A stretch of DNA of 64,000 nucleotides from Anaerolineales bacterium (GTDB lineage Bacteria > Chloroflexota > Anaerolineae > Anaerolineales > UBA4823): positions 45,542 to 109,541 of the forward strand of contig JBJYXV010000091.1 in assembly GCA_046260155.1 (NCBI GenBank). The letters are read 5' to 3'. How positions within the stretch are numbered: the stretch's first letter is position 1; each line of letters begins with the position of its first letter. The position numbers and the translations under genes were made by a program. Shown here one piece after another: positions 1 through 64,000 of this stretch. Below the pieces are notes generated by a model. The model did not search any database. It was given only the letters and a program-made list of their open reading frames with translations, and was not told the origin of the DNA.

Positions 1-237
1 ACCGCACATATGACCTGCCCTAAGCATCGTCCCATCCCCGCCCAGTGCGATCAATAAATCAAACTTGCCACCAGCGATCAGTTTACACAAATTTTCATCA
101 TCGAGCAGACCGGAGGTTACCTGAATTTCCCGCTCGCGCAAGTAGGATACAATGTGTTCTGTTTCCTGGACTGCGATGGAGATCTCGGGGTGGGGGGCGA
201 CAGCGATATGCTGAAAACCAGGTTGTTTATTCAACAT
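1..237 (-). CDS. nadK: NAD kinase, N-terminal 79 codons (gene runs off the left edge)
   Basis: Not in the ORF track. My own translation of the minus strand from ATG 237..235 gives MLNKQPGFQHIAVAPHPEISIAVQETEHIVSYLREREIQV...FDLLIALGGDGTMLRAGHMCG. It contains the GGDGT NAD-kinase signature and stays open to the window edge. Confidence 0.75.
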   Translation of the reverse strand, partial: MLNKQPGFQHIAVAPHPEISIAVQETEHIVSYLREREIQVTSGLLDDENLCKLIAGGKFDLLIALGGDGTMLRAGHMCG

Positions 238-314
238 GGGATAATTATAAACGAGTTTCCCGGTGGCTGATTCTGCGCTAAATATTATTGGGGTTATTGA
301 TAACTCAAGGAAAG

Positions 315-827
315 TCAGCTCAGGGATTGGTCACAAATTGAATAAAAACCGCAATTCAAACACCGATTTTTCGATTGGTGGGACCTATCCACTGATCGCT
401 GTTTTCCAAGCGTGCGTATCTCCCGAATGAGTTGGATAACACTGTGCTCCAACTCTGGTGTGTAGTCGACAGCGATATCCTGGTTGGAATAATGTAATAT
501 ACCGTATTCTGGACGTATACCATAGGCTTGCTCGATGAGCAAGCAGTAAGCAGCTAATTGGTAGATGTGGGAATCATAAGGTTTCGATCTTGCGCGTCCA
601 GATTTTACTTCTACTGGTATTAAGCCATTTTTAGTTTCGACTATAAAATCTGGCTTACCAGTTAAATTGTAGGTGGGATCATATAATGGCGTCTCGATTT
701 TTCCCCACTCGCTATGATCGGTATAGATTAATCTCCCGGATGGTAATCCGCTGGAACGCCATTGGCGAGTGGATATCCAATAAAGAATGATCCCCAGAAC
801 TAGCAGGACAACGACCAGGTAAGGCAT
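315..827 (-). CDS. Cas4-like PD-(D/E)XK nuclease, C-terminal catalytic fragment with N-terminal TM helix
   Basis: The internal ATG at 827 (MPYLVVVLLVLGIILYWI) starts a hydrophobic helix. Downstream are GKPDFIVE (motif II), IPVEVKSG (ExK), YQLAAY (QxxxY) and the C-terminal Cys triad CLNCGFYSIC. The long ORF to 923 overlaps the upstream ORF in another frame. Confidence 0.7.
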   Translation of the reverse strand: MPYLVVVLLVLGIILYWISTRQWRSSGLPSGRLIYTDHSEWGKIETPLYDPTYNLTGKPDFIVETKNGLIPVEVKSGRARSKPYDSHIYQLAAYCLLIEQAYGIRPEYGILHYSNQDIAVDYTPELEHSVIQLIREIRTLGKQRSVDRSHQSKNRCLNCGFYSICDQSLS

Positions 828-831
828 TGGA

Positions 832-1068
832 TTATATGAGTTTGCCAGCAAGGTAAACAGCAAGCAAAACAATGGCAGCCATGAACAACCCGTATGCGAT
901 GGTGCGCAGGCACCCGCTGACAATCGCTTTGCGGGAATTTTGCAGGTGGATTCTTGTTCCCGCAGCCAGCTCTCGTTGATTTTCAGGGATATGACCCTTC
1001 CGTTGGTACCACCATGCCCGTCTGCAATAGAGGTATGTACCGATTTCGGAGGCTCGAATCGTGCTCAC
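832..1068 (-). CDS. Cas4-like N-terminal fragment (first Fe-S cysteine) with C-terminal TM helix
   Basis: IRASEIGTYLYCRRAWWYQ...GTRIH resembles the Cas4/DUF83 N-terminal helix with its conserved Cys. The C-terminus IAYGLFMAAIVLLAVYLAGKLI is hydrophobic. The GTG start overlaps the translin stop (GTGA). Confidence 0.55.
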   Translation of the reverse strand: MSTIRASEIGTYLYCRRAWWYQRKGHIPENQRELAAGTRIHLQNSRKAIVSGCLRTIAYGLFMAAIVLLAVYLAGKLI

Positions 1069-1700
1069 GATTTTTCCATTCTTTTTTCCAGCTGGGCCAT
1101 CGATTTTTCAAGGTGCTGCTGCTGTAAGCTGAGTGTGATATCACCCCTGGTCCGTTCGAGAATACTTCGTGCAATATCTGTCTGGCGGCGAATTCCCCCG
1201 GTGATTGCATTGGGGTAATCCATAGTGATCAATACTGCAAAAATATCATCCATATGCTGGAGAAGGTTTTCTGCTTCTTCAGAATATCCCAGGCGAAGAA
1301 TATCCAGGCAGCGGCGGCGAAATTCTCCCACTGATTCAGCTAAACCATTCAGGTACGCCGGATTCTCGAGTTTCAACTCCTGGGGTGTCGGCAGTTCTTT
1401 CTCAGTAATTAACGCATAGACGATATTGGCTTCTGCAAATTCCTTGAGGGCATCCTGGGTGTATCCTGCATAATAAAGATCTGGGAAGACATTCAATTCT
1501 GCCTGCAAGGATGCAACAATATTCGAAGCGCTTTCTAATTGATGCTCAGCTGCATCGAAATCGTCCCTGTGCACAGAGCGGATTGCATTCGCGCAGTGAC
1601 GGGTAAGCGTCCGCGCCTGTGAAAGGGCATGATCGCGCGCAGCGGTGCGAGTTTCAAATGCCAGGTGAATGCCTTCAGCAATCTCCGATAATTTATCCAT
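1065..1700 (-). CDS. Translin/TRAX family protein
   Basis: The 211-aa all-helical protein has a layout typical of archaeal/bacterial translin homologues: ...RDHALSQARTLTRHCANAIRSVHRDDFDAAEHQL..., YYAGYTQDALKEFAEANIVYAL, YLNGLAESVGEFRRRCLD. The family assignment is from memory of the family pattern. Confidence 0.65.
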   Translation of the reverse strand: MDKLSEIAEGIHLAFETRTAARDHALSQARTLTRHCANAIRSVHRDDFDAAEHQLESASNIVASLQAELNVFPDLYYAGYTQDALKEFAEANIVYALITEKELPTPQELKLENPAYLNGLAESVGEFRRRCLDILRLGYSEEAENLLQHMDDIFAVLITMDYPNAITGGIRRQTDIARSILERTRGDITLSLQQQHLEKSMAQLEKRMEKS

Positions 1701-1703
1701 GTT

Positions 1704-2042
1704 TTATTCCTCTGGTGGTTCTTCTGTGGGTGAGCCCGGGCGGAAGAGATAATCTGCTAATGATGATGAACCCGGGACATTAATATTTCCAAAAGAGGCT
1801 TCATAACGCTTGATATTTTCACCAAGCGCATGGAAGAGCAGCTTGGCTCCCAGAGGGGACATCACGATCCGGGTGCGAACTTTGGCAGGTTTCGTCCCGG
1901 GTAATAAGTGGGCAAAATCGAAGACCATCTCTGAAGGTGAGTGCGCGATTCTGACCAGGTTGATGTAGATTGCCTCAATATCCTCAGGGACTATCATGGG
2001 CGGCAATTTCGCTGGTTTTGGGCTCTCAGGCTGGTTGGACAT
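1704..2042 (-). CDS. DUF3467 family protein
   Basis: IYINLVRIAHSPSEMVFDFAHLL...RIVMSPLGAKLLFHALGENIKRYEASFGNI matches the remembered DUF3467 pattern. The likely start is ATG 2042 (MSNQPE), preceded by AGGAG. The ORF-track start at 2087 would run into the terminator. Confidence 0.6.
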   Translation of the reverse strand: MSNQPESPKPAKLPPMIVPEDIEAIYINLVRIAHSPSEMVFDFAHLLPGTKPAKVRTRIVMSPLGAKLLFHALGENIKRYEASFGNINVPGSSSLADYLFRPGSPTEEPPEE

Positions 2043-2088
2043 GGCTATCTCCTGATCGAAAATGGGTGGTAAATTAGTCATTTCCAAG

Positions 2089-2122
2089 GCAAAACAGGCG
2101 GAGTGTTTCCTTACCCTCCGCC
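2089..2122 (-). terminator. Intrinsic terminator downstream of ssb
   Basis: The minus strand reads GGCGGAG-12 nt loop-CTCCGCC followed by TGTTTTGC. Confidence 0.5.
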
Positions 2123-2212
2123 CTGGATTTTGCTCTGCTTAAATTTAAGGTGCTCAAGGTTGAAAGATAGTAATGTTGCCTGGTGTGGAATTTGTCACTA
2201 AAACTTGAGGAG

Positions 2213-2629
2213 TTAGAAGGGAATATCCTCGGGTTCCGCTAATCCGGGCGAATCGTCTGCTGAATAACCACCTTCACTTTCACTTCGGGGAGTAAGAAAT
2301 CTCACTACTTCGCCTGTGATTTCATAACTTGCACCAGAGGTTCCATCCTGTCGTGTATATACTCTTGGACCCCCCGTGTCTTTATCAGGATTTAGCCTTC
2401 CTTCAACAAGAACCCGTCTTCCCTTTTTTAGATACTGGTTGCACACTTCTGCGGTTTTACCCCAGGTAGAAATCCGAAACCAGGTTGTTTCATCTACCTG
2501 GTTGCCGTCTGAGGTAGTGTACCTGCGGCTTGTTGCCACATTGAAATTTGTGACCGCTTGACCCGAAGGTGTATACCGCATTTCAGGGTCGCCACCAAGA
2601 TTGCCGATGATGATAATTTTTTGGTACAT
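2213..2629 (-). CDS. ssb: Single-stranded DNA-binding protein
   Basis: The OB-fold N-terminus is MYQKIIIIGNLGGDPEMRYTPSG...TWFRISTWGK. The acidic tail ends in the canonical DIPF. Confidence 0.9.
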   Translation of the reverse strand: MYQKIIIIGNLGGDPEMRYTPSGQAVTNFNVATSRRYTTSDGNQVDETTWFRISTWGKTAEVCNQYLKKGRRVLVEGRLNPDKDTGGPRVYTRQDGTSGASYEITGEVVRFLTPRSESEGGYSADDSPGLAEPEDIPF

Positions 2630-2771
2630 TGGGATTCTCCTTTCAATTCAGTGAGCGGAAAAGGTTTTAGTTACGGACGTACGTCGCCCGTGAATCGCAC
2701 GTGTGACACTCACCGATAACCAGAACAATTGTACACTAAATTTTGCGACAGATAAAGGTATACCAATCAAA

Positions 2772-3605
2772 TTACTCGTTGCGGAATTGGAGGCAGTAAT
2801 GGTGAAAGGTATTGCTGACCCAGGCATTTCCTAACCCATAAGGCGCGAGTCGAATGTCGTCCTGGCACCATATCTTTTCATCTTTCAGGGTGTAGATATC
2901 ACCCAATTTGCTGGCCAGATCCCAGGCAAGGGGATAGATTTTTCCACCCTTCTTAATATTTTTCACGATAATTGTAATATATCCTCGCTCTACAAGATAG
3001 GGTTTTATCGCACGATAGATGCCAACTAACTTCTCAAGGAACAAATCATAATCGTGGATGTTGCCAAGATCTTCTGGATCATCGGAATACTGCAGATCTA
3101 ATTCTTGAGAATTACGCCGTTTTTGTTGGGTTTTGGCGCCTTTTGCGTGCAGCATGTCCCAATAGGGTGGTGAGGTGATCACATAATGAACCGGAGGAAA
3201 TTCATACTCAGCGAAGTATTCCGGGATATCGAGCGCATTCCCAAGAATCACATGGCAGTTCAGGTTCTCGGCACCTTCCCCTAGTCTTTCCCGCTCCTCT
3301 TGCACAGCCTGGTTGGTGATATCGATGTAAGCCTGGTTGAGCTCAATGCCAATGCTGTTGCGACCTGAACGCAAAGCCGCTACCAGGCTGCTGCCGGTAC
3401 CTACCATGGGGTCTAATATGGTCTGGCCTTCCTTGGTGAAGAATTCTATAAATTCTTGAGCCAATGTTTCCGGGAATTTCGCCGGATGGCGAATTACCCC
3501 CTTCTTGCGGGCAGGGGGAGCATGGATGAACCATGATTTCTGAAACTTCAGCCATGATTTTGGATCGAGGTTATTTAATCGGTTTTTAAAGGGGCGTTTA
3601 GCCAT
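2772..3605 (-). CDS. DNA methyltransferase (N4-C/N6-A family, SPPY catalytic motif), no cognate nuclease seen
   Basis: HPAKFPETL and the AdoMet motif I ILDPMVGTGSSLVAA lie in the N-terminal half. GNALDIP...VITSPPYWD and RAIKPYLVERGYITIIV lie in the C-terminal half. Confidence 0.8.
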   Translation of the reverse strand: MAKRPFKNRLNNLDPKSWLKFQKSWFIHAPPARKKGVIRHPAKFPETLAQEFIEFFTKEGQTILDPMVGTGSSLVAALRSGRNSIGIELNQAYIDITNQAVQEERERLGEGAENLNCHVILGNALDIPEYFAEYEFPPVHYVITSPPYWDMLHAKGAKTQQKRRNSQELDLQYSDDPEDLGNIHDYDLFLEKLVGIYRAIKPYLVERGYITIIVKNIKKGGKIYPLAWDLASKLGDIYTLKDEKIWCQDDIRLAPYGLGNAWVSNTFHHYCLQFRNE

Positions 3606-3610
3606 GCAGG

Positions 3611-4420
3611 TTATTGTGAAATCTCTCTTACAACTAGATTTGAAAAATTAACTGTCACTGCGTTCTCTCCTAATGACCGGGCAAAAACACCCAAGTTGCC
3701 AATCTGGAGTGTTGGATCGGTCACAGTGAATTGGTATTGGTCATTAATATAGAAGCGCATCTCTTTTCCCCGCATCCAGACTCCTAACCGGGATGGGATC
3801 AGTGCTCCAGGTGGAACGGAATTATTTTGGATCCAGGGTTGAGGCGAGGTCGCAGTTCCCCCGAGAATGCGGTCCAATCTTACCCGCCCGTCACATGAAA
3901 GGGCAAAACGGTAGAAATCTCCCGGAGAAGACATTCTCAACAGAAGTCCATATTGGTCCTCTGCCTGGCATAAAGTCGGATAAGATGTGATCTCAACGAA
4001 AAAATCTCCTAATTTTGGATCTTCGCGGATACTATATTGGTAAGCACCAGGTTCTGCGATTGCGATGGTGAGCTCATTTACCCCTAGAGAGATATTACCC
4101 GAAACGGACGTTCCCAGCGTCCATAAATCGGAATCACTGAAGTCGTCAGTAAAAATAATTTCTCCCTGATTTTGAATATGCTCCGGTGTTGGAATGTGAG
4201 TAGGCGTTGGCCACCTGGTCGGAGTTGCAGTGGGTGGGAACCATACTACAGTGGGGGTTGGTGAGGCGGTGACTGTTGCGGTGGATGTGACTTCCATCGT
4301 AATCTGGGGAGAGGTTTCGGGAATGCAGGCGCCGAATAGAAGCGGGAGCAACCCGACAGTTAATATGGAGAACAGAGAGAGAATTGAGGTTTCCCGAATC
4401 CTTTGATTAACCAACTTCAT
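3611..4420 (-). CDS. Lipoprotein/membrane-anchored protein with Pro/Thr-rich linker and beta-rich C-terminal domain (possibly LamG/DUF1080-like)
   Basis: The signal sequence and lipobox are LLPLLFGAC. A PT-rich stretch (TASPTPTVVWFPPTATPTRWPTPTHIPTP) follows, then FTDDFSDSDLW...YGLLLRMSSPGDFYRFALSCDGRVRL. It is a paralogue of 38860..39561. Confidence 0.55.
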   Translation of the reverse strand: MKLVNQRIRETSILSLFSILTVGLLPLLFGACIPETSPQITMEVTSTATVTASPTPTVVWFPPTATPTRWPTPTHIPTPEHIQNQGEIIFTDDFSDSDLWTLGTSVSGNISLGVNELTIAIAEPGAYQYSIREDPKLGDFFVEITSYPTLCQAEDQYGLLLRMSSPGDFYRFALSCDGRVRLDRILGGTATSPQPWIQNNSVPPGALIPSRLGVWMRGKEMRFYINDQYQFTVTDPTLQIGNLGVFARSLGENAVTVNFSNLVVREISQ

Positions 4421-4483
4421 ATCTCATATGATATCAAGTATATGCCGGTCTCCTGCTTCTATTGATAAAGAATTAATGTAACT

Positions 4484-5509
4484 TCACCCCTGGTAGAACC
4501 GGCTTATGTTCGGGATCAAATATTCGCTGAATGACCGTTCGATGTCATATTCCGGTTTCCAATCCCAGTCCTGGCGGGCGTGGCTATCATTTAAATCTGC
4601 AGGCCAGGAATCGACGATTTGCTGCCGCTTGATATCTGGATCAAAAGTGATGTCTGCTTTGGGAAAGGCTTTCAGGACTTGTTGACGAAATTGTTCAGCA
4701 GTCAAACTGAAGCTGGTTACATTATAAACGTTGCGACAAAGTTCAGTTTTTGGAGCTCGGGAGAGTGCGATTAATGCAGTCACGGCATCCGGCATTGCCA
4801 TGAAAGGGATCTGGGTGTCTGGCCTGACAAATGCAGCGTAAGGTTCCTGCTTGGCAGCCGCGTGCAGCATTTCCGGGCCATAGTCGCTCGTGCCTCCACT
4901 TGGAACGGTGAAGGCGCTGATCAAACCAGGAAAGCGTACACATCGAAAATCAAGCATTTGCGGGCGTTCTGCCGCCAGCTGCCGGTAATATTCACTGAAA
5001 TAAGTTCCAAGCATTTCACAATACAATTTATTGCAGCCGTACATTGTAATTGGATAATTCCATTCCCATTCCCGGACGCGGGGAAATTTTGACTTCGTGT
5101 CCAAATCTGGCATTCCATAAGCTGCAATCGAACTGGGAAAGATGAATAAAACAGGATCACCGCGCCATTCACTTTGTTCGGAAGCCAATTGAAGCAAACC
5201 CATTGTTCCTTCGACGTTTACCTGGTGTGCAGCTACTGGTGTAAATTCAGCCCGCGTGGAAAGAAGGGCTGCCATATGATAGATGGAGTCGATCTCATAC
5301 TCACTAACCAATCTGCTTAAAAGTGATTTATCAAGTATGTCTCCTTGAATATGATGGGAATATTTTGTATATTCAGCAGGTAAAGGCCGGATATCCAGGG
5401 TAAGAAGATTGTTGTATCCCGATTCAGCTAATATTTTTACCAGCGCCAGGCCCACTTCACCACTCACTCCAGTGATTAACGTGACCTTCTTTCGCATTGC
5501 AGCCTCCAT
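4484..5509 (-). CDS. Extended-SDR NAD-dependent epimerase/dehydratase family, L-threonine 3-dehydrogenase-like
   Basis: The Rossmann motif is VTLITGVSGEVGLALV and the YxxxK motif is YGCNKLY. RFPGLISAFTVPSGGTSDYGPEM resembles the short-chain TDH signature, recalled from memory. Confidence 0.6.
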   Translation of the reverse strand: MEAAMRKKVTLITGVSGEVGLALVKILAESGYNNLLTLDIRPLPAEYTKYSHHIQGDILDKSLLSRLVSEYEIDSIYHMAALLSTRAEFTPVAAHQVNVEGTMGLLQLASEQSEWRGDPVLFIFPSSIAAYGMPDLDTKSKFPRVREWEWNYPITMYGCNKLYCEMLGTYFSEYYRQLAAERPQMLDFRCVRFPGLISAFTVPSGGTSDYGPEMLHAAAKQEPYAAFVRPDTQIPFMAMPDAVTALIALSRAPKTELCRNVYNVTSFSLTAEQFRQQVLKAFPKADITFDPDIKRQQIVDSWPADLNDSHARQDWDWKPEYDIERSFSEYLIPNISRFYQG

Positions 5510-5533
5510 GGTTTCGCTCTAGAAAATTTCTGC

Positions 5534-6826
5534 CTAATTCTTTTCGATGACTTGTTCTCGTTCTGGGCCAACCGATATTAATTTAATCTTGACCCCGATC
5601 AATTGCTCTATGCTCAGCACGTATGATCGTGCAGCGGCTGGCAGCTCTTCCCATTTTCGGACAGAAGTGAGGTCCTGTTCCCATCCTGGAAATTCCTCGT
5701 AGATTGGATCGAAACCGTCTAAATTTCCAGGACCAAAAGGTAATTCGAGATGCGTTTGATTATCTTTGCGATAGCCGGTGCAGATAAATAGTTGATCAAA
5801 ACCAGATAAGATATCGAGCTTGGTAAGAGCTAATTCGTTGATACCGTTAATCCGGGCAGCATAACGGAGGAGAACAAGATCAAGCCATCCGACCCTCCTT
5901 GGTCGCCCAGTGGTTGTTCCAAATTCATCCCATGGTTGTTCGCCTGTCCCCCGCAGTTTGTGAGCCAAGTCCCCTTCGAGTTCAGTCGGGAATGGACCGG
6001 ACCCGACCCGCGTTTGGAATGATTTTGTCACACCAATTACCCGGTCTCCGTAGCCCATGCCGATACCCAGACCGACTAATGCCCCACCTGCAGTTGGTGT
6101 CGAGCTGGTAACGAATGGGTACGTGCCGTGATCCAGATCGAGCAATGTCCCTTGAGCGCCTTCAGCAAGGACTCTCCTTCCCTGTTTTAAAGCACCGGTC
6201 AGGAGCGAGGAAACATCGCTGATATAAGGAGTGATTTCATCCGAATACTGGCATAAATCATCGATCACTCGCTTGGGGTTTATTGGTTCAGCTTGGTAGA
6301 GTTTCGTTAAATGATCGTTGACCTCAGTTACGTGCCTATTGATCCTGGTTTCGAAATTGCCTGCATCGAGCATGTCGAGAAAGCGAATGCCCGCCCGGGA
6401 TACTTTGCTCGTATATGCGGGACCAATGCCTCGTAAGGTCGTTCCGATCATGGTCTTTCCGCGTGCCTGTTCCTGGGCTTTGTCTAGCGCAATGTGCGCA
6501 GGGGTAATGAGGTGAGCACCATAAGAGATTTGCAATCGTTGAGGAGTAATTTCAACCCCAGCGGCAAGCAGGATTTTGATTTCATTTATAAGAATCTCAG
6601 GGCAAACAACAACTCCATTACCTATCACCCCGACAGAATGTGGCTGGATGATCCCGGAAGGAATCAGGTGAAGTTTGAAGGTTTGTGAACCTACCGTAAC
6701 GGTATGACCGGCATTGTCACCCCCGTTAAATCGCGCTACATAATCTGCATCGGCAGCCAGCAGATCAACAAAGCGACCTTTTCCTTCATCTCCCCATTGG
6801 GTGCCAACTACGATATCTAAAGGCAT
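5534..6826 (-). CDS. purA: Adenylosuccinate synthetase
   Basis: GTQWGDEGKGRFVDLLA is the P-loop, followed by GGDNAGHTV and GTTLRGIGPAY. The start is placed at the internal Met (MPLDIVVGTQWGDEGKG). The ORF-track start at 6880 adds 18 unlikely residues. Confidence 0.95.
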   Translation of the reverse strand: MPLDIVVGTQWGDEGKGRFVDLLAADADYVARFNGGDNAGHTVTVGSQTFKLHLIPSGIIQPHSVGVIGNGVVVCPEILINEIKILLAAGVEITPQRLQISYGAHLITPAHIALDKAQEQARGKTMIGTTLRGIGPAYTSKVSRAGIRFLDMLDAGNFETRINRHVTEVNDHLTKLYQAEPINPKRVIDDLCQYSDEITPYISDVSSLLTGALKQGRRVLAEGAQGTLLDLDHGTYPFVTSSTPTAGGALVGLGIGMGYGDRVIGVTKSFQTRVGSGPFPTELEGDLAHKLRGTGEQPWDEFGTTTGRPRRVGWLDLVLLRYAARINGINELALTKLDILSGFDQLFICTGYRKDNQTHLELPFGPGNLDGFDPIYEEFPGWEQDLTSVRKWEELPAAARSYVLSIEQLIGVKIKLISVGPEREQVIEKN

Positions 6827-6987
6827 TTCCTGCTCCAATTCTGTTGTAAAATATTTGACGCAGAACCCGTGTATTTTCATTCTAGCATAAACAAACTTAT
6901 CCGTAAATTCAGCAGCATTTGGTGAAGATTTCTTGCGTATTTTGGCTGGATTCCGAATTTGGATAAAGGAGTAACCAGGAGCATATT

Positions 6988-7878
6988 ATGTTAAAAGTTG
7001 GTTATATTGGTCTGGGATTAATGGGAAAATCAATGGCTGGCAACATACTGAAAGCTGGGTTCCCGCTGACGGTACACAACCGCAGTCTAGAAGCTGTGTT
7101 AGAGCTGCAGGACCAGGGTGCCCAAGCAGCGTCTTCCCCGGCAGAGCTTTGCGCCCAGGTGGATGTGGTGATCACAAATTTACCGGATTCACCTGATGTC
7201 GAACAGGTTGCCCTTGGAAATCTCGGGATCATTGAGGCTGCAAGGGAAGGGCAAATTTATATTGATAACTCCACCATCAAGCCGGCAACAGCCAGGTTGA
7301 TTGCTCAAAAATTAGGTGAGAAAGGTGTTTCATGTTTGGATGCCCCAGTCAGCGGGGGGGATATCGGAGCCAGGCAAGGCACCCTGGCGATCATGGTCGG
7401 AGGTCCAGGTGAGACTTTAGAAAAAGTGAGACCAATCCTGGAAGCAATGGGTAAAAAAATAACTCATGTGGGAGAAGCCGGGGCAGGGCAGATTGCCAAG
7501 GCAGCAAACCAAATTATGGTTGCCGCGCAGATGGTGGCAATGGGAGAACTGATGATTTTCGCTAAGAAAGCCGGTGCTGATCCTGAAAAAGTTGTCGCAG
7601 CGATCCAGGGTGGTGCAGCCCAATGCTGGACTCTGGATGTGAAACCCGAACGTTTATTCTCAGGAAATCGCGAACCCGGATTTAAAGCTTATCTGCAGGC
7701 TAAGGATATGGGTATAGTCTTGGATACTGCCCGGCAGTATGGTATTCCATTATTATCTTCTTCTGTGCACGGCCAGTTGTTCGACGCTATGCTACAGATG
7801 GGTCTGGGCGATAAAGATAATTCTGCGGTAATTGGCGTGATTGAAAAACTGGCAGGAATAAAATTGTTGGATGGTTGA
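6988..7878 (+). CDS. 3-hydroxyisobutyrate/2-hydroxy-3-oxopropionate reductase family dehydrogenase
   Basis: The NAD-binding motif is VGYIGLGLMGKSMAGN. DAPVSGG and the KAANQIMVA region are typical of this family. Confidence 0.8.
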   Translation: MLKVGYIGLGLMGKSMAGNILKAGFPLTVHNRSLEAVLELQDQGAQAASSPAELCAQVDVVITNLPDSPDVEQVALGNLGIIEAAREGQIYIDNSTIKPATARLIAQKLGEKGVSCLDAPVSGGDIGARQGTLAIMVGGPGETLEKVRPILEAMGKKITHVGEAGAGQIAKAANQIMVAAQMVAMGELMIFAKKAGADPEKVVAAIQGGAAQCWTLDVKPERLFSGNREPGFKAYLQAKDMGIVLDTARQYGIPLLSSSVHGQLFDAMLQMGLGDKDNSAVIGVIEKLAGIKLLDG

Positions 7879-8021
7879 TTTGCTTATGTAGATTAATGAT
7901 CAGGGTTGCAAAATCGGGATAAACGAAATTTTGTATTTTCTGATAAACTAAGGGTTAAGGAACAGATTCCGTTTCTGTGTAGCAAAACCACCATTTTTTC
8001 TGGTTAAGATTGAAGGAGTAA

Positions 8022-8642
8022 ATGAAAATGGAGCGAAATAAATCAAAGCATTTGGTCATTCTTGTCGGTCTGATCACCCTGATTGTTCTAAGCGCTGCTG
8101 TCCCTCTACCGGCATCAGCATATTTTGCCTCAGTGAAAGAAAAATCGGATCTGGTCGGGCTAAAAATTCAGAATAATTCTACAAGTACCGCTTATTTGTG
8201 GTTAGATGGACCAGAATTCTATTACTTCGTGGTCAAACCAGGGGAAACAAATAACTACACTATAATGCGGGGAGAATATTCCAAGGATGTCAGGTACTGT
8301 GGTGCGTGGGATTCTTCCACCATTGACCTCACTCGACAGACAAAATTGGTGATGCCTGCCTGTGGTGAAAATGCCCGGCAAACACCGAGTTCACCGCATA
8401 TTGTGAATATCACCAATACGATCAAAATTGTGAAAGTTACCTTAAAGAACGAAGCGGATACTCAGGTCCTGGCAATACTTACTGGTCCTTCTACCTATGT
8501 TTTCTTGCTTGATAAAGAAGAATCTCAGGATTACACGATTGCCAAAGGTGATTATGAAGTACAGTATTTTGCCTGCAGCGCATATAGTGAAAAAGAGTGG
8601 TCTGCGTATCACTTAGGAGTGCTAAAGTTTAAATGCCCGTAA
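8022..8642 (+). CDS. Secreted hypothetical protein with internal two-fold repeat
   Basis: The signal peptide ends ...PLPASA. Two homologous halves are visible (VKPGETNNYTIMRGEYSKDVRYCGA versus LDKEESQDYTIAKGDYEVQYFACSA), each with 2 Cys. Confidence 0.5.
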   Translation: MKMERNKSKHLVILVGLITLIVLSAAVPLPASAYFASVKEKSDLVGLKIQNNSTSTAYLWLDGPEFYYFVVKPGETNNYTIMRGEYSKDVRYCGAWDSSTIDLTRQTKLVMPACGENARQTPSSPHIVNITNTIKIVKVTLKNEADTQVLAILTGPSTYVFLLDKEESQDYTIAKGDYEVQYFACSAYSEKEWSAYHLGVLKFKCP

Positions 8643-8656
8643 TTTCCAAGTTTGAT

Positions 8657-8685
8657 TTGAAGAAAAATTATGGGAATGGTATAAT
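8657..8685 (+). promoter_or_regulatory. Candidate sigma70-type promoter for the thrS leader
   Basis: TTGAAG, a 17-nt spacer ending in TGg, then TATAAT. It lies about 10 nt upstream of the start of the T-box leader. Confidence 0.4.
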
Positions 8686-8691
8686 TTAGAA

Positions 8692-8957
8692 ACAATTAAG
8701 TAAGAAAAGCTTTGACCGGGACGAGTAAGCGGTGATAGCTGCCAACAGGGAGAGATGATCAAAGATTGAGAGTCATCTTGGGAGAGCAGCCGGCGAAAAC
8801 CACCCGAGAGCTGAACCCTGAAAGGACCAGACTTTACCTGGTACTGATTAAGGGAACCGGAGAACCCGTTATCGGCAACACAGAGAAAAGCGTATAGCTT
8901 AATCTGGGTGGAACCGCGTGAAAATACTCTCGCCCCAGACGGGTGAGAGTTTTCATT
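8692..8957 (+). promoter_or_regulatory. T-box riboswitch leader (Thr specifier) with intrinsic terminator
   Basis: The leader contains AGTA and AGAGAG-type boxes. The candidate specifier is GAAA-ACC-A (ACC at 8799..8801). The T-box sequence CTGGGTGGAACCGCG is at about 8903..8917. The terminator is ACTCTCGCCC-CAGAC-GGGTGAGAGT plus TTTTCATTTATT (8926..8957), directly upstream of thrS. Confidence 0.8.
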
Positions 8958-8997
8958 TATTCATAAGATTTATTTTTTTCAGGCGCAGGAGATAGAA

Positions 8998-10788
8998 ATG
9001 GCAAACAAAAATAAGGTTAGTTATCAGGAAAGTAATCTGTACCGGATTCGACATTCAACAGCGCATGTGATGGCGCAGGCGGTCATGGAAATGTTTCCTG
9101 ACGGAAAAGTTGCAATCGGCCCTCCCATCGAAGATGGCTTCTATTACGATTTTGATCTGCCGCGTTCTCTTACTCCTGAAGATCTTGAAGTCCTGGAAAA
9201 GAGAATGCGTGAAATTATTTCGGGCAAATTTGATTTTAAAAAACAAGTCATCGAAGCGGATGATGCGCGCGAATTATTTGTTGGCCAGCCTTATAAGCTC
9301 GAACTAATTGAGGGGCTCGAACAAGGTGGCTTCGATGAGTATGGAGAACCATTGGATGAGAAACCGGAGATCTCGATATATCAACAAGATTCGTTTGTCG
9401 ATTTGTGCAGAGGACCGCACGTTGCGAATACAGGCGAGATTAACCCGGATGCGGTGAAGCTGTTGAATGTGGCCGGAGCTTACTGGAGGGGAGACGAGAA
9501 GCGCCCGATGCTTCAGCGCATCTACGGCACCGCCTGGGAATCCGCCGATGAACTCGAACAATATTTGTGGAAATTGGAAGAAGCGCGAAAGCGCGATCAC
9601 CGGCGTCTGGGTAAAGATCTGGATCTGTTCAGCGTGAGTGAAGAAGTAGGCCCGGGTTTAATCTTATGGCATCCAAAGGGAGGCATGGTACGCAAGTTAG
9701 CCGAGGATTACTGTATGCAGGAGCACCAGATTGGAGGCTATGAATTTGTATACTCTCCCCACATTGGCAAGGCTCAACTTTGGGAGATCAGCGGGCATCT
9801 GGATTGGTATAAAGAGAATATGTATTCTCCTCTGGATATAGAAGGGCAGGAATACTATCTGAAGCCGATGAATTGCCCCTTCCATATCCAGATCTATAAA
9901 AGCAAGCTGCGGTCATACCGGGATCTCCCCCTGCGCTATGCGGAATGGGGCACAGTTTACCGTTACGAAAGAAGTGGCGTGCTGCAAGGATTGTTGCGCG
10001 TGAGGGGATTCACACAGGATGACGCTCACCTGTTTGTCCAGCCTGAACAGATGCCGGAGGAAATTGATCGCGTGCTTGAGTTCAGTTTGAATATATTGCG
10101 TGCTTTCGGATTCGATGATTTTCAAGCATATCTCTCCACACGCAATCCAGAGAAAGCTGCTGGTTCTGCTGAACAATGGGTTGCTCCTACGGAAGCTTTG
10201 CGGAACGCACTGGAGCGGGCTGGAATAAATTACCAGGTTGATGAAGGGGAGGCTACCTTCTACGGTCCGAAAATCGATATTAAAGTTCGAGATGCCCTTG
10301 GCAGGGAGTGGCAGTTGAGCACGATCCAATTTGATTTTACTCTGCCAGAGCGATTCGACCTGATATATGTCGGCGAAGATGGTCAGGATCATCGCCCATA
10401 CATGATCCATCGTGCCTTGCTTGGTTCAATGGAGCGTTTTATGGGTGTCCTGATTGAGCACTTTGCGGGAGCTTTTCCAGTCTGGTTAGCTCCGGTCCAA
10501 GCGGTTTTGATTCCAATCGCAGATCGTCATTTTGATTATGCCCAAAAGGTTGCCCAAAGTCTTGAATCGGAGGGTTTACGCGTTGAGGTTGACACGCGTG
10601 GAGAACGGATGAACGCAAAGATTCGTGATGCTCAAAATCAAAAGGTTCCTTATATGCTTGTAATTGGTGACCGGGAAGTTGAAGCTGAAACAGTGTCGGT
10701 TAGACTGAGGTCAGAAGAAAACCTTGGTGCAATGTCACTTGAGGCGTTCAAAGCCCGGGCTAATCAAGACGTGCAATCTCGTTCATAA
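8998..10788 (+). CDS. thrS: Threonyl-tRNA synthetase (no N-terminal TGS domain)
   Basis: The protein starts in the editing domain (RIRHSTAHVMAQAV). Class II motifs are present (FRYERSG..., GFTQDDAHLF) and an anticodon-binding domain sits at the C-terminus. Confidence 0.95.
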   Translation: MANKNKVSYQESNLYRIRHSTAHVMAQAVMEMFPDGKVAIGPPIEDGFYYDFDLPRSLTPEDLEVLEKRMREIISGKFDFKKQVIEADDARELFVGQPYKLELIEGLEQGGFDEYGEPLDEKPEISIYQQDSFVDLCRGPHVANTGEINPDAVKLLNVAGAYWRGDEKRPMLQRIYGTAWESADELEQYLWKLEEARKRDHRRLGKDLDLFSVSEEVGPGLILWHPKGGMVRKLAEDYCMQEHQIGGYEFVYSPHIGKAQLWEISGHLDWYKENMYSPLDIEGQEYYLKPMNCPFHIQIYKSKLRSYRDLPLRYAEWGTVYRYERSGVLQGLLRVRGFTQDDAHLFVQPEQMPEEIDRVLEFSLNILRAFGFDDFQAYLSTRNPEKAAGSAEQWVAPTEALRNALERAGINYQVDEGEATFYGPKIDIKVRDALGREWQLSTIQFDFTLPERFDLIYVGEDGQDHRPYMIHRALLGSMERFMGVLIEHFAGAFPVWLAPVQAVLIPIADRHFDYAQKVAQSLESEGLRVEVDTRGERMNAKIRDAQNQKVPYMLVIGDREVEAETVSVRLRSEENLGAMSLEAFKARANQDVQSRS

Positions 10789-10895
10789 GGTGAACGTGGC
10801 ATTCTCTATGGTTGACGATTCAACTGCAGTTATGGTATCATGCGCACGTCCAGTTAACTGGAGAAAAATCTGTTAAATCACAGAAGGAGTACAAT

Positions 10896-11420
10896 ATTAG
10901 CTCATCAGAATTTCGGGTAAATAAATCCATCCGTGTGCCACAGGTACGATTGATCGATGCAAGCGGTGAGAATGTTGGCGTTGTATCAACTGAGGAGGCT
11001 TTCCGGATTGCTCAAGAAGCTGACCTAGATCTGGTTGAAGTTGCACCGAATGCAGAGCCACCTGTCTGCAGAGTGATGGACTATGGCAAGTTTTTGTATG
11101 AACGGACCAAGAAGGAGCGGGAAGCCCGAAAGGCACAAGTCAAAGTCGAGATCAAAGAAATTCGTTTAAGGCCCAAAACTACCGAACACCATCGAGGCTT
11201 CAAGGTTCGCGATGCCAGGAGGTGGCTTGAGAGCGGTAAAAAGGTCAAGGTTCGCATCCGATTTCGTGGTCGTGAGATCACTTACCCGGAAATTGCATTG
11301 GAAAATTTGAGAGATATTGCTGAGGAATTATCCGACGTCGCAATTGTTGAACAGAACCCATCATTAGAAGGAAATGCTATGTTGATGGTGCTGGCGCCGG
11401 CAAAAGCAAAAAAGAAATAA
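10896..11420 (+). CDS. infC: Translation initiation factor IF-3, probable AUU start
   Basis: ISSSEFRVNKSIRVPQVRLIDASGENVGVVSTEEA... is the canonical IF-3 N-terminus. ATT at 10896 lies 6 nt after AAGGAG (10884..10889). The ORF-track Met at 10812 adds 28 non-homologous residues. Confidence 0.9.
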   Translation: MSSSEFRVNKSIRVPQVRLIDASGENVGVVSTEEAFRIAQEADLDLVEVAPNAEPPVCRVMDYGKFLYERTKKEREARKAQVKVEIKEIRLRPKTTEHHRGFKVRDARRWLESGKKVKVRIRFRGREITYPEIALENLRDIAEELSDVAIVEQNPSLEGNAMLMVLAPAKAKKK

Positions 11421-11464
11421 AATATTCGTAAGGTATAGCCAAAGACAAGCATTAGCAGAGTACA

Positions 11465-11499
11465 TCCGCGGATGAAATTTGTGCCGCGGGATTTTGTTT
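11465..11499 (+). terminator. Terminator-like hairpin in the infC-rpmI spacer (possible attenuator)
   Basis: tCCGCGG-12 nt-CCGCGGg is followed by ATTTTGTTT, immediately before the rpmI Shine-Dalgarno sequence GAGGAG. Confidence 0.35.
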
Positions 11500-11515
11500 G
11501 AGAGGAGTGAACTAA

Positions 11516-11755
11516 GTGGCGCGTAAGCAACGAACTGGTAAATATAAATTGAAAACACACAAAGCCACCTCAAAACGATTCCGGCTTACAGGATCTGGGA
11601 AGCTGGTTCGTACAAAAGGTGGGAAGAGTCACAGGCGTCGGGTTACATCAAAAAGGACAAAACGACTCTTCATGGAAATGATCCCAGTTAAAGGTAGAGG
11701 GATCAAGAAACATGTCAACCGGCTTGCCCCAAATTTAAAGCAGGGCAGCAAATAA
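11516..11755 (+). CDS. rpmI: 50S ribosomal protein L35
   Basis: KLKTHKATSKRFRLTGSGKLVRTKGGKSH is the L35 core. The GTG start follows GAGGAG. Confidence 0.85.
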   Translation: MARKQRTGKYKLKTHKATSKRFRLTGSGKLVRTKGGKSHRRRVTSKRTKRLFMEMIPVKGRGIKKHVNRLAPNLKQGSK

Positions 11756-11859
11756 ATTTCGTTGAACTAAGATCTCGATTGGTGAGTGTGTGCAACGAGT
11801 AGATTCAGTGCGATTATTCGCACGGGTACTGACGCTCATTTGATCGAAGGAGAATAGAA

Positions 11860-12210
11860 ATGCCAAGAGTAAAAACAGGGCCTCATCGCCGCAAGCACCA
11901 TAAAAAAGTGCTCAAGATGACAAAGGGACAATTCAACTCCCGTCATCGCTTATTTCGCATGGCAAACGAGGCTATGCTCAAGAGTTTATGGTATTCTTAC
12001 CGCGATCGCAGGAATAGGAAACGGGACCTGCGCAGGTTATGGATTGCAAGAATCAACGCAGCTGCCCGGTTAAACGGGACAACATACAGCCGCTTGATCC
12101 ATGGAATGAAACAATCCGGGATTGCTTTGAACCGGAAAATGCTAGCAGATATCGCGGTCCGCGATCCACAAGCATTTTCAGCGGTTGTAGAAAAAGCACA
12201 AACCAGCTAA
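11860..12210 (+). CDS. rplT: 50S ribosomal protein L20
   Basis: [23 protein letters not shown]...[23 protein letters not shown]. Confidence 0.95.
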
Positions 12211-12241
12211 TTTATCATTCAACAGACGTATTTTCCTCTGG

Positions 12242-12271
12242 AGACGGATGAAAATCCGTCTATTTTTGTTT
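12242..12271 (+). terminator. Intrinsic terminator after rplT
   Basis: AGACGGAT-GAAA-ATCCGTCT followed by ATTTTTGTTT. Confidence 0.7.
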
Positions 12272-12358
12272 AATATGATTCATTATGTATACAAAACCGG
12301 ATAGTCAGCGCGCGTTGACTGCATATCTTGGAGGTGCTACAATCGCCGGTGAATCTCG

Positions 12359-12937
12359 ATGAATAAAAAAGCCAGGCAATTTACCTTTGCATCTGGAAAG
12401 GTTCTCCAGATAAATCAAGGTGATATTACCCAAGAAAAGATCGACGCGATCGTCAATGCTGCTAATGCCTATCTTCAGCATGGCGGTGGAGTTGCTGGAG
12501 TGATTTCTTTGAATGGGGGTCCCCTAATCCAGATGGAAAGCGATCAGTGGATTGAAAATCATGGTCCAGTGAAACATAATTCACCTGCCTATACGAGCGG
12601 CGGGAAGCTCGCCTGCCGTTACGTAATCCATGCAGTTGGTCCTGTATGGGGAGAAGGGGACGAGGATAGGAAATTGGCCGAGGCAATTATGGGATCATTG
12701 AGACTCGGTAACAAGCTGCAAATAAAATCAATTGCTTTCCCAGCCATTTCGACTGGAATTTTTGGATTTCCAAAAGAAAGAGCGGCTAACATATTCTTCC
12801 AACAAATTTTGGAATATTTCGGGGATTTTCCAATGACCAAACTGGATTTGGTCCGTCTGGTTCTTTATGACAGTCAGTCTTTATCAGTTTTTCTCAAGGT
12901 TGCAGATAATGTAATTCATCTTCACAGAACTGGTTAA
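12359..12937 (+). CDS. Macro domain protein (ADP-ribose binding/hydrolase family)
   Basis: GDITQEKIDAIVNAANAYLQHGGGVAGVI, YVIHAVGPVW and FPAISTGIFGFP are macro-domain hallmarks. Confidence 0.8.
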   Translation: MNKKARQFTFASGKVLQINQGDITQEKIDAIVNAANAYLQHGGGVAGVISLNGGPLIQMESDQWIENHGPVKHNSPAYTSGGKLACRYVIHAVGPVWGEGDEDRKLAEAIMGSLRLGNKLQIKSIAFPAISTGIFGFPKERAANIFFQQILEYFGDFPMTKLDLVRLVLYDSQSLSVFLKVADNVIHLHRTG

Positions 12938-12973
12938 TTTCCTGGTTATTCCTTAAAATATATCGAAAAAGAA

Positions 12974-13759
12974 ATGATGATCACCTCTACGAAAAATCCG
13001 AGTATCCAATGGGTGCGACGTTTGCAGAAAAAGCCCAGGTTCAGAGTTGATGAAAAGGTATTTGTAATAGAGGGGGTTCGCCTGGTAGAAGAAGCGTTGA
13101 GGAACCATTGGGAGGTAAAGAGTATATTCTATTCAGAATCCTTAAGCGCGCGTGGCAGGCAACTGCTCAAAACCTACCAGGAATACAAGACACAGATCGA
13201 TCCAGTAAGCCTGGAAGTAATGCAGGCGATCAGTGATACGAAATCACCACAGGGCATACTGGCAGTAGTTAGGAAACAAGAACTTCCCCTTCAAGAACCC
13301 CCAAATTTTTTACTGGTACTGGACCAGATACGAGATCCAGGCAATCTGGGGACAATTCTACGCACAGCAGCTGCCACGGGTGTCCAGGCTGTTTTTCTGA
13401 CTCCTGGCACCGTAGATGCATTTTCCCCCAAGGTTTTACGTGCAGGAATGGGGGCTCAGTTTCGCCTACCCATTCTAAGCATGGAATGGAGTCAAATCCA
13501 AAACCGAGTTGTTAGTTCTAAATTGCATGTATTCCTGGCTGCTCCACAAGGTGGTAATTCATATTATGAATCGAATTTTCGGCAACCATTAGCATTAATC
13601 ATCGGCGGGGAGGCGGAGGGTGCAGCCAGGGAAGCTATAAAGTTATCCAATTCCCGAGTACAAATTCCGATGCTGGAGGGGATCGAATCTCTCAATGCAT
13701 CTGTAGCTGCAGGTATCTTATTATCTGAGGTTCTTCGTCAAAGGAAGAAGGTAAGATGA
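12974..13759 (+). CDS. TrmH/SpoU family RNA 2'-O-methyltransferase
   Basis: IRDPGNLGTILRTAAATG, LIIGGEAEG and IPMLEGIESLNASVAAGILLSE are SPOUT motifs. Confidence 0.8.
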   Translation: MMITSTKNPSIQWVRRLQKKPRFRVDEKVFVIEGVRLVEEALRNHWEVKSIFYSESLSARGRQLLKTYQEYKTQIDPVSLEVMQAISDTKSPQGILAVVRKQELPLQEPPNFLLVLDQIRDPGNLGTILRTAAATGVQAVFLTPGTVDAFSPKVLRAGMGAQFRLPILSMEWSQIQNRVVSSKLHVFLAAPQGGNSYYESNFRQPLALIIGGEAEGAAREAIKLSNSRVQIPMLEGIESLNASVAAGILLSEVLRQRKKVR

Positions 13760-14994
13760 ATATTCGCTCAATTACATACTTCGAAAAAGTCGATTGGCCG
13801 TTGAAAAAGCAGCAGCTTCGGCAGGCTGGTGATTTTATAAAAATGGCAAAGGATGTCTTTGACGAAAAAGGCTTCCATGTTCAAACTACTCGCCTGGCTT
13901 CAGCCCCTTTTCCAATAATCCTTGGAAACAAGGTGGGCCAGGATACAGTGAATTTCGCAGGCGCATTAGAAGAGCAATTGCTAAAATCCGGTTTTGATTA
14001 TCTCTCAATAGGACCTGCACTCCCAGGTAATAACCAAAGCTACCAGGTAATACCTGATGTTTTAGCTAAAACCCAGAATGTTTTTTCTGCAGGCATGATC
14101 TCATCTGTTGATAGTGGTATTTACCCAGAGGCAATCAAACTCTGTGCCGAGGTGATTAAAAAAAATTCATTAATTTCCAGGGATGGCTTTGCAAATTTGC
14201 GTTTTGCTGCTCTGGCAAATGTTCCACCCGGAACGCCATTCCTGCCTGCTGCATTCCATGATTCTCATAATAGACCGGGTTTTGCAATAGCTACTGAATC
14301 AGCAGACCTGGCAGTCTCCGCATTCAGCAATGCAGCGAATTTAGATGAAGCTAGGCTTTTGCTGATCAAGAACATAGAAGGGGTCGCAGGTGAGATTACA
14401 AGAATCAGCCAGGATTTAGCTGCAAAAACTAAGGTGCAATTCATGGGTATCGATTTTTCTCTGGCGCCTTTTCCTACTAGAGAACAATCGATTGGGACAG
14501 CGATTGAAGCCCTCGGAGTGCCTGGGGTTGGGAATCAAGGGACGCTGGCAGCGATCGCCATCCTCACTGAAGCAGTGGAACGAGCAAATTTCCCGCGGAT
14601 TGGATTTAATGGCGTCATGTTACCTGTACTCGAGGATAGCGTTCTCGCAAAAAGCGTGGCAGCAGACCTGCTGACCATAAATGACTTGCTGCTTTACTCT
14701 GCTGTTTGCGGTACTGGGTTAGATACCATCCCACTTCCCGGATCCGTTTCTGAAGGTCAACTGTATGGCGTTTTGCTTGATCTGGCGGTCTTGGCTCAAC
14801 GCTTGGGAAAACCGCTGACGGCACGGTTGATGCCAATTCCAGGAAAGCAAGCCGCTGATGCGACTAATTTTAATTTTGAGTATTTTGCTAACAGCACCAT
14901 CATGAAATTGAAAGATGAACCATTATTGGGATTTTTAGCTGAAGCTGGACCGTTCCATCTTCTGACCAGGAGTGAACATGAGGCGAGAAAATGA
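13756..14994 (+). CDS. UPF0210/DUF711 family protein
   Basis: The N-terminus MNIRSITYF and the roughly 410-aa length fit the DUF711 pattern as I remember it. The start overlaps the TrmH stop (ATGA). Confidence 0.55.
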   Translation: MNIRSITYFEKVDWPLKKQQLRQAGDFIKMAKDVFDEKGFHVQTTRLASAPFPIILGNKVGQDTVNFAGALEEQLLKSGFDYLSIGPALPGNNQSYQVIPDVLAKTQNVFSAGMISSVDSGIYPEAIKLCAEVIKKNSLISRDGFANLRFAALANVPPGTPFLPAAFHDSHNRPGFAIATESADLAVSAFSNAANLDEARLLLIKNIEGVAGEITRISQDLAAKTKVQFMGIDFSLAPFPTREQSIGTAIEALGVPGVGNQGTLAAIAILTEAVERANFPRIGFNGVMLPVLEDSVLAKSVAADLLTINDLLLYSAVCGTGLDTIPLPGSVSEGQLYGVLLDLAVLAQRLGKPLTARLMPIPGKQAADATNFNFEYFANSTIMKLKDEPLLGFLAEAGPFHLLTRSEHEARK

Positions 14995-15887
14995 GTAGCA
15001 GAATGAACTGTAAGAAAATTGCTCTAATTATTATTACCGCAGGAATGTTCATATCTGCCTGCCAACCAGGGACAAATACTGCGACTCCCGGCTTGGAAAT
15101 TCAGGACACCCCGATGATCCCGACCTCAACGGATGACAAGCAAATTGTTGCAATCCCAATCATACAGGCAGATAAAACTGCAGTAGAAACCAGTACTGAA
15201 CCCACGATCTCAGATTTAGCAAGCCCTGTGGCCGGTAGAACCGCATCCCCTGAAGCCATGGGTGTCTCGATACCTGTGGATGGTTTAAACCTGGCGGGAA
15301 CATTTTATGCTCCTCAAAAAGATGCTCCTCCCTGGCCGGGAGTGATCCTGCTGCATATGCTGTATAGCGACCGCTCCCATTGGGGATCATTTCCCCTCCA
15401 ATTGGCAGAAAGTGGTTATGGAGTGCTCAGCGTTGATTTGCGTGGCCATGGAGAGACTGGAGGGGAGGTGGATTGGGATTTGGCTGCCAGCGATCTCCAG
15501 CAGATTTGGGACTACCTGAGTTCCCGACCAGATATCAATCAGGATCGCACAGCGTTTGTCGGGGCAAGCATCGGCGCTAATCTCGCCCTCGTCGGAGGGG
15601 CTAACGAAGAATCTACAAGAACGGTGGTACTGCTTTCACCGGGTTTGAACTACGCAGGGGTTAAAACAGAGCCAGCATTGAGTACTTATGGTGATCGACC
15701 TGTATTAATTGTTGCCAGCCAGGAAGATACCTATGCAGCAGATTCTTCTGTTCACTTGGAAGAGGCTGCTACTGGAGAGTCTCGATTAATTCTTTACGAT
15801 GGTGCAGGACACGGGACAAATATGTTCGAAGCTGAACCGGATTTATCACAGCAGATCATCGATTGGTTAGACGCCTATCTTGAGTAA
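14991..15887 (+). CDS. Alpha/beta hydrolase lipoprotein
   Basis: The lipobox is FISAC. The nucleophile elbow is GASIGAN, with HG at GAGHG near the C-terminus. The start overlaps the DUF711 stop (ATGA). Confidence 0.65.
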   Translation: MSSRMNCKKIALIIITAGMFISACQPGTNTATPGLEIQDTPMIPTSTDDKQIVAIPIIQADKTAVETSTEPTISDLASPVAGRTASPEAMGVSIPVDGLNLAGTFYAPQKDAPPWPGVILLHMLYSDRSHWGSFPLQLAESGYGVLSVDLRGHGETGGEVDWDLAASDLQQIWDYLSSRPDINQDRTAFVGASIGANLALVGGANEESTRTVVLLSPGLNYAGVKTEPALSTYGDRPVLIVASQEDTYAADSSVHLEEAATGESRLILYDGAGHGTNMFEAEPDLSQQIIDWLDAYLE

Positions 15888-15921
15888 TAGAAATTTCCAC
15901 CGATAACTAAAAATCATCAGC

Positions 15922-16506
15922 TTAAGTTTGTTCTGATTCCAACCAATACTTACTTCCATCAGAAGATCTATTCAGCAATTTAATCCCAATCAATTCCCGA
16001 CGCAGTGTGGTTGTATCCGCATGGTATTTTTTCAATATCTGGTTGACTTCATATTCGCTGTAGGTGATGCCGGGTTGAAACGATTTGCTGATATGACGTA
16101 AAAGCACATCCAGCTTTTTCCGTTGTGCGGGAATTGTCTTCAGCTGCCCATCAGGGAGAGAATAATCCCTAACCACTTTTTGGTCAAAGGCATCCATATT
16201 AATATCAGACGCCATCGTCGGTAGTGTATCTTTTGATAACAGCTTTTTTGCCATAGTCTCTAAAACCTTATTTTCAAGGTGGTAAATATTGTAATAACTG
16301 GAAGCTTTGGCGCTCACTAGACCAACTTCGGATAACTTTGAAAGATGATGTGATACGGTTGAAGGACGCAGATTTATCATTTCGGATAATTGCTCAACAG
16401 TCAGGTCCTGCTGAGCAAGGAGACCGAGTAATTTCAACCGGTTGGCATCTCCCATCGCCTTAAAGAAGTCCAGAATTTCTTGTGAGTTCAAATCTTTTTC
16501 TACCAT
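15922..16506 (-). CDS. ArsR-type HTH regulator fused to DUF2087 domain
   Basis: The N-terminal wHTH is ANRLKLLGLLAQQDLTVEQLSEMINLRPSTVSHHLSKL. The C-terminal part is YSEYEVNQILKKYHADTTTLRRELIGIKLL. Confidence 0.65.
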   Translation of the reverse strand: MVEKDLNSQEILDFFKAMGDANRLKLLGLLAQQDLTVEQLSEMINLRPSTVSHHLSKLSEVGLVSAKASSYYNIYHLENKVLETMAKKLLSKDTLPTMASDINMDAFDQKVVRDYSLPDGQLKTIPAQRKKLDVLLRHISKSFQPGITYSEYEVNQILKKYHADTTTLRRELIGIKLLNRSSDGSKYWLESEQT

Positions 16507-16511
16507 CAGGA

Positions 16512-17105
16512 TTACCTGGCACCTTGAGTTTCAGGAGTTATGCGCCAGTAACGGGAACCATCGTTTTCACGTCCCAGGTATCCGTAATCAATCAGATAGC
16601 GCCGCAATGTTGTCGTGTCAGGATGGAATTTTTCTAATATTTCATTGACTTGCTTTTCGTTGTAATCTATGTTTTTCTCGAAAGAGCCAGTGACATACTC
16701 GAGGATGGCAATGATCTTTTTTGATTTTGTAGGAATCATCTTCAAACTGCCATCGTCCCGCGTGTATTGAACAACAATTTTTTTCTGATCCTCTGATAAG
16801 TCATATCCAGACAGGTTAATTGGCTTGCTCGTTTGGGTGAAATACTGGCGATTAAATTGTTCAATTTGATTTGGATTGAAATGATAAAATTGCTGCTCAT
16901 CTCGATGGACAACTTTTACCAGATCTGCTGTTTCCAGGATTTCTAAATGCCGATGGATATCTTTTTGATTCAGTTTTGAAATCTCAGATAATTCAGTCGC
17001 GGAATATTCACCCTGGGAAAGATGTGCGATCAGGGTCAGTCGTTCGCTGTTCAGGACTGCAGCGATTATATTGCTGATGTATTGGTCGGGTGGTGAAGTA
17101 TTCAT
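16512..17105 (-). CDS. ArsR-type HTH regulator fused to DUF2087 domain (tandem paralogue)
   Basis: The architecture is the same as the downstream gene: SERLTLIAHLSQGEYSATELSEISKLNQKDIHRHLEIL and YNEKQVNEILEKFHPDTTTLRRYLIDYGYL. Confidence 0.65.
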   Translation of the reverse strand: MNTSPPDQYISNIIAAVLNSERLTLIAHLSQGEYSATELSEISKLNQKDIHRHLEILETADLVKVVHRDEQQFYHFNPNQIEQFNRQYFTQTSKPINLSGYDLSEDQKKIVVQYTRDDGSLKMIPTKSKKIIAILEYVTGSFEKNIDYNEKQVNEILEKFHPDTTTLRRYLIDYGYLGRENDGSRYWRITPETQGAR

Positions 17106-17235
17106 TTTTCCTCTCTTCGAATCAATTCGATAATAATCGAAATGATTTTATGATAATCGTGTTGATTTGTCAAGGGGAAAATGAATTACGTTCTTGAACA
17201 TAAAAAAACATGGAAACGGAGTGTAGGGATTCATT

Positions 17236-20118
17236 TCACATGCAGAATTGGCTTAAATACTGCCCGGTATAAGATTTATCTATCCTGCACACCTGCTCTG
17301 GAGTTCCGACTGCGACGATTTCTCCCCCGGCTTCCCCCCCCTCAGGACCCAGATCAATCAAGTAATCTGCAACCTTGATAATATCCAGGTTATGTTCGAT
17401 GATCACGACGCTGTTTCCGGAATCCACCAATCGGTGGAGGACTTCAATCAGTTTGTGAACATCAGCAGCATGAAGACCGACAGAAGGTTCATCCAGGACA
17501 TACAATGTGCTTCCCGTGGAGCGTTTGGAGAGCTCGCGTGACAATTTCACTCGCTGCGCTTCTCCACCGGAGAGAGTTGTTGCTGGTTGTCCAATGCGGA
17601 TATAGCCTAAACCAACATCCTGCAATGTATTGAGTTTGTTGATCATTTTTGGAAATGCACTAAACACTTCTGCAGCGGTATCGACCGTCATATCTAGCAC
17701 ATCAGCGATATTGAAATCCTTAAAGCGCACTTGTAGGGTCTCTCTGTTGTAGCGGGACCCTTGGCAGACATCACAGGGTACATAGACATCCGGCAAGAAC
17801 TGCATCTCGATGCGCAGCTGTCCCTGGCCTTGGCAGGCCTCACAGCGACCCCCACGCACATTGAAGGAGAATCTGCCCATCTTGTATCCACGAATCTTAC
17901 TCTCTGGTAATTCAGCATATAAACTGCGAATTTGGTCAAACAAGCCGGTGTAAGTCCCCGGGTTTGAACGCGGCGTGCGACCAATTGGAGATTGATCGAT
18001 GTTGATGATTTTATCCAGGAACTCGACCCCTTCCAGGTGATCATAATCACCAGGTTGGATGCGTGACCTGTTCAGCTGCTGAGCAAGTGCCTTGTACAGG
18101 ACTTCCACCATCAGGCTTGACTTGCCTGAACCCGATACACCAGTAATGCAAACCAATCTGCCAAGAGGGATATGTACGTCGATATCCTTCAAGTTGTTCT
18201 GGCGAGCACCGATCACCGAAAGAACTTTTCCATTTCCCTGGCGGCGAGTTTCAGGGACTGGAATTTTCATCCTTCCTGTCAAGTACGCAGCAGTCAGAGA
18301 TTCTTTTGATTTTAAGATCTTCTCCAATGGACCTTCTGCTACAACCTCCCCACCCTGTTCGCCTGCACCAGGTCCAAGGTCGAGGATCCAGTCGGCACGG
18401 CGAATGGTACCTTCATCATGTTCGACAACCAGGACTGTATTTCCCATATCACGGAGGCCTTCGAGTGTAGTCAGCAAACGGGAATTATCCCGCGGATGCA
18501 AGCCAATCGATGGTTCATCAAGCACATAAAGCACCCCCATTAATCTAGAGCCAATCTGGGTTGCAAGGCGGATACGTTGTGCCTCACCACCAGACAATGT
18601 TGCTGCCGTGCGGTCCAGGGTCAGGTAATCTAGCCCGACATCCACCAGGAATCCGAGCCGGTCAATGATTTCCTTCAATATTCTCGAAGCGATGACTTGA
18701 TCGCGTTCGGATAATGGCGATTTTTCCCCATTAAGTTTATTGATCCAATTTAAAGTCTGAAGGACAGGTTTTTTCGTTATGCTGATGATATCCTGATCAT
18801 CGACGGTGATCGCTAACGCTTCAGGGCGCAGCCGGGCACCGTGGCAGATCGGACAGGTGCGTTCACTCATGAATTCCGAGATCTTGCTTCGCATGTATTC
18901 TGAGTTTGTTTCATTGTACCTGCGGTGCAGGTTGCTGATCACACCTTCAAAAGGTGTGCGGAAGGTCGCCTGGCGGCCATTCCGATTCTTATAGCGTACA
19001 GTAACCTCTTTACCATTGGTCCCATAGAGAATGATCTGCATCTTTTCTTGAGGGATTGAATCTACCGGAGCTTCAAGATCGATCCGGTACTCTTTTGCGG
19101 CAGCTTCCAGTGTTTGCCAGTAATAACCACCCTCATCACGGGGTCCACTCCACTCGGCGAGCGCAATCGCCCCTTCGTTCAAGGAAATATGTTTATCAGG
19201 AATCAGGAGATCGGGATCAATCTCCAATTTTCCGCCTAAGCCTTGGCACTCGGGACAGGCGCCGTGGGGGGTATTGAATGAGAATGTGCGAGGTTCAATT
19301 TCCGGCAAGCTCACTCCGTGCTCTGGACAGGCGAAGTGTTCAGAGAAATAATATTCCCGGGGTTCAGATTGCTGGGTGATATCAAGAATGATCAAATAAC
19401 CATCGCCGAATTTAAGCGCTGTTTCGATTGAATCAGTCAACCTGGTGCGAAAGCCATTTGATTCTTCTGAATGGTCAGGTTTGTGCAAGATCAACCGGTC
19501 TACAACAGCTTCAATATTATGGTTCTTGTATCGATCCATTGATATTTCTTGTTCAAGCTCGAAAAGTTCTCCATCAACACGTACACGTACAAACCCAGAT
19601 TTCTGAATCTCGTCGATAACAGCCTGGTGGGTCCCTTTGCGACCGCGCACAACTGGTGCGAGAATCAACAAGCGTGATTCTTCTGGCAAATTTCCCACAG
19701 CATCAACGATCTCCTGCGCGGATTGACGCTCCACTTCTCGCCCGCATATCGGACAATGGGGAATACCCACCCTGGCGAAGAGCAAACGCAGATAATCATA
19801 AACCTCAGTGACGGTGCCTACTGTGGAACGAGGGTTGTGGGAAACACCTTTTTGATCGATTGAAACTGCGGGGGAGAGACCTTCAATATAATCGACATCT
19901 GGTTTATCCATCTGGCCAAGAAATTGGCGGGCGTAAGCGGACAGCGATTCAACGTATCGCCTCTGGCCTTCAGCAAAAATCGTATCAAATGCTAAGGATG
20001 ATTTCCCTGATCCAGACAGACCGGTAATTAGGACAAACTTATCGCGCGGGATGTCAACAGTGATATTCTTAAGGTTGTGTTCCCGGGCGCCTGCAACATG
20101 AATATATTTGGAAAACAT
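17236..20118 (-). CDS. uvrA: Excinuclease ABC subunit A
   Basis: The protein is 960 aa. It has two ABC modules ([25 protein letters not shown]; LSGGEAQR twice) and zinc-finger CxxC pairs. Confidence 0.97.
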
Positions 20119-20370
20119 AGTTGATCTCTATAAATGGAATAACTCTTATGGATTATAGCACAAAAGTTCTATGTCCGCCTTTGATTACCAGGCAAAACTT
20201 AATTATACCAGCCAAGCATGCTCATCTTGCCGAGTGTTAAAGCGTCCCGGCAATTGATTTTCTTTCAAATGTGGTGTTGAATGAATTGGGGGGGTAGAAG
20301 TATGTTGAAGGAAATCTTATATTTGGAGAATTTCAAGCAGCATGGACTATAATAATATAGAGGAAAGCTG

Positions 20371-20703
20371 ATGGGTTTATTTAAGAAAATTTCTGAATAT
20401 TTCGAATCATCATCCAATGAGGATCAAGCAGGATACTGGATCTATATGCGCTGCAACAAGTGTCAAGAGCCATTAGCAGTGCGGGTAAATTTGCACCATG
20501 ATTTGAGTGTTGATTATGACGGACCACAGGGTCAAACTTACTTCACCCGCAAGACGGTGGTTGGGAAAACAGGATGCTTTCAAAGGATTGAAATCGAATT
20601 GACTTTCAACCACAAGCGCAAATTGATCAATCGAGAGATCTCGGGCGGTAATTTTATCGACAAGGACGAGTTCCTGGCAAGCGAGATGAGCCAAGAAAGT
20701 TAA
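20371..20703 (+). CDS. Hypothetical small protein
   Basis: The ORF stands alone between convergent/divergent neighbours and contains a single CNKC pair. I recognise no family. Confidence 0.35.
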   Translation: MGLFKKISEYFESSSNEDQAGYWIYMRCNKCQEPLAVRVNLHHDLSVDYDGPQGQTYFTRKTVVGKTGCFQRIEIELTFNHKRKLINREISGGNFIDKDEFLASEMSQES

Positions 20704-20730
20704 GCACATTCTCGAAGGGAAAATAGTCTC

Positions 20731-21138
20731 CTAGGCAATATCCTCATAGAGCTCTACTAGGACCCCATTTGCACTTTTTGGATGGATGAAGGCATACTTC
20801 CTTCCGTCATCTGATGATTGGGGTTTTCCATATATTAGATCGATTCCTTTTTCCTCCAGAGTTGCCAAAACCCCGTCAATGTCTTCGACTTCAATACAGA
20901 TGTGGTGCAATCCCGGTCCATGTTTTGCAAGGTAGCGTGCTATCCCGGATGAATCGCTGGTCGGCTCGACCAATTCGATTTCTAAATCACCAAGCGGGAG
21001 AAAAGCTACCCTGGATTCATGCTGCGGGACATCTCTGATCCTTCCGGATTCAAGACCTAATATATTCCATAAAGAAAGTGAATCTTCGATATGATCAACG
21101 ACAATGGCAATGTGGTTGATTTTCTTTACTTTGATCAT
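20731..21138 (-). CDS. mce: Methylmalonyl-CoA epimerase (VOC/glyoxalase fold)
   Basis: INHIAIVVDHIEDS, VAFLPLGDLEIELVEP and HGPGLHHICIEVEDI. It lies directly downstream of the mutase. Confidence 0.8.
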   Translation of the reverse strand: MIKVKKINHIAIVVDHIEDSLSLWNILGLESGRIRDVPQHESRVAFLPLGDLEIELVEPTSDSSGIARYLAKHGPGLHHICIEVEDIDGVLATLEEKGIDLIYGKPQSSDDGRKYAFIHPKSANGVLVELYEDIA

Positions 21139-21153
21139 TTGTCTATCATCCTT

Positions 21154-22809
21154 TTATACCCAGTTAGGTGGCTGGTATTCTCCCCAAACCTTCCTCAATA
21201 CTCCGCACAATTCACCTAGAGTGATGTCCATTTCAACGCATTGGATAAACAGCGGTACTAGATTTTCATTTCCTTTGGCGGCTTCTTCCAATCTTGAAAG
21301 CAGGTTGGATACCTGGATTTGGTCACGTTTTGCACGCAGCATCTTCAATCTCTCGCACTGCTCAGCTTCGATGCTGGGATCGACCTGGAGACGTTCTAAT
21401 GCGAGCTGTTCCTCGATTTGAAAGGCATTCACACCGACAATGACCTGCTCCTGCTCTTCAAATTCCCGCTGATATTTGTAAGCAGATTCCTGGATCTCCC
21501 CCTGGATAAATCCTTGTTCAATGGCAGCTAGAGCTCCTCCCAGCTGGTCAATATGCTCAATATATTCCAGTGCCTTGTGCTCTATTTGATCGGTCAGGTA
21601 TTCGACCAGGTAAGAACCTGCCAGTGGATCAATGCTGTCTGCGACGCCAGTCTCGTAGGCAATAATCTGCTGTGTACGTAAAGCCAGGCGGACCGCATTC
21701 TCCGTTGGCAACCAGAGAGCTTCATCCATGCTGTTGGTGTGCAAGGATTGGGTGCCCCCTAAAACGGCTGCCAGAGCTTGAAAGGCGACCCGGACTGCAT
21801 TATTTTCCGGTTGCTGGGCTGTTAAAGTTGATCCACCGGTTTGCGTGTGGAAGCGCAATTTCATCGCCGAAGTATTTTCTGCACCAAATCTCTCCGCCAT
21901 CAAACGAGCCCAAATTCGCCTGGCTGCCCGATATTTGGCAATCTCTTCCAAGAAATTGTTGTGTGCGTTGAAGAAAAATGATATCTGCCTGGCGAATTCA
22001 TCCACGTCAAGACCGGATTTGATGGCAGCCTCGACATATGCAATTGCATTGGCTATCGTGAAGGCTACCTCCTGGACAGCTGTTGAACCAGCTTCTCTGA
22101 TATGGTATCCAGAGATGCTGATCGTATTCCAGCGAGGAATTTCCTGCTCACAAAAGGAGAATACGTCTGTGATCAAACGCATCGAAGGAACCGGAGGAAA
22201 TATGTAGGTTCCCCGAGCAATGTACTCTTTTAATATATCATTCTGGATCGTGCCTCGCAGGTGACCGATTTCAACGCCCTGTTTCTTCCCAACTGCAATG
22301 TACATGGCAAGCAGGATTGCAGCTGGAGCATTAATGGTCATACTGGTTGAAACTTTATCCAAGGGAATCTCACGAAACAAAGTCTCCATGTCATCGAGGC
22401 ATGATATTGCCACCCCGACTTTACCAACTTCCCCATGCGCTAATGGGTCGTCTGAATCGTAGCCAATTTGTGTTGGCAGGTCGAACGCAACTGAAAGACC
22501 GGTTTGTCCTTGTTTCAGCAGGTAGTGGTAGCGCTGGTTTGACTCTTCTGCGGATGCATATCCCGCGTACTGCCGCATCGTCCACAATCGGCCCCGGTAC
22601 ATCGTTGGTTGAACACCGCGCGTGAAGGGGTATCCACCAGGAAATCCAAGCTGCTTTAAATACTCCAGTCGCTGACTTCCAGGAGATAAGATTGCAGGAA
22701 TGGGGATACCTGAAGGGGAATTAAATTCAGTTTTGCGTTCAGGAAATTTTTTTCTTGCAGGTAATAATACTTCCTCTTCCCACCGGTTTTGCTCAGATTC
22801 AAGGGACAT
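21154..22809 (-). CDS. Methylmalonyl-CoA (acyl-CoA) mutase, large catalytic subunit only
   Basis: [43 protein letters not shown] and [19 protein letters not shown]. The protein is 551 aa with no B12-binding domain. Confidence 0.9.
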
Positions 22810-22971
22810 GTTTTACCTCAAGCAAGTTTATTGAGGAAGTATACCGCGATTTGATCCCGGCTTAAACGACCTCGCAATAAAGACATAATCGCTAAAGTAA
22901 ATCCAGATTAATCGTTCATCCAATGATCTTTGTGCTATGATTGCGAGAAACCCTTTGCAAAGTAGATTCTA

Positions 22972-24126
22972 ATGAAAATATTGACCGTAGATATTGGCAC
23001 AGGTACACAAGATATCTATCTGTACGATTCCCGCTTAGATTTAGAAAATGGTTTTAAACTCGTCGTACCCTCTCCGACGATGATGGTCCACCAACAACTG
23101 CAGGCAGCAACCCGTAGAAAAGAAGCGGTCCTTCTAAGCGGTGTGATTATGGGTGGAGGACCCAGTCATTGGGCTGCAGAATCTCATTTGAAGGCAGGCC
23201 TTGAGATTTTTGCTACTCCGCAAGCCGCTCGATCGTTTAATGATGACCTTGATGAGGTCCGGGAGATGGGCATCCAGCTTGTCAGTGCTGATGAGGCGCA
23301 TCAACTGGCAAAGAAAATCACGACGATTGAACTACTTGATTTTGACTATACACGCATCAAACGATCGTTATCGGGTTTCGGGATATCCTTGAAAGACCTG
23401 GCAGCAGTTGGAGTTGCAGTGTTCGATCACGGGGATTCCCCACCAGGATATTCTGATCGTCAGTTCCGTTTTGATTACCTTGATTCTCGTATTCGCCAAG
23501 AAAATCGGCTGAGCGCCTTTGCCTTTCCAGCCGACAAAATACCAGAGATCATGACACGTTTGAAAGCAGTAGTTGCTTCTGCAGAAGACCTGGACGCTCC
23601 CCTCGTGGTAATGGATACAGCTCCGGCAGCGGTCCTGGGAGCGACTCTTGATCTGCGGGTCAAAGAGCGGGAGAGGGTCATGGTCGCCAATGTCGGCAAT
23701 TTCCATACTCTAGCCTTCCGGTTGGGTCCACAGGGTATTGAAGGGGTTTTTGAGCACCATACTGGCTTGATCGATCTCCAAAAATTAGATCATTATCTGG
23801 TTTTATTAGCAGATGGCAGTCTGGCTCATGAAGATATTTTTGAAGATCATGGACATGGCGCATTAATCTATGGCTCTGAGCCATTAATACTCTCGGGTAA
23901 AGATTTTGGCGTGGCAGTCACTGGACCACGTCGCAACATGATGCGCGGTTCAAATTTGCGACCCTATTTTGCAGCACCCTTTGGTGACATGATGATCACC
24001 GGTTGTTTTGGGTTGTTGGCAGCGGTAGGAGATGTATATCCGGATTTGGGCGAGACGATTCATCAATCACTGAAAGGGGCTGGAGGGAGCGGCACACCTC
24101 CCTGGGAGTTAGAATTTGAAGTCTGA
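22972..24126 (+). CDS. ASKHA-like hypothetical protein (DUF1786-like)
   Basis: The N-terminus KILTVDIGTGTQDIYLYD looks like an actin-fold phosphate-1 motif. The family name is recalled from memory only. Confidence 0.4.
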   Translation: MKILTVDIGTGTQDIYLYDSRLDLENGFKLVVPSPTMMVHQQLQAATRRKEAVLLSGVIMGGGPSHWAAESHLKAGLEIFATPQAARSFNDDLDEVREMGIQLVSADEAHQLAKKITTIELLDFDYTRIKRSLSGFGISLKDLAAVGVAVFDHGDSPPGYSDRQFRFDYLDSRIRQENRLSAFAFPADKIPEIMTRLKAVVASAEDLDAPLVVMDTAPAAVLGATLDLRVKERERVMVANVGNFHTLAFRLGPQGIEGVFEHHTGLIDLQKLDHYLVLLADGSLAHEDIFEDHGHGALIYGSEPLILSGKDFGVAVTGPRRNMMRGSNLRPYFAAPFGDMMITGCFGLLAAVGDVYPDLGETIHQSLKGAGGSGTPPWELEFEV

Positions 24127-26032
24127 CGAGGTAAATCCAGTGGACCACCAAAGCCAAACCAATCCAGTCAATAATCACGAAAGTCGATTTCTCGAAATTT
24201 TAGAGAGTTCACGGAATCCAATCCTTTCAGATGGTGCGATGGGTACCATGTTGAACGCGAAAGGTGTGAAGTTTGATCAATGCTTTGATGCGCTCAATCT
24301 TTCCAACCCAGAATTAGTTGCTGAGATTCATCGAGCTTATATTGAAGCAGGTGCCGAGATCATTCAAACAAACACCTTTGGGGCAAACCGTTTTAAACTT
24401 TCTGAGCATGATTTAGGAGACCAGGTCAACGCGATTAATAAAGCTGGTGTAAATATCGCCAGGCAAGTGGTAAGCGCATCCAAGAGCAAACTATTTATTG
24501 CTGGAGATATTGGTCCGCTTGGAGTTCGTTTGGCACCGTTTGGGAGGGTCCAGACCAGCGAGGCATCGCTCGTGTTTCAAGAACAAATAGACGCCCTATG
24601 CCGTGCGGGTGTGGACCTGCTGATCCTGGAAACGATCAGTGATATTGTGGAAATGCAGGAAGCGATCCAAGCCGCCCGCCGGGTGTGCGACCTGCCGGTA
24701 GTAGCTTCAATGACCTTCACGCGGGACGACCGCACCATGTTGGGGGACAGTCCAGCACAGGTTGTTAAAGCCCTGCATGAAAACGGCGCAGATGTGATCG
24801 GTGTAAATTGTTCGGGTGGACCTGCCCAGATTTTACACATCCTGCGCAGCATGCACCAGGCTTTACCAGAGGCACGCTTATCGGCAATGCCGAATGCAGG
24901 ATGGCCCGAAAGAGTGGGAGGCAGGATCATGTATCCAGCCAGTCCCAAGTATTTTGGGGAATACAGCAAATTACTGCGCTCGGCTGGTGCATCCGTGATT
25001 GGAGGCTGCTGCGGAACTACTCCTGCCCATATTGAAGAAATGAAGAAAGGCTTAGAGGATCCCCAAGTGAGCATCCAGGTCAATGGATGGGGGATCTCGC
25101 CTGAGACAAGCGAAATGCCATTCCTGGTTGAAGAGAAAAGTTCTGGTTTATCTCAGAAGCTGGCAGCCGGAGAGTTTGTAATCTGCGTTGAGATGGACCC
25201 TCCCCGAGGCTTATCCACTCACAAATTAATGGCTGCAGCCTCCATGCTGGCTGAAGGTGGGGCAGATGTGATCAATATTGCAGATAATCCGATGGCAAGG
25301 ATGAGGATGAGCCCTTGGGCAGTCTGCAGTTTGATCCAGCGAGAGATCGGTGTCGAGACTGTTTTGCATTTTCCGACCCGAGGACGCAATTTGCTGCGTG
25401 TGCAGGGGGATTTGTTGGCAGCACACGCGATGGATATCAGGAATGTATTCGTTGTCATGGGTGACCCGACGGCGATCGGTGATTACCCGGATGCCATGGA
25501 CGATTATGATCTGGTACCTTCCGGTTTAATCAGCTTAATTAAGTGCGGATTCAATCTCGGAAAAGACCATGCAGGTAGTGAGATTGGGCAGCCGACATCT
25601 TTCTTTGTCGGTGGTGCCCTGAATCTGAATCCGCGATCTCCCGAAAAGGAGATCAGTGTCCTGCATCGAAAAATTGAATCCGGAATGGATTTCATCCTGA
25701 CTCAACCAGTTTTTCAACCGGGCCTTGCTGAAGAGTTTCTTGAAAAATACGTAGTGCGGTATGGTGCGCTGGAGGTACCGGTACTTGTGGGAGTGCTCCC
25801 GCTTGTTAATCCCCGGCATGCAGCATTTTTAAATAATGAAGTGCCGGGAATACAAATTCCCAGGGATGTCCAGAGGCGAATTGAAGATGCGCAGGATCAA
25901 TCTGCAGAAGAAGGCGCACGCATCGCCGTAGATCTTATTCGGCAATTGCGCTCCTGGTCACAAGGGATTTACCTGATGCCAGCTTTCCATCGTTATGATT
26001 TGGCCGTACAGGTCATCGAGCAGGTTAAATAA
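24116..26032 (+). CDS. Bifunctional homocysteine S-methyltransferase / 5,10-methylenetetrahydrofolate reductase (YitJ-type)
   Basis: The N-terminal Hcy-binding domain shows DGAMGTML, GVNCSGGP and GGCCGTTPAHI. The C-terminal MTHFR barrel shows VEMDPPRG, INIADNP, HFPTRGRN and FILTQPVF. The start overlaps the upstream gene by 11 nt. Confidence 0.85.
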   Translation: MKSDEVNPVDHQSQTNPVNNHESRFLEILESSRNPILSDGAMGTMLNAKGVKFDQCFDALNLSNPELVAEIHRAYIEAGAEIIQTNTFGANRFKLSEHDLGDQVNAINKAGVNIARQVVSASKSKLFIAGDIGPLGVRLAPFGRVQTSEASLVFQEQIDALCRAGVDLLILETISDIVEMQEAIQAARRVCDLPVVASMTFTRDDRTMLGDSPAQVVKALHENGADVIGVNCSGGPAQILHILRSMHQALPEARLSAMPNAGWPERVGGRIMYPASPKYFGEYSKLLRSAGASVIGGCCGTTPAHIEEMKKGLEDPQVSIQVNGWGISPETSEMPFLVEEKSSGLSQKLAAGEFVICVEMDPPRGLSTHKLMAAASMLAEGGADVINIADNPMARMRMSPWAVCSLIQREIGVETVLHFPTRGRNLLRVQGDLLAAHAMDIRNVFVVMGDPTAIGDYPDAMDDYDLVPSGLISLIKCGFNLGKDHAGSEIGQPTSFFVGGALNLNPRSPEKEISVLHRKIESGMDFILTQPVFQPGLAEEFLEKYVVRYGALEVPVLVGVLPLVNPRHAAFLNNEVPGIQIPRDVQRRIEDAQDQSAEEGARIAVDLIRQLRSWSQGIYLMPAFHRYDLAVQVIEQVK

Positions 26033-26360
26033 CATCATCGCCGCAAAGAACAAATCTCATAAAGCATAATACAATGCGGGCGGTGTGGGTTCATCTTAAG
26101 TGGAAATTGGTTTGTCCGGTGCTTTCCTGCGAAAGGTAAGGGACCTGCTGCCGCTGGTTTGATGAAAAAGAAAGCCCTACTACATAAAAGGCGATATCTT
26201 ACTATCCCTTCCTTCGCTGGTTAATCAGGAGATGATCCGGTAAATTAAGAAAATTTCACAGGGGTAAAAAGCTGTTCAGCCCATGAATTTCACGCAGCAG
26301 GATCGCAGAAACGGTGACTGCTATGACGATATTCTTGTTTTCCGCGATAGACACCCGGCC

Positions 26361-28913
26361 TCAACTCCTCAATTCAGCACCAATTTTTTCACTCAGCTGA
26401 TTTATGATCTTGTTCCGGATGCGGGATACTTCTTTATCGGTTAAGGTGCGTTCCGGGTCCTGATATTTCAAACTGAATGCGAGGCTCTTTTTACCGGAGC
26501 CTGCCTGGCCTCCCCGGTAAACATCAAACAGATTGACCTCAGCGATCATCGTCCCTCCAGCAGCTTTCATGATCTCGACAATCTCCTGCACCTGAATATT
26601 TTCATCGACAATGAAGGCAAGATCCTCGAGGACAGGAGGGAATACTGGGACGGAGGATACATAATAGCGATCCGGTATCAGTGCTGCTATGGCTTCGATA
26701 TTCAAATCAGCAACCAGGACCGGGGATTCAGGAAAATCATAATTTCCCTTCACCAGGGGGTGAATTTCACCAAAAACCCCAATTTCAACTTCACCATAGT
26801 GGACCAATGCGCATTTTCCAGGATGGAAAGTTGGGTGCTGATACGGTTTGTATTGGGTGTCATGGATATGCAAACCCTCCAGCAAACCTTCGATGATACC
26901 TTTAAGATCGTAGAAATCCATCGGATTTTGATCGCTTTCCTCCCAATGTGGTAAATCCCTGCTTCCAGATAGAAAGATGGCAAGCTTCCGCGGTTCCTTT
27001 GGCAGCAATTCACCTTCTTCCGGAAGGTAAACTGCACCTAATTCGAAAAGTGACAAGCTGCGTGAGATTCGGCTGTTTCGCTCGCCAATTTCAAGTACGC
27101 TGGCCAGCAAACTCTGCCGCATGACGATCCTGTCACTCGCAATAGGGTTAGCAATTCGAAGATATTCTGCCCCAGGATAGGTTCTATCCGGTGAGATGCG
27201 GTTTTCATTTTCTGGATTGGTAAGCCTGTGGGACATTATTTCCTGGAGACCCAATCTGACGAGTATATCCCGGATCATTTCTTCTTGTTGGAGGATTGGA
27301 TTTCCATGTTGGGGAGGGAGCGCGTCGGCCAATCGGGTTTCGGGGATGCGATCATATCCATAAATGCGGGCGATCTCCTCCATCAAGTCCGCAATTCCGA
27401 TGATACCCTTCCCAATATCCAGTCGATGGGCAGGGGTTTGTGCGGTGATCTTCTCACCATCAAACTGAACTTGAAACTCGAGCCGGGTGAGTATATCCTC
27501 TATCTGGTTGGAAGAAATTTTAATCCCCAACCATCGTTCAACATCCTGGATCGAGAATTCCACCAGAGGATCCTCCGGTGGTAAGGGGTAGGAGTCCACC
27601 AAACCCTGCGCAACCACACCCCCTGCCCAGCGGTGCATCAATGCCAAGCCTCTAAGCACACCGTCTTCTGCTAAAGCAGGATGAACCCCACGTGAAAAGC
27701 GGTATGCCGCTTCAGAGGTCATCCGTTGGGCTGCTATAGTTCTGCGAATGTTTGTGAAATTCCAGGCTGCGCCTTCTAGAAGTATTCTACGAGTCTGCAG
27801 GGTAACCTCGGATTCTGCTCCACCCATCACCCCTGCGATTGAAAGGGCGCCTGCTGAATCGCACACCAAGACTGTGAAATCATCCAATTCATGCTCGATA
27901 TCATCCAGGGTTGTGAGGGTTTCACCTGGATCTGCAGTGCGGGTGATGATTTTTGGCGGTGCTCCTTTTGCTCTCTCGAGCAGCACATCATAATCAAAAG
28001 CGTGCAGCGGTTCCCCGATTTCAATCATGGCATAGTTAGTAGCATCCACGATGTTGTTTATCGGGCGCATACCAGCCAGGTGCAGCCTGCGCTGGACTTC
28101 ATAAGGGCTGGGATGAATCTCAATGCCCTCTATCAAACCTAGGACAAAACGCGGGTTGAGTTTTGGCTCTCGTATCTCAACGCTTACCTGCCCGTCAATC
28201 GTTGAACCCTCCATGGGAACACTTAAATCGGGGGATCGCAATTCTTTTCCGGTGACGGCAGCAATTTCCCGGGAAACGCCATAGATGTTTGCATCCCGGG
28301 CGATATTGGGGGTGATGGCAATCTCCAGCACAACATCCCCCATGTAATCCGCCAGCGGCATGCCAACCGGGGCATCTTCATCTAGGATGATCACTCCTTC
28401 ATGAGCCTCAGAGATACCCAACTCTTTTTCGGAACAGGCCATTGAATAGGATTCGACACCGCGGATTTTTGTCCGTTTAAGGGTCATTAACTCTTTCCCT
28501 GGTTTGTGCCCGTCGTAAAGTGTTGCACCTTCACGTGCATAGGCAACTTTGATCGCCTTGTCCAGGATACCCGCTCCTTTAAAGGGGAACAGGTTTGGCG
28601 CACCGGTTAAGGCGATATGTTCTTGTTCTCCATCGTCTAAACGACATAAAACAAGCCGGTCAGCATTGGGATGCGGCATCACCTCTGTGATGGCGCCAAC
28701 AACAATTTTTTCTTTGTTCCACTCCAGTCCAGAAATCTTGGTTTCCTGGCGGTATTCACCGCCGGAAGAATCCTTTTTTACCTTTGGCAGTGGAAGGCCT
28801 ACGAAGATAATTTCCTCGACTTCCAGTCCAGCCAATGTCAACTGCTGGGCCAGACTCTCAATCGGTAAATCAATATCCACGAAATCCTTGACCCATGATA
28901 TTGGTACTCTCAT
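26361..28913 (-). CDS. pheT: Phenylalanyl-tRNA synthetase beta subunit
   Basis: MRVPISWVKDFVDI is the canonical N-terminus. B3/4, B5 and FDX-ACB regions are visible. The protein is 850 aa. Confidence 0.95.
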   Translation of the reverse strand: MRVPISWVKDFVDIDLPIESLAQQLTLAGLEVEEIIFVGLPLPKVKKDSSGGEYRQETKISGLEWNKEKIVVGAITEVMPHPNADRLVLCRLDDGEQEHIALTGAPNLFPFKGAGILDKAIKVAYAREGATLYDGHKPGKELMTLKRTKIRGVESYSMACSEKELGISEAHEGVIILDEDAPVGMPLADYMGDVVLEIAITPNIARDANIYGVSREIAAVTGKELRSPDLSVPMEGSTIDGQVSVEIREPKLNPRFVLGLIEGIEIHPSPYEVQRRLHLAGMRPINNIVDATNYAMIEIGEPLHAFDYDVLLERAKGAPPKIITRTADPGETLTTLDDIEHELDDFTVLVCDSAGALSIAGVMGGAESEVTLQTRRILLEGAAWNFTNIRRTIAAQRMTSEAAYRFSRGVHPALAEDGVLRGLALMHRWAGGVVAQGLVDSYPLPPEDPLVEFSIQDVERWLGIKISSNQIEDILTRLEFQVQFDGEKITAQTPAHRLDIGKGIIGIADLMEEIARIYGYDRIPETRLADALPPQHGNPILQQEEMIRDILVRLGLQEIMSHRLTNPENENRISPDRTYPGAEYLRIANPIASDRIVMRQSLLASVLEIGERNSRISRSLSLFELGAVYLPEEGELLPKEPRKLAIFLSGSRDLPHWEESDQNPMDFYDLKGIIEGLLEGLHIHDTQYKPYQHPTFHPGKCALVHYGEVEIGVFGEIHPLVKGNYDFPESPVLVADLNIEAIAALIPDRYYVSSVPVFPPVLEDLAFIVDENIQVQEIVEIMKAAGGTMIAEVNLFDVYRGGQAGSGKKSLAFSLKYQDPERTLTDKEVSRIRNKIINQLSEKIGAELRS

Positions 28914-29016
28914 TTGATAACTCCTGCTAATCGATCCTTAGCGATAAATTTGATTTTCGGTAAAACCTGATTTCAAGTTTATATTTGTCCATATGAAGGC
29001 TGTTTAACTATAACTT

Positions 29017-30078
29017 TCAAAACTGCTCTAAAAAGCGGACATCATTTGCCCAGAAGTAGCGGATATCCTCGATACGATAGCGCAGCATAGCAATACGTTC
29101 TGGCCCAATCCCGAAGGCAAATCCAGTATAGATTTCAGGATCATAACCACCGTTCTGAAGCACAATCGGATGAACCATCCCGCAACCTAAAATCTCCAGC
29201 CATCCCGTCCGTTTGCAGACTGAACATCCCTGGCCACCACAGACAAAACATTCGATATCCACTTCCGCACTGGGTTCAGTAAATGGGAAATGAGAAGCCC
29301 TGAAGCGAGAGCGAACTTGCATTCCGAATATGCGTTTGTTGAAATCACTCAAGGTGCCTTTAAGATCACTGAAAGTGATCTCCTTTCCAACCGCCAGGCC
29401 TTCGACCTGGGTGAACTGGGATTCTGAGCGTGTATTGACCTGCTCATGGCGATAACACATCCCAGGTAGGATGATGCGAATCGAGGGAGGATCCTGGGGG
29501 TTTCCAGCAGAATACTCTCGCATTGCATGAATTTGTCCGGGCGAGGTATGTGTGCGCAGCAGAACCGGGTTATCAACATCATGATCGCCCTCTATATAAA
29601 ACGAATCCTGCATGTCACGAGCCGGATGGTGAGGGGGGAAATTAAGCAGTTGAAAATTAAATTCATCTGTTTCAACATCCGGAGATTGGTAGACCTGGAA
29701 TCCCATATCCGCAAATACCTGATAAATTACCCTTAAAGTTTGCGTTATCGGATGCAGGCGCCCAATTTTAAGCGTCCTGCCGGGTAATGTCACGTCTAAT
29801 TGTTCTGTTTCCAAAGAGCGCTGCAGCTCTTCCTGTTGGAGCAGATCTTCCTTTTCAGCAAGTTTCTTTTCAAGCAATTGTTTCACTTGATTGGCCTGCC
29901 TCCCAATAGCTGGTCTGTCTTCCTTTGGTAGCTGACCCAATTGGTCGAAAATGCCCATCAATTTAGAACTGCGTCCCAGGTATTCTATGCGCCAATTCTC
30001 CAGTGAATCCGCATGATCCACTTTTTCCAAAGCGGCTAGCGCATCCTGTTGAATGCTTTCTAATTGTTGTAATGCCAT
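29017..30078 (-). CDS. pheS: Phenylalanyl-tRNA synthetase alpha subunit
   Basis: HPITQTLRVIYQVF, PPHHPARDMQDSFY and FRASHFPFTEPSAEVDI. The start is placed at MALQQLE (ATG 30078) behind GGAGG. The ORF-track start at 30114 would lie inside the leader terminator. Confidence 0.95.
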   Translation of the reverse strand: MALQQLESIQQDALAALEKVDHADSLENWRIEYLGRSSKLMGIFDQLGQLPKEDRPAIGRQANQVKQLLEKKLAEKEDLLQQEELQRSLETEQLDVTLPGRTLKIGRLHPITQTLRVIYQVFADMGFQVYQSPDVETDEFNFQLLNFPPHHPARDMQDSFYIEGDHDVDNPVLLRTHTSPGQIHAMREYSAGNPQDPPSIRIILPGMCYRHEQVNTRSESQFTQVEGLAVGKEITFSDLKGTLSDFNKRIFGMQVRSRFRASHFPFTEPSAEVDIECFVCGGQGCSVCKRTGWLEILGCGMVHPIVLQNGGYDPEIYTGFAFGIGPERIAMLRYRIEDIRYFWANDVRFLEQF

Positions 30079-30084
30079 TCGAAC

Positions 30085-30373
30085 CTCCAAGGATAATAAA
30101 AACATCCCGTCCATCTAAGGGACGGGATGTGATGCCCGTGGTACCACCCAAATTGACCGAAAATTCTGGTCCACTCAACCCCAACAGCAAGCGAATGCGA
30201 TTGGTCTCCCTTTCTAACGCTGGGAATGCGGCCCAAACTACAGGATCAAGATTGATCTTTCCCTTGGGCAGCTCAGGAGGGAACTTCTGCCAAGTTTAGC
30301 TGGGCCGGGGTTTCAGTCAATGCCCCTGGCTTCCCTGTCAGATTCCGTTGGCTTACTTTCCTCCATCGAGGCT
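30085..30373 (-). promoter_or_regulatory. T-box riboswitch leader (Phe specifier candidate UUC) with intrinsic terminator
   Basis: The minus strand reads ...GATGGAGGAAAGTAAGCC...AGGGAAG...GCAGAAG-TTC-CC (UUC at 30283..30281). The T-box sequence AATTTGGGTGGTACCACGGG is at 30154..30135. The terminator is CATCCCGTCC-7 nt-GGACGGGATG plus TTTTTATT (30129..30095). Confidence 0.8.
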
Positions 30374-30379
30374 GTTCAA

Positions 30380-30407
30380 TTTATAAAGGTTTCCCTATTA
30401 TCTGCAA
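30380..30407 (-). promoter_or_regulatory. Candidate promoter for the pheS leader
   Basis: Minus strand: TTGCAG, 16-nt spacer, TATAAA. Confidence 0.35.
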
Positions 30408-30456
30408 AAACCTCTTGCCTGTCAAGGGAGAAAGCTCCGGAGTAGCCGGTAATTAC

Positions 30457-31134
30457 TCAGGTATTTTGCTTGGCAATTAACTGTTGAACCCTTGGATAAT
30501 CAGCGTATACACCTCGATTTTCGGGCGGCAGCAAGGCAGCCAGCTGGCACATGATCTCCTCAGTGTTATGCTTCAGATCCTGCTCCCGGTTCATTCGATC
30601 GACCGGTGGTAAAGTGAATGGTTTACCAAAATTGACTTTAATCACCGGGCGTTTTAATTTAAGGATCTCCTTCGTGATTTGCCAGGTTCCAGCAACTGCA
30701 ACAGGCAGAATTGGGACTCTGGCTTGATCAGCAAGGAAGGCCACCCCTGTCTTGGCTTCAAGAAGTGCTCCAGTGCGACTTCGTGTGCCTTCGGGAGCGA
30801 TACCCAAGACACCACCGTTTCTCAGGTGGTCGCGGGCTGTGCGGAGAGCACGTGTATCGATTTCCTCTCTGTTCAGCCAGATGCCGTCCATGAGGTCAAT
30901 TAGCAGGCGAAAAAAAGTATTCTTTTGATGTTTTTTTGCGACTAAACCTGTGACGTCTTCCCGGTTGATTAAGCAATAAACCAGCGGTACTTCGATCACA
31001 CTTAAATGGTTTGCTGCTGCTATATAACCACCGCTTTGGGGTAGATTTTCCCTACCTTTAACTTGTACTCTGGATAATAGGCGAAATAATATCCGGAATA
31101 TTAGACAAAAAGTTTTGTGAAAAATGCGATGCAC
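30457..31134 (-). CDS. plsC: 1-acyl-sn-glycerol-3-phosphate acyltransferase family
   Basis: Motif I reads AANHLSVIE (HX4E instead of HX4D). Motif III is GIAPEGTRS, and there is an N-terminal hydrophobic anchor. Confidence 0.8.
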   Translation of the reverse strand: MHRIFHKTFCLIFRILFRLLSRVQVKGRENLPQSGGYIAAANHLSVIEVPLVYCLINREDVTGLVAKKHQKNTFFRLLIDLMDGIWLNREEIDTRALRTARDHLRNGGVLGIAPEGTRSRTGALLEAKTGVAFLADQARVPILPVAVAGTWQITKEILKLKRPVIKVNFGKPFTLPPVDRMNREQDLKHNTEEIMCQLAALLPPENRGVYADYPRVQQLIAKQNT

Positions 31135-31238
31135 CAGGTTATCTCTCCCGGGTAATTTTATCCTTGATTTATAAATTTTTCCATTTAAAAAGTTACGTAT
31201 AAAATTTTTGGTAATTAATCCTGATAGGCTAGTATAAT

Positions 31239-32156
31239 TTGTCAGATATGTACTTGAAGTATTACCGAATTCCTCTAATCCTAATTGTTTTCATGATTTC
31301 AGCCTGTGGGATTCAGCAAACCCCCGTACCCCGGGTTGAATCTCCGGTACCAGAATCGAGTCCAACCAGCACGCAAACATCCTTGCCTCCTACAGAGACA
31401 CCCATACCGATGGCGGTGATCATTAATGGTGAAGGGATTACTCTTGAAGAGTTCAATGCTGAGCTCGACAGATTTTTAACAGCCCAAGAGGGTGATTCTG
31501 GAATCGAACGGCAATCAGCAGAGACGATAGTCCTGGACGATTTGATCGGGCAGACTCTATTGTCACAAGGTGCAGATGAAAATGGGTTTAAACTGACCGA
31601 AGAAATGCTTTCAGAGCGAATCGACAATCTGATCGCCGAGGCAGGTGGTGAAGATGCCTTCAATCAATGGTTACAGGCAAATGGTTATGATCAAGCATCC
31701 TTCAGGAAGGATTTAGAAAGATCAATCAAAGCGGCTTGGATGCGTGATCAAATTCTTGCTGAAGTGCCGTCGGTTGCCAAACAGGTCAATCTTCGTCAAA
31801 TATTTCTCCTGGACGCTGCTCAAGCACAGCAGGTCTTCCAAGAGCTGGAGTCTGGAACGGATTTTGCAACCTTAGCGGCAGAATATGATCCCCTCACGCG
31901 TGGAGAAATCGGTTGGGTACCTCGAGACTATTTACCACATAAAATCATCGAAGAAGCGGCATTTACACTACAACCGGGAGAATATTCTCCAGTGCTTGAA
32001 ACAACAGTTGGCTACCATATCATCCAGGTTACCGCCATCGACGAGGAACGTCGATTAAGTCCTGATGCTCGCTTGATTTGGCAAGAGTTAGCGTTGCGCG
32101 ATTGGGTGAACCAGCATCGTGAAGATAGCGACATCGAAATATTAGCCTTAGGATAG
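31239..32156 (+). CDS. Parvulin-type peptidyl-prolyl isomerase lipoprotein (PrsA/SurA-like)
   Basis: The lipobox is MISAC. The parvulin domain shows FATLAAEYDP...GEIGWVPRDYLP...VGYHIIQV. Confidence 0.75.
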   Translation: MSDMYLKYYRIPLILIVFMISACGIQQTPVPRVESPVPESSPTSTQTSLPPTETPIPMAVIINGEGITLEEFNAELDRFLTAQEGDSGIERQSAETIVLDDLIGQTLLSQGADENGFKLTEEMLSERIDNLIAEAGGEDAFNQWLQANGYDQASFRKDLERSIKAAWMRDQILAEVPSVAKQVNLRQIFLLDAAQAQQVFQELESGTDFATLAAEYDPLTRGEIGWVPRDYLPHKIIEEAAFTLQPGEYSPVLETTVGYHIIQVTAIDEERRLSPDARLIWQELALRDWVNQHREDSDIEILALG

Positions 32157-32167
32157 GGAAGTGACAC

Positions 32168-32977
32168 ATGGATTCTTTTGATTTTTCCGATGATGCCCTA
32201 GAACCAGCGCAGAACAGTGCAGCTATAATTTGGAATATCCTCACAGTCATAGTTGTACTGATGATAGTATGTGTATGCGTCGTGGTTGGCTTACTGATGG
32301 TAAATCCACAAATTTCATTTAATCCTTATCCCCCACCAACTTTACCTGTTGAGGCAGAATTTCCAACTGCGACCCCGACCCCGAAGAGTGTTCTGCCTCC
32401 AACCTGGACCCCGGCTCCAACACTGTTTGCTACTCCAACACCGATACCTACGAATACTCTGGTACCGACGAATACCGAAACAGCAGTGGATACTGTACTT
32501 CCTCCTGATAGTTCCCCGACCAGTGAAACCCCCGGTGAAGGTGAACCCACTTCAACACCGGTAATCGCGACCGCTTCAGCTACACCCTCTGAAGAGATGC
32601 CTTTTGTTCTGCATCCAGGGGATCCGGTTGCAATCAATAATATTGGGCATCAAGAATTAGGGTGTGCGTGGATGGGAGTGGGTGGAAGGGCTTTTGACCT
32701 CAGCGGTGCGCCAGTTGAACAAGGTTTATTCATCCAGCTTGGCGGTACTGTCGGTGATGAGTCTATTGAAATGCTGGGTATGCTTGGAATGGTAGCGACT
32801 TACGGCCCTGGAAGTTACGAATTTGTGCTGGGAGACGCGCCTGTAGAATCAACCCAGCTTTTATGGGTCCAGTTGCTGGATCAGGCAATGCTGCCGCTCT
32901 CGAATAAAATATATTTCGATACTTTTGCTGATTGTGAAAAGAATCTGATCCTGATAAATTTCAACCAGGTCCGGTGA
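32168..32977 (+). CDS. Membrane-anchored hypothetical protein with Pro/Thr-rich linker
   Basis: The TM helix is IWNILTVIVVLMIVCVCVVVGLLMV. A long PT-rich linker and an unrecognised C-terminal domain of about 130 aa follow. It lies 11 nt after the PPIase gene. Confidence 0.5.
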   Translation: MDSFDFSDDALEPAQNSAAIIWNILTVIVVLMIVCVCVVVGLLMVNPQISFNPYPPPTLPVEAEFPTATPTPKSVLPPTWTPAPTLFATPTPIPTNTLVPTNTETAVDTVLPPDSSPTSETPGEGEPTSTPVIATASATPSEEMPFVLHPGDPVAINNIGHQELGCAWMGVGGRAFDLSGAPVEQGLFIQLGGTVGDESIEMLGMLGMVATYGPGSYEFVLGDAPVESTQLLWVQLLDQAMLPLSNKIYFDTFADCEKNLILINFNQVR

Positions 32978-32993
32978 AGCAGAAATTGGCAGA

Positions 32994-33860
32994 TTAATCG
33001 CCGCTGCAATCTTCTCCGCTGGTATCACACCATGCTTGTTTGCAGATGAGTGCATCCTCTTCGAGTGTGGGGCTCTCACACAAGATCCGTCCCTGGCACT
33101 CGAAATCATGCAGTGCTTTTAGAAATGATTTGTAGTCCAATTCAGAATCATCGAGGGGGAGGTGTTCTTTTTCGCCTTTCTCTCCATAATCAATGCCAGA
33201 AATATGGATATGCAGATGTTTTAATGATTCCGAGCCTAACGCACCACTGTATTCTTCCAGCATTTGTGCCCAGTGATCGTATGTGTTGAATGAGCCATCG
33301 CCTGGCCTCGCAAAGAGGTGGGCAGCATCAATGCAGGGTTGGACACCTTCAATTGCCAGGCTCATCTCAATTGTGTCGTCTAAAGATCCGAGCATTGCGG
33401 ATTTCCCCATTGTTTCCGGCCGCAGGGTTACCTGGTTATCTGCAGCTCGCAATTCCTGTATACAGCTATCCAATCGTTTGATCGCCGTAGGCAATACCTT
33501 CTCTGGTGGTTGCTGAAAATATGAACCAGGGTGAAAGACGATATCCGTTGCTCCGGCTAAATTCCCATAATGGGCAGCGTCCATAAGCCTTTTCTTGGAT
33601 TTGGGCCACTCGTCTTCGTCAGCGTTTAGATTGATGTAATAAGGTGCATGGACGCTGATCAGCACTCCGTTCTCTTCAGCAGCGACCTTGATTTCCTGGC
33701 AAGTTTTTTCAGATACACGCACAGACCTTACCCAGCCAAGCTCAAGGCTGAACAATCCGAGATCTGCACTTTGGATGACTCCACCAACACTACCTCCAGG
33801 TTTTTTTGGTGTAGATTTTGGTGATCCGACGGTACCGAATTTGAAGGATAATGCTGTCAT
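32994..33860 (-). CDS. Endonuclease IV-like TIM-barrel protein (AP endonuclease family 2)
   Basis: VHAPYYINL, VFHPGSY, LRPETMGK, CIDAAHLFA and LHIHISG follow the Nfo metal-ligand pattern. The C-terminal tail is Cys-rich. Confidence 0.7.
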   Translation of the reverse strand: MTALSFKFGTVGSPKSTPKKPGGSVGGVIQSADLGLFSLELGWVRSVRVSEKTCQEIKVAAEENGVLISVHAPYYINLNADEDEWPKSKKRLMDAAHYGNLAGATDIVFHPGSYFQQPPEKVLPTAIKRLDSCIQELRAADNQVTLRPETMGKSAMLGSLDDTIEMSLAIEGVQPCIDAAHLFARPGDGSFNTYDHWAQMLEEYSGALGSESLKHLHIHISGIDYGEKGEKEHLPLDDSELDYKSFLKALHDFECQGRILCESPTLEEDALICKQAWCDTSGEDCSGD

Positions 33861-33899
33861 GGGATGCCTCTATTGATCAAATACTATGATGACTTGAAA

Positions 33900-34307
33900 T
33901 TAATTGAATACCTGCATCAATCGTTCCCACAAAGGTGGACCCAAAATAATTATACCGATTATTGCAGATGAAGCAGCTGCGATCAGCACGGCACTTGCGC
34001 CCACATCTTTGCTGATCTTAGCCAGATCGTGCTGTTCAGGGCTAGCCAGATCGACAATCGCTTCCAGGGCTGTATTGATGAATTCTGCGGTCCAAACCAT
34101 GGCGATAGCGATGACGATCATTGCCCAATCATACCTGTTCAAGCCCAACCAGAAGGAAATTCCTATTACGCATACACTGATGATCGCATGGATCCAGGCA
34201 TTTCTCTGCGTGCGGATAACGTACCACCAACCCCCAATTGCGTATCGGAAGGAAAGAGCCCTGGATTTGAAGAATTCGAACATATTATCTTTCGGATTGA
34301 ACTTCAA
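33900..34307 (-). CDS. dgkA: Diacylglycerol/undecaprenol kinase (DgkA family)
   Basis: SFRYAIGGWWYVIRTQRNAWIHA and EFINTALEAIVDL. An alternative start at 34283 would remove the 23-nt overlap with ybeY. Confidence 0.8.
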   Translation of the reverse strand: MKFNPKDNMFEFFKSRALSFRYAIGGWWYVIRTQRNAWIHAIISVCVIGISFWLGLNRYDWAMIVIAIAMVWTAEFINTALEAIVDLASPEQHDLAKISKDVGASAVLIAAASSAIIGIIILGPPLWERLMQVFN

Positions 34308-34761
34308 TGTCAGCCAAATTGACTTGAACGCCCAATTCTGCTAACACTTGCTTTTGAGCATGCCACATTCTGGCTTTCTTTTCAGGTTGATCGTGGTTGT
34401 GGCCCAGCAAGTGCAGGATGCCGTGAATCGTCAATAGATATAACTCAGCGGTGACTGTATGACCGGCTTTTTCTGCTTGGGCCTGTGCTCTGGGGAAGGA
34501 TACGATGACATCACCGAGATATGGATTTCCTGAATCAGGGTCAACGTGCTGTGCGGGAAATGCGAGCACATCTGTTGGTTTATCCTGTCCTAAAAACTCA
34601 TAATTCAGTTCCCGAATGCGTTCATCATTATCAATCGCTAATGAAAGGTCATACTCGATAGATACCCCCTGGGCATCGAGGGTTGCTAATATGCATTTGT
34701 GGAAATTTGGAAGATCGGGCGAGTTTTGAAATTCGGGAGCGATCTCGATGAAAATTGTCAT
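34285..34761 (-). CDS. ybeY: rRNA maturation endoribonuclease YbeY
   Basis: The zinc motif is HGILHLLGHNHD. Confidence 0.9.
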   Translation of the reverse strand: MTIFIEIAPEFQNSPDLPNFHKCILATLDAQGVSIEYDLSLAIDNDERIRELNYEFLGQDKPTDVLAFPAQHVDPDSGNPYLGDVIVSFPRAQAQAEKAGHTVTAELYLLTIHGILHLLGHNHDQPEKKARMWHAQKQVLAELGVQVNLADIEVQSER

Positions 34762-36933
34762 TCAAGAATCCGCAGGAGGGGTAGCTGACACATTTGGCGA
34801 TTTCCTTGAGATGATCGGAACAGTCGGGACCTCATCAACCTTGGGAGGCAGCTCTTTCTTTGCATCCGGGTATTCGATCCTTGGGTGGTAGATTCCCCTC
34901 AAAGTATTGGTGAAGGAATTAATCAGAATATCCAGGTCTCGTAAAGTCAAATTAGTCTCATCGAGTTGGCCGGAAGACAGGCGGTTTTCGATCACACTTT
35001 TAATCACTTTTCGAAGCGCCTCTTCATCAGGAGGATGTTCCGCCCTTACTCTTGCTTCGCTTCCATCGGCAAGCATTAAAATAGCTGTCTCCCGGGATCT
35101 TGGTCTTGGTCCAGGATAACGAAATTGATTTTCATCTACTAAGCTTTCATCGCCACCTGCAGCTTCAACCGCTTTTGCATATTGGTACCGGGTGAGCATA
35201 TTGCCATGGTGTTCTCTTATAAAATCTTGAATGCGGCGGGGTAGACGGTATTTCCGAGCCAGTTCTAAACCATCAGGAACATGGCGAATTATCAGCTGTG
35301 AGCTGGATAAGGGTGAAAGTTTGTCATGTGGGTTTGCATTGCCAGGAAGCTGATTCTCGATATAGAAAAATGGATTGAGAGCTTTCCCGGCATCATGGTA
35401 AATCGCTCCGACACGGGTCAGTAATGTATCTGCTCCAATGTTCTCTGCAGCCTGTTCAGCCAGGTTGGCCACCTGCAAGCTGTGCTGGTAGGTGCCTGGG
35501 GCATTTCTGAGGATGAACTGAAGCAGTGGGTGATCTGGGCGAGAGATTTCCATCAACTGTAAGGCTGTTGTCATACCCAAAATCTGGGCAGATATATATT
35601 CAAGCAAAACAGCTAGACTACTGGAAGCTATGCCGTTAACCAATGCAATCCCGATCAAAGCTGCGATATTGAGATAATCAATGTTTGGTTGGGCGATTCT
35701 GAATGCAATAATCACCATTATTTCAGAGAACGCAATTAAAGTCGCTGCCCAGAAGAAAGAAGTGATGCGCCTGGCAGCGCCTAAGGCGAAAATGCCAGTA
35801 TAGCTTCCAACTAAATTATACAGAGTGAGTTCGAATCCATTTGGCGTGTCGTATGCAAAGAGGATACAAAGTGGGAGCGTGAAAACGAGTGCAGTTTGAA
35901 TGCCATACAACGAGGTGACAACCAGGCCGAATGCAGCTAATGGGAAAATATAGGGGATTAGCGATTGACTGTTTACCAGAAAACGGCCACCAATCAGGAA
36001 GACAACAAAAAGGATAATGATGACTGACAAGCCCCGTAAATCCTCCACCATGGAAGGATTGCGGCTCAAGTACACCAGGAGGTAGGTCAGAGTAATTAAC
36101 GCCAGGGCACCCGCACTCAACAGATCCTGCCAGCGGGTTTGTGTTTTCACAAGATCGTACTGCTCTAAGGCTTCGATGTCGGTTTCGCTGATGATTTGAC
36201 CCTTTGAAAGCAGCGTTTGACCCTGGATAAATGATCTTTCCACTGGAGTGACTGCCTCACTGGCAGCCTGCCGGGCAGTCTCAGTCAGAACTTCACTGTA
36301 CAAGCTGTTTGGAGCGACAAACCCTGTTACCAGGTCCGCCACAATTCTTGCCTGATCTACGGGCAGGGCAAGACTGACCAGGGGAGGGACCATGCTTCGG
36401 GCAGTTTCGAGCTGGTTCTCGCGGATCGTAGAACGCATCACCTGTTCCAGGACCACGATGGCTTCCTGTTGGATTGCTTGCCAGCGAGAGTCGCTCAATT
36501 CGAGGATACTTTGCGCGGTTTCTTGGTCTAATTCGATATTCTCAAGGGCTGCCAGATCATCTAATTTCTCTTCATCAGAAGCAAATGAATCGGCCCGCAC
36601 ACTGGTAATGAAGGCCAAAGTACCTCGCAAACTTTCTAATTGCTCTCTGGCAATAGATGTATCGGGTGGTGAATAAATAGGGGATACAGAATTTGCAGCT
36701 GCTTCTCGTTGTGATGCGGTTAATATCTCACTCGAGTATGTCAAGGACCGGGGAGCTACGATCTCGCGGGAAGCTACCTCCCCGGCACTGATTTGAGAAT
36801 CGATTTGTGTGGTGATAAATGGAATCATCAAGCCAGCCATGATGAGCACAAATAAGGCCAGCAGCAGAAATACTAATCCAATGTTCCGCCGGCGGATAAT
36901 TTCAATTTGGGATGCAGCTTGATTTCCAGCCAT
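34762..36933 (-). CDS. pgpH: 7TM-HD membrane phosphohydrolase (PgpH/YqfF family)
   Basis: The protein has an N-terminal extracytoplasmic region and a multi-TM block. The HD domain reads HSLQVANLAEQAAE...GAIYHDAGK. Confidence 0.85.
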   Translation of the reverse strand: MAGNQAASQIEIIRRRNIGLVFLLLALFVLIMAGLMIPFITTQIDSQISAGEVASREIVAPRSLTYSSEILTASQREAAANSVSPIYSPPDTSIAREQLESLRGTLAFITSVRADSFASDEEKLDDLAALENIELDQETAQSILELSDSRWQAIQQEAIVVLEQVMRSTIRENQLETARSMVPPLVSLALPVDQARIVADLVTGFVAPNSLYSEVLTETARQAASEAVTPVERSFIQGQTLLSKGQIISETDIEALEQYDLVKTQTRWQDLLSAGALALITLTYLLVYLSRNPSMVEDLRGLSVIIILFVVFLIGGRFLVNSQSLIPYIFPLAAFGLVVTSLYGIQTALVFTLPLCILFAYDTPNGFELTLYNLVGSYTGIFALGAARRITSFFWAATLIAFSEIMVIIAFRIAQPNIDYLNIAALIGIALVNGIASSSLAVLLEYISAQILGMTTALQLMEISRPDHPLLQFILRNAPGTYQHSLQVANLAEQAAENIGADTLLTRVGAIYHDAGKALNPFFYIENQLPGNANPHDKLSPLSSSQLIIRHVPDGLELARKYRLPRRIQDFIREHHGNMLTRYQYAKAVEAAGGDESLVDENQFRYPGPRPRSRETAILMLADGSEARVRAEHPPDEEALRKVIKSVIENRLSSGQLDETNLTLRDLDILINSFTNTLRGIYHPRIEYPDAKKELPPKVDEVPTVPIISRKSPNVSATPPADS

Positions 36934-36941
36934 GTCCTCAG

Positions 36942-37400
36942 TTACTCACCCATCAGTTTCGCGCGAACAACCGCGCTTACTCGTGAACCTTCTGCACGAC
37001 CCTGGATCTGGGGCATAATTGTTTTCATGACCTTACCCATATCTTGGATGGATACCGCTCCAACCTGATCGATCGCCTGCGTGATTATTTCTTCGATCTG
37101 TTGATCACTGAGTGGTTGAGGCAAATATTCTTCTAAGATGTGGATCTCTGGTTCAGTGTCTTCTATAAGATCTGCACGACCTGCTCTTTCCGCGTCGGAT
37201 ATTGTTTCTCGAAGGGATTTGATCTCTTTTTGAAGCACACCGAGCACGTCTTCGTCTGATAAAGGGTGCCCTCTATCAATTTCAGCCAGCTTGATGGAGG
37301 ACAAAACCATGCGCAAGGTGCGTTTTTTGACTTCATCACCTGATTTGATTGCAGTTTTTAAGTCCTGTTCGATTTTCTTTTGGTTCTCCATGGGTTTCAT
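36942..37400 (-). CDS. yqeY: GatB/YqeY domain protein
   Basis: LKTAIKSGDEVKKRTLRMVLSSIK...MGKVMKTIMPQIQGRAEGSRVSAVV. Confidence 0.85.
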   Translation of the reverse strand: MKPMENQKKIEQDLKTAIKSGDEVKKRTLRMVLSSIKLAEIDRGHPLSDEDVLGVLQKEIKSLRETISDAERAGRADLIEDTEPEIHILEEYLPQPLSDQQIEEIITQAIDQVGAVSIQDMGKVMKTIMPQIQGRAEGSRVSAVVRAKLMGE

Positions 37401-37540
37401 TATACCTATTTTCGAGAAAATCGTATTGAATGCGTAGGAATAAAGCCATCATCCCATCGGTTTAAACATTGGTTTTCCAGCTGGTAAACGGATTTAAAGA
37501 TGAAAATCCTCTTGATAAGCCTCTTGCCTTTGGTCGGCGA

Positions 37541-38830
37541 CTAAACTGTCCCCGTAAAACCGTGTTGGTCTTTACTGGATAAACGGACCGGGGTAATCTG
37601 GTTCCATAAATCTTGGTTGGCATTCACGTGGACACGTAAATAATTATCAGTTAACCCGTGCAGATGCCAGGTTTCCGCATCCATTTTGGTGACGCTCTCC
37701 CAAAGAACTGGCAATGTTTGATTATAAAATTTGCGCTGGTAATGGCTTTCAGTTTCACTCAGTATTCCCCGAAGAGACGCATTCCTTTCTTTCCTCAATG
37801 CGTGAGGTACCTGGTCAGGCATGGTAGCGGCTGCAGTTCCTGGTCTAGCAGAATAGGTGAAGACATGACCACCTGAGAAGGAAATTTGGCGAATGAAATT
37901 CACAGTTTCTTCAAATTCTTGCTCGGTTTCCCCTGGAAACCCGGCGATTAAATCCGTGGTAATGGCAATATCTGGACAGGCATTCCTGGCAGCTTTGACT
38001 AAATCAGAATATTTTTCTGGTGTTGTGTTGCGCGCCATTCTGCGAAGTACAGTTTTTGATCCGGATTGGAGGGGTAAATGTAGATGACGGCACAACCGCG
38101 AATCCTCCCATAGTTTGAAAAAATCGCCATCTAAATCCCATGGTTCAAGGGAAGATAATCTCAGGCGAGGCACATCCGTTTCTGCCAAAATCATCTCGAT
38201 TAAAGTTTTGAGGTGTTTTTTGTCTGGTAAATCTTTTCCCCAAGAACCCAAATGTACTCCAGTTAAAACGATTTCCTTTGCGGCTTTGTTTTCGTCAGGT
38301 TCATCACGAAGAACGGTTTTGATATCTGCAAGAATTTCACCTGGTGATCTGCTTTTTCCCCCGCCGCGTGCAATTGTAGTCACACAGAATGTACAATGAT
38401 TATCGCAGCCATCCTGAACTTTTATTACTGCCCTAGTCCGGAAGCGTGCACCGGGTATGAATTCCCTGGATAATGGTTCGAGATCAAAAAATTCCGTTGG
38501 GATTTGGAGAACTTGCTCAACTAAATGGTCTTTTTGATGATTCTTGATGATCTGGGTAACGCCTGGCAACCGGGCAGCTTGTTCCGGATTCAAGGTTGAC
38601 CAGCAACCTGTGACTATAATTTGATTCGCTCCAACACGGGCTGCCTTGCGTATTTTTCCCCTCGAATCAGAATCTGCCGCAAAGGTTACCGTACAGGTAT
38701 TAATCACTGCAATATCAGCGTCTTCAGGAGATTGTACAAGAGTATGTCCGGCAGTCCGGAATTTGCTCGCATAACTTTCGATTTCGCTTTGATTTAACCG
38801 GCAACCAACGGAGTCAAGGAAGATTTTCAT
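37541..38830 (-). CDS. mtaB: Radical-SAM methylthiotransferase, MtaB-like
   Basis: The N-terminal MTTase domain is KIFLDSVGCRLNQSE...INTCTVT. The radical-SAM CDNHCTFC motif is present and the protein is about 430 aa. Confidence 0.8.
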   Translation of the reverse strand: MKIFLDSVGCRLNQSEIESYASKFRTAGHTLVQSPEDADIAVINTCTVTFAADSDSRGKIRKAARVGANQIIVTGCWSTLNPEQAARLPGVTQIIKNHQKDHLVEQVLQIPTEFFDLEPLSREFIPGARFRTRAVIKVQDGCDNHCTFCVTTIARGGGKSRSPGEILADIKTVLRDEPDENKAAKEIVLTGVHLGSWGKDLPDKKHLKTLIEMILAETDVPRLRLSSLEPWDLDGDFFKLWEDSRLCRHLHLPLQSGSKTVLRRMARNTTPEKYSDLVKAARNACPDIAITTDLIAGFPGETEQEFEETVNFIRQISFSGGHVFTYSARPGTAAATMPDQVPHALRKERNASLRGILSETESHYQRKFYNQTLPVLWESVTKMDAETWHLHGLTDNYLRVHVNANQDLWNQITPVRLSSKDQHGFTGTV

Positions 38831-38859
38831 AAATAATTTTTACAGTTCACAGAATCTAT

Positions 38860-39561
38860 TTAAGGCTTCGTTACGGAGAAATTATCAAACAATACCACGT
38901 TTTCTGAATCATTCAATGTTCCAGCCAGTATTCCAACATCTCCGCGCTGTAATTCAGAATCCTTAACCCGGACCAATTCTTGACCGTTAACTGCCATTAC
39001 AAGCTGTTCCCCAATGCAATCCGCACGAAGATGATTTTTTATCTTTCCCTGGGATATCAGTTCGCTGGGAAGGAGTCCCGGTGATCCGATCATAGATTGA
39101 ACACCATCAATCATTTTGCCAACTCCGTAATATCCATCGCTGCTGATCACGAAGAAGTAGTAATTCCTTTGATCAGCAGCTCGACAAATTAAACCAAACA
39201 AGTCATCAGAGTATCCAACAACTTTGATCATATCTACATTAACCTGGACATCTGTAAATATCAATCCAGGGCCTGTGGACAGCATTTGATGATCGCCCAA
39301 TACATGAATACGGAAAAAGGTGTCAAAATAATCCATGGTGCCTTTTTCGATATCGTCAATTTGATCCCAGCCGCTGTTTGGATCAGAGAAATCATCCTGG
39401 TAGAGTACGGCTCCCGGAGGCGTCTCAAAGAAGCTTGCAGAGAGGTACGGTATTTGGCAGGCAATAAACAGTACTCCAAGGATGAAAATCAATATACTAA
39501 TTGGGAGTCCAGATATTAACTTCAATCCATTAATCTCCGTTGGAAATTGAAATTGTAGCAC
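38860..39561 (-). CDS. Membrane-anchored hypothetical protein, paralogue of 3611..4420
   Basis: The TM helix is ISILIFILGVLFIAC. It continues LYQDDFSDPNSGWDQ...FGLICRAADQRNYYFFVISSDGYYGVGKM...GDVGILAG. Confidence 0.5.
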   Translation of the reverse strand: MLQFQFPTEINGLKLISGLPISILIFILGVLFIACQIPYLSASFFETPPGAVLYQDDFSDPNSGWDQIDDIEKGTMDYFDTFFRIHVLGDHQMLSTGPGLIFTDVQVNVDMIKVVGYSDDLFGLICRAADQRNYYFFVISSDGYYGVGKMIDGVQSMIGSPGLLPSELISQGKIKNHLRADCIGEQLVMAVNGQELVRVKDSELQRGDVGILAGTLNDSENVVLFDNFSVTKP

Positions 39562-39581
39562 AAGTGACCTTGTTGTTCCTT

Positions 39582-41039
39582 TTAAGGGAAATGCGTTTCA
39601 AGCAAACGCCTGGCTTGTTGGGCAACCGGAGAATCAGGGGCAGAATAGGAAATTGCTGCTCTAAAATGCTGGTATGCTCCTAGGGGATCATTTTCTGTGA
39701 TGCTGACCAAACCAAAGTGTAAATGTGCGGGAGCATACTTATCATCGACTGCCAGAGCTCGCGTCAAAAACCTGCGAGCAAGGATTGGATTATCCAGGAG
39801 CAGGTAGATCTGGGCAAGGATATCCAATCCTTCTGGATCTTCTGGAGCGAGGATAACAGCTCGTCTTGCTGCTGATGCCCCTTTATCGCGTAAGTCAATT
39901 TCATAGCGGATATAATAGTTTGCCAGCGTGTGCAAGTAGGTGGGGTCTTTTGGAGAAATTTCTGTCGCACGCAGGTAATGCGATTCGGCTGCAGCTATGT
40001 TACCCATTAATCCCAGAGTGTTTCCGATTTCTGCCTGTATTGCCGGGTTGTTTTCATCCAGCTGGCTGGCTGCGTATAGATAAACGAGGGCCAGATCATA
40101 GCGCTCCTGGCGCTGCCAGTAAAGTGCGAGCAGCATGTTTCCAGCGATAGATTCGGGATCCATTTCCAGCGCTTTCTCGATTGGAGGCAATCCATCGCCG
40201 CCAATTTGCTGGAGTGCTTCTCCGAGATATGCCCAAGCATCGGAGTTGTTGGGGTTAACCGCAATAGCGTTGGTTAACGCTCTGGAGGCAAGTTCCCATT
40301 CCCCGAATGAAGCAAGTATCTGACCAGCGACCACCAGGGGATAAGATTTTTCATCGGAATTCAGGGCAGTGCGAAGCTTTCGGATGGGGGATTTGAGATC
40401 TGAATTTAATGTTGGGGATAATTCGCTGGCTAATGTCAGGTAAGCTAGGGCAGCCTCCGGCTGAGAAGCTGCCAGCATTATTCCAAGCCGGTAATTATAT
40501 TCAGAATTGCCTGGTACGAGTGTTACAAGGTCTCTTTGCGCTTGGATTGCATTTTCCCAATCATCAATCTGCAGGTAAGCTCGAATCAGCTTCATGTAAA
40601 TCTCGGTGTCCCGAGTGAAATTTGTTGCTTTTTCCCAATATTGGATCGAGGATAGGGTATTGTTTTCCTGCTGGGCGATATCCCCCAGGAGAATATATCC
40701 TGCAGCTGATAGAAGCCCAGCTTCCTGAACCTGATTGAGGTACTCCTTCCCAGTTTTCAGGTCCCCAGCCTTAAATGCATTGATACCTGCTTGCTCGAGA
40801 AGTGCGCTGGGGTTTGGCGAATATTTCGCGGCTTGGGCCAGGTATAATGCAGCCTTCGATAAATCGCCTGATTCATTAGCCTGGTTGGCCTGGTTGAGGT
40901 ATCGATCCAGGGGTGCCCAATTACCAGCTGCCAGGACCAAAACCAGGATGATTAAGGATACAATAACCTTCAAGACCCTTTTCATTTGAGGTAGATTCGA
41001 CACACGGAAATTATAGCCGAGCAGATCAATTGATGACAT
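39582..41039 (-). CDS. TPR-repeat protein with N-terminal membrane anchor
   Basis: The TM helix is VIVSLIILVLVLAAG. More than 8 degenerate 34-aa TPR units follow, with the A..Y....A...P pattern. Confidence 0.75.
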   Translation of the reverse strand: MSSIDLLGYNFRVSNLPQMKRVLKVIVSLIILVLVLAAGNWAPLDRYLNQANQANESGDLSKAALYLAQAAKYSPNPSALLEQAGINAFKAGDLKTGKEYLNQVQEAGLLSAAGYILLGDIAQQENNTLSSIQYWEKATNFTRDTEIYMKLIRAYLQIDDWENAIQAQRDLVTLVPGNSEYNYRLGIMLAASQPEAALAYLTLASELSPTLNSDLKSPIRKLRTALNSDEKSYPLVVAGQILASFGEWELASRALTNAIAVNPNNSDAWAYLGEALQQIGGDGLPPIEKALEMDPESIAGNMLLALYWQRQERYDLALVYLYAASQLDENNPAIQAEIGNTLGLMGNIAAAESHYLRATEISPKDPTYLHTLANYYIRYEIDLRDKGASAARRAVILAPEDPEGLDILAQIYLLLDNPILARRFLTRALAVDDKYAPAHLHFGLVSITENDPLGAYQHFRAAISYSAPDSPVAQQARRLLETHFP

Positions 41040-41104
41040 TCTTCAATTGTTTGATTATCTTTGACTGATTATAATTAAACCTGGTCAAGTAGGATGGAGG
41101 CAAC

Positions 41105-42319
41105 ATGGATTTCGCATTAACAGATGAACATCGTATGGTTCAGGACCTGGTTAAAGGATTTGCCCAGAAGGAGGTCGCGCCGATCATAAAAGAATATGAT
41201 CGCAAACAAGAAATGGCTGATTTCATTCTGCCCCGCATGGGGGAATTGGGTATTCTCGGCATCTGTTTCCCGGTTCGATATGGCGGTCAGGGTATGGATT
41301 ACATTTCATTGGGTCTTGCATGCGAGGAGCTTGAAGCTGTCGATAGTACATTGCGTGTGGTGATGTCAGTCCATGTCGGGTTAAACAGTATGGGGTTGCT
41401 GCAATGGGGGAACGATTTTCAGAAGGAAAAATTCCTTATTCCACAAGCTCGAGGCGAAAAAATTGCCTGTTTCGGATTGACCGAACCTGGAGCGGGATCT
41501 GATGTTGCTGCGATGACCAGTACTGCAAAGCGTTCGGGTGATTCATACATTATTAATGGTGAGAAAATGTGGATCTCACTGGCGACCAAAGCAGATCATG
41601 CATTGGTGGTTGCAAGGACTGATCCAGACGCGGCAGATCCACATCGAGGATTGAGCGCATTTATTATTGAACTTGACCGTCCTGGTGTCTCCACTGGAGA
41701 TATCCACGGCAAGCTGGGAGTTAGAGCGGGATCTACCGGGTGGATTGCATTCCAGGATGTTGAGATCCCGCTGGATCACCTGCTTGGTGAGGAGGGTGAA
41801 GGTTTTAAAATCGCCATGTCGTGCCTGGATAATGGCCGCTACACCGTGGCAGCTGGCGCGACCGGGTTAATCAGGGCGAGTATGGAAGCAAGCCTGAACT
41901 ACACGCACGAAAGACGGGCTTTTGGGCGTGAAATTGGTAAATTTCAGCTCATTCAGCAGAAAATTGCCCACATGGTAAAATCTTACGAAGCTGCGAAGTT
42001 ATTATATTTACGTGCTGGATGGATGAAGAATCAAGGATTACGCAACAGCCAAGAGACATCCCTGGCGAAGTGGTTTGCCACCGATGAGTCGTTTGCTGCC
42101 GCCTCGGAGGCGGTTCAAATCCATGGTGCCTATGGTTATAGTGATGAATATAATGTGGAACGTTATCTACGAAATGCCAAAGGAGCCATTATCTATGAAG
42201 GGACCAGTGAAGTTCACCAATTAATACAAGCTGGATATGCTCTAGGGTACCGGGAGGATCCTCCGTTACGCTGTGAATTACCAGCTTATAATGCAGAGGC
42301 CTGGCAAAATCTGCAATAA
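41105..42319 (+). CDS. Acyl-CoA dehydrogenase
   Basis: GLTEPGAGSDVAAMTSTA, IHGAYGYSDEY and YEGTSEVHQLI. Confidence 0.9.
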   Translation: MDFALTDEHRMVQDLVKGFAQKEVAPIIKEYDRKQEMADFILPRMGELGILGICFPVRYGGQGMDYISLGLACEELEAVDSTLRVVMSVHVGLNSMGLLQWGNDFQKEKFLIPQARGEKIACFGLTEPGAGSDVAAMTSTAKRSGDSYIINGEKMWISLATKADHALVVARTDPDAADPHRGLSAFIIELDRPGVSTGDIHGKLGVRAGSTGWIAFQDVEIPLDHLLGEEGEGFKIAMSCLDNGRYTVAAGATGLIRASMEASLNYTHERRAFGREIGKFQLIQQKIAHMVKSYEAAKLLYLRAGWMKNQGLRNSQETSLAKWFATDESFAAASEAVQIHGAYGYSDEYNVERYLRNAKGAIIYEGTSEVHQLIQAGYALGYREDPPLRCELPAYNAEAWQNLQ

Positions 42320-42352
42320 TCTAAACTCAATAAATAATAAAAGGAGGTTGCT

Positions 42353-43132
42353 TTGAAAATCGTTGTATGCGTCAAGCAAGTGCCCGACACCGCTGCAAAA
42401 GTTGTAGTCGAAGATGGGCGAGTAACCTGGGGTGATGCTCCCCTGGTGATTAACCCCTGGGATGAATATGCTGTTGAAACCGCCTTGTTACAGCAGGAAA
42501 CACACGGAGGAGATGTAACTGCAATATGCCTTGGTGGTGAAGAAGGACGGGAAGCCCTCAAGCATGCCTTGGCTATGGGCTGCGGTAATGCCATCCTGAT
42601 CACAGGTCCAGGGCTCGAGAAAGCAGACAGTTTGGTAACCGCGCGGATTCTAGCCAGTGCCATCCAAAAAATCGGGGACGTTGAAGCTGCGTTTTTTGGA
42701 CGGCAGGCAATTGACGGGGATGTCGGGGTTACAGCCGCTCAAACTGCCAGATTCTTAAGATGGCCTTCCTTGACGTTGGTATCTGCGATCGATGAGCTCG
42801 ATCCCGCCAGCAAATCCATAAAGGTAGAACGTTCCGTCGAAGAAGGTCGACAAGTTGTTGAGGGTAAACTCCCCGCGGTGATCAGTGTTGTTAAAGATAT
42901 CGGGGAACCACGTTATCCCTCCTTCATGGGCATTCGTAAAGCTTCACGTGCAGAGATACCAGTCTGGAGCCCCACTGATGTTGGCGTGGAAGCGACCGAA
43001 CCAGTCGTTACTTGGCCTGAAATTTCCAATCCCCCACAGAAAGAAATCGTGACCGAAATGATCACGGGTGATTCACCGGAGGAGATTGCAGATACATTGG
43101 CAAAGAAAATCTTAGAGGAAAAGGTGCTGTGA
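42353..43132 (+). CDS. etfB: Electron transfer flavoprotein beta subunit
   Basis: MKIVVCVKQVPD and GRQAIDGD. Confidence 0.9.
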   Translation: MKIVVCVKQVPDTAAKVVVEDGRVTWGDAPLVINPWDEYAVETALLQQETHGGDVTAICLGGEEGREALKHALAMGCGNAILITGPGLEKADSLVTARILASAIQKIGDVEAAFFGRQAIDGDVGVTAAQTARFLRWPSLTLVSAIDELDPASKSIKVERSVEEGRQVVEGKLPAVISVVKDIGEPRYPSFMGIRKASRAEIPVWSPTDVGVEATEPVVTWPEISNPPQKEIVTEMITGDSPEEIADTLAKKILEEKVL

Positions 43133-44175
43133 TGGCTGATAAGGTTTGGGTGTATATCGATCAATATCAAGGGGAAGCAATACCAGCAGCTTGGGAGGTG
43201 ATCAGCGCAGCTCGTTTGCTCACTGAACAATTAGGTGGTGGGGTTACTGCATTCGTTGCTGGTTCAGCAGTCCAGCAAGTCGCTGAAGAAGCAGTGCAAT
43301 ATGGTGCAGACCTGGTGTATGTTTGTGAAAATGATACGCTGGGTGAATTTAGAGCTGAACCTTTTGCGAGCTTGTTGAGCAGCCTGGCTAAAGAACACCA
43401 ACCGGAAGTTATATTATTTCCAACCACCAGTCGAGGTCGAGAATTAGCAGCCATGGTGGCGGTTGATATGGGAACCGGCGTAATGCCTGATGTAACTGCT
43501 CTCGAAATTAAGGATGGGGATGTGGTTGCAACCAGACCGGTCTATGGTGGAAAGCTGATTTCAAAGGCGGTCTGCAGCGCACGGCCGCAGTTAATTACTA
43601 CCCGCGTAAGGGCATTTTCACCTCCAGATCCCGATCCAGCAGGGAGTGGTACTATCGAACAGGTGAGCGCTATCATACCTGAAGATGAAATTTTGACTAA
43701 GATCTCCGGTTATTCAGAAAGCGCAGGCGGCGTTACTTTGAATGATGCTGCGGTGATTGTATCGGGCGGTCGTGGAGTTTCCAACAATGCATCCCTCGAA
43801 CCACCGGCTGGATTAGATGAACATGACGCTGAAATTTGGAAGGCTCAGCAAGGATTCAAATTGATCGGTGACCTGGCTGAAGTTTTGGGTGGTGCTGTTG
43901 GTGCCAGCCGCGCAGCAGTCGATGCAGGTTACGTTCCTTATAATCACCAGGTTGGACAGACTGGCAAAGTAGTCTCACCTGATCTGTATATCGCATGTGG
44001 AATTTCAGGCGCTATACAGCACCAGGCAGGAATGAGAACTAGTAAAGTAATCGTCGCAATTAATAAGGATGCCGAAGCTCCTATTTTCAAGATGGCACGC
44101 TTCGGGGTCGTGGGTGATCTCTTTGATATTCTACCCCCATTGACTGAAGCCTTTAAGAGTCGATTGGCTGCATAG
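43129..44175 (+). CDS. etfA: Electron transfer flavoprotein alpha subunit
   Basis: PDLYIACGISGAIQHQAGM. The start overlaps the etfB stop. Confidence 0.9.
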   Translation: MMADKVWVYIDQYQGEAIPAAWEVISAARLLTEQLGGGVTAFVAGSAVQQVAEEAVQYGADLVYVCENDTLGEFRAEPFASLLSSLAKEHQPEVILFPTTSRGRELAAMVAVDMGTGVMPDVTALEIKDGDVVATRPVYGGKLISKAVCSARPQLITTRVRAFSPPDPDPAGSGTIEQVSAIIPEDEILTKISGYSESAGGVTLNDAAVIVSGGRGVSNNASLEPPAGLDEHDAEIWKAQQGFKLIGDLAEVLGGAVGASRAAVDAGYVPYNHQVGQTGKVVSPDLYIACGISGAIQHQAGMRTSKVIVAINKDAEAPIFKMARFGVVGDLFDILPPLTEAFKSRLAA

Positions 44176-44200
44176 ATCTTAATTTCTACGGAGAATACCA

Positions 44201-44241
44201 GAGGTGAGTGAGGAATTGACTTTGCTCACCTCTTTTTATTT
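44201..44241. terminator. Hairpin terminator between convergent etfA and yjbQ
   Basis: GAGGTGAG-16 nt-CTCACCTC followed by TTTTTATTT. Confidence 0.6.
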
Positions 44242-44659
44242 ATATCCCCAAACCACGAACCAGGATCTGCCTGCGGTGCGGCCTCGTGCGGTGTTCGAAA
44301 AGGTAGATTCCCTGCCAAGTGCCAATATTCAGTTTTCCATGATCGATGGGAATGGAAAGGCTGGTTGATGTCAGCATAGCACGTATATGCGAGGGGGAGT
44401 CATCTGACCCTTCAAGTATGTGACGATACCAGGATTGATCTTCAGGGACTAAGCGTTCCATAAATTCCTCCAGATCGATCTTTGCCGTTGGATCAAAACT
44501 CTCGCTGATTACCATTGAGGCGCTGGTATGCGTTACGTAAAGATAGCACATACCTTCTTCAATACCCCACTCCTTAATCAAGACATCAATTGATGAAGTG
44601 AAGGGATATAAACCTTTTCCTTGTGTATTAACTATGAGAGAACTCTTGTGCCATTCCAT
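44240..44659 (-). CDS. YjbQ/UPF0047 family protein (secondary thiamine-phosphate synthase-like)
   Basis: VTHTSASMVISESFDP, DDSPSHIRAMLTSTSLSIPI and GTWQGIYLFEHR. Confidence 0.85.
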   Translation of the reverse strand: MEWHKSSLIVNTQGKGLYPFTSSIDVLIKEWGIEEGMCYLYVTHTSASMVISESFDPTAKIDLEEFMERLVPEDQSWYRHILEGSDDSPSHIRAMLTSTSLSIPIDHGKLNIGTWQGIYLFEHRTRPHRRQILVRGLGI

Positions 44660-45442
44660 GTTAAGCGCCTTCGAACTAGCTTGGGATGATTTGTTTCATC
44701 TTCAGAGCAGCGGTGAAAAATGTTATCCATACAATAACTGGCACCAAGGGAGATGCCTGCTACTGATCGTAATTTCATTGATCATATTTTATGCTATTAA
44801 GTTGATATTTTTTTGATCAGAAGCTGCTGATCGAAAAAGGAGCCATCTATATTACTTTTGGTGGAGTAAGCGGCGGGTGACCCTCTGGTGACTAAAAAAA
44901 CCATGCCATGGAAAGTTCCTGAATACAGTAAAGGATCTCCAGGACCAGGTGAACTTATTGTTCGGTGGGTGATAGGTTCGGGCAGGCTACTTGCGCCGCT
45001 GGAGTTGTACACCTGAGCGAAAGACTGAATATTCTCTGGAGCTCTCACAATCACTGGGTGGTCCCGGTGATGCAACCAATGGAATCTCTTACAATTGCGA
45101 CGAGTTTTCGGCTCGCAGTTTGTTTAATAAGAGAGATGACCTTTTCTTATCCGTCAGCGGTCAACTCCTTCAGCTCGAAAGCAGTTGGCCACATGACTCA
45201 TTCGTCGAGATTCGCTGAGTTGCTGAAGCCCAGGGTCTCGTACCTGGATTTGAACTTCTGCGTGTCTTGGAAGAATCAGACCACCTTGCCATCCTTTGCG
45301 CAGAAATTAGATGTAGTGGTAAACGCTGTGATCTACATTAGGTTGCATAATCTTGAGTGGATCCACATCGGTTTTTTCGCAGGATTCAAAATGAAATCTA
45401 TCTATTAAAAGGATCAATTTTTCGGAAACGTGCTAATTTCAC

Positions 45443-45471
45443 TTGAGAAAATACGAAAATCACAGTAAAAT
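45443..45471 (+). promoter_or_regulatory. Candidate promoter of the lrp-like gene
   Basis: TTGAGA, 17-nt spacer, TAAAAT. The spacer contains copy 1 of a 13-bp direct repeat. Confidence 0.35.
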
Positions 45472-45494
45472 TAGTAAAACCTACGAAAATCACA
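45452..45494 (+). repeat. Two perfect 13-bp direct repeats TACGAAAATCACA, 30 bp apart
   Basis: The copies lie at 45452..45464 and 45482..45494, read directly from the sequence. The second ends 8 nt before ATG 45503. Confidence 0.85.
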
Positions 45495-45502
45495 ATACGG
45501 TG

Positions 45503-45970
45503 ATGGATCAAACCGATTTAGATATAATTTCCTACTTGCAGTCCAACGGTCGCATGCCTTTCACGGATATCGCAAAGGCATTAGATATCTCTGAAGGAAC
45601 TGTCCGAAACCGGGTATCACGTTTGACGGAAACCCGGATTCTTCAAATCGTGGGCATGGTAGACCCTTACCAGCTGGGTTACGATGCACCCGCAGTGATC
45701 AGTATATCTGTTCAACCCCCGCTTCTAAGCCAAATTGCTAATTCAATTTCCAAATTTCCTGAAGTGAGCTACTTAATCATGGTCTCTGGAGAGTATGATC
45801 TCCTGGTTGAAGTTCTGTGTAAGGATCGGGACCATTTAGCAAATTTTTTGAATGAGAAATTGCTCAAGGTACCCGGGATTATAAGCACCGAAACCTCGAT
45901 GGTATTGCATACCTACAAAATGTCTTATGGAGCGTTGCCGGAAATCAGCATTGATTTGAATGAAGGTTAA
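45503..45970 (+). CDS. Lrp/AsnC family transcriptional regulator
   Basis: MDQTDLDIISYLQSNGRMPFTDIAKALDISEGTVRNRVSRL is followed by a C-terminal RAM domain. The ORF-track start at 45443 (TTG) would translate the repeats. Confidence 0.85.
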   Translation: MDQTDLDIISYLQSNGRMPFTDIAKALDISEGTVRNRVSRLTETRILQIVGMVDPYQLGYDAPAVISISVQPPLLSQIANSISKFPEVSYLIMVSGEYDLLVEVLCKDRDHLANFLNEKLLKVPGIISTETSMVLHTYKMSYGALPEISIDLNEG

Positions 45971-46131
45971 GGATTAGCCATCCATGATTCAGACCCCCAT
46001 CAACCGTTTAAGCTGGCGATTTTCATTCTATCAAGGAGGGTGATTGAAATAAAACTACATAAATATCGAAATTCTCGATTGTATTTATTCAGAAATTAAT
46101 AGAATCCCTTTTAGCTCGAGGAGATAATGAC

Positions 46132-47301
46132 ATGCGTATCACAGTAATAGGCGGGGCAGGGAAAATGGCTTGTATTGCGGTTCAAGACCTCGCTCATGAC
46201 CCCCGTGTTGATGAAGTCGTCATAGCAGATATCAATCTTGATCAAGCCAGGATAGTTGAAGAAACCATTAAAAGCCCTAAGATCAGGAGCCTTAAAGCCG
46301 ATGTAAACGATCACTCAAGCCTGGTGGAGCTGCTGAAAGGTTCAGATGTGTGTTTAAACGGCACCGTGTATTATACAAACCTGGCTGTCATGGAAGCTTG
46401 TTTATCCGCCGGCATACACTACACTGATATGGGCGGATTGTTTTTTACCACACACAAACAGCTGGAATTAAGTGATCGATTTAAAGAAGCTGGATGCAGT
46501 GCGGTATTGGGGATGGGGTCAGCACCGGGAATTCCAAATTTACAGGCGCGTTATGCTGCCGACCGGCTGGATAGCGTTGACAGCATTAAAATCTTCGACG
46601 GCGTTATGCCTCCAGCGACCGACGATCCAATATTTACTTATGCGGTGCCGACAATAGTCGATGAATTAATTATGCAGCCGATGGTTTATAAGGATGGTGA
46701 ATTTAAAGCAGAGAGCCCACTGGGTGGTTTTGAAGATTACTGGTTTACCCCTCCGATTGGTTTGCTCCCCATGCATCTTTCTCTGCATTCTGAGGTAGCC
46801 ACCCTGCCCATCTCGTTTAAGGATAAAGGTGTTAGAGAATGCTTCTTTAAAATAAATTATTGGGGAATGTCTAAAGTGGTTGTTGAGAAAATCCGGGTGC
46901 TGGCTGAATTTGGTTTTGGCAGCACAGAACCTGTTGAGGTCAAAGGTCAAAGTATAGTTCCCCACGATATGATGGTGGCACTCCTTTCAGGTTATGTGCC
47001 TCCCATTACTGATTTCCTTGCGCCGGCGAAGAATAAACCACCTGAATGGGTCAAAGAAATCGTCACAGAAGTAAAGGGAAGCAAGGATGGTCAAGAAATG
47101 ACCTACCGGATGGGTACCCTGACCTGTAAAGGTGCTCTTCCAACCGGAGTTGCACCTGCGATCGCTGCTGTTTGGTTGGCAGAAGGACGGGTAGAACCGG
47201 GAGTTTATCCACCAGAGATTGCTCTCGATCCGGTCCCATTTTTTAAGGAATTAGAAGAACGCGAGATTTACACCCAGGTGACAACAACGCAAAGATTGTG
47301 A
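46132..47301 (+). CDS. Saccharopine dehydrogenase family NAD(P)-binding protein
   Basis: MRITVIGGAGKMACIAVQDL is the Rossmann motif. The length and layout fit the Sacchrp_dh family. Confidence 0.7.
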   Translation: MRITVIGGAGKMACIAVQDLAHDPRVDEVVIADINLDQARIVEETIKSPKIRSLKADVNDHSSLVELLKGSDVCLNGTVYYTNLAVMEACLSAGIHYTDMGGLFFTTHKQLELSDRFKEAGCSAVLGMGSAPGIPNLQARYAADRLDSVDSIKIFDGVMPPATDDPIFTYAVPTIVDELIMQPMVYKDGEFKAESPLGGFEDYWFTPPIGLLPMHLSLHSEVATLPISFKDKGVRECFFKINYWGMSKVVVEKIRVLAEFGFGSTEPVEVKGQSIVPHDMMVALLSGYVPPITDFLAPAKNKPPEWVKEIVTEVKGSKDGQEMTYRMGTLTCKGALPTGVAPAIAAVWLAEGRVEPGVYPPEIALDPVPFFKELEEREIYTQVTTTQRL

Positions 47302-47503
47302 GCAGTTTTTATTAGAGGTCGGAACGCACTTTAGGTGAGGCGTTCAAAATATAATATTTGCAGGTGATATTCTATCCACCTGGTAAATGGCATGGATGGA
47401 GCAGTGTTGTAACTCCATCCAAAATGCTGAATAACAGGTCCATAGGATGGAACAATTTCTTATGCCAATTTTCTCCAGAAAATGAAAGAAGGAATGGATA
47501 CCC

Positions 47504-48778
47504 ATGTCACATGATCCCCTTGCGAATCTTTCGCCAGTTTGGCCTCACTACACACCGATCATCGCTTCACGGGCTGAAGGAAATTATGTTTATGATTTAG
47601 AGAACGTGAAGTATCTTGATTTTACCTGTGGTATTGGTGTAACAAATACCGGTCATTGTCATCCCAGGGTGGTGGAAGCGATTCGCAAGCAGGCAGGTTT
47701 ACTCTTGCATGGACAGATTAATATCATCGTTCACGAACCAGTCCTGGATTTGATTTCAGAGCTGCGCTCCATCCTGCCCCCGAGCATGGATGGATTCTTT
47801 TTTAGCAATTCTGGAGCAGAGGCGGTAGAAGGCGCTCTCAAGCTGGCCAGGCAAGCAACAGGTCGTCCCAATGTGATTGTGTTTCAGGGCAGTTTTCATG
47901 GGCGGACGGTGGGGACTATGTCCCTGACAACATCAAAGACGATTTACCGCTCCGGTTACCAGCCCTTGATGGCGGGCGTTTTTGTTGCACCTTATCCATA
48001 TTCTTTCCGGTACGGTTGGGACGATCAGCAAACCAGTCAATGGTGTCTCGAGGAGCTGGAATATTTGCTCGCTTCCCAAACTGCTCCCAGTGAGACAGCG
48101 GCGATCATAATCGAACCCGTGTTGGGTGAAGGAGGGTATGTTGTACCCCCGAAGAATTTTCTGCAGGGATTGCGGCAAATCTGTAACCAGCATGGGATTC
48201 TGCTGATCTGCGATGAGGTCCAATCCGGTTTTGGGCGCACTGGAAAATGGTTTGCTTATGAGAATTTCCAGATCGAACCTGATATCATCGTGATTGCTAA
48301 GGGCCTTGCCTCCGGGCTGCCGCTCTCTGGGGTAATCAGCAGCCTGGAGTTAATGAAGCGCTGGGAGCCTGGTTCACATGGAGGCACATATGGGGGTAAT
48401 GCCGTTGCATGTGCTGCAGCTGCTGAGACTATCCGTGTTATCCGGGATGAAGAATTGTTGGCAAACACCCTGGAGCGCGGCTCCCAGCTGATGACTGGTT
48501 TACGCCATTTACAGGAGGCGGTACCGTTGATCGGTGATGTCAGGGGATTGGGTTTAATGGTGGGGACAGAATTCCGCACTTTCGAGAATAAACCCGATAA
48601 GCATTCAGCCAAGGCAGTTGTTCATGCCTGTCTGGAAGGGGGATTGTTATTGCTCACCTGCGGGACCTGGGAAAATACAGTTCGCTGGATTCCGCCATTG
48701 ATTGTTGGTGAACAGCAGGTGGGCAGTGCCCTGGAAATATTCAAACAAGCTATTGAACAGGTTGTAGCGCCAGGTTGA
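47504..48778 (+). CDS. Class III (omega) aminotransferase, GabT/ArgD-like
   Basis: GIGVTNTGHCHP, DEVQSGFGRTGKWFA and the PLP lysine in IVIAKGLASG. Confidence 0.85.
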   Translation: MSHDPLANLSPVWPHYTPIIASRAEGNYVYDLENVKYLDFTCGIGVTNTGHCHPRVVEAIRKQAGLLLHGQINIIVHEPVLDLISELRSILPPSMDGFFFSNSGAEAVEGALKLARQATGRPNVIVFQGSFHGRTVGTMSLTTSKTIYRSGYQPLMAGVFVAPYPYSFRYGWDDQQTSQWCLEELEYLLASQTAPSETAAIIIEPVLGEGGYVVPPKNFLQGLRQICNQHGILLICDEVQSGFGRTGKWFAYENFQIEPDIIVIAKGLASGLPLSGVISSLELMKRWEPGSHGGTYGGNAVACAAAAETIRVIRDEELLANTLERGSQLMTGLRHLQEAVPLIGDVRGLGLMVGTEFRTFENKPDKHSAKAVVHACLEGGLLLLTCGTWENTVRWIPPLIVGEQQVGSALEIFKQAIEQVVAPG

Positions 48779-48980
48779 TTTACATCAAGGTAAACGGAAA
48801 ATTGTTGAATCAGATAAAAATTATTTTCTGTTGCGAATAGCATAAGAATCAGAAATTATTTCAGGGGGTTTAATGGTGGACAGCATTTCCCCCTCACAAG
48901 AAATCAGGAGGATATTTTGTGATCCCAATGGTTCGTGGATCTGCAATTAGCCTGAAGGTGCGCCTGGTTGTGGAGTTGTT

Positions 48981-49997
48981 ATGGCTAAAATGAAATCTAT
49001 TATCTTCAAGATGCGCTGGTGGATTCTGGCCGTTACTAGCCTGATTATCTTTTCGATAATGGCTTTCCTGGCTGTTGCTGTATCCCTGGTAGAGCCAAAT
49101 CCTCAGGTGGTACAAACACCCATTCCGCAAACCAGTCCTGTTCTGGTTAGAATTTACACTGATACTCCAGAAACAACCTTGCCACCCAAAGCTACCAGCA
49201 CCATGCAAATTATCACTGCAACCGCCACCAGCATGACTCCAATCCGGGAAATGGGTTATGTTGAGCAGGTGATCGATGGAGATTCAATCAAAGTAGTGAT
49301 TGATGGAGTCGTGCATGAATTGAGGTACATTGGGATTGACGCTCCGGAAGTGGGCATGCCGTATTCGGAAGAATCGACTGCAGCAAACCAGCTGCTTGTG
49401 GAAAGCCAGGTTGTTGAACTTGAGGGCGATATCACGAATAGAGATTCCTATGGGCGACTGCTCCGCTATGTATTCTTATTGGATGGTAGGTTTGTCAACG
49501 CTGAGCTGGTTCGCTTGGGGATGGCTGCGGCGGAAGAATATCCACCTGATGTTAAATATCAAGCAGTGATCAGCAATAGTGAGCAGGAGGCAATTGAGGC
49601 GGGAATAGGATTGTGGGAGCCCGTATCAACAAGTACCCAGGAAGTGAACCAGGAGCCTGTCGTTTCAATCCAAATTGATCCCTCCTGTTCCCAATTCAAT
49701 GCTCCAGGAAATGACAATCAAAACAAGAATGAAGAATATGTTTGTTTAATTAATTCAGCACCAAAAAGTATTGCCTTGCAAGGATGGGTAATCCATGATG
49801 AGTATGGGTGGAGCTATGAATTTCCAATTTTTAATTTGGAAAGTAATGCAAGAGTGCGCGTTCTCACCGGGTGTGGGGTTGATACTTCATCAGAATTATA
49901 CTGGTGCAAAGATGAAACAGCTATATGGAATAATGATGGTGATTGTGTTACTGTACTGGATGGTGATGGAAATGAAGTTGTAAAGTTCTGTTACTAG
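48981..49997 (+). CDS. Membrane-anchored thermonuclease (SNase) fused to a lamin-tail domain
   Basis: The TM helix is WWILAVTSLIIFSIMAFLAVAV. SNase motifs are VIDGDSIKV, LRYIGIDAPE and RDSYGRLLRYV. The C-terminal LTD-like region reads NEEYVCLINS...GWVIHDE...WNNDGDCVTVLDGDGNEV. Confidence 0.75.
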   Translation: MAKMKSIIFKMRWWILAVTSLIIFSIMAFLAVAVSLVEPNPQVVQTPIPQTSPVLVRIYTDTPETTLPPKATSTMQIITATATSMTPIREMGYVEQVIDGDSIKVVIDGVVHELRYIGIDAPEVGMPYSEESTAANQLLVESQVVELEGDITNRDSYGRLLRYVFLLDGRFVNAELVRLGMAAAEEYPPDVKYQAVISNSEQEAIEAGIGLWEPVSTSTQEVNQEPVVSIQIDPSCSQFNAPGNDNQNKNEEYVCLINSAPKSIALQGWVIHDEYGWSYEFPIFNLESNARVRVLTGCGVDTSSELYWCKDETAIWNNDGDCVTVLDGDGNEVVKFCY

Positions 49998-50084
49998 CCA
50001 ACCTGACCATCATTTTCCCCAAATTTATGAGATAAATCACTTGTAAGGACAGAATCAAAATAAAAGGCTGGCATATTTAATTTG

Positions 50085-51320
50085 TTAGTCTTGAAGAAGT
50101 TTTTTTTGGCGCAGTAAGATCGCACTCGCAATACCTGCACTTATAGCAAATAATGCTGCACAAATTAGAAACAAACCATTGATTGACAGCCACCCAAGGA
50201 GTGCATAGGCCATAACAGGCCCGAGAGCACTGCCAAGATCGCCTGCGGTATGAAGACTGCCAATTGCCTTCCCGCGTTGAGGTTGATCTACCAGATCACC
50301 TGTACGGGTTGTCATCAAGGATTGGATACTGCCTCCTGCAATTGAGCTGAAACAAATCCCTGTTAAGATCATCAGGGGATTATTAATGACCAGCAGCAGC
50401 ATGCCAATCGCACCGATCAACAGGGCACCCACGGTAATCCCCCAGCGATTATTAAACCTGTCTGATAGCATGCCAGAAAATGGTGCAGCAAACATGCCCA
50501 GGATCGTTCGTAATCCTAACAGGAATCCAGTTACAGTAGCCACCCCTATGACCAGGTCTGAAGCAGATAATTGTTCCTGGACTAATAATGCTAATGTAGC
50601 TGCCAGCACACCTGCTGTTATGAATCGATTAATGCCATTCACGCTTATCACAGCATAAAATTCTAACTTTGGGTGTAATTCATCCTGAACAATTTTAACA
50701 GGAGTAGCGTTGGGTAAATCGGGATTTGAGCGGGTCTCTGGCAGGAAGATATATGCGTAGAGAGCACCAAACGCTGTCACACCAGCACCGATCCACATGG
50801 TGCTGGTGTATCCCACCAGGTCAGTCAGCCAACCTCCCATCATTGCCCCCAGGGCTGCGCCCAGGAAAAACCAGGTCTGGTAATACCCGGTCCAGCGGCC
50901 GCGTTCCTGAGCCTGAGAAACATCCAGGATGATGGTCGCTCCACCAACCCATATGCCTGACCAGGCTAATCCCCAGAGCAATCTACCGGCTAATAGAGGC
51001 CAAAATCCGCTTGTGGCTGCATAGATAGCAGTGGAAATTGAGCCAATCATTATCGCAGGAATAAATAACCGGCGACGGGAGAAGCGATCGTAAGCAATCC
51101 CGGCCGGTCGATTCAGGAATAATCTGATCAGACGGTTGGCACTTAAGATCACACCCACTGCTGCCAGGGTGATACCTGCATCTGCCGTATGGGTAGGCAG
51201 GACAGCATAAAGGGTCGCATCACCGAATAATGACAGAGCGGTTCCCAAGCCAAGCGGCAGCAGTACTTTGGCTGGATCGATCCCTGTGCTCCGGTTTTCT
51301 TGATCGTCTGGATTTTTCAT
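50085..51320 (-). CDS. MFS transporter
   Basis: There are about 12 hydrophobic segments. A DRFSRRR-type motif sits between TM2 and TM3, and MLSDRFNNRWG lies in the second half. Confidence 0.85.
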   Translation of the reverse strand: MKNPDDQENRSTGIDPAKVLLPLGLGTALSLFGDATLYAVLPTHTADAGITLAAVGVILSANRLIRLFLNRPAGIAYDRFSRRRLFIPAIMIGSISTAIYAATSGFWPLLAGRLLWGLAWSGIWVGGATIILDVSQAQERGRWTGYYQTWFFLGAALGAMMGGWLTDLVGYTSTMWIGAGVTAFGALYAYIFLPETRSNPDLPNATPVKIVQDELHPKLEFYAVISVNGINRFITAGVLAATLALLVQEQLSASDLVIGVATVTGFLLGLRTILGMFAAPFSGMLSDRFNNRWGITVGALLIGAIGMLLLVINNPLMILTGICFSSIAGGSIQSLMTTRTGDLVDQPQRGKAIGSLHTAGDLGSALGPVMAYALLGWLSINGLFLICAALFAISAGIASAILLRQKKLLQD

Positions 51321-51465
51321 TGCTTGAGCAAGTGGTTTTCAAACAGCTGGCTCAATTCTAACACCTGATAAATACCGATAAAAATGATAGTTGGTTTACA
51401 CCCACCTGTCTCAGCCCTGAGAGATTTATCAATATTTGTTTAAATGATGGGAGGTGCTGAGCTTT

Positions 51466-51936
51466 CTACAAAATGCAGTAGACTATTCTCAGGATGCTGC
51501 CTGGAAAGCTTTTTATACGTTCGAGCAGGGTTGGGTTTCGAACCGGTCTAATGACCATTTTCGGATCCAACAATTCAAACAGGTCATCCCGGGGACAACG
51601 AATTTTACTTCCGGTATTATTTTGAATAATCACAAAGGCTGGGCTGGAGGTGTAGCTGCTGAAAGCCACTATCGATGGTGCACCTTGATTCCCATAAAGA
51701 GAATGAGCCCTAAATAAGTACAACTCACCTTTTTGGAACGTATCTGGGCGATTGAAGCTGTTAATAGAAACCATCAAGATACTTGCCAGCTGTGAATAGT
51801 TGTTTTTATTGTTTGCATCATGGTGTTTAGAATAAACGTTCTGCGATGGCGTGATCAATCCCATCCAGGGGTGAAGTGGGGTCGAAAAAAGGGGTATCCA
51901 ATTGGGTGATTTGAGGGGACTTGGTAATGCTGGCAA
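51466..51936 (-). CDS. Hypothetical ORF (coding status uncertain)
   Basis: This is the only long ORF in an 0.87-kb gap. It has a TTG start and no recognisable family. An 87-aa ORF lies antisense to it. Confidence 0.25.
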   Translation of the reverse strand: MPALPSPLKSPNWIPLFSTPLHPWMGLITPSQNVYSKHHDANNKNNYSQLASILMVSINSFNRPDTFQKGELYLFRAHSLYGNQGAPSIVAFSSYTSSPAFVIIQNNTGSKIRCPRDDLFELLDPKMVIRPVRNPTLLERIKSFPGSILRIVYCIL

Positions 51937-52193
51937 TCCTGAAATTGTGAACTAAGCGCTTAAGTCCAAGGGATAAAAAAAAATTTACGTGGTATTAGTT
52001 CAACTTGCGGGATATATTTCTCAAGTTGGCAAAGATTTGCTATGCGGGGATGGTTGAAACGTACAATGAACAGAATAATAGGAGAAAAAGCTCCTTTTTC
52101 CTCAGCCCCGGAAAATCTTCCCCCGGCAGATCCTGAGCATAGATCTTGGAATGGGATGATTGGCCTGTGAGGATCAAACCACGAGTCACGGTA

Positions 52194-53243
52194 TTAATCA
52201 ATATGTGATACTACACAGCGAAAACCGACTGCAAGATAATCCGCATCTGGTGGTACCAGGTAACGATAGGCACTGCGGCTGAAAGCTGGTGGGTATCCCC
52301 AACTTCCCCCGCGGAGTACGTATTGGCCAGTCGAATCAGGTTCTATTGTTTCATTTTTTAATGAGTATTCCCAAAAGGGTTTGGCGGTCCATTCCCAAAC
52401 ATTTCCCGTAAGGTCATATGCTCCGCACCAGCTGACTCCTTCCGGAAAACTGCCAACTGGTGACGGTTCTGAGTAACCGTCATTACATCGAGTATCTGGA
52501 TCGTAGAGATTGGCTCGCTCGCAATCAAACTCATCGCCCCAAGGAAAAGTCGAGGATTGGGGACCGCGAGCAGCAGCTTCCCATTCGGTTTCGGAAGGTA
52601 ATTTTCCACCAACCCAAGTGCAGTAATCAACCGCGTCCTGCCATGGGATTCCTGCTACCGGGTAGTCTTCCCGGTTGTAAGCCGGGTTGTTCGATAGACG
52701 GGATGGATTACAGAAATTCGATTCAACGCAGCGCTCGTATTGGCCATTGGTCACCTCGGTGCTATCAATCCAAAATCCATCCAAGGTAGCCAGGTATGGG
52801 GGGGACTCAATTTCGAACCAGTCAGGGTCACAGTCCTTCCATTGATTTGGGTACAGGTTGCACAAGGCAACAGCTTTCTCAACATCCTCCTGGCTGCTGC
52901 CAATTAGGAATGTCCCTGGAGGAACATAAACCATCACCATTTCATCTTTCTCTCGGACAATGGTATCTCCGAGGGAGTATATCCTGGTGGAATCGACCTG
53001 GTTTGAGGCAATAAGCGTTGGCTCAGGTGACACTTGCATGGAAGGATCAGCGATTACAGACATTGAAGGCAATGCTGTTTCCGAAGGTTTAGAAATTGAA
53101 CAGCCAATGATGAATACCAATAACCCGAACACAAGTAAACTCAATAGAAAATTTTTATGATTTGTATTCGAGCTCCCGTTAGAGACGATCATAGGGATTT
53201 TACGTATGAGCAGAATGATGCGATCTATCAATGCAATATTCAA
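52194..53243 (-). CDS. Formylglycine-generating-enzyme (SUMF1) domain lipoprotein
   Basis: The anchor and lipobox are LLVFGLLVFIIGCS. The FGE-sulfatase fold shows WEWT, RGGSWGY and GFRCV. The start is uncertain (53243 or 53192). Confidence 0.8.
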   Translation of the reverse strand: MNIALIDRIILLIRKIPMIVSNGSSNTNHKNFLLSLLVFGLLVFIIGCSISKPSETALPSMSVIADPSMQVSPEPTLIASNQVDSTRIYSLGDTIVREKDEMVMVYVPPGTFLIGSSQEDVEKAVALCNLYPNQWKDCDPDWFEIESPPYLATLDGFWIDSTEVTNGQYERCVESNFCNPSRLSNNPAYNREDYPVAGIPWQDAVDYCTWVGGKLPSETEWEAAARGPQSSTFPWGDEFDCERANLYDPDTRCNDGYSEPSPVGSFPEGVSWCGAYDLTGNVWEWTAKPFWEYSLKNETIEPDSTGQYVLRGGSWGYPPAFSRSAYRYLVPPDADYLAVGFRCVVSHID

Positions 53244-53379
53244 ATTAATTCAATTTGAAATTTATGCAACAATGATCTTCAGAAGAATGGAAGGAAATTT
53301 TGTTATTAATGCTACCATTCCTGGTGTTTGATGGTTCAATGATCCATTTGAGACCTATATTGCTATAATAGGTCCTAAT

Positions 53380-54600
53380 TTGGAGAATAAATTGATGGTA
53401 ATTTTAAAAGACTATGATCAATTCCAGGGATTGCACTGGGAGACCGGTAGCTTAAGAAATTATCTGGCGTATAAAGGTGTCCGAGCTCCACATACCGGCC
53501 GACCGTACAGTGAAGCCATGCTGCTGGGCATCAGTGGGGGGATTGTAATGGGGTATTACACTTTCGATTACCAGGGATATGACCCGATGGTCCATATCTT
53601 GACCCGCAACACTTTCGCTCCCCTGGATACTATTTACAGGCGCCTTGACATCCCGACCAGGGTTCTCCAGACCTCCAGCCCAGAAATTGGCGAGAAGAAT
53701 TTATTGTCCGAATTGGAAAGCGGTTCTGCAGCGATCGTTTATGCGGATATGTACAGCCTGCCATACAACGGTTTGGAGATCGGCGAAGCAATGTGGGCAA
53801 TGCTGCCGATCCTGGTTTATGGCTTCGAAAGGGATGGGGATGCGGTTTATATCGCAGATCGTTCCAGGGTACCATTGTCGATCAAGATCGAGGAATTGGC
53901 TTCTGCACGAGGCCGTACCAAAAAGAATAAGTACCGTCTTCTATCCCATGGAGTTCCTGATCCAGATAACTTAATGGAAGCAGTGAGGGATGGACTGCGA
54001 GATTGTATTCGTTACTTCACCCAACCACCACCGAAAGGATCAAAAGAGAATTTTGGATTTTTGGCGTATAAGAAATGGGCAGATTTACTTTTAAAACCCA
54101 ACCTGCGTGGCAGTTGGGCTAAAGAGTTCCCCTCCGGGAGGAGAATGTATGCCGCATTAATATCCGCCTTCAACGATATCAGGATTTATGGGAAAGATGG
54201 AGGAGCAGACCGGGACCTCTATGCAGCATTCCTGGATGAGGCGAGCAGGGTGTTATCTAAACCAGGACTTCAGGATATCGCAGATCAAATCCGGGTAAGC
54301 GCCGTAGCCTGGAATGATTTAGCGGATTCACTGCTTCCTGAGAGTGTCGCTGTGTTCAAGGAAACCCGGCTATTGATGTTGAAAAAACATCGGCTATTCT
54401 TGGAAAAAGGCTCTGCTTCCCTGGAAGAGATGCTCGAAATTAATCACCGCCTATCAAAAATACAGGCATCGATCAGTGAAGCATCTCAAATCAGTGAACG
54501 GCAGGCAAAAGACATGCGTATCGAGATCGCAGACAGGGTCATGGAAATTCATGATATTGAATTTGCAGCGATTAAGAATTTAGAAAGTGTGATCAATTAA
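53380..54600 (+). CDS. BtrH_N-like / DUF4872-like protein
   Basis: FQGLHWETGSLRNYLAYKGV...SEAMLLGISGGIVMGYY resembles the BtrH N-terminal domain as I remember it. The C-terminal half is helical. The start is TTG 53380 or ATG 53395. Confidence 0.45.
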   Translation: MENKLMVILKDYDQFQGLHWETGSLRNYLAYKGVRAPHTGRPYSEAMLLGISGGIVMGYYTFDYQGYDPMVHILTRNTFAPLDTIYRRLDIPTRVLQTSSPEIGEKNLLSELESGSAAIVYADMYSLPYNGLEIGEAMWAMLPILVYGFERDGDAVYIADRSRVPLSIKIEELASARGRTKKNKYRLLSHGVPDPDNLMEAVRDGLRDCIRYFTQPPPKGSKENFGFLAYKKWADLLLKPNLRGSWAKEFPSGRRMYAALISAFNDIRIYGKDGGADRDLYAAFLDEASRVLSKPGLQDIADQIRVSAVAWNDLADSLLPESVAVFKETRLLMLKKHRLFLEKGSASLEEMLEINHRLSKIQASISEASQISERQAKDMRIEIADRVMEIHDIEFAAIKNLESVIN

Positions 54601-54639
54601 CAATTCATTTGTATTGGGAGAAATTCTGGAAGGTGAAAA

Positions 54640-55347
54640 ATGAATTCGCACCGTAAGGTGGCTATTGTCAGCGGAGCCAATCGTGGTATCGGGTTTGAGA
54701 CTTGTCGCCAGCTAAGCCGCATGGGGATCATTACCTTGTTAACCAGCCGGGATATATCGAAAGGGGAGAATGCAGCCAGGACCTTGCAAGAGGAGGGTGG
54801 GCAGGTGCATTACCACCAATTGGATGTTGCTGATGTTGAGAGCATCTCCCGGTTGAAAGATTTTGTGGTGGAAAATTTCAAGCAATGTGACATTTTGGTT
54901 AATAATGCAGGTGTATTTCTGGATTCCGGGGTGAGTATTTTTAACTTGCCAGATTCAATATTAGAGGAGACATTGAAGATCAATTTCCTGGGTGCATTAA
55001 AGATGTGCCAGGAATTTCTGCCCATGATGCAAGCCGCCGGTTATGGACGTATCGTAAATGTCTCATCAGGAATGGGTTCACTGGCAGGCTTGGGTGGCCG
55101 ATCGGCTGCCTATAAATTATCCAAACTGATGTTGAATGGCATGACCCGTATTATGGCAGCTGAGATAAAGGATCGGGACATTAAAATCAATACCATGGCA
55201 CCAGGTTGGGTTCGAACGGATATGGGCGGTGTAAATGCACCCAGGAGCTTGCCCCAAGGAGCAGATACCATCATCTGGCTGGCTACCCTGCCACAAGATG
55301 GACCCTCAGGTGGTTTCTTTGAAGATCGTGCCCCTGCAGCCTGGTAG
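54640..55347 (+). CDS. Short-chain dehydrogenase/reductase (carbonyl-reductase-like)
   Basis: VAIVSGANRGIGFE, NNAGV, and SSGMGS...YKLSK as the catalytic Ser/Tyr/Lys. Confidence 0.9.
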   Translation: MNSHRKVAIVSGANRGIGFETCRQLSRMGIITLLTSRDISKGENAARTLQEEGGQVHYHQLDVADVESISRLKDFVVENFKQCDILVNNAGVFLDSGVSIFNLPDSILEETLKINFLGALKMCQEFLPMMQAAGYGRIVNVSSGMGSLAGLGGRSAAYKLSKLMLNGMTRIMAAEIKDRDIKINTMAPGWVRTDMGGVNAPRSLPQGADTIIWLATLPQDGPSGGFFEDRAPAAW

Positions 55348-55547
55348 AATTCGGGAATGGCCATCTCACTTTACAGGAGATTTCATCTTATTTACTGAGC
55401 AAATGTATTCAATGCTTAGTTTAAGCATGTTGAGAACTGCGTTAACAATTACTGACTTATCGGCTGGTAAAATAAACTACTGTTTGTGATATTTCCTAGA
55501 GGAACTCGACGATACCTTCAACTTATAAAATTATTCTTTGAAATCAC

Positions 55548-55576
55548 TTGCCCAAATTTGATTTTTTCCCTATAAT
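55548..55576 (+). promoter_or_regulatory. Candidate sigma70-type promoter
   Basis: TTGCCC, 17-nt spacer, TATAAT. It lies 222 nt upstream of the ABC operon start codon. Confidence 0.45.
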
Positions 55577-55590
55577 TATCCAAATATGCT

Positions 55591-55652
55591 GATTCCTGAT
55601 TTGCAGAGAAATCGGCATAGTGAAGTTGTTCTTCCAGGAATCTCTTTTTTTT
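55591..55652 (+). terminator. Terminator-like hairpin immediately downstream of the candidate promoter
   Basis: GATTCCTG-36 nt-CAGGAATC followed by TCTTTTTTTT. The loop contains a small GAAG/CTTC hairpin. Confidence 0.5.
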
Positions 55653-55797
55653 ACCAATTGGTTTTTACCAAGCTAACCCAACTGAATATTGCGAGCTATA
55701 TAGAAAGGAGGTTGATTCCGACTTGATATATTTCTAATACACCCATGCGTAATACCCATCAACAACAAAAATTCAATTTAGTTGGAGGAGAGAGAAA

Positions 55798-56871
55798 ATG
55801 TCCCGAAAAATAATCCTAATAACAACGATTTTGATTCTTATGTCGTTTATAGCTACCGCGTGTCAACCGAGCGAAGAGACACAAGCGCCTGAAGAAGGAG
55901 AAGTAGCGCTTCCAAGCGGTTATGGTGCGGTTGTAAATGCGATCAAAGAACGTGGGAAAGTGGTATGCGGCGGTCGTACCGACCTGGCAGGATTTGGTGA
56001 ATTGGATGAGAACGGTCGCAACGTAGGTTTCGATATCGATCTCTGCCGGGCGGTTGCAGCTGCATTGCTGGGTGATCCTGAAGCAGTTGAAGTTGTTCCC
56101 CTCAGTGCAGCTGAGCGAGGACCAGCATTACAAACTGGTGAGGTGGATATCCTTTCCCGCAACGCTACGTGGACCAGCACTCGCGATGCCCAATGGGGTA
56201 ATTTCACATCAGTCTGGTTCTACGATGGCCAGGGTTACATGGTTCCTGTCGCAAGCGGCATCACAGAGATCGAGCAGCTGGACGGGGCAACGATTTGTGT
56301 CACCAGCGGAACCACGACGGAATTAAACCTGGCAGATTCTTTCCGGCAACGTGGGCTAGAGTTCACACCGGTGACCTTTGAGGATACTGCTACTGTCTAC
56401 AGTACTTACGAAGAAGGCCGCTGCGATGCAACGACCAGTGACAAGTCACAGCTGGCTTCAGTCCGCCAGGGTTTTGCCAATCCGGATGATCACATGATCC
56501 TGGATATCACGATCTCGAAGGAGCCCCTTACACCAGCAGTACCATCCGGTGATGACCAATGGTTTGATATCGTCAAAGTGGTCATCTGGGGTTTAATCAA
56601 TGCCGAAGAGCTGGGTGTCACCCAGAGCAACGTTGAAGAAATGAAATCCAGCGAAAACGTTGAAGTCCGCCGCCTGTTAGGTGTCGAGGGTGAGTGGGGT
56701 CAGAGCGACCTCGGTTTGCCAGCAGATGCTGTAGCTAAAGCGGTAACAGCAGTTGGTAATTACGGAGAGATTTTCGAGCGTTATCTCGGTGCAGGTGGTC
56801 TTGACTTACCTCGTGGTCAAAACAACCTGTGGAGCAATGGCGGATTAATTTACGCCCCACCATTGCGATAA
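55798..56871 (+). CDS. Amino-acid ABC transporter substrate-binding lipoprotein (AapJ/BztA-type)
   Basis: The lipobox is FIATAC. GFDIDLCRAVAAAL and the general type-3 SBP layout are present. Confidence 0.85.
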   Translation: MSRKIILITTILILMSFIATACQPSEETQAPEEGEVALPSGYGAVVNAIKERGKVVCGGRTDLAGFGELDENGRNVGFDIDLCRAVAAALLGDPEAVEVVPLSAAERGPALQTGEVDILSRNATWTSTRDAQWGNFTSVWFYDGQGYMVPVASGITEIEQLDGATICVTSGTTTELNLADSFRQRGLEFTPVTFEDTATVYSTYEEGRCDATTSDKSQLASVRQGFANPDDHMILDITISKEPLTPAVPSGDDQWFDIVKVVIWGLINAEELGVTQSNVEEMKSSENVEVRRLLGVEGEWGQSDLGLPADAVAKAVTAVGNYGEIFERYLGAGGLDLPRGQNNLWSNGGLIYAPPLR

Positions 56872-56938
56872 TAAGAATTCACTAGTAATAAATGAGGGAT
56901 ATGACTCTCAAAAAGGTCATATCCCTCAAGAATAATCA

Positions 56939-58138
56939 ATGCCACCTGAAAGCTCACCTGGTGATTTAGTTCAATTTCAAAGTCAAATTCCTTTTTGGCG
57001 GGATGAACGTGTGTTACGTATCGTGGCACAAATCGTTTCCGCGATCGTTGTGATAGGTTTGCTATATTGGGCTGTGATCAATGTTGTGGATGCAGCTGAG
57101 CAGCGAGGATTATCTTTAGGTTTTAATTTTCTTCAGGAATCTGCTGGTTTCCCGGTTGGCGAATCTGATTTACCATATGACCCCTCACGGTCATTTCTTT
57201 ATGCATTCCTGGTGGGGGTGCTCAATACACTCAAGGTTTCGATCGTAGGTATCTTTTTTGCCACAATATTAGGCACAATAATAGGAATAGCACGCTTATC
57301 GACCAACTGGCTTGTGAATCGGTTGGCGCTGGTTTATATCGAGTTTCACCGCAATATACCTTTGCTGGTACTGCTGCTCCTTTGGTACCGGGGAATCTTT
57401 ACCCGGATGCCTGATGTTCAGGACAGCATCACGCTGCCTGGACCAATTTATTTTAACCAACGTGGCTTATACATCCCCTGGCCTCTGATGAATCCCAACG
57501 GTTGGCTGTTTGTAATATCCATCATCTTGGGTGCGATTCTGGCGATCGTAGCCTGGGTGTACCTTCGTCGAAGGCAGGAGCGGACGGGCAAGAATACCTA
57601 CTTTGCATATGTTAGCTTCGGAATATTAATCTTTCTGCCGATTATTGGATATTTCATATCAGGTGGTGATCCATTAGACGCGAGCATTCCAAGTTTGAGT
57701 GGTTTTAATTTTAGCGGGGGCTATCATCTGACACCAGAATTTACAGCCTTGTTGGTAGGATTGGTAACCTATACTGCTGCATTTATCGCTGAAGTAGTGA
57801 GGGCTGGAATTCAGGCTGTCAATCGAGGGCAATTAGAAGCTGCTCGTGCAATCGGTCTTAGTTACTCCCAAATACTCAGCTTGGTGATCATCCCCCAGGC
57901 ATTACGCGTGATTATTCCACCTTTGATCAGCCAGTATCTTAACTTAACAAAGAACTCCAGCCTGGCTATTTTTATTGGATATCCGGAAATATTCTTCATT
58001 GGAAAGACTACAATCAATCAAGCTGGTAGAGCTGTACAGGTTTTTATTTTGATCATGGCTGTTTACCTGAGCATCAGCCTGGTAACCTCTTTCCTCTTGA
58101 ATGTCTATAATCGCAGAATTCAGCTGGTGGAGAGATAA
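56939..58138 (+). CDS. Amino-acid ABC transporter permease (AapQ/BztB-type, about 400 aa)
   Basis: The EAA loop is GQLEAARAIGLSYSQILSLVIIPQALRVIIPPL. Confidence 0.85.
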   Translation: MPPESSPGDLVQFQSQIPFWRDERVLRIVAQIVSAIVVIGLLYWAVINVVDAAEQRGLSLGFNFLQESAGFPVGESDLPYDPSRSFLYAFLVGVLNTLKVSIVGIFFATILGTIIGIARLSTNWLVNRLALVYIEFHRNIPLLVLLLLWYRGIFTRMPDVQDSITLPGPIYFNQRGLYIPWPLMNPNGWLFVISIILGAILAIVAWVYLRRRQERTGKNTYFAYVSFGILIFLPIIGYFISGGDPLDASIPSLSGFNFSGGYHLTPEFTALLVGLVTYTAAFIAEVVRAGIQAVNRGQLEAARAIGLSYSQILSLVIIPQALRVIIPPLISQYLNLTKNSSLAIFIGYPEIFFIGKTTINQAGRAVQVFILIMAVYLSISLVTSFLLNVYNRRIQLVER

Positions 58139-58140
58139 TT

Positions 58141-59352
58141 GTGGCAACGTTACTAGAACCAGAAGTTATGCGACCACCAGAACCACCAGGTTTTCGAACC
58201 TGGATTCGAAAAAATCTATTCAATAACTGGATCAATAGTTTACTGACCATTGTTTTGGTAGTTTTTATTTGTTGGGGCATATATAGCCTACTCCGCTGGA
58301 TTTTCACAATTGCGGATTGGGAACCGGTGTTGGAGTATCCCATTCTCTACTTGGTAGGGCAATACCCTCGGGAATTTTTATGGCGAGTCGGGCTTGTCAT
58401 TTCGATTTATTCAATTCTCATTGGTATGAGCTGGCGAAAATGGAGCGGGATAATGGGGGTTCTCGGTTTAACCTTTGCTGGTTTCATTCTTGTCTTAGGT
58501 TTATGGCCTGCCTCGATCCCCATTCTTACCACAGCAAATCGAGCTTTAATATTGGCGAATCTGGGAATTATTGGTGTTGGCTATTTCATCGGAGGATCAA
58601 AGAAAATCACTCCCCGACTGTTATTACCCGCTTGGTTATTATCGCTGGTGGTTAGCCTCCTGCTTTTATATGGTACACCTTTCCTGGGTGCACTTGATAT
58701 TGTTACAACGAACTTGTGGGGTGGCTTATTGGTAACTTTGCTTTTGGCAATTGGCGGCATAACGATTTCATTTCCATTTGGAGTCATGCTTGCCCTGGGA
58801 AGACGGTCATCTCTGCCAATTATTCGTGTAATTTGTACCGTGTTCATTGAAACCATCCGTGGTGTGCCGCTGATCAGTATCTTATTCTTGTTTTCTTTAA
58901 TTCTGCCTTTATTTCTACCAACAGGTATTCGTGTAGATCGCCTGATCCGAGCCCTGGTTGGTATGACGATTTTCAGTGCTGCCTACACGGCTGAAAATGT
59001 GCGCGGAGGCTTGGCTGCGGTCCCATACGGTCAAACCGAAGCTGCAAAAGCGCTTGGACATTCAAATTTCCAAATTACTGCATTGATCGTCTTACCGCAA
59101 GCGTTAAGGGCTGTGATTCCACCCATCGTCGGCCAGTTCATCTCTCTATTTAAGGATACGACCCTTGCCTCAGGTGTGGCAGTGCTTGAACTGTTATCCG
59201 TTGGACGCTCAATCCTCAATTCTGATCCTCAATATATTGGATTACAGATGGAGGTATATGGATTTATCGCATTAGTTTTTTGGATACTTAGCTATATGAT
59301 GTCACATGCCAGCCGGAATTTGGAATCATCACTCGGTGTTGGAGAACGATAA
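58141..59352 (+). CDS. Amino-acid ABC transporter permease (AapM/BztC-type, about 400 aa)
   Basis: The EAA loop is GQTEAAKALGHSNFQITALIVLPQALRAVIPPIV. The GTG start lies 2 nt after the preceding stop. Confidence 0.85.
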   Translation: MATLLEPEVMRPPEPPGFRTWIRKNLFNNWINSLLTIVLVVFICWGIYSLLRWIFTIADWEPVLEYPILYLVGQYPREFLWRVGLVISIYSILIGMSWRKWSGIMGVLGLTFAGFILVLGLWPASIPILTTANRALILANLGIIGVGYFIGGSKKITPRLLLPAWLLSLVVSLLLLYGTPFLGALDIVTTNLWGGLLVTLLLAIGGITISFPFGVMLALGRRSSLPIIRVICTVFIETIRGVPLISILFLFSLILPLFLPTGIRVDRLIRALVGMTIFSAAYTAENVRGGLAAVPYGQTEAAKALGHSNFQITALIVLPQALRAVIPPIVGQFISLFKDTTLASGVAVLELLSVGRSILNSDPQYIGLQMEVYGFIALVFWILSYMMSHASRNLESSLGVGER

Positions 59353-59394
59353 ATTAATCTCTCCAGGGGTGATTTTTGGGGAAGGGAGCTTTCT

Positions 59395-60153
59395 ATGACT
59401 GAATTAATGGATGATCAGAAACCAATTATCATCGCCCGAGATGTACATAAATGGTTCGGAGATTTCCATGCATTAAAGGGAATTACCATGGATGTTCAGA
59501 AAGGTGAGGTAGTGGTGATCTTCGGTCCTTCTGGTTCCGGAAAATCAACCTTTATCCGCACGATCAACCGCCTGGAGGAACACCAGCAGGGCCAGATTAT
59601 CGTTGATGGGATCGAATTAAGCCATGATGTACGCAACATCGAGAAAATCCGCATGGATACCGGTATGGTATTCCAGCAGTTCAACTTGTTTCCCCATCTC
59701 TCGGTTTTAGATAATATCACCCTGGCACCGATTTGGGTCAGGAAATGGAAGAGACCAGAAGCAGAAGAGATAGGAATGCAGCTCTTAGAACGAGTTGGCA
59801 TCCCGGAGCAGGCGCAAAAATATCCGGGTCAATTATCTGGAGGTCAGCAGCAACGTGTCGCCATCGCGCGGGCGCTGGCGATGCAGCCAAAAATTATGCT
59901 CTTCGATGAACCAACTTCAGCGCTTGATCCTGAGATGATCAAAGAAGTGCTGGATGTGATGATCGAACTGGCGCAGAGTGGGATGACGATGGTGGTGGTG
60001 ACTCATGAGATGGGTTTTGCCAGAGGAGTAGCCGACCGGATGTACTTCTTTGATGGAGGATTGATTGTAGAAAGTGGTTCTCCAGAAGAGATATTCAACA
60101 ACCCCCAAGAGGATCGAACGAAATTGTTCCTCTCCCAAATCTTGAAACACTAA
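59395..60153 (+). CDS. Amino-acid ABC transporter ATP-binding protein (GlnQ/AapP-type)
   Basis: [24 protein letters not shown] and [12 protein letters not shown]. Confidence 0.95.
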
Positions 60154-60174
60154 ATACAATTCAGATAAAAGACG

Positions 60175-60210
60175 GAGTGGCAGCTGAATTTCAACTGCCA
60201 CTCTTTTGAT
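60175..60210 (+). terminator. Intrinsic terminator after the ABC operon
   Basis: GAGTGGCAG-11 nt-CTGCCACTC followed by TTTTGAT. Confidence 0.7.
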
Positions 60211-60280
60211 CTTCAATGTTAGTAATTATAGAGTAAAGAATTCCCAAAGCTGCCCTAAATTTACTAGAAGTATGCCAAAT

Positions 60281-61558
60281 CTATTCAATATTGCCTCCTA
60301 GAGAGACAACAAAAACATCATAATAAGTACCTGCGCCAAATCCATCGAACATAATATGGTCACCAGGTTTCAAGAGGGGCAGCTCCCGTAAAAAGGCAAT
60401 CATATTGGATGCCGCGCTGACGTTACCAAATTCCTTTATTACCCACGGCATGGGGAGATCAATGCCGATTTTACTGAGGTTTTTTTGTTTTAATAGATTA
60501 ATTTTCTTGTTAGCGTGGTGAACGATTGTAACCTCGATTGTTTTACCGATTGTGCCCAGCTGCTCCATTCGATTGCGGTAGGCTTCGTACACTCTCTGGA
60601 CTATATCAACGCCATTGCGGACAAAGAGCTTTACCATCCCCATGGGTCCTGCCATGATCACAGGCAGTCCATTGGCGGGTTCGTTCATTAATCCAGCAAA
60701 GCGTAAGCTGTGGGGATTAATTTCGGTCACCTCGACCATTGAGTCTTCATGAACCTGATGCGAGTGGGGATAATACATATGCACGGCAAGGACTCCCTGC
60801 TCGTCATAAACTTCTTGCGTGTCTCCAACCAGGAATTCCATGGATTTACCCGGGATTAACCCGATAATCCCTGCACCGTTTCCAAAGAGCTGCAGAGCAT
60901 TCTTGTCGTAGGATTTTTGAACGAAGCGGCTTAATCCCTCAAAACCACCAACCAGCACTTTTTTCCCTTTCAGTATCTGGGCGAGATTGAACCTGGATCG
61001 ATGGTTGTAGCTGAGATCGGGATTTAATACCAGGTGTAAAGCGCCAGCAGAACCATCACAGGCTTTATGAACACTGACCTTTAACGCGTCCTCACGAATT
61101 CCAGCCTGGGACGCGATCTCTTCTGTAAAATTATCACAAACTGGTCCACTGGAGCCGATCAAGACTGCATCAACTTCTCCTGGATCCCATCCAGATGCTT
61201 TGGCAGCCTCCTCTATTAAGCGAGCACCAACCACGGTTTCGATTTTCCTGTGGTCCTCATCTGAAATACCAGTTAAATGCTGACGGTGGATGAAGCCCAA
61301 GGGTTCTAAATTCATGCGCTCATTCTCATCCAGCGGAGAACCGAAGGATTGGTAGACCAATTCTGGAAGGGTGGAATTATCGTAGCTTTTTCCCCATGTC
61401 CCATATACGCCACCAATGCCGATCTTGGGATTGGAGATGCTTTCATAACCAAATGGAATACCCCCCCCAATCGGGATGTCCACCATATGTACCTGTGGTC
61501 GTTCATAAAATGGAAGCACTGGTATGGCTTCTTCCTTTGATGTTCCTTTATGTGTCAT
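60281..61558 (-). CDS. KAS III (FabH)-like thiolase-fold enzyme with N-terminal extension
   Basis: The candidate Cys-His-Asn triad is VHKACDGSAGAL, IVHHANKKI and FGNVSAASNM. The protein is 425 aa against about 325 aa for FabH. Confidence 0.7.
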   Translation of the reverse strand: MTHKGTSKEEAIPVLPFYERPQVHMVDIPIGGGIPFGYESISNPKIGIGGVYGTWGKSYDNSTLPELVYQSFGSPLDENERMNLEPLGFIHRQHLTGISDEDHRKIETVVGARLIEEAAKASGWDPGEVDAVLIGSSGPVCDNFTEEIASQAGIREDALKVSVHKACDGSAGALHLVLNPDLSYNHRSRFNLAQILKGKKVLVGGFEGLSRFVQKSYDKNALQLFGNGAGIIGLIPGKSMEFLVGDTQEVYDEQGVLAVHMYYPHSHQVHEDSMVEVTEINPHSLRFAGLMNEPANGLPVIMAGPMGMVKLFVRNGVDIVQRVYEAYRNRMEQLGTIGKTIEVTIVHHANKKINLLKQKNLSKIGIDLPMPWVIKEFGNVSAASNMIAFLRELPLLKPGDHIMFDGFGAGTYYDVFVVSLGGNIE

Positions 61559-61820
61559 TACCGCTCCTTGAACATTCAGCCAAAACGCCTGGCTTTTTTA
61601 AACCAAGCACGATTATAAATTAATCTCCATCTTTATGATGGTCTAGAATCGAATTCTCTGGCAGTACTAATATTTCTACCTAAATCGATTGAAGGCGATG
61701 GCAATTGAAATAGATTCGGTTTGCGATTATAAGAACACCGAAGAACCGTTCGAGTGACGGATGAGAATTTGTTTTTTGGATCTAAATCGGTATAAACTCA
61801 AAAGAATTGCATAGCATCTT

Positions 61821-61856
61821 AAAACAAAAATCCCTGGGGCCTGGCTATTCCCAGGG
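61821..61856 (-). terminator. Intrinsic terminator after the Rca-like gene
   Basis: Minus strand: CCCTGGG-11 nt-CCCAGGG followed by ATTTTTGTTTT. Confidence 0.6.
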
Positions 61857-61886
61857 TATTTCGTTTTTGTTGGAATATAAATTACA

Positions 61887-62810
61887 TCAACCTTGCCCTT
61901 GGCGCCAATTTACCAAGCTTGAAGCTTGCAGGTGGTTGATCAGCTTGCCAGAACGGGCTAATTGAATGCCTTTTTCGAGGACTCTTTCGTAATATATCTT
62001 TGAAGAGAGATCAGGCTCGAATCCTCTCAGTATGCTGTCTACTGTCTTATCCAGGCCATACTCTTCAACCTCATCCCATAAGTCCTCATCCAGAAGATTA
62101 GCACGCAGATGAGAAAAGAAAGCCACCGGTAAGAATTTAATTTGTTCAGGGAGTTCTCCCAACAGCTTTTCATTCAACTCCACGACCAGGTTGTAACACT
62201 CCTGCTCGGTGAGTTCGGGGAAGATGGCTTGAATGATCTCGGCTTTCTCTTCAATGGTGGGGATCCACTCGAAGGCAGACATCCTGCCTGCCCTTACCAG
62301 CGGGTTATACAGCTTTGTAAAGTCATTCCCGGTGATGATGATCGGTATGCGTGTGGTTTCTTTCCCTTCGACCAGGGATGGATAGTCAACCAGGTGCATC
62401 AATTCTCCGAACACATTAATCTGGTTAATGGTGTGTTTCTCATCCGTTCCCCAGGTCCCCAGTCCGGTATCAACATCATTGACCAGAACGACCGCTAAAC
62501 TCGCACCACCACTGCGAATACTTTCGCTGGCTTTGATGTAAGTGTCGCGGATGAATGCTGATGGGTGGCCTGCAATTGGATTATCGAGCTGACCTCCTGA
62601 TACCAGAAAGCGTTTCACGCCCATGTTCTTTAAGATGTGTTCGCATTGGTAAGTCTTTCCCTCGCCAGAAGGTCCATGAATTCCGAGCAGGAGTGGGACT
62701 TGGGCTTCAACTCGTTTTAACAGGTTTTTGAGTATATGCAAGGAAACGACCTGCTGGAATCTTGGTGAGATAAAGATTTCTTCTTCTGCTCTTTGTCTGA
62801 TAAGTGCCAT
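61887..62810 (-). CDS. AAA+ ATPase of the green-type Rubisco activase (Rca)-like clade
   Basis: Walker A lies in VPLLLGIHGPSGEGKTYQCE. The pore-loop region is SGGQLDNPIAGHPSAFIRDTY and Walker B is VLVNDVDTGLG. TRIPIIITGNDFTKLYNPLVRAGRMSAFEWIPT closely parallels plant Rca segments as I remember them. Confidence 0.75.
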   Translation of the reverse strand: MALIRQRAEEEIFISPRFQQVVSLHILKNLLKRVEAQVPLLLGIHGPSGEGKTYQCEHILKNMGVKRFLVSGGQLDNPIAGHPSAFIRDTYIKASESIRSGGASLAVVLVNDVDTGLGTWGTDEKHTINQINVFGELMHLVDYPSLVEGKETTRIPIIITGNDFTKLYNPLVRAGRMSAFEWIPTIEEKAEIIQAIFPELTEQECYNLVVELNEKLLGELPEQIKFLPVAFFSHLRANLLDEDLWDEVEEYGLDKTVDSILRGFEPDLSSKIYYERVLEKGIQLARSGKLINHLQASSLVNWRQGQG

Positions 62811-63348
62811 AGCGATATTCCTACCTAGTAACTATTTTGCCGACCTGTAGGATAATGCAAAGAATGGTGGATCGGGATAATATGTTTGAAAAAAAATATC
62901 CTACCTTTTTCTGCAGCCAATTATATAGCATTCCCGGATCGATATTCCATTACTTACGATTTAGTAAATTTTTATGCTGGAATAGGATCTCGAGAGTTAT
63001 TTCGACGAATCGCGGCTATTCTAACTTAGAAAACGAATAAAACTTGAGAATGTTACTGAAATCGTAAGGTGGATTAGCAGTGGAGTTCTTCCAATTTTAG
63101 ACCTTTAAATTTTATTCTGTTGTAATTACTCCTTCTTCAGCTCCCGATAAGTAATGAGGAATACTGCTCCCAATCGGCTTTTCTATGATATTGGCCCGTC
63201 CGCAGTAAATGACAAATATTGAAATTCCTGACCCACTGCTGCGCCAACCCTTCCTCTGCTATCCATATTCACCCTTGTTTTTTTCAACGTTTCCGGCAAC
63301 CCTTAACGCAAAACAAAATCGAGCAAGTACGTTATTACAAAGGTGTTT

Positions 63349-64000
63349 TCAGGTAGCCTCCATCACTTGTTCATCTGTTATTGTTTCTAGCAGCTGCTTA
63401 GCCACTTCGTTGTAGGTGCGCTCAGATCCTCTGGCATAGGCGCTGGCGTATGCTTCTGGTTTGAGCATCTTTTCAAGATCAGAGAGGGCTGTAGATGCGA
63501 CTTCGTTGATCGGGGTGGTGTTTGTGAAAGGCCGGTAAACACTGGTGGGGTCAGCAAGCACAGTCGCCAGCAGCTCAACTGCTTCCTTGTATTCACCTCG
63601 TTGTACCCATACCCTGGCAATCTTTGTCATCATACCAAGCATATCCCGAACCATGCCCATCCGCTCAGCGGCAGCCACACCCTCAATGAAGGCTGATTCA
63701 GCAGCTTCCAGCTTACCAGCGGCTAAATTAGCCTCTCCTAAACCCTCCAGCGAAACCATCGTTCCCCGTACGTAGGAAATCTCCTGGCAACGTGCAACCT
63801 GCTGGGTGTAGAGATCGATGGCATCGTCCGGACGATTTTCATGTGTGGAGATCATGGCCCGCACCCAGAGGTTCCAAACTGTCACCCAATACTCATCGAC
63901 CAGCCCCAGCTGTTTGGTAGCCTCGTCAGCGAATCTGGTAGCCCCGTCGAAGTCACCAATGACAACTGCAGCGAACCCACGCCAGTTGTTGAGCGATGCA
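63349..64000 (-). CDS. C-terminal TPR region of a larger protein (open to the right window edge)
   Basis: TPR-like helical repeats are present (LGEANLAAGKLEAAESAFIEG, RVWVQRGEYKEAVELLATVL). My own translation shows the frame stays open from 63886 to 64000 (ASLNNWRGFAAVVIGDFDGATRFADEATKQLGLVDEYW...). Confidence 0.6.
   Translation of the reverse strand, partial: ASLNNWRGFAAVVIGDFDGATRFADEATKQLGLVDEYWVTVWNLWVRAMISTHENRPDDAIDLYTQQVARCQEISYVRGTMVSLEGLGEANLAAGKLEAAESAFIEGVAAAERMGMVRDMLGMMTKIARVWVQRGEYKEAVELLATVLADPTSVYRPFTNTTPINEVASTALSDLEKMLKPEAYASAYARGSERTYNEVAKQLLETITDEQVMEAT

Follow-up and report, generated by a model that had tools for sequence, protein, structure and literature searches.

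The window, a stretch of 64,000 nucleotides from an Anaerolineales bacterium, carries four tightly packed minus-strand genes near its first position. Direct reading of the sequence places a DUF3467 protein (1704-2042, 112 aa), a TRAX-like nuclease (1065-1700, 211 aa), and the N-terminal and C-terminal pieces of a split solo-Cas4, named here Cas4N (832-1068, 78 aa) and Cas4C (315-827, 170 aa). The near-zero spacing proposed in the original prediction is seen at every junction. The TAA of DUF3467 (1706..1704) is separated from the ATG of the TRAX-like gene (1700..1698) by 3 nt (1703..1701), the TGA of the TRAX-like gene (1067..1065) and the GTG of Cas4N (1068..1066) overlap as GTGA, and the TAA of Cas4N (834..832) lies 4 nt before the ATG of Cas4C (827..825), which is in a different frame. 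Tight junctions are also found in the closest relatives. The start of DUF3467 at 2042 (MSNQPE..., with AGGAGA 5 nt upstream) agrees better with homologues than an upstream TTG at 2087, and the start of Cas4C at 827 (MPYL...) better than a TTG at 923. The four genes belong to a longer co-directional array in the order ssb, DUF3467, TRAX, Cas4N, Cas4C, nadK, zf-ORF, and recN. The 5' part of nadK (NAD kinase) occupies 1..237 of the minus strand (PF20143/PF01513 on the 290-aa ORF of L118), and beyond the window it is followed by a co-directional 172-aa zinc-finger-like ORF and then recN (SMC_N on the 582-aa ORF of L118). The order of Cas4C, nadK, and recN is retained in relatives, and the whole array from ssb to recN is syntenic there.

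The gene directly upstream of DUF3467, in the same direction, is ssb (2213..2629, minus strand, 138 aa), which matches PF00436 (1.7e-30) and TIGR00621 (3e-36) and ends in the tail ...EDIPF. It precedes DUF3467 in 38 of 80 related loci. A terminator-like hairpin follows ssb at 2086..2122 of the minus strand, where the minimum-free-energy fold has a 7-bp GC stem, GGCGGAG (2103..2097) with CTCCGCC (2122..2116), a 12-nt loop, and then UGUUUUGCCUU. Pairing between the A-run and the U-run that comes after the stem lengthens it. This hairpin was seen by folding alone; the consensus terminator scan did not report it, because its loop is longer than 8 nt. The full 156-nt spacer between ssb and DUF3467 folds marginally better than shuffled sequences (z -1.8). 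Strong GC hairpins, many with U-runs, occur in this spacer in most of 14 relatives that were folded, and in 11 of 38 loci measured the spacer is just 0-21 nt long and has no hairpin. About 45 nt are left between the hairpin and the DUF3467 start, and a scan found no promoter-like site on the minus strand between 2043 and 2212. The hairpin is probably a leaky terminator or attenuator. A terminator at 2089..2122 had been proposed to insulate the unit from ssb; the hairpin and its U-run are present, but ssb is probably upstream of the unit in transcription as well and not cleanly insulated from it.

All three family assignments of the original prediction (DUF3467, translin/TRAX-like, and Cas4-like) are backed by profile searches. 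The TRAX-like protein belongs to the translin superfamily of the archaeal C3PO type. Its matches in the PDB are AfTRAX (3zc1, E-value of 1.1e-19 over residues 15-189) and NEQ131 (2.4e-11). It matches NF011160 at 6.6e-81 with 270.8 bits, against a cut-off of 291, and its score of 23.7 bits with PF01997 is slightly below the cut-off of 25.9. In NCBIfam, models of the TRAX-like kind (PRK14562) go under the name 'haloacid dehalogenase superfamily protein'. TRAX is told apart from translin by its four acidic metal-binding residues (ExxE ... DxxxE). The motifs KEFAE (residues 86-90) and ESVGE (residues 122-126) place E87/E90 and E122/E126 in alignment with the ExxE and DxxxE catalytic residues of AfTRAX and NeC3PO, with the residue roles in NeC3PO taken as the basis (PMC5100593). 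The tetrad E87, E90, E122, and E126 is invariant in 81 of 81 sequences. The alignment bears out the suggestion that acidic residues lie where TRAX and archaeal C3PO carry their catalytic ones. By sequence, the gene encodes an archaeal-type C3PO subunit whose predicted two-metal catalytic tetrad is intact.

The DUF3467 protein is a family member by its match to PF11950 (3.1e-19, 69.3 bits against a cut-off of 25, model positions 10-91 of 92). It is predicted to contain three beta-strands and a long helix; a SLADxLFRP motif is conserved at its C-terminus, and the tail is acidic. The residues Y26, N28, D42, P48, R58, A72, E81, G85, P90, L95, A96, and F100 are invariant in the homologue alignment. 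The AF2 model is of moderate confidence (pLDDT 71.5). A PDB search gave no sequence match, the model had no Foldseek match at E <= 0.001, and the sole paper found to mention the name DUF3467 was irrelevant.

The two remaining genes divide the features of one Cas4 between them. Cas4N matches TIGR00372 (3.1e-5, model positions 2-44 of 180) and the PADLOC Cas4 model (8e-6), and Cas4C matches TIGR00372 (3.1e-22, positions 57-178 of 180) and PF01930 (1.2e-15). Cas4N carries the first Fe-S cysteine, C15, in the motif YLYCRRAWW, and the metal-site motif G37xxxH41; C15, W19, G37, and H41 are invariant among 53 sequences. Cas4C carries the PD-(D/E)XK core, with D60, E73-x-K75, Q90xxxY94, H150, and the cysteines C156, C159, and C165, and here D60, E73, K75, Q90, Y94, C156, C159, and C165 are invariant in the 53 sequences. 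When aligned to solved Cas4 structures, the catalytic residues and the QxxxY motif are complete, with H41 on Cas4N and the rest on Cas4C. The invariant C15 of Cas4N and C156, C159, and C165 of Cas4C would supply the four cysteines of a [4Fe-4S] cluster. In PDB searches, the Cas4C profile matches 8d3l, 4r5q, 7mi4, and 4ic1. The single sequence of Cas4N gave no PDB match, and its profile aligns with the N-termini of the Cas4 structures 8d3l and 4r5q at weak E-values (0.035 and 0.37). Hydropathy predicts a transmembrane helix at the C-terminus of Cas4N (about residues 48-78) and another at the N-terminus of Cas4C (residues 1-23), consistent with the membrane tether proposed earlier. The nuclease here is not the single soluble polypeptide of about 160-220 aa typical of Cas4. 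We regard it as a variant of the family rather than a typical member because it consists of two ORFs, each with a transmembrane helix.

In the window, the two Cas4 ORFs are 4 nt apart in different frames and have the look of a recent frameshift. Had one gene been interrupted by a frameshift, an error in sequencing, or programmed recoding, it would be either a pseudogene or a source of one chain through frameshifting or read-through. However, the nuclease is encoded by two ORFs in all 54 Chloroflexota loci inspected (34 of 34, and 20 of 20 genomes of other families and classes), and a single ORF was found in none of these genomes, which come from varied assemblies and classes. The distance from the Cas4N stop to the Cas4C start ranges from -13 to +55 nt in one count and up to +781 nt in another, the relative frame varies, and some loci have an unrelated gene between the two halves. 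The lengths are conserved across loci (74-87 aa for the N half and 167-182 aa for the C half), with one transmembrane helix on each side of the break. About 120 independent metagenomic gene calls, each of about 170 aa, cover the C half alone, and sequence comparison indicates that both halves are under strong purifying selection. Together, these observations effectively refute a broken gene, and we give that explanation a negligible probability. What had been called Cas4 fragments is a conserved gene pair for what would be an obligate two-chain enzyme.

By structure prediction, both halves combine in a single canonical Cas4 domain. A natural one-chain in-frame read-through fusion of the pair from a relative (L003) was modelled by AF2 with a pLDDT of 94.9 and a pTM of 0.90, and the N part of this model has a pLDDT of 94-97. 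Foldseek aligned 258-270 columns of the model to Cas4 (8d3l), Cas4-Cas1 (7mi5), Dna2, AdnA, and ACE1. Because each piece has its own transmembrane helix, the active site and the Fe-S cluster would have to span two membrane-anchored chains. The genome contains a single Cas4 match, and a search of the whole 4.6-Mb assembly (93% complete) found no Cas1; the split Cas4 is therefore a solo-Cas4, and a CRISPR association was rejected.

The survey of related genomes supports the proposed gene linkage in a graded form. TRAX is present in 80 of 81 genomes with the split Cas4 and in 168 of 301 genomes overall (Fisher p = 4e-24, uncorrected for phylogeny, so that the statistic is inflated by shared ancestry). 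The adjacency of TRAX to the Cas4 pair recurs in at least five families (f1, f3, f20, f11, and f7), some of them outside the class, and the stop/start overlap of TRAX and Cas4N is retained in several relatives. These observations speak against the explanation that the four genes are unrelated and are neighbours only by lineage-specific synteny, where each of TRAX (in turnover of RNA or oligonucleotides), DUF3467, and the split Cas4 acts alone and the packing reflects compaction of a housekeeping array. Other observations fit that explanation well. Synteny in relatives extends over the entire array. In family f2 (19 of 19 genomes) and in classes f19, f35, and f56, TRAX and the Cas4 pair lie apart; the Cas4 pair keeps to nadK-recN in family f2 and to rseP in other classes, and TRAX lies by thiamine genes in Dehalococcoidia. 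DUF3467 adjoins TRAX in this genome and in 22 genomes of the same order by direct check, with 2 more by inference. The adjacency is confined to this order, apart from a single genome in a neighbouring one. Wherever both genes are present outside one class, they are not linked, and DUF3467 neighbours a methyltransferase, nrdR-RNR, or rpoC instead. In addition, 88 genomes have TRAX without Cas4, which points to a Cas4-independent role of TRAX. The four-gene unit is not one indivisible system: the link between TRAX and Cas4 recurs and is broken in many lineages that have both, and the link between DUF3467 and TRAX is restricted to roughly one order. We consider mere neighbourhood of the four genes a possible but rather doubtful account.

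The genomic setting also bears on the defence role that had been suggested. In such a role, the membrane Cas4-like nuclease would attack entering phage or plasmid DNA, leaving TRAX to destroy the fragments or foreign RNA. Foreign DNA enters at the membrane face, a DNA methyltransferase gene is nearby, and nucleases of the Cas4 family take part in CRISPR adaptation and work with Argonautes (ACE1 structural match; PMC12094033). However, each of the four genes is single-copy and conserved, and they lie amid housekeeping genes (ssb on one side, nadK-recN on the other), outside any variable island. TRAX is kept even in minimal genomes of 1.4-1.5 Mb. In PADLOC-DB, the only matches are to generic Cas4 and type II/orphan MTase models, DUF3467 and TRAX have none, and the gene set corresponds to no described system. 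This agrees, as do the literature searches, with the earlier statement that no described system combines these genes. The genome has neither Cas1 nor Piwi. In IMG/VR, no close relatives of TRAX or Cas4C were found on viral contigs, in a search that reaches close relatives only, and a mobile or viral origin was set aside. C3PO serves RISC in eukaryotes. This and the structural neighbour ACE1 were the reasons to consider an Argonaute link, which was rejected because the genome has no Piwi domain. The neighbouring ssb and an orphan methyltransferase had been taken as hints of function; ssb does adjoin the unit, and the methyltransferase is variable context that is missing from many syntenic relatives. 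A defence role thus finds no support here, and we consider it improbable.

The genes most likely form a chromosomal nucleic-acid processing or repair module rather than a mobile defence system, as judged from their sequences and surroundings. Our main reading is that of a vertically inherited module of Chloroflexota, here of Anaerolineales, placed in the array from ssb to recN, and we assign it a probability of roughly 0.55. With ssb and recN as neighbours, DNA repair or turnover is a likelier task than immunity. In this module, transcription would come mostly from read-through of the leaky terminator after ssb, and stop and start codons that overlap, or nearly so, would match the synthesis of the products. 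Cas4N (N-in, C-out) and Cas4C (N-out, C-in) may pair via their transmembrane helices and assemble one [4Fe-4S] PD-(D/E)XK nuclease at the cytoplasmic face of the membrane, where its substrates for cutting or resection would be DNA ends or single-stranded DNA. A soluble TRAX homo-oligomer could then degrade the resulting short single- or double-stranded fragments, an activity that archaeal C3PO has in vitro. DUF3467 may be a lineage-specific accessory of TRAX or of SSB. The assembly (93% complete) contains three small PDDEXK_1 ORFs and no large one, which is suggestive of the Cas4 pair as a replacement for AddAB/RecBCD; other resection routes exist. The membrane site of a repair nuclease has no obvious rationale and counts against the processing or repair module.

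A bolder proposal is that the split Cas4 is an obligate two-chain membrane Fe-S nuclease with C3PO as its fixed partner, the two forming a Chloroflexota-specific, membrane-sited pathway of DNA/RNA degradation. We hold this only tentatively. The active site (His from one chain and Asp/Glu/Lys from the other) and the cluster (one plus three cysteines) would form only upon pairing, and cluster or subunit assembly could act as a switch. Single-stranded DNA that enters the cell or lies near the membrane, and its fragments, might be cleared in this way.

Solo-Cas4 proteins are found widely, and a clade of them with an invariable split, predicted membrane anchors, and a phyletic tie to a C3PO-type nuclease provides a testable handle on what they do in the cell. 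If true, a PD-(D/E)XK active site and an Fe-S cluster that both span two membrane proteins would have few natural parallels. The known functions of TRAX lie in eukaryotic RNAi and tRNA processing, and the linkage offers a first genomic partner for a prokaryotic TRAX. Current annotation names the C half 'CRISPR-associated protein Cas4' or 'Dna2/Cas4 domain-containing protein' and gives no hint that it is half of an enzyme, and DUF3467 would gain context from the TRAX/Cas4 operon. The parts were known before. The split of Cas4 and its partnership with TRAX are undescribed, and we infer the role of the module.

Comparison with known systems places each component in an established family. The DUF3467 protein is a clear member of PF11950, and its linkage to TRAX is a feature specific to Anaerolineales. 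The TRAX-like protein has its fold family, by sequence, in common with archaeal C3PO (AfTRAX 3ZC0/3ZC1; NeC3PO 5JR9), is similar in length, and is likewise found as one paralogue per genome. Its four metal-binding acids are the same as E82/E85/D117/E121 of NeC3PO, except that the third is Glu rather than Asp. Unlike archaeal C3PO, it has a bacterial host; the presence of a C3PO-type gene in Chloroflexi has been reported before (PMC5100593, citing Gupta et al. 2012). For archaeal C3PO/TRAX, a linkage to SepRS has been described (PMC5424206), whereas the translational coupling to DUF3467 upstream and the split Cas4 downstream has not been reported for archaea.

The modelled fused Cas4 has structural neighbours in the Fe-S PD-(D/E)XK domains of AddB, AdnA, and Dna2 and in ACE1, which is associated with Argonaute. 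These nuclease domains process DNA ends with partner proteins. In contrast, the split Cas4 has no helicase or Argonaute partner, is far smaller, and is predicted to be membrane-bound. A monophyletic solo-Cas4 clade in Chloroflexi was noted by Hudaiberdiev et al. 2017 (PMC5704561). Their paper mentions neither a split nor a membrane anchor, its lone use of 'membrane' being a gene-name abbreviation in a figure legend, and neither feature was found elsewhere in the literature searched. The closest likeness is to Cas4 and solo-Cas4 proteins (SSO0001 4IC1, Pcal_0546 4R5Q, type I-C 8D3L, and M. mazei Solo-Cas4). They have the full motif set of the split form, namely the N-terminal Cys, G..H, D, ExK, QxxxY, and the C-terminal CxxCx5C, and the predicted fold of the fused split Cas4 matches known Cas4 over its entire length. 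Like solo-Cas4, the split form lies outside cas loci. It differs from known Cas4 in being two polypeptides, with the break between the His motif and the Asp motif and a predicted transmembrane helix on each.

Six minus-strand genes, from ssb (2213-2629) to the start of nadK (1-237), lie within the first 2.7 kb of the window. Between them, the window sequence reads as DUF3467 (1704-2042), a translin-like gene (TRAX, 1065-1700) and two Cas4-related ORFs, the 78-aa Cas4N (832-1068) and the 170-aa Cas4C (315-827). The tight junctions described in the original prediction are confirmed by the sequence: DUF3467 and TRAX meet at TAA-AAC-ATG (1706..1698), TRAX and Cas4N overlap in GTGA (1068..1065), and Cas4N and Cas4C are joined by TAA, 4 nt and ATG (834..825). 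Profile searches also back the proposed DUF3467, translin/TRAX and Cas4 families. A terminator was thought to insulate the unit from ssb. Folding places a GC hairpin on the 3' side of ssb (2097-2103 paired with 2116-2122) followed by UGUUUUGCCUU, which a simple terminator scan did not report because the loop is 12 nt. The hairpin stands, but clean insulation is unlikely. The scan found no promoter-like site in the ~45 nt from the hairpin to the DUF3467 start. The ssb-DUF3467 spacers of most folded relatives carry comparable hairpins, many with U-runs, and in other relatives the distance is only 0-21 nt. We infer a leaky terminator within a longer ssb-led transcription unit.

The two Cas4 ORFs, previously regarded as fragments, are a truly split gene pair. 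In profile searches, Cas4N maps to TIGR00372 positions 2-44 and Cas4C to positions 57-178, consecutively and without overlap; PADLOC Cas4 models agree, and on the type I-C Cas4 8D3L the pieces match residues 12-53 and 102-202. Scanning one genome per species gave 80 Chloroflexota loci. The halves are separate ORFs in 34/34 loci having both beside TRAX, and in 20/20 further genomes from other families or classes of the phylum. Their lengths are tight (Cas4N 74-87 aa, Cas4C 167-182 aa), and Cas4C is likewise roughly 170 aa long in about 120 independent metagenomic gene calls. Between N stop and C start, the spacing is -13 to +55 nt in 46/52 loci, often a 4-nt overlap and not restricted to one relative frame, and 121-781 nt in the remaining six. 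A YkuD L,D-transpeptidase gene separates the halves in three loci (L042, 4465-5226; L044; L051), and in a fourth (L097) the intervening ORF belongs to the same cluster, so Cas4N and Cas4C are independent genes. The variable spacing and frame, together with the inserted genes, exclude sequencing error, a pseudogene or common recoding as the origin of the split. The YkuD insert occurs in one sub-lineage and looks like a passenger.

A hydrophobic helix ends every Cas4N and opens every Cas4C, with basic residues bordering the cytoplasmic sides, in line with the membrane tethering proposed earlier. Invariant residues are C15, W19, G37 and H41 in Cas4N and D60, E73, K75, Q90, Y94, H150, C156, C159 and C165 in Cas4C. 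Between them, these residues form the complete Cas4 ligand set, shared out over two chains. Twelve natural fusions, loci with both ORFs in one frame whose stop is read as a residue (NCBI tables 4 and 6), were aligned together with N-only and C-only rows. The predicted model of one fusion (L003; 56% and 54% identical to the window's N and C proteins) has a mean pLDDT of 94.9 and a pTM of 0.90, with its N piece at pLDDT 94-97. Helices 31-73 and 80-106 form a long hairpin that sticks out of the domain. In Foldseek, 258-270 columns of the model align with type I-C Cas4, at a TM-score by target of 0.64-0.65, and with Cas4-Cas1 7MI5; further matches are ACE1 and the nuclease domains of Dna2 and AdnA. 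This fold and these matches, modeled on a fused relative's sequence, predict that Cas4N and Cas4C together reconstitute a single canonical Cas4 domain, carried on a membrane stalk of two helices.

The translin-like protein scores just below the PF01997 cut-off but matches NCBIfam PRK14562.1-5 at 7e-81, and among solved archaeal C3PO subunits AfTRAX at 1e-19 and NEQ131 at 2e-11. As suspected, its acidic residues are placed as in TRAX/C3PO: E87/E90 (KEFAE) align with the metal ligands of ExxE, and E122/E126 (ESVGE) with those of DxxxE. The residue mutated in 3ZC0 is one of these ligands, and the NeC3PO counterparts are E82/E85/D117/E121 (PMC5100593). The tetrad is invariant in 81/81 Chloroflexota sequences. 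NCBIfam calls its models for this family (PRK14562.1-1 to 1-6) 'haloacid dehalogenase superfamily protein', a name unsuited to a nuclease of translin fold that will be carried over into annotations. One or two in-frame stops are reported in the TRAX matches of nine genomes, mostly small Dehalococcoidia; these may be alignments overrunning the true start or real interruptions.

TRAX is present in 168/301 sampled Chloroflexota genomes, including some of 1.4-1.5 Mb, nearly always as one copy; among 14 control organisms it was found in archaea only. The membrane Cas4C orthologue is present in 81 of the 301, and 80 of these 81 also have TRAX (Fisher p = 4e-24, uncorrected for phylogeny), as do 14/14 families with Cas4C. 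TRAX, Cas4N and Cas4C are adjacent in families f1, f3 (6/6) and f20, and TRAX and the Cas4 pair are near-adjacent in f11 and f7. TRAX lies apart in f2 (19 genomes), where Cas4N-Cas4C-nadK-recN stay together, and in f19, f35 and f56, where the Cas4 pair follows rseP. In seven loci of other classes (L087, L089-L092, L099, L100), the genes immediately before the pair are rseP, whose product is a PDZ-containing M50 site-2 protease, and one for another membrane protein; a small conserved ORF (88-167 aa) comes after the pair. In Dehalococcoidia and some Anaerolineae (L040, L049, L052, L058-L080), TRAX follows thiamine-biosynthesis genes (thiE-like, thiL/thiD-like), and the next gene is an MBL-fold hydrolase, H+-pyrophosphatase or YacP-type NYN ribonuclease rather than Cas4.

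DUF3467 (PF11950, 3e-19) was found in 56/301 genomes, including 27/27 of the window's order. It is immediately upstream of TRAX in 22/27 same-order genomes (those checkable) plus the own genome, and by inference in two more. Outside the order, the expected DUF3467-TRAX link held in one neighbouring-order genome, with DUF3467 directly upstream; at least eight other genomes with both have them unlinked, DUF3467 there neighbouring an MTase, nrdR-RNR or rpoC. From this pattern, TRAX and split Cas4 are the core association and DUF3467 is an order-level addition, neither link being obligatory. A PF01555-type DNA methyltransferase is beside DUF3467 in distant families (L102:2963-3916, L103, L104, L116:3088-3915), divergent in f35 and co-directional in f52; the window MTase (2772-3605) is two genes off. 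The DUF3467-MTase link may be recurrent, or a coincidence given the family's very large size. In one genome of the same order, a second and much stronger DUF3467 match (L115, G282:C27; 2e-34) immediately follows an rpoC-like gene on a short contig; it could be a different subfamily or bin contamination.

Downstream in the own genome, nadK, a 172-aa zinc-finger-like ORF and recN are co-directional. The ORF, a weak B-box match outside the window (L118:3892-4410), overlaps the nadK stop with its start, and relatives L003-L017 have an ORF of 166-183 aa in the same place. The neighbourhood of ssb and MTase had hinted at DNA/RNA end processing, repair or defence. PADLOC recognised no system at the locus, no close relatives were found on viral contigs, and many syntenic relatives lack the MTase and the 269-aa protein encoded upstream of ssb. 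The own assembly has a single Cas4 match, no Cas1 and no Piwi. The pattern is one of conserved chromosomal genes, not a defence island. In this 93%-complete assembly (G000), the only PDDEXK_1 ORFs are three small ones (286-, 227- and 249-aa frames), with no large AddB/RecB-type protein among them, and the genome may lack an AddAB/RecBCD-type end-resection nuclease.

Coupled translation would supply Cas4N and Cas4C in matched amounts, and their pairing via transmembrane helices would form one [4Fe-4S] PD-(D/E)XK nuclease on the membrane's inner face. Archaeal C3PO degrades short nucleic-acid fragments in vitro (PMC5100593), and a soluble TRAX oligomer may by analogy do the same. Phyletic dependence and repeated adjacency of the two suggest a role for TRAX in handling products or substrates of the Cas4 nuclease. 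DUF3467 may serve TRAX or SSB as an accessory protein, and the setting near ssb and recN suggests a function in DNA repair or turnover.

In the literature searched, we found no described system combining these genes, in agreement with the original prediction: neither the Cas4 split with membrane anchors, nor the near-strict co-occurrence of split Cas4 and TRAX, nor the DUF3467-TRAX-Cas4 operon. The separate components are known. A single TRAX-like gene in Chloroflexi was already reported (Gupta et al. 2012, as cited in PMC5100593), and so was a monophyletic solo-Cas4 common to many Chloroflexi (PMC5704561).

What the first reader, a model, noticed from the sequence alone, without database searches (positions are those of the whole stretch)
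61887..62810. Rubisco-activase-like AAA+ ATPase with no Rubisco or CBB context
**Homology.** The 307-aa product parallels the green-type (plant/cyanobacterial) Rubisco activase AAA+ core along essentially its whole length. The Rca strings below are quoted from memory.
- VPLLLGIHGPSGEGKTYQCEHILKNMG versus VPLILGIWGGKGQGKSFQCELVF.KMG.
- SGGQLDNPIAGHPSAFIRDTY versus SAGELESGNAGEPAKLIRQRY.
- VLVNDVDTGLG versus LFINDLDAGAG.
- TRIPIIITGNDFTKLYNPLVRAGRMSAFEWIPT versus [33 protein letters not shown].
- FFSHLRANLLDEDL versus FFGALRARVYDDEV.

**Missing domains.** It lacks the plant N-domain and the cyanobacterial small-subunit-like C-domain.

**Context.**
- The gene looks monocistronic: it has its own terminator at 61821..61856 and a 0.54-kb AT-rich upstream spacer.
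- No rbcL/rbcS, carboxysome or Calvin-cycle gene occurs anywhere in the 64 kb.
- The rest of the window looks like a chemoheterotrophic Chloroflexota-type chromosome.

An Rca-type remodeller outside a Rubisco context would imply a different client protein.
Basis: partly seen in the sequence, partly recalled or inferred. Interest (0 to 1): 0.7.

Follow-up and report, generated by a model that had tools for sequence, protein, structure and literature searches.

The report
Rubisco-activase-like ATPase without Rubisco
This conserved bacterial gene encodes a motor protein clearly related to Rubisco activase but lacking the parts that grip Rubisco; it belongs to a large, apparently undescribed bacterial family whose other members sit next to a HORMA-type switch protein, which hints at where Rubisco activase came from.

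Summary
The ORF at 61887..62810 (minus strand, 307 aa) is real and under strong purifying selection. Its closest characterised relatives by far are green-type Rubisco activases (PDB phmmer E about 1e-47; the next AAA+ scores 7e-5; the model matches the Nostoc Rca structure at TM up to 0.83).

It is not an Rca orthologue. True Rca (cyanobacterial plus plant) forms one clade, nested in a much larger family of roughly 290-aa standalone bacterial ATPases. The window protein sits in a separate Anaerolineales clade.

The ATPase motor is intact. The alpha4-beta4 loop that Rca inserts into Rubisco is deleted, the interface I residues are changed, and the pore-loop Tyr/Gln pair is His/Ile.

No RbcL was found in the window or in 119 related loci (1.07 Mb in all).

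More distant family members carry a tight three-gene cassette. The downstream gene folds as a HORMA domain, and its N-terminal tail alternates small and bulky residues, like the RbcL tail that Rca threads. The window's clade has lost this adjacency (0 of 45 loci).

The best reading is a pore-threading remodeller with a non-Rubisco client that is still unknown. Whether the genome encodes Rubisco elsewhere could not be tested.

The parts
61887..62810 (-). Gene for a 307-aa standalone Rca-superfamily AAA+ ATPase
   Evidence: ORF. PDB phmmer E=9.5e-48 to tobacco Rca. Model and fold search. pN/pS about 0.08-0.13 against orthologues.
62652..62675 (-). Walker A motif, GPSGEGKT (residues 46-53)
   Evidence: Invariant across the family.
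62562..62588 (-). Pore loop 1 equivalent, LDNPIAGHP (residues 75-83). The AG.P core is shared with Rca.
   Evidence: Mapped onto NosRca PL1 residues 67-72.
62499..62519 (-). End of helix alpha3, IRSGGAS. Equivalent to NosRca interface I V91/R92/G93, but here G101/G102/A103.
   Evidence: The clade consensus is G-E-C. G93 is kept in 22/22 of the Rca clade and R/K92 in 14/22.
62469..62492 (-). Walker B motif, VVLVNDVD (D112, D114)
62418..62468 (-). Pore loop 2, TGLGTWGTDEKHTINQI. His126 replaces the conserved Tyr (NosRca Y116, tobacco Y188). Ile131 replaces its H-bond partner Gln121.
   Evidence: H126 and I131 are fixed in 34/34 clusters at least 80% identical. Y/Q is the state in 82 of 134 superfamily representatives.
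62352..62387 (-). Short alpha4-beta4 connection, DYPSLVEGKETT. This is the site where true Rca carries the 6-residue insertion VQLPG(S/M)Y (P140/Y143) that contacts RbcL and RbcS.
   Evidence: The gap is visible in the HMMER alignments. The insertion is present in 22/22 Rca-clade representatives. It is absent in the window protein, in 9/9 Anaerolineales-clade representatives and in 92-94 of 99 other short members. The FtsH outgroup lacks it too.
62280..62336 (-). Sensor 1 (ITGND, N162) and the two arginine fingers (RAGRM, R173 and R176)
   Evidence: Invariant in all groups.
61821..61856 (-). Intrinsic-terminator-like hairpin followed by a U-run, 31 nt after the stop codon
   Evidence: Sequence. 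Fold of -21 kcal/mol, z = -2.83.
62811..63348 (-). 538-bp AT-rich (38% GC) upstream spacer, presumably holding the promoter. AGGTAGGA lies 9 nt before the ATG as a possible ribosome-binding site.
   Evidence: No sigma-70 consensus site was found. No C0 or C1 remnant.

Best explanation
The gene encodes a functional, standalone hexameric AAA+ protein remodeller of the Rca-like superfamily, and its client is not Rubisco.

**Proposed mechanism (inferred).** By analogy with the solved Nostoc Rca:Rubisco complex, it probably forms a ring, binds an exposed terminal peptide of its client in the central pore between pore loops 1 and 2, and uses ATP hydrolysis to pull on that peptide and change the client's conformation.

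**Evolutionary position.** It belongs to a derived Anaerolineales subclade of a wide bacterial family. In most other branches of that family, the ATPase is translationally coupled to an upstream coiled-coil protein (C1) and a downstream HORMA-fold protein (C0). C0's N-terminal tail has the same alternating small/bulky pattern that Rca recognises on RbcL. The window's subclade has lost that adjacency and has changed its pore-loop 2 residues (Tyr to His, Gln to Ile). The present client is therefore unknown: either a new protein or an unlinked partner.

**What is shown.** Homology, an intact motor, loss of the Rubisco-docking elements, clade placement, the gene-context pattern and purifying selection.

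**What is inferred.** Hexamer formation, pore threading and client identity.
For: **Motor and fold**
- Walker A/B, sensor 1 and both Arg fingers are conserved.
- The fold matches Rca structures best.

**Selection**
- Strong purifying selection: pN 0.054 against pS 0.667 versus L014, dN/dS about 0.03.
- 413 homologues at E<=1e-10 in the word-indexed search. 163 clusters at 50% identity at E<=1e-30 in the exhaustive search.

**Not an Rca**
- The Rca clade (22 representatives, bootstrap 83) excludes the window protein. That protein lies in an Anaerolineales clade (bootstrap 99) joined to cassette-type members (bootstrap 96).
- The alpha4-beta4 loop P140/Y143 is deleted. R92 becomes G (E in the clade), G93 becomes A, R83 becomes I and N248 becomes R. 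Triple mutants in each of these NosRca interfaces abolish Rubisco reactivation.

**No Rubisco nearby**
- No RbcL in the window plus 119 loci, 1.07 Mb in all.
- No CBB or BMC Pfam domain in the window.
- Relatives occur in Pyrinomonadaceae, Longimicrobiaceae, Nitratifractor and Dactylosporangium.

**Family partner**
- C0 lies immediately downstream in 26/29 loci (45-57% identity) and 13/18 loci (<45%), but in 0/45 loci of the window's clade.
- The C0 model hits only HORMA proteins in the PDB: 48 hits at E<=1e-3, including the bacterial HORMA:Trip13 complex 6p8v.
- C0 N-tails alternate small and bulky residues: mean difference 0.75 against 0.19 in 526 controls. This matches the RbcL tail held in the Rca pore.
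Against: - Genome-wide absence of Rubisco or an RLP was not tested.
- Chloroflexota do include form I' and form IE Rubisco lineages. Form I' lacks small subunits, so an activase for it might not need the RbcS-contacting loop.
- No client was identified. No conserved neighbour exists in the closest relatives beyond plain synteny.
- The NJ tree has unresolved deep nodes (<30).
- The HORMA assignment rests on a pLDDT-66 model with TM 0.42-0.52, and has no sequence-level support.
- Hexamer formation and threading are inferred from homologues only.
Confidence: 0.7

Rival explanations
1. It is a genuine Rubisco activase. It would serve a Rubisco (for example form I' or IE, or an RLP) encoded elsewhere in the genome, using a docking mode that does not need the alpha4-beta4 loop or the cyanobacterial interface I residues.
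For: - The closest characterised relatives are Rca.
- The pore loop 1 core (AG.P) is retained.
- Chloroflexota harbour form I' and IE Rubiscos.
- Cyanobacterial rca is not always next to rbcL (my own knowledge).
- Genome-wide Rubisco content was not tested.
Against: - It lies outside the Rca clade.
- All three experimentally required docking elements are missing or changed.
- No RbcL in 120 sequences.
- Related clades occur in lineages I do not know to use the Calvin cycle (my knowledge), and are coupled to a HORMA-like gene rather than to Rubisco.
- The pore-loop 2 Tyr that is essential in plant Rca is His here.
Confidence: 0.08
2. It still does the family's ancestral job: resetting a HORMA-like switch protein, as TRIP13/Pch2 does. 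The partner genes would merely have moved elsewhere in Anaerolineales genomes.
For: - Sister relationship to cassette-type ATPases (bootstrap 96).
- C0 is the dominant partner in the rest of the family (39 of 47 informative loci).
- The motor and pore loop 1 are conserved.
Against: - 0 of 45 loci in the clade have C0 or C1 nearby.
- A C0 profile search found 30 proteins, none named Chloroflexota and none on the 4.5-Mb CP070764 chromosome. Sensitivity was limited.
- The pore-loop 2 residues Tyr and Gln, kept in cassette-type members, are replaced in this clade.
- No protein with a C0-like N-tail is encoded in the window or its flanks.
Confidence: 0.15
3. It is a general stress or proteostasis unfoldase (a generic classical-AAA chaperone) with no dedicated client.
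For: - The gene is monocistronic with its own terminator.
- Gene contexts vary across the clade.
- It has a PF00004 AAA core.
Against: - It lacks the aromatic pore-loop 1 motif of promiscuous unfoldases, as Rca does.
- It has no substrate-recognition N-domain and no protease partner.
- Family-specific surface motifs are very strongly conserved (ELMHLVDYP, FEWIPT, C-terminal SG.LINH). That suggests a specific partner.
Confidence: 0.07

Closest known systems
Green-type Rubisco activase (plant Rca; cyanobacterial Rca-like/ALC, e.g. Nostoc PCC 7120, PDB 6z1d/6z1f)
   Same: - AAA+ alpha/beta plus helical subdomain fold, roughly 28-42% identity by the various measures.
- Non-canonical Walker B (ND.D), sensor 1 and two Arg fingers.
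- Non-aromatic pore loop 1 with an AG.P core.
- Similar pore loop 2 framework.
   Different: - Separate clade.
- No N-domain and no SSUL domain.
- The alpha4-beta4 docking loop is deleted.
- Interface I residues and the helix H9 Asn are changed.
- The PL2 Tyr/Gln pair is His/Ile.
- No Rubisco context.
TRIP13/Pch2 with HORMA proteins, and bacterial CBASS Trip13-like ATPase (Cap6) with HORMA (Cap7/8), e.g. PDB 6p8v, 6f0x
   Same: At the level of the wider family: an AAA+ ring encoded next to a HORMA-fold protein with a disordered N-terminal tail. This suggests tail-threading conformational reset.
   Different: - The ATPase is Rca-type, not TRIP13-type. It has no N-terminal substrate-recognition domain.
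- No PADLOC match for the ATPase, C0 or C1.
- No CD-NTase or recognisable effector in the cassette.
- The window gene itself has no HORMA neighbour.
Red-type activase CbbX and CbbQ/CbbO (MoxR-type) activases
   Same: AAA+ proteins that remodel an enzyme.
   Different: No significant match. Neither appears among PDB hits at E<=0.01, nor among NCBIfam or Pfam hits. They belong to different AAA+ clades.
Classical AAA ATPases (p97/Cdc48, proteasomal Rpt/PAN, FtsH)
   Same: PF00004 core (E=1.5e-11) and the second-best structural matches.
   Different: - About 40 orders of magnitude weaker than Rca in sequence search.
- No aromatic pore loop 1.
- Single ring with no N-domain.

Membership tests
Green-type Rubisco activase (Rca/ALC) | AAA+ core most similar to Rca in sequence and structure | tested here: met
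   phmmer E=9.5e-48 to 3t15 and 6e-46 to 6z1d. Foldseek E=2.5e-21, TM up to 0.83 to 6z1f.
Green-type Rubisco activase (Rca/ALC) | Phylogenetic placement inside the clade of characterised plant and cyanobacterial Rca | tested here: not met
   The Rca clade (22 representatives, bootstrap 83) excludes it. The window protein lies in a separate clade (bootstrap 99 and 96). This is an NJ tree and its deep nodes are unresolved.
Green-type Rubisco activase (Rca/ALC) | alpha4-beta4 loop (NosRca P140/Y143/D144) that inserts between RbcL subunits and touches RbcS. It is required for reactivation. | tested here: not met
   The six-residue insertion is present in 22/22 of the Rca clade and deleted in the window protein.
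Green-type Rubisco activase (Rca/ALC) | Interface I residues (NosRca R92/G93; helix H9 N248), conserved in plant Rca and required for reactivation | tested here: not met
   G102, A103 and R262 in the window protein. The clade consensus at the R92 position is E.
Green-type Rubisco activase (Rca/ALC) | Pore-loop 2 tyrosine (tobacco Y188, Nostoc Y116) with its Gln121 partner | tested here: not met
   H126 and I131, fixed in 34/34 close clusters.
Green-type Rubisco activase (Rca/ALC) | Accessory domain: plant N-domain or cyanobacterial SSUL | tested here: not met
   The 307-aa protein is core only.
Green-type Rubisco activase (Rca/ALC) | Occurs with a form I Rubisco (same operon or same genome) | tested here: inconclusive
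   No RbcL in the 64-kb window or in 119 related loci. Whole-genome content could not be examined.
Green-type Rubisco activase (Rca/ALC) | ATP-dependent reactivation of inhibited Rubisco | not testable with these tools
   Needs a biochemical assay.
Classical AAA+ ATPase (PF00004) | Walker A, Walker B, sensor 1 and arginine fingers | tested here: met
   Pfam AAA E=1.5e-11, above the cut-off. K52, D112/D114, N162 and R173/R176 are present.
TRIP13/Pch2-type HORMA remodeller (including CBASS Cap6) | TRIP13-family sequence with an N-terminal substrate-recognition domain | tested here: not met
   No PADLOC hit. No TRIP13 among the PDB sequence hits. No N-domain.
TRIP13/Pch2-type HORMA remodeller (including CBASS Cap6) | Encoded next to a HORMA-domain protein | tested here: not met
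   0 of 45 loci in the window's clade. It is met only in more distant family members, 39 of 47 loci.
CbbX / CbbQ activases | Sequence membership in the CbbX or MoxR/CbbQ families | tested here: not met
   No hit in Pfam, NCBIfam or PDB searches.

The most novel reading that the evidence does not exclude
Green-type Rubisco activase is one specialised offshoot of a widespread and so far undescribed bacterial family of short AAA+ remodellers.

The family's ancestral job would be to reset a HORMA-fold switch protein by threading its N-terminal tail of alternating small and bulky residues. Rca later applied the same recognition principle to the RbcL N-terminus, after gaining the alpha4-beta4 docking loop.

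The window gene represents a third state: an Anaerolineales lineage that dropped the HORMA partner, rewired pore loop 2, and now remodels a new, unknown client.
Probability: 0.35. Interest if true: 0.85.

Novelty: new variant of a known kind. Interest (0 to 1): 0.65.

Why it matters
**Origin of Rubisco activase.** Reviews state that green-type Rca 'originated in cyanobacteria', or was recruited from unspecified chaperone machinery. I found no paper describing non-cyanobacterial relatives.

The data here show a large bacterial family: 163 clusters at 50% identity at E<=1e-30. Bona fide Rca is nested inside it. A single indel (the alpha4-beta4 loop) marks the transition to Rubisco docking.

**A second kind of HORMA remodeller.** The family also supplies a second, independent pairing of an AAA+ remodeller with a HORMA-fold protein, alongside TRIP13. 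The predicted tail-recognition code can be tested directly.

**The window gene itself.** For Rubisco engineering and AAA+ mechanism, the window protein is a natural 'motor without docking surface' variant. For Anaerolineales biology, it flags a conserved, abundant gene of unknown client that is currently annotated only as 'AAA family ATPase'.

Tried and rejected
1. **KAS III-like downstream gene (60281..61558) as partner.** Rejected. Among the genome loci clustered, it follows the ATPase only in relatives at least 87% identical, together with the whole downstream ABC-transporter block. It is absent at 83% (L018, L019). This is plain synteny.

2. **Anti-phage defence or mobile element.** No PADLOC or meaningful PHROG hits. 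No relatives in 72,556 plasmids, 50,697 phages or 2.9 M viral contigs.

3. **Rca-C0 fusion protein in Dactylosporangium.** Rejected as a wrong-frame open reading frame in high-GC DNA. The genes are adjacent, not fused.

4. **Degenerate C0 or C1 remnants in the window's spacers.** None; best E=3.4.

5. **HK, LuxR-type RR, C8 and PrsW protease as partners.** These genes recur near the ATPase in part of the Anaerolineales clade (L010, L020, L024, L032, L039). They are absent from the window's subclade and from L011, L022 and L038. Treated as lineage synteny.

6. **Covariation between the Tyr116 and Gln121 equivalents.** No simple pattern.

7. **Whole-genome Rubisco check.** The accessions CP070764 and JBGCVV01 are not in the paper library.

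8. **Sequence-level link of C0 to HORMA.** None. The assignment is at fold level only.

9. **Neighbours with a C0-like alternating N-tail in the window's clade.** Only sporadic, non-recurrent hits at internal start codons.
Full report
**1. The observation**

The ORF lies at 61887..62810 on the minus strand and encodes 307 aa.

- Against PDB sequences the three best hits are green-type Rubisco activases: tobacco 3t15 (E=9.5e-48, query residues 12-295), Nostoc 6z1d (6e-46) and Arabidopsis 4w5w (6e-44). The next AAA+ protein (AFG2) scores 7e-5.
- Pfam finds only the generic AAA domain above threshold. It also finds a sub-threshold match to the Rca helical domain PF21228. NCBIfam gives nothing meaningful.
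- An AlphaFold2 model built on 31 homologues (pLDDT 83.8) matches Nostoc, Arabidopsis and tobacco Rca structures first (E 1e-16 to 1e-21, TM up to 0.83). p97 follows at 1e-8.
- The alignment covers only the AAA+ core, so the plant N-domain and the cyanobacterial SSUL domain are indeed absent.
- The hairpin at 61821..61856 on the gene's strand folds at -21 kcal/mol (z = -2.8) and is followed by a U-run.
- The upstream spacer is 538 bp at 38% GC.
- tblastn with RbcL finds nothing in the window.
- Pfam scans of the window ORFs of at least 100 aa show housekeeping genes (PurA, ThrRS, IF3, L20, UvrA, PheST). They also show heterotrophic metabolism (methylmalonyl-CoA mutase and epimerase, acyl-CoA dehydrogenase, ETF, aminotransferase, an amino-acid ABC transporter). 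There is no RuBisCO, PRK or BMC domain.

**2. Whose gene it is and whether it is alive**

The identical protein is found on 18 assembled contigs, one of them from the NCBI MAG GCA_045888115.1. Relatives 83-92% identical come from MAGs named Anaerolineales or Chloroflexota, including a closed 4.5-Mb chromosome, CP070764.1.

Comparison with six orthologues gives pN 0.05-0.11 against pS 0.67-0.85. Against the closest one, dN/dS is about 0.03. The gene is under strong purifying selection.

**3. It is a paralogue lineage, not an Rca**

An exhaustive HMMER search of 1.84 billion representatives finds 929 proteins at E<=1e-3, 500 at E<=1e-10 and 163 at E<=1e-30. Most are 270-310 aa standalone proteins. 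Plant-type sequences (N-extended, 455-477 aa) and SSUL-bearing cyanobacterial ones appear only from about 1e-33 to 1e-44.

I built a neighbour-joining tree: 134 family members plus two outgroups, 269 columns, 100 bootstraps.
- The family separates from the outgroups with bootstrap 94.
- All SSUL-bearing and N-extended sequences fall into one clade of 22 representatives (bootstrap 83). That clade is nested among the short bacterial proteins.
- The window protein lies in a different clade of Anaerolineales proteins (bootstrap 99). This clade joins a group of roughly 285-aa proteins from cyanobacteria and other phyla (bootstrap 96).
- Deep nodes are unresolved (<30), so the exact sister group of Rca is not known.

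**4. Motor kept, Rubisco-docking surface gone**

The cryo-EM and mutagenesis study of Nostoc Rca defines the functional residues. They are the pore loops PL1, PL2 and PL3, Arg fingers R169 and R172, interface I (V91/R92/G93 and H9 L244/N248/L250) and interfaces II/III (alpha4-beta4 loop P140/Y143/D144). A triple mutant in each interface abolishes reactivation.

Mapping these residues onto the family alignment gives the following.
- Walker A K52, Walker B D112/D114, sensor 1 N162 and Arg fingers R173/R176 are all present.
- The six-residue insertion VQLPG(S/M)Y that forms the alpha4-beta4 docking loop is present in 22/22 Rca-clade representatives. It is deleted in the window protein, in 9/9 of its clade, in 4/4 cassette-type members and in 92-94 of 99 other short members. 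The gap is also visible in the raw HMMER alignments. The FtsH outgroup has no such insertion either, so the insertion is best read as a derived character of Rca.
- R92 is Gly (Glu in the clade), G93 is Ala or Cys, R83 is Ile and N248 is Arg.
- The PL2 Tyr, essential in plant Rca, is His126. Its H-bond partner Gln121 is Ile131. Both are fixed in 34/34 clusters at least 80% identical, whereas Tyr/Gln is the commonest state across the superfamily.

**5. Gene context across the family**

I collected 119 related loci. They came from exact-protein look-ups, from GTDB species genomes and from JGI metagenomes. With the window they total 1.07 Mb.

- tblastn with RbcL finds no hit in any of them.
- Named hosts outside Chloroflexota include Pyrinomonadaceae, Longimicrobiaceae, Nitratifractor, Campylobacteraceae, Dactylosporangium and several filamentous cyanobacteria. 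In the cyanobacteria the protein is a short (about 285 aa) paralogue, not the SSUL-bearing Rca.
- No relatives occur in plasmid, phage or viral-contig collections. There is no PADLOC match.

In members 35-57% identical to the window protein a compact cassette recurs. An upstream gene, C1, has a hydrophobic N-terminal helix, a coiled coil, a variable linker and a conserved acidic C-terminus. Its end overlaps the ATPase start by 8-20 bp. A downstream gene of about 175 aa, C0, starts 1-3 bp after the ATPase stop.

| Identity to window protein | C0 downstream (informative loci) | C1 upstream (informative loci) |
|---|---|---|
| at least 80% | 0/28 | 0/29 |
| 57-80% | 0/17 | 2/25 |
| 45-57% | 26/29 | 16/26 |
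| below 45% | 13/18 | 5/17 |

The two C1 cases in the 57-80% bin are partial matches with no downstream flank.

**6. What the partner is**

C0 has no Pfam, PADLOC, PHROG or PDB sequence match. Its AlphaFold2 model is of moderate quality (15 sequences, pLDDT 66, pTM 0.68).

- It gives 48 PDB matches at E<=1e-3, and every one is a HORMA-domain protein: REV7, MAD2, and the bacterial HORMA proteins of the CdnC:HORMA:Trip13 system (6p8v, 6p8r, 6u7b). TM is 0.42-0.52.
- The same model finds nothing in the viral structure library.
- The first roughly 14 residues of C0 are predicted disordered and alternate small (A/G/S/T) and bulky residues with period 2. Examples are MARTVTYTKSITCTR, MATTHTRTVTQTFTR and MANAFTYTYSETRTRTE.
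- The mean difference between the two registers is 0.75 over 26 distinct tails, against 0.19 for 526 control proteins from the same loci. 73% of tails reach a difference of 0.7, against 1.7% of controls.

The cassette ATPases keep Rca-like PL1 and PL2 sequences. I infer that in these systems the Rca-type ring threads the HORMA-like protein's N-tail, as TRIP13 does with eukaryotic and bacterial HORMA proteins. I found no paper describing this pairing.

**7. What this means for the window gene**

The window protein belongs to the subclade that has no C0 or C1 nearby and has altered PL2.

- A C0 profile search returned 30 proteins. None was named Chloroflexota and none lay on the 4.5-Mb chromosome. 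The search has limited sensitivity.
- No remnant of C0 or C1 is detectable in the window's spacers.
- No ORF in the window or its flanks has a C0-like tail.
- Neighbours in the clade vary. A KAS III-like gene follows only in relatives at least 87% identical, as part of a larger syntenic block. Elsewhere the neighbours are an exonuclease-like gene, a 596-aa protein with no Pfam hit, or an HK/RR/small-protein/PrsW-protease neighbourhood.

The best-supported reading is a functional, monocistronic, pore-threading AAA+ remodeller whose client is not Rubisco and is currently unknown (confidence 0.7).

The rivals are:
- a true activase for a Rubisco encoded elsewhere (0.08);
- the ancestral HORMA-reset role with unlinked partners (0.15);
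- a generic unfoldase (0.07).

**8. Novelty and limits**

Public sources name the protein only 'AAA family ATPase', 'hypothetical protein', or by generic AAA+ labels such as 'SpoVK/Ycf46/Vps4 family AAA+-type ATPase'. Reviews place the origin of green-type Rca in cyanobacteria and do not mention these relatives. I rate it a new variant of a known kind.

The main limits are these.
- Whole-genome Rubisco content was not examined.
- The HORMA assignment comes from a medium-confidence model.
- Hexamer formation and threading are inferred from homologues.

Noticed in passing
L009:9463-11381; L012:9376-11397; L025-L029; about 40 metagenome loci (e.g. L074:9280-12117): A three-gene cassette: C1 (hydrophobic helix plus coiled coil), an Rca-type AAA+ and C0 (HORMA-fold, alternating small/bulky N-tail). 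The genes overlap or abut. It occurs in cyanobacteria, Acidobacteriota, Gemmatimonadota, Actinomycetota and unnamed metagenome bacteria. I found no description of it in the literature searched.
   Followed up: yes
L073:1505-2770; L074:10852-12117; L075:977-3749: Some cassettes carry two C0 (HORMA-like) copies. They are in tandem in L073 and L074 and about 1.6 kb apart in L075. This is reminiscent of the HORMA1/HORMA2 pairs of some CBASS systems.
   Followed up: no
protein P0166 (1645 aa): By eye it is a giant protein with an N-terminal DExH/HrpA-like helicase region (not scanned against Pfam). At its C-terminus it carries an Rca-like AAA+ module (residues about 1369-1559, E=5e-44). It groups with short family members in the tree.
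   Followed up: partly
L012:7760-9169(-), L027:7858-9231(-), L028:7869-9260(-): In three cyanobacteria the cassette is preceded by a divergently transcribed NACHT/STAND-like ATPase of about 460 aa (the L012 copy has an HTH_VMAP-M9 domain). In L012 an IS110 transposase lies next to it.
   Followed up: no
L010:7892-9562; L032:4301-9166; L039:1274-6301; L020:320-2549; L024:852-2066: Part of the Anaerolineales clade shares a neighbourhood: a PrsW-like protease, a histidine kinase, a LuxR/GerE response regulator and a 116-164-aa protein without a Pfam match (C8), just upstream of the ATPase. It is absent from the window's own subclade.
   Followed up: partly
L010:10891-11613: In one relative 65% identical, a 240-aa RNase_H_2 / PolB-exonuclease-like gene overlaps the ATPase stop codon by 4 bp.
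   Followed up: no
window 60281..61558 (-): The downstream 425-aa gene matches only the C-terminal domain of KAS III (ACP_syn_III_C, E=6e-9). It looks like an atypical thiolase-fold condensing enzyme. It is separated from the ATPase by the terminator and a 328-bp spacer at 37% GC.
   Followed up: partly
window 63349..64000 (-), continuing beyond the window (L001:6468-9233): The upstream neighbour is a 921-aa protein with guanylate/adenylate-cyclase, AAA_22 and TPR_MalT domains, a STAND-type signalling protein. CP070764 has two similar genes a few kb upstream of its copy.
   Followed up: no
window 30115..30378 (-): A T-box leader (99.5 bits, E=1e-20) lies directly upstream of pheS (29017..30114), which is followed by pheT.
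   Followed up: no
window 315..3605 (-): A run of genes encoding a Cas4/DUF83-like nuclease domain protein, DUF3467, SSB and an N6/N4 DNA methylase.
   Followed up: no
window 61400..63500: The sigma-70 consensus scan found 0 promoter-like sites where shuffles give 4.0 +/- 1.9. The promoter of the ATPase gene is therefore not identifiable by the E. coli consensus.
   Followed up: no
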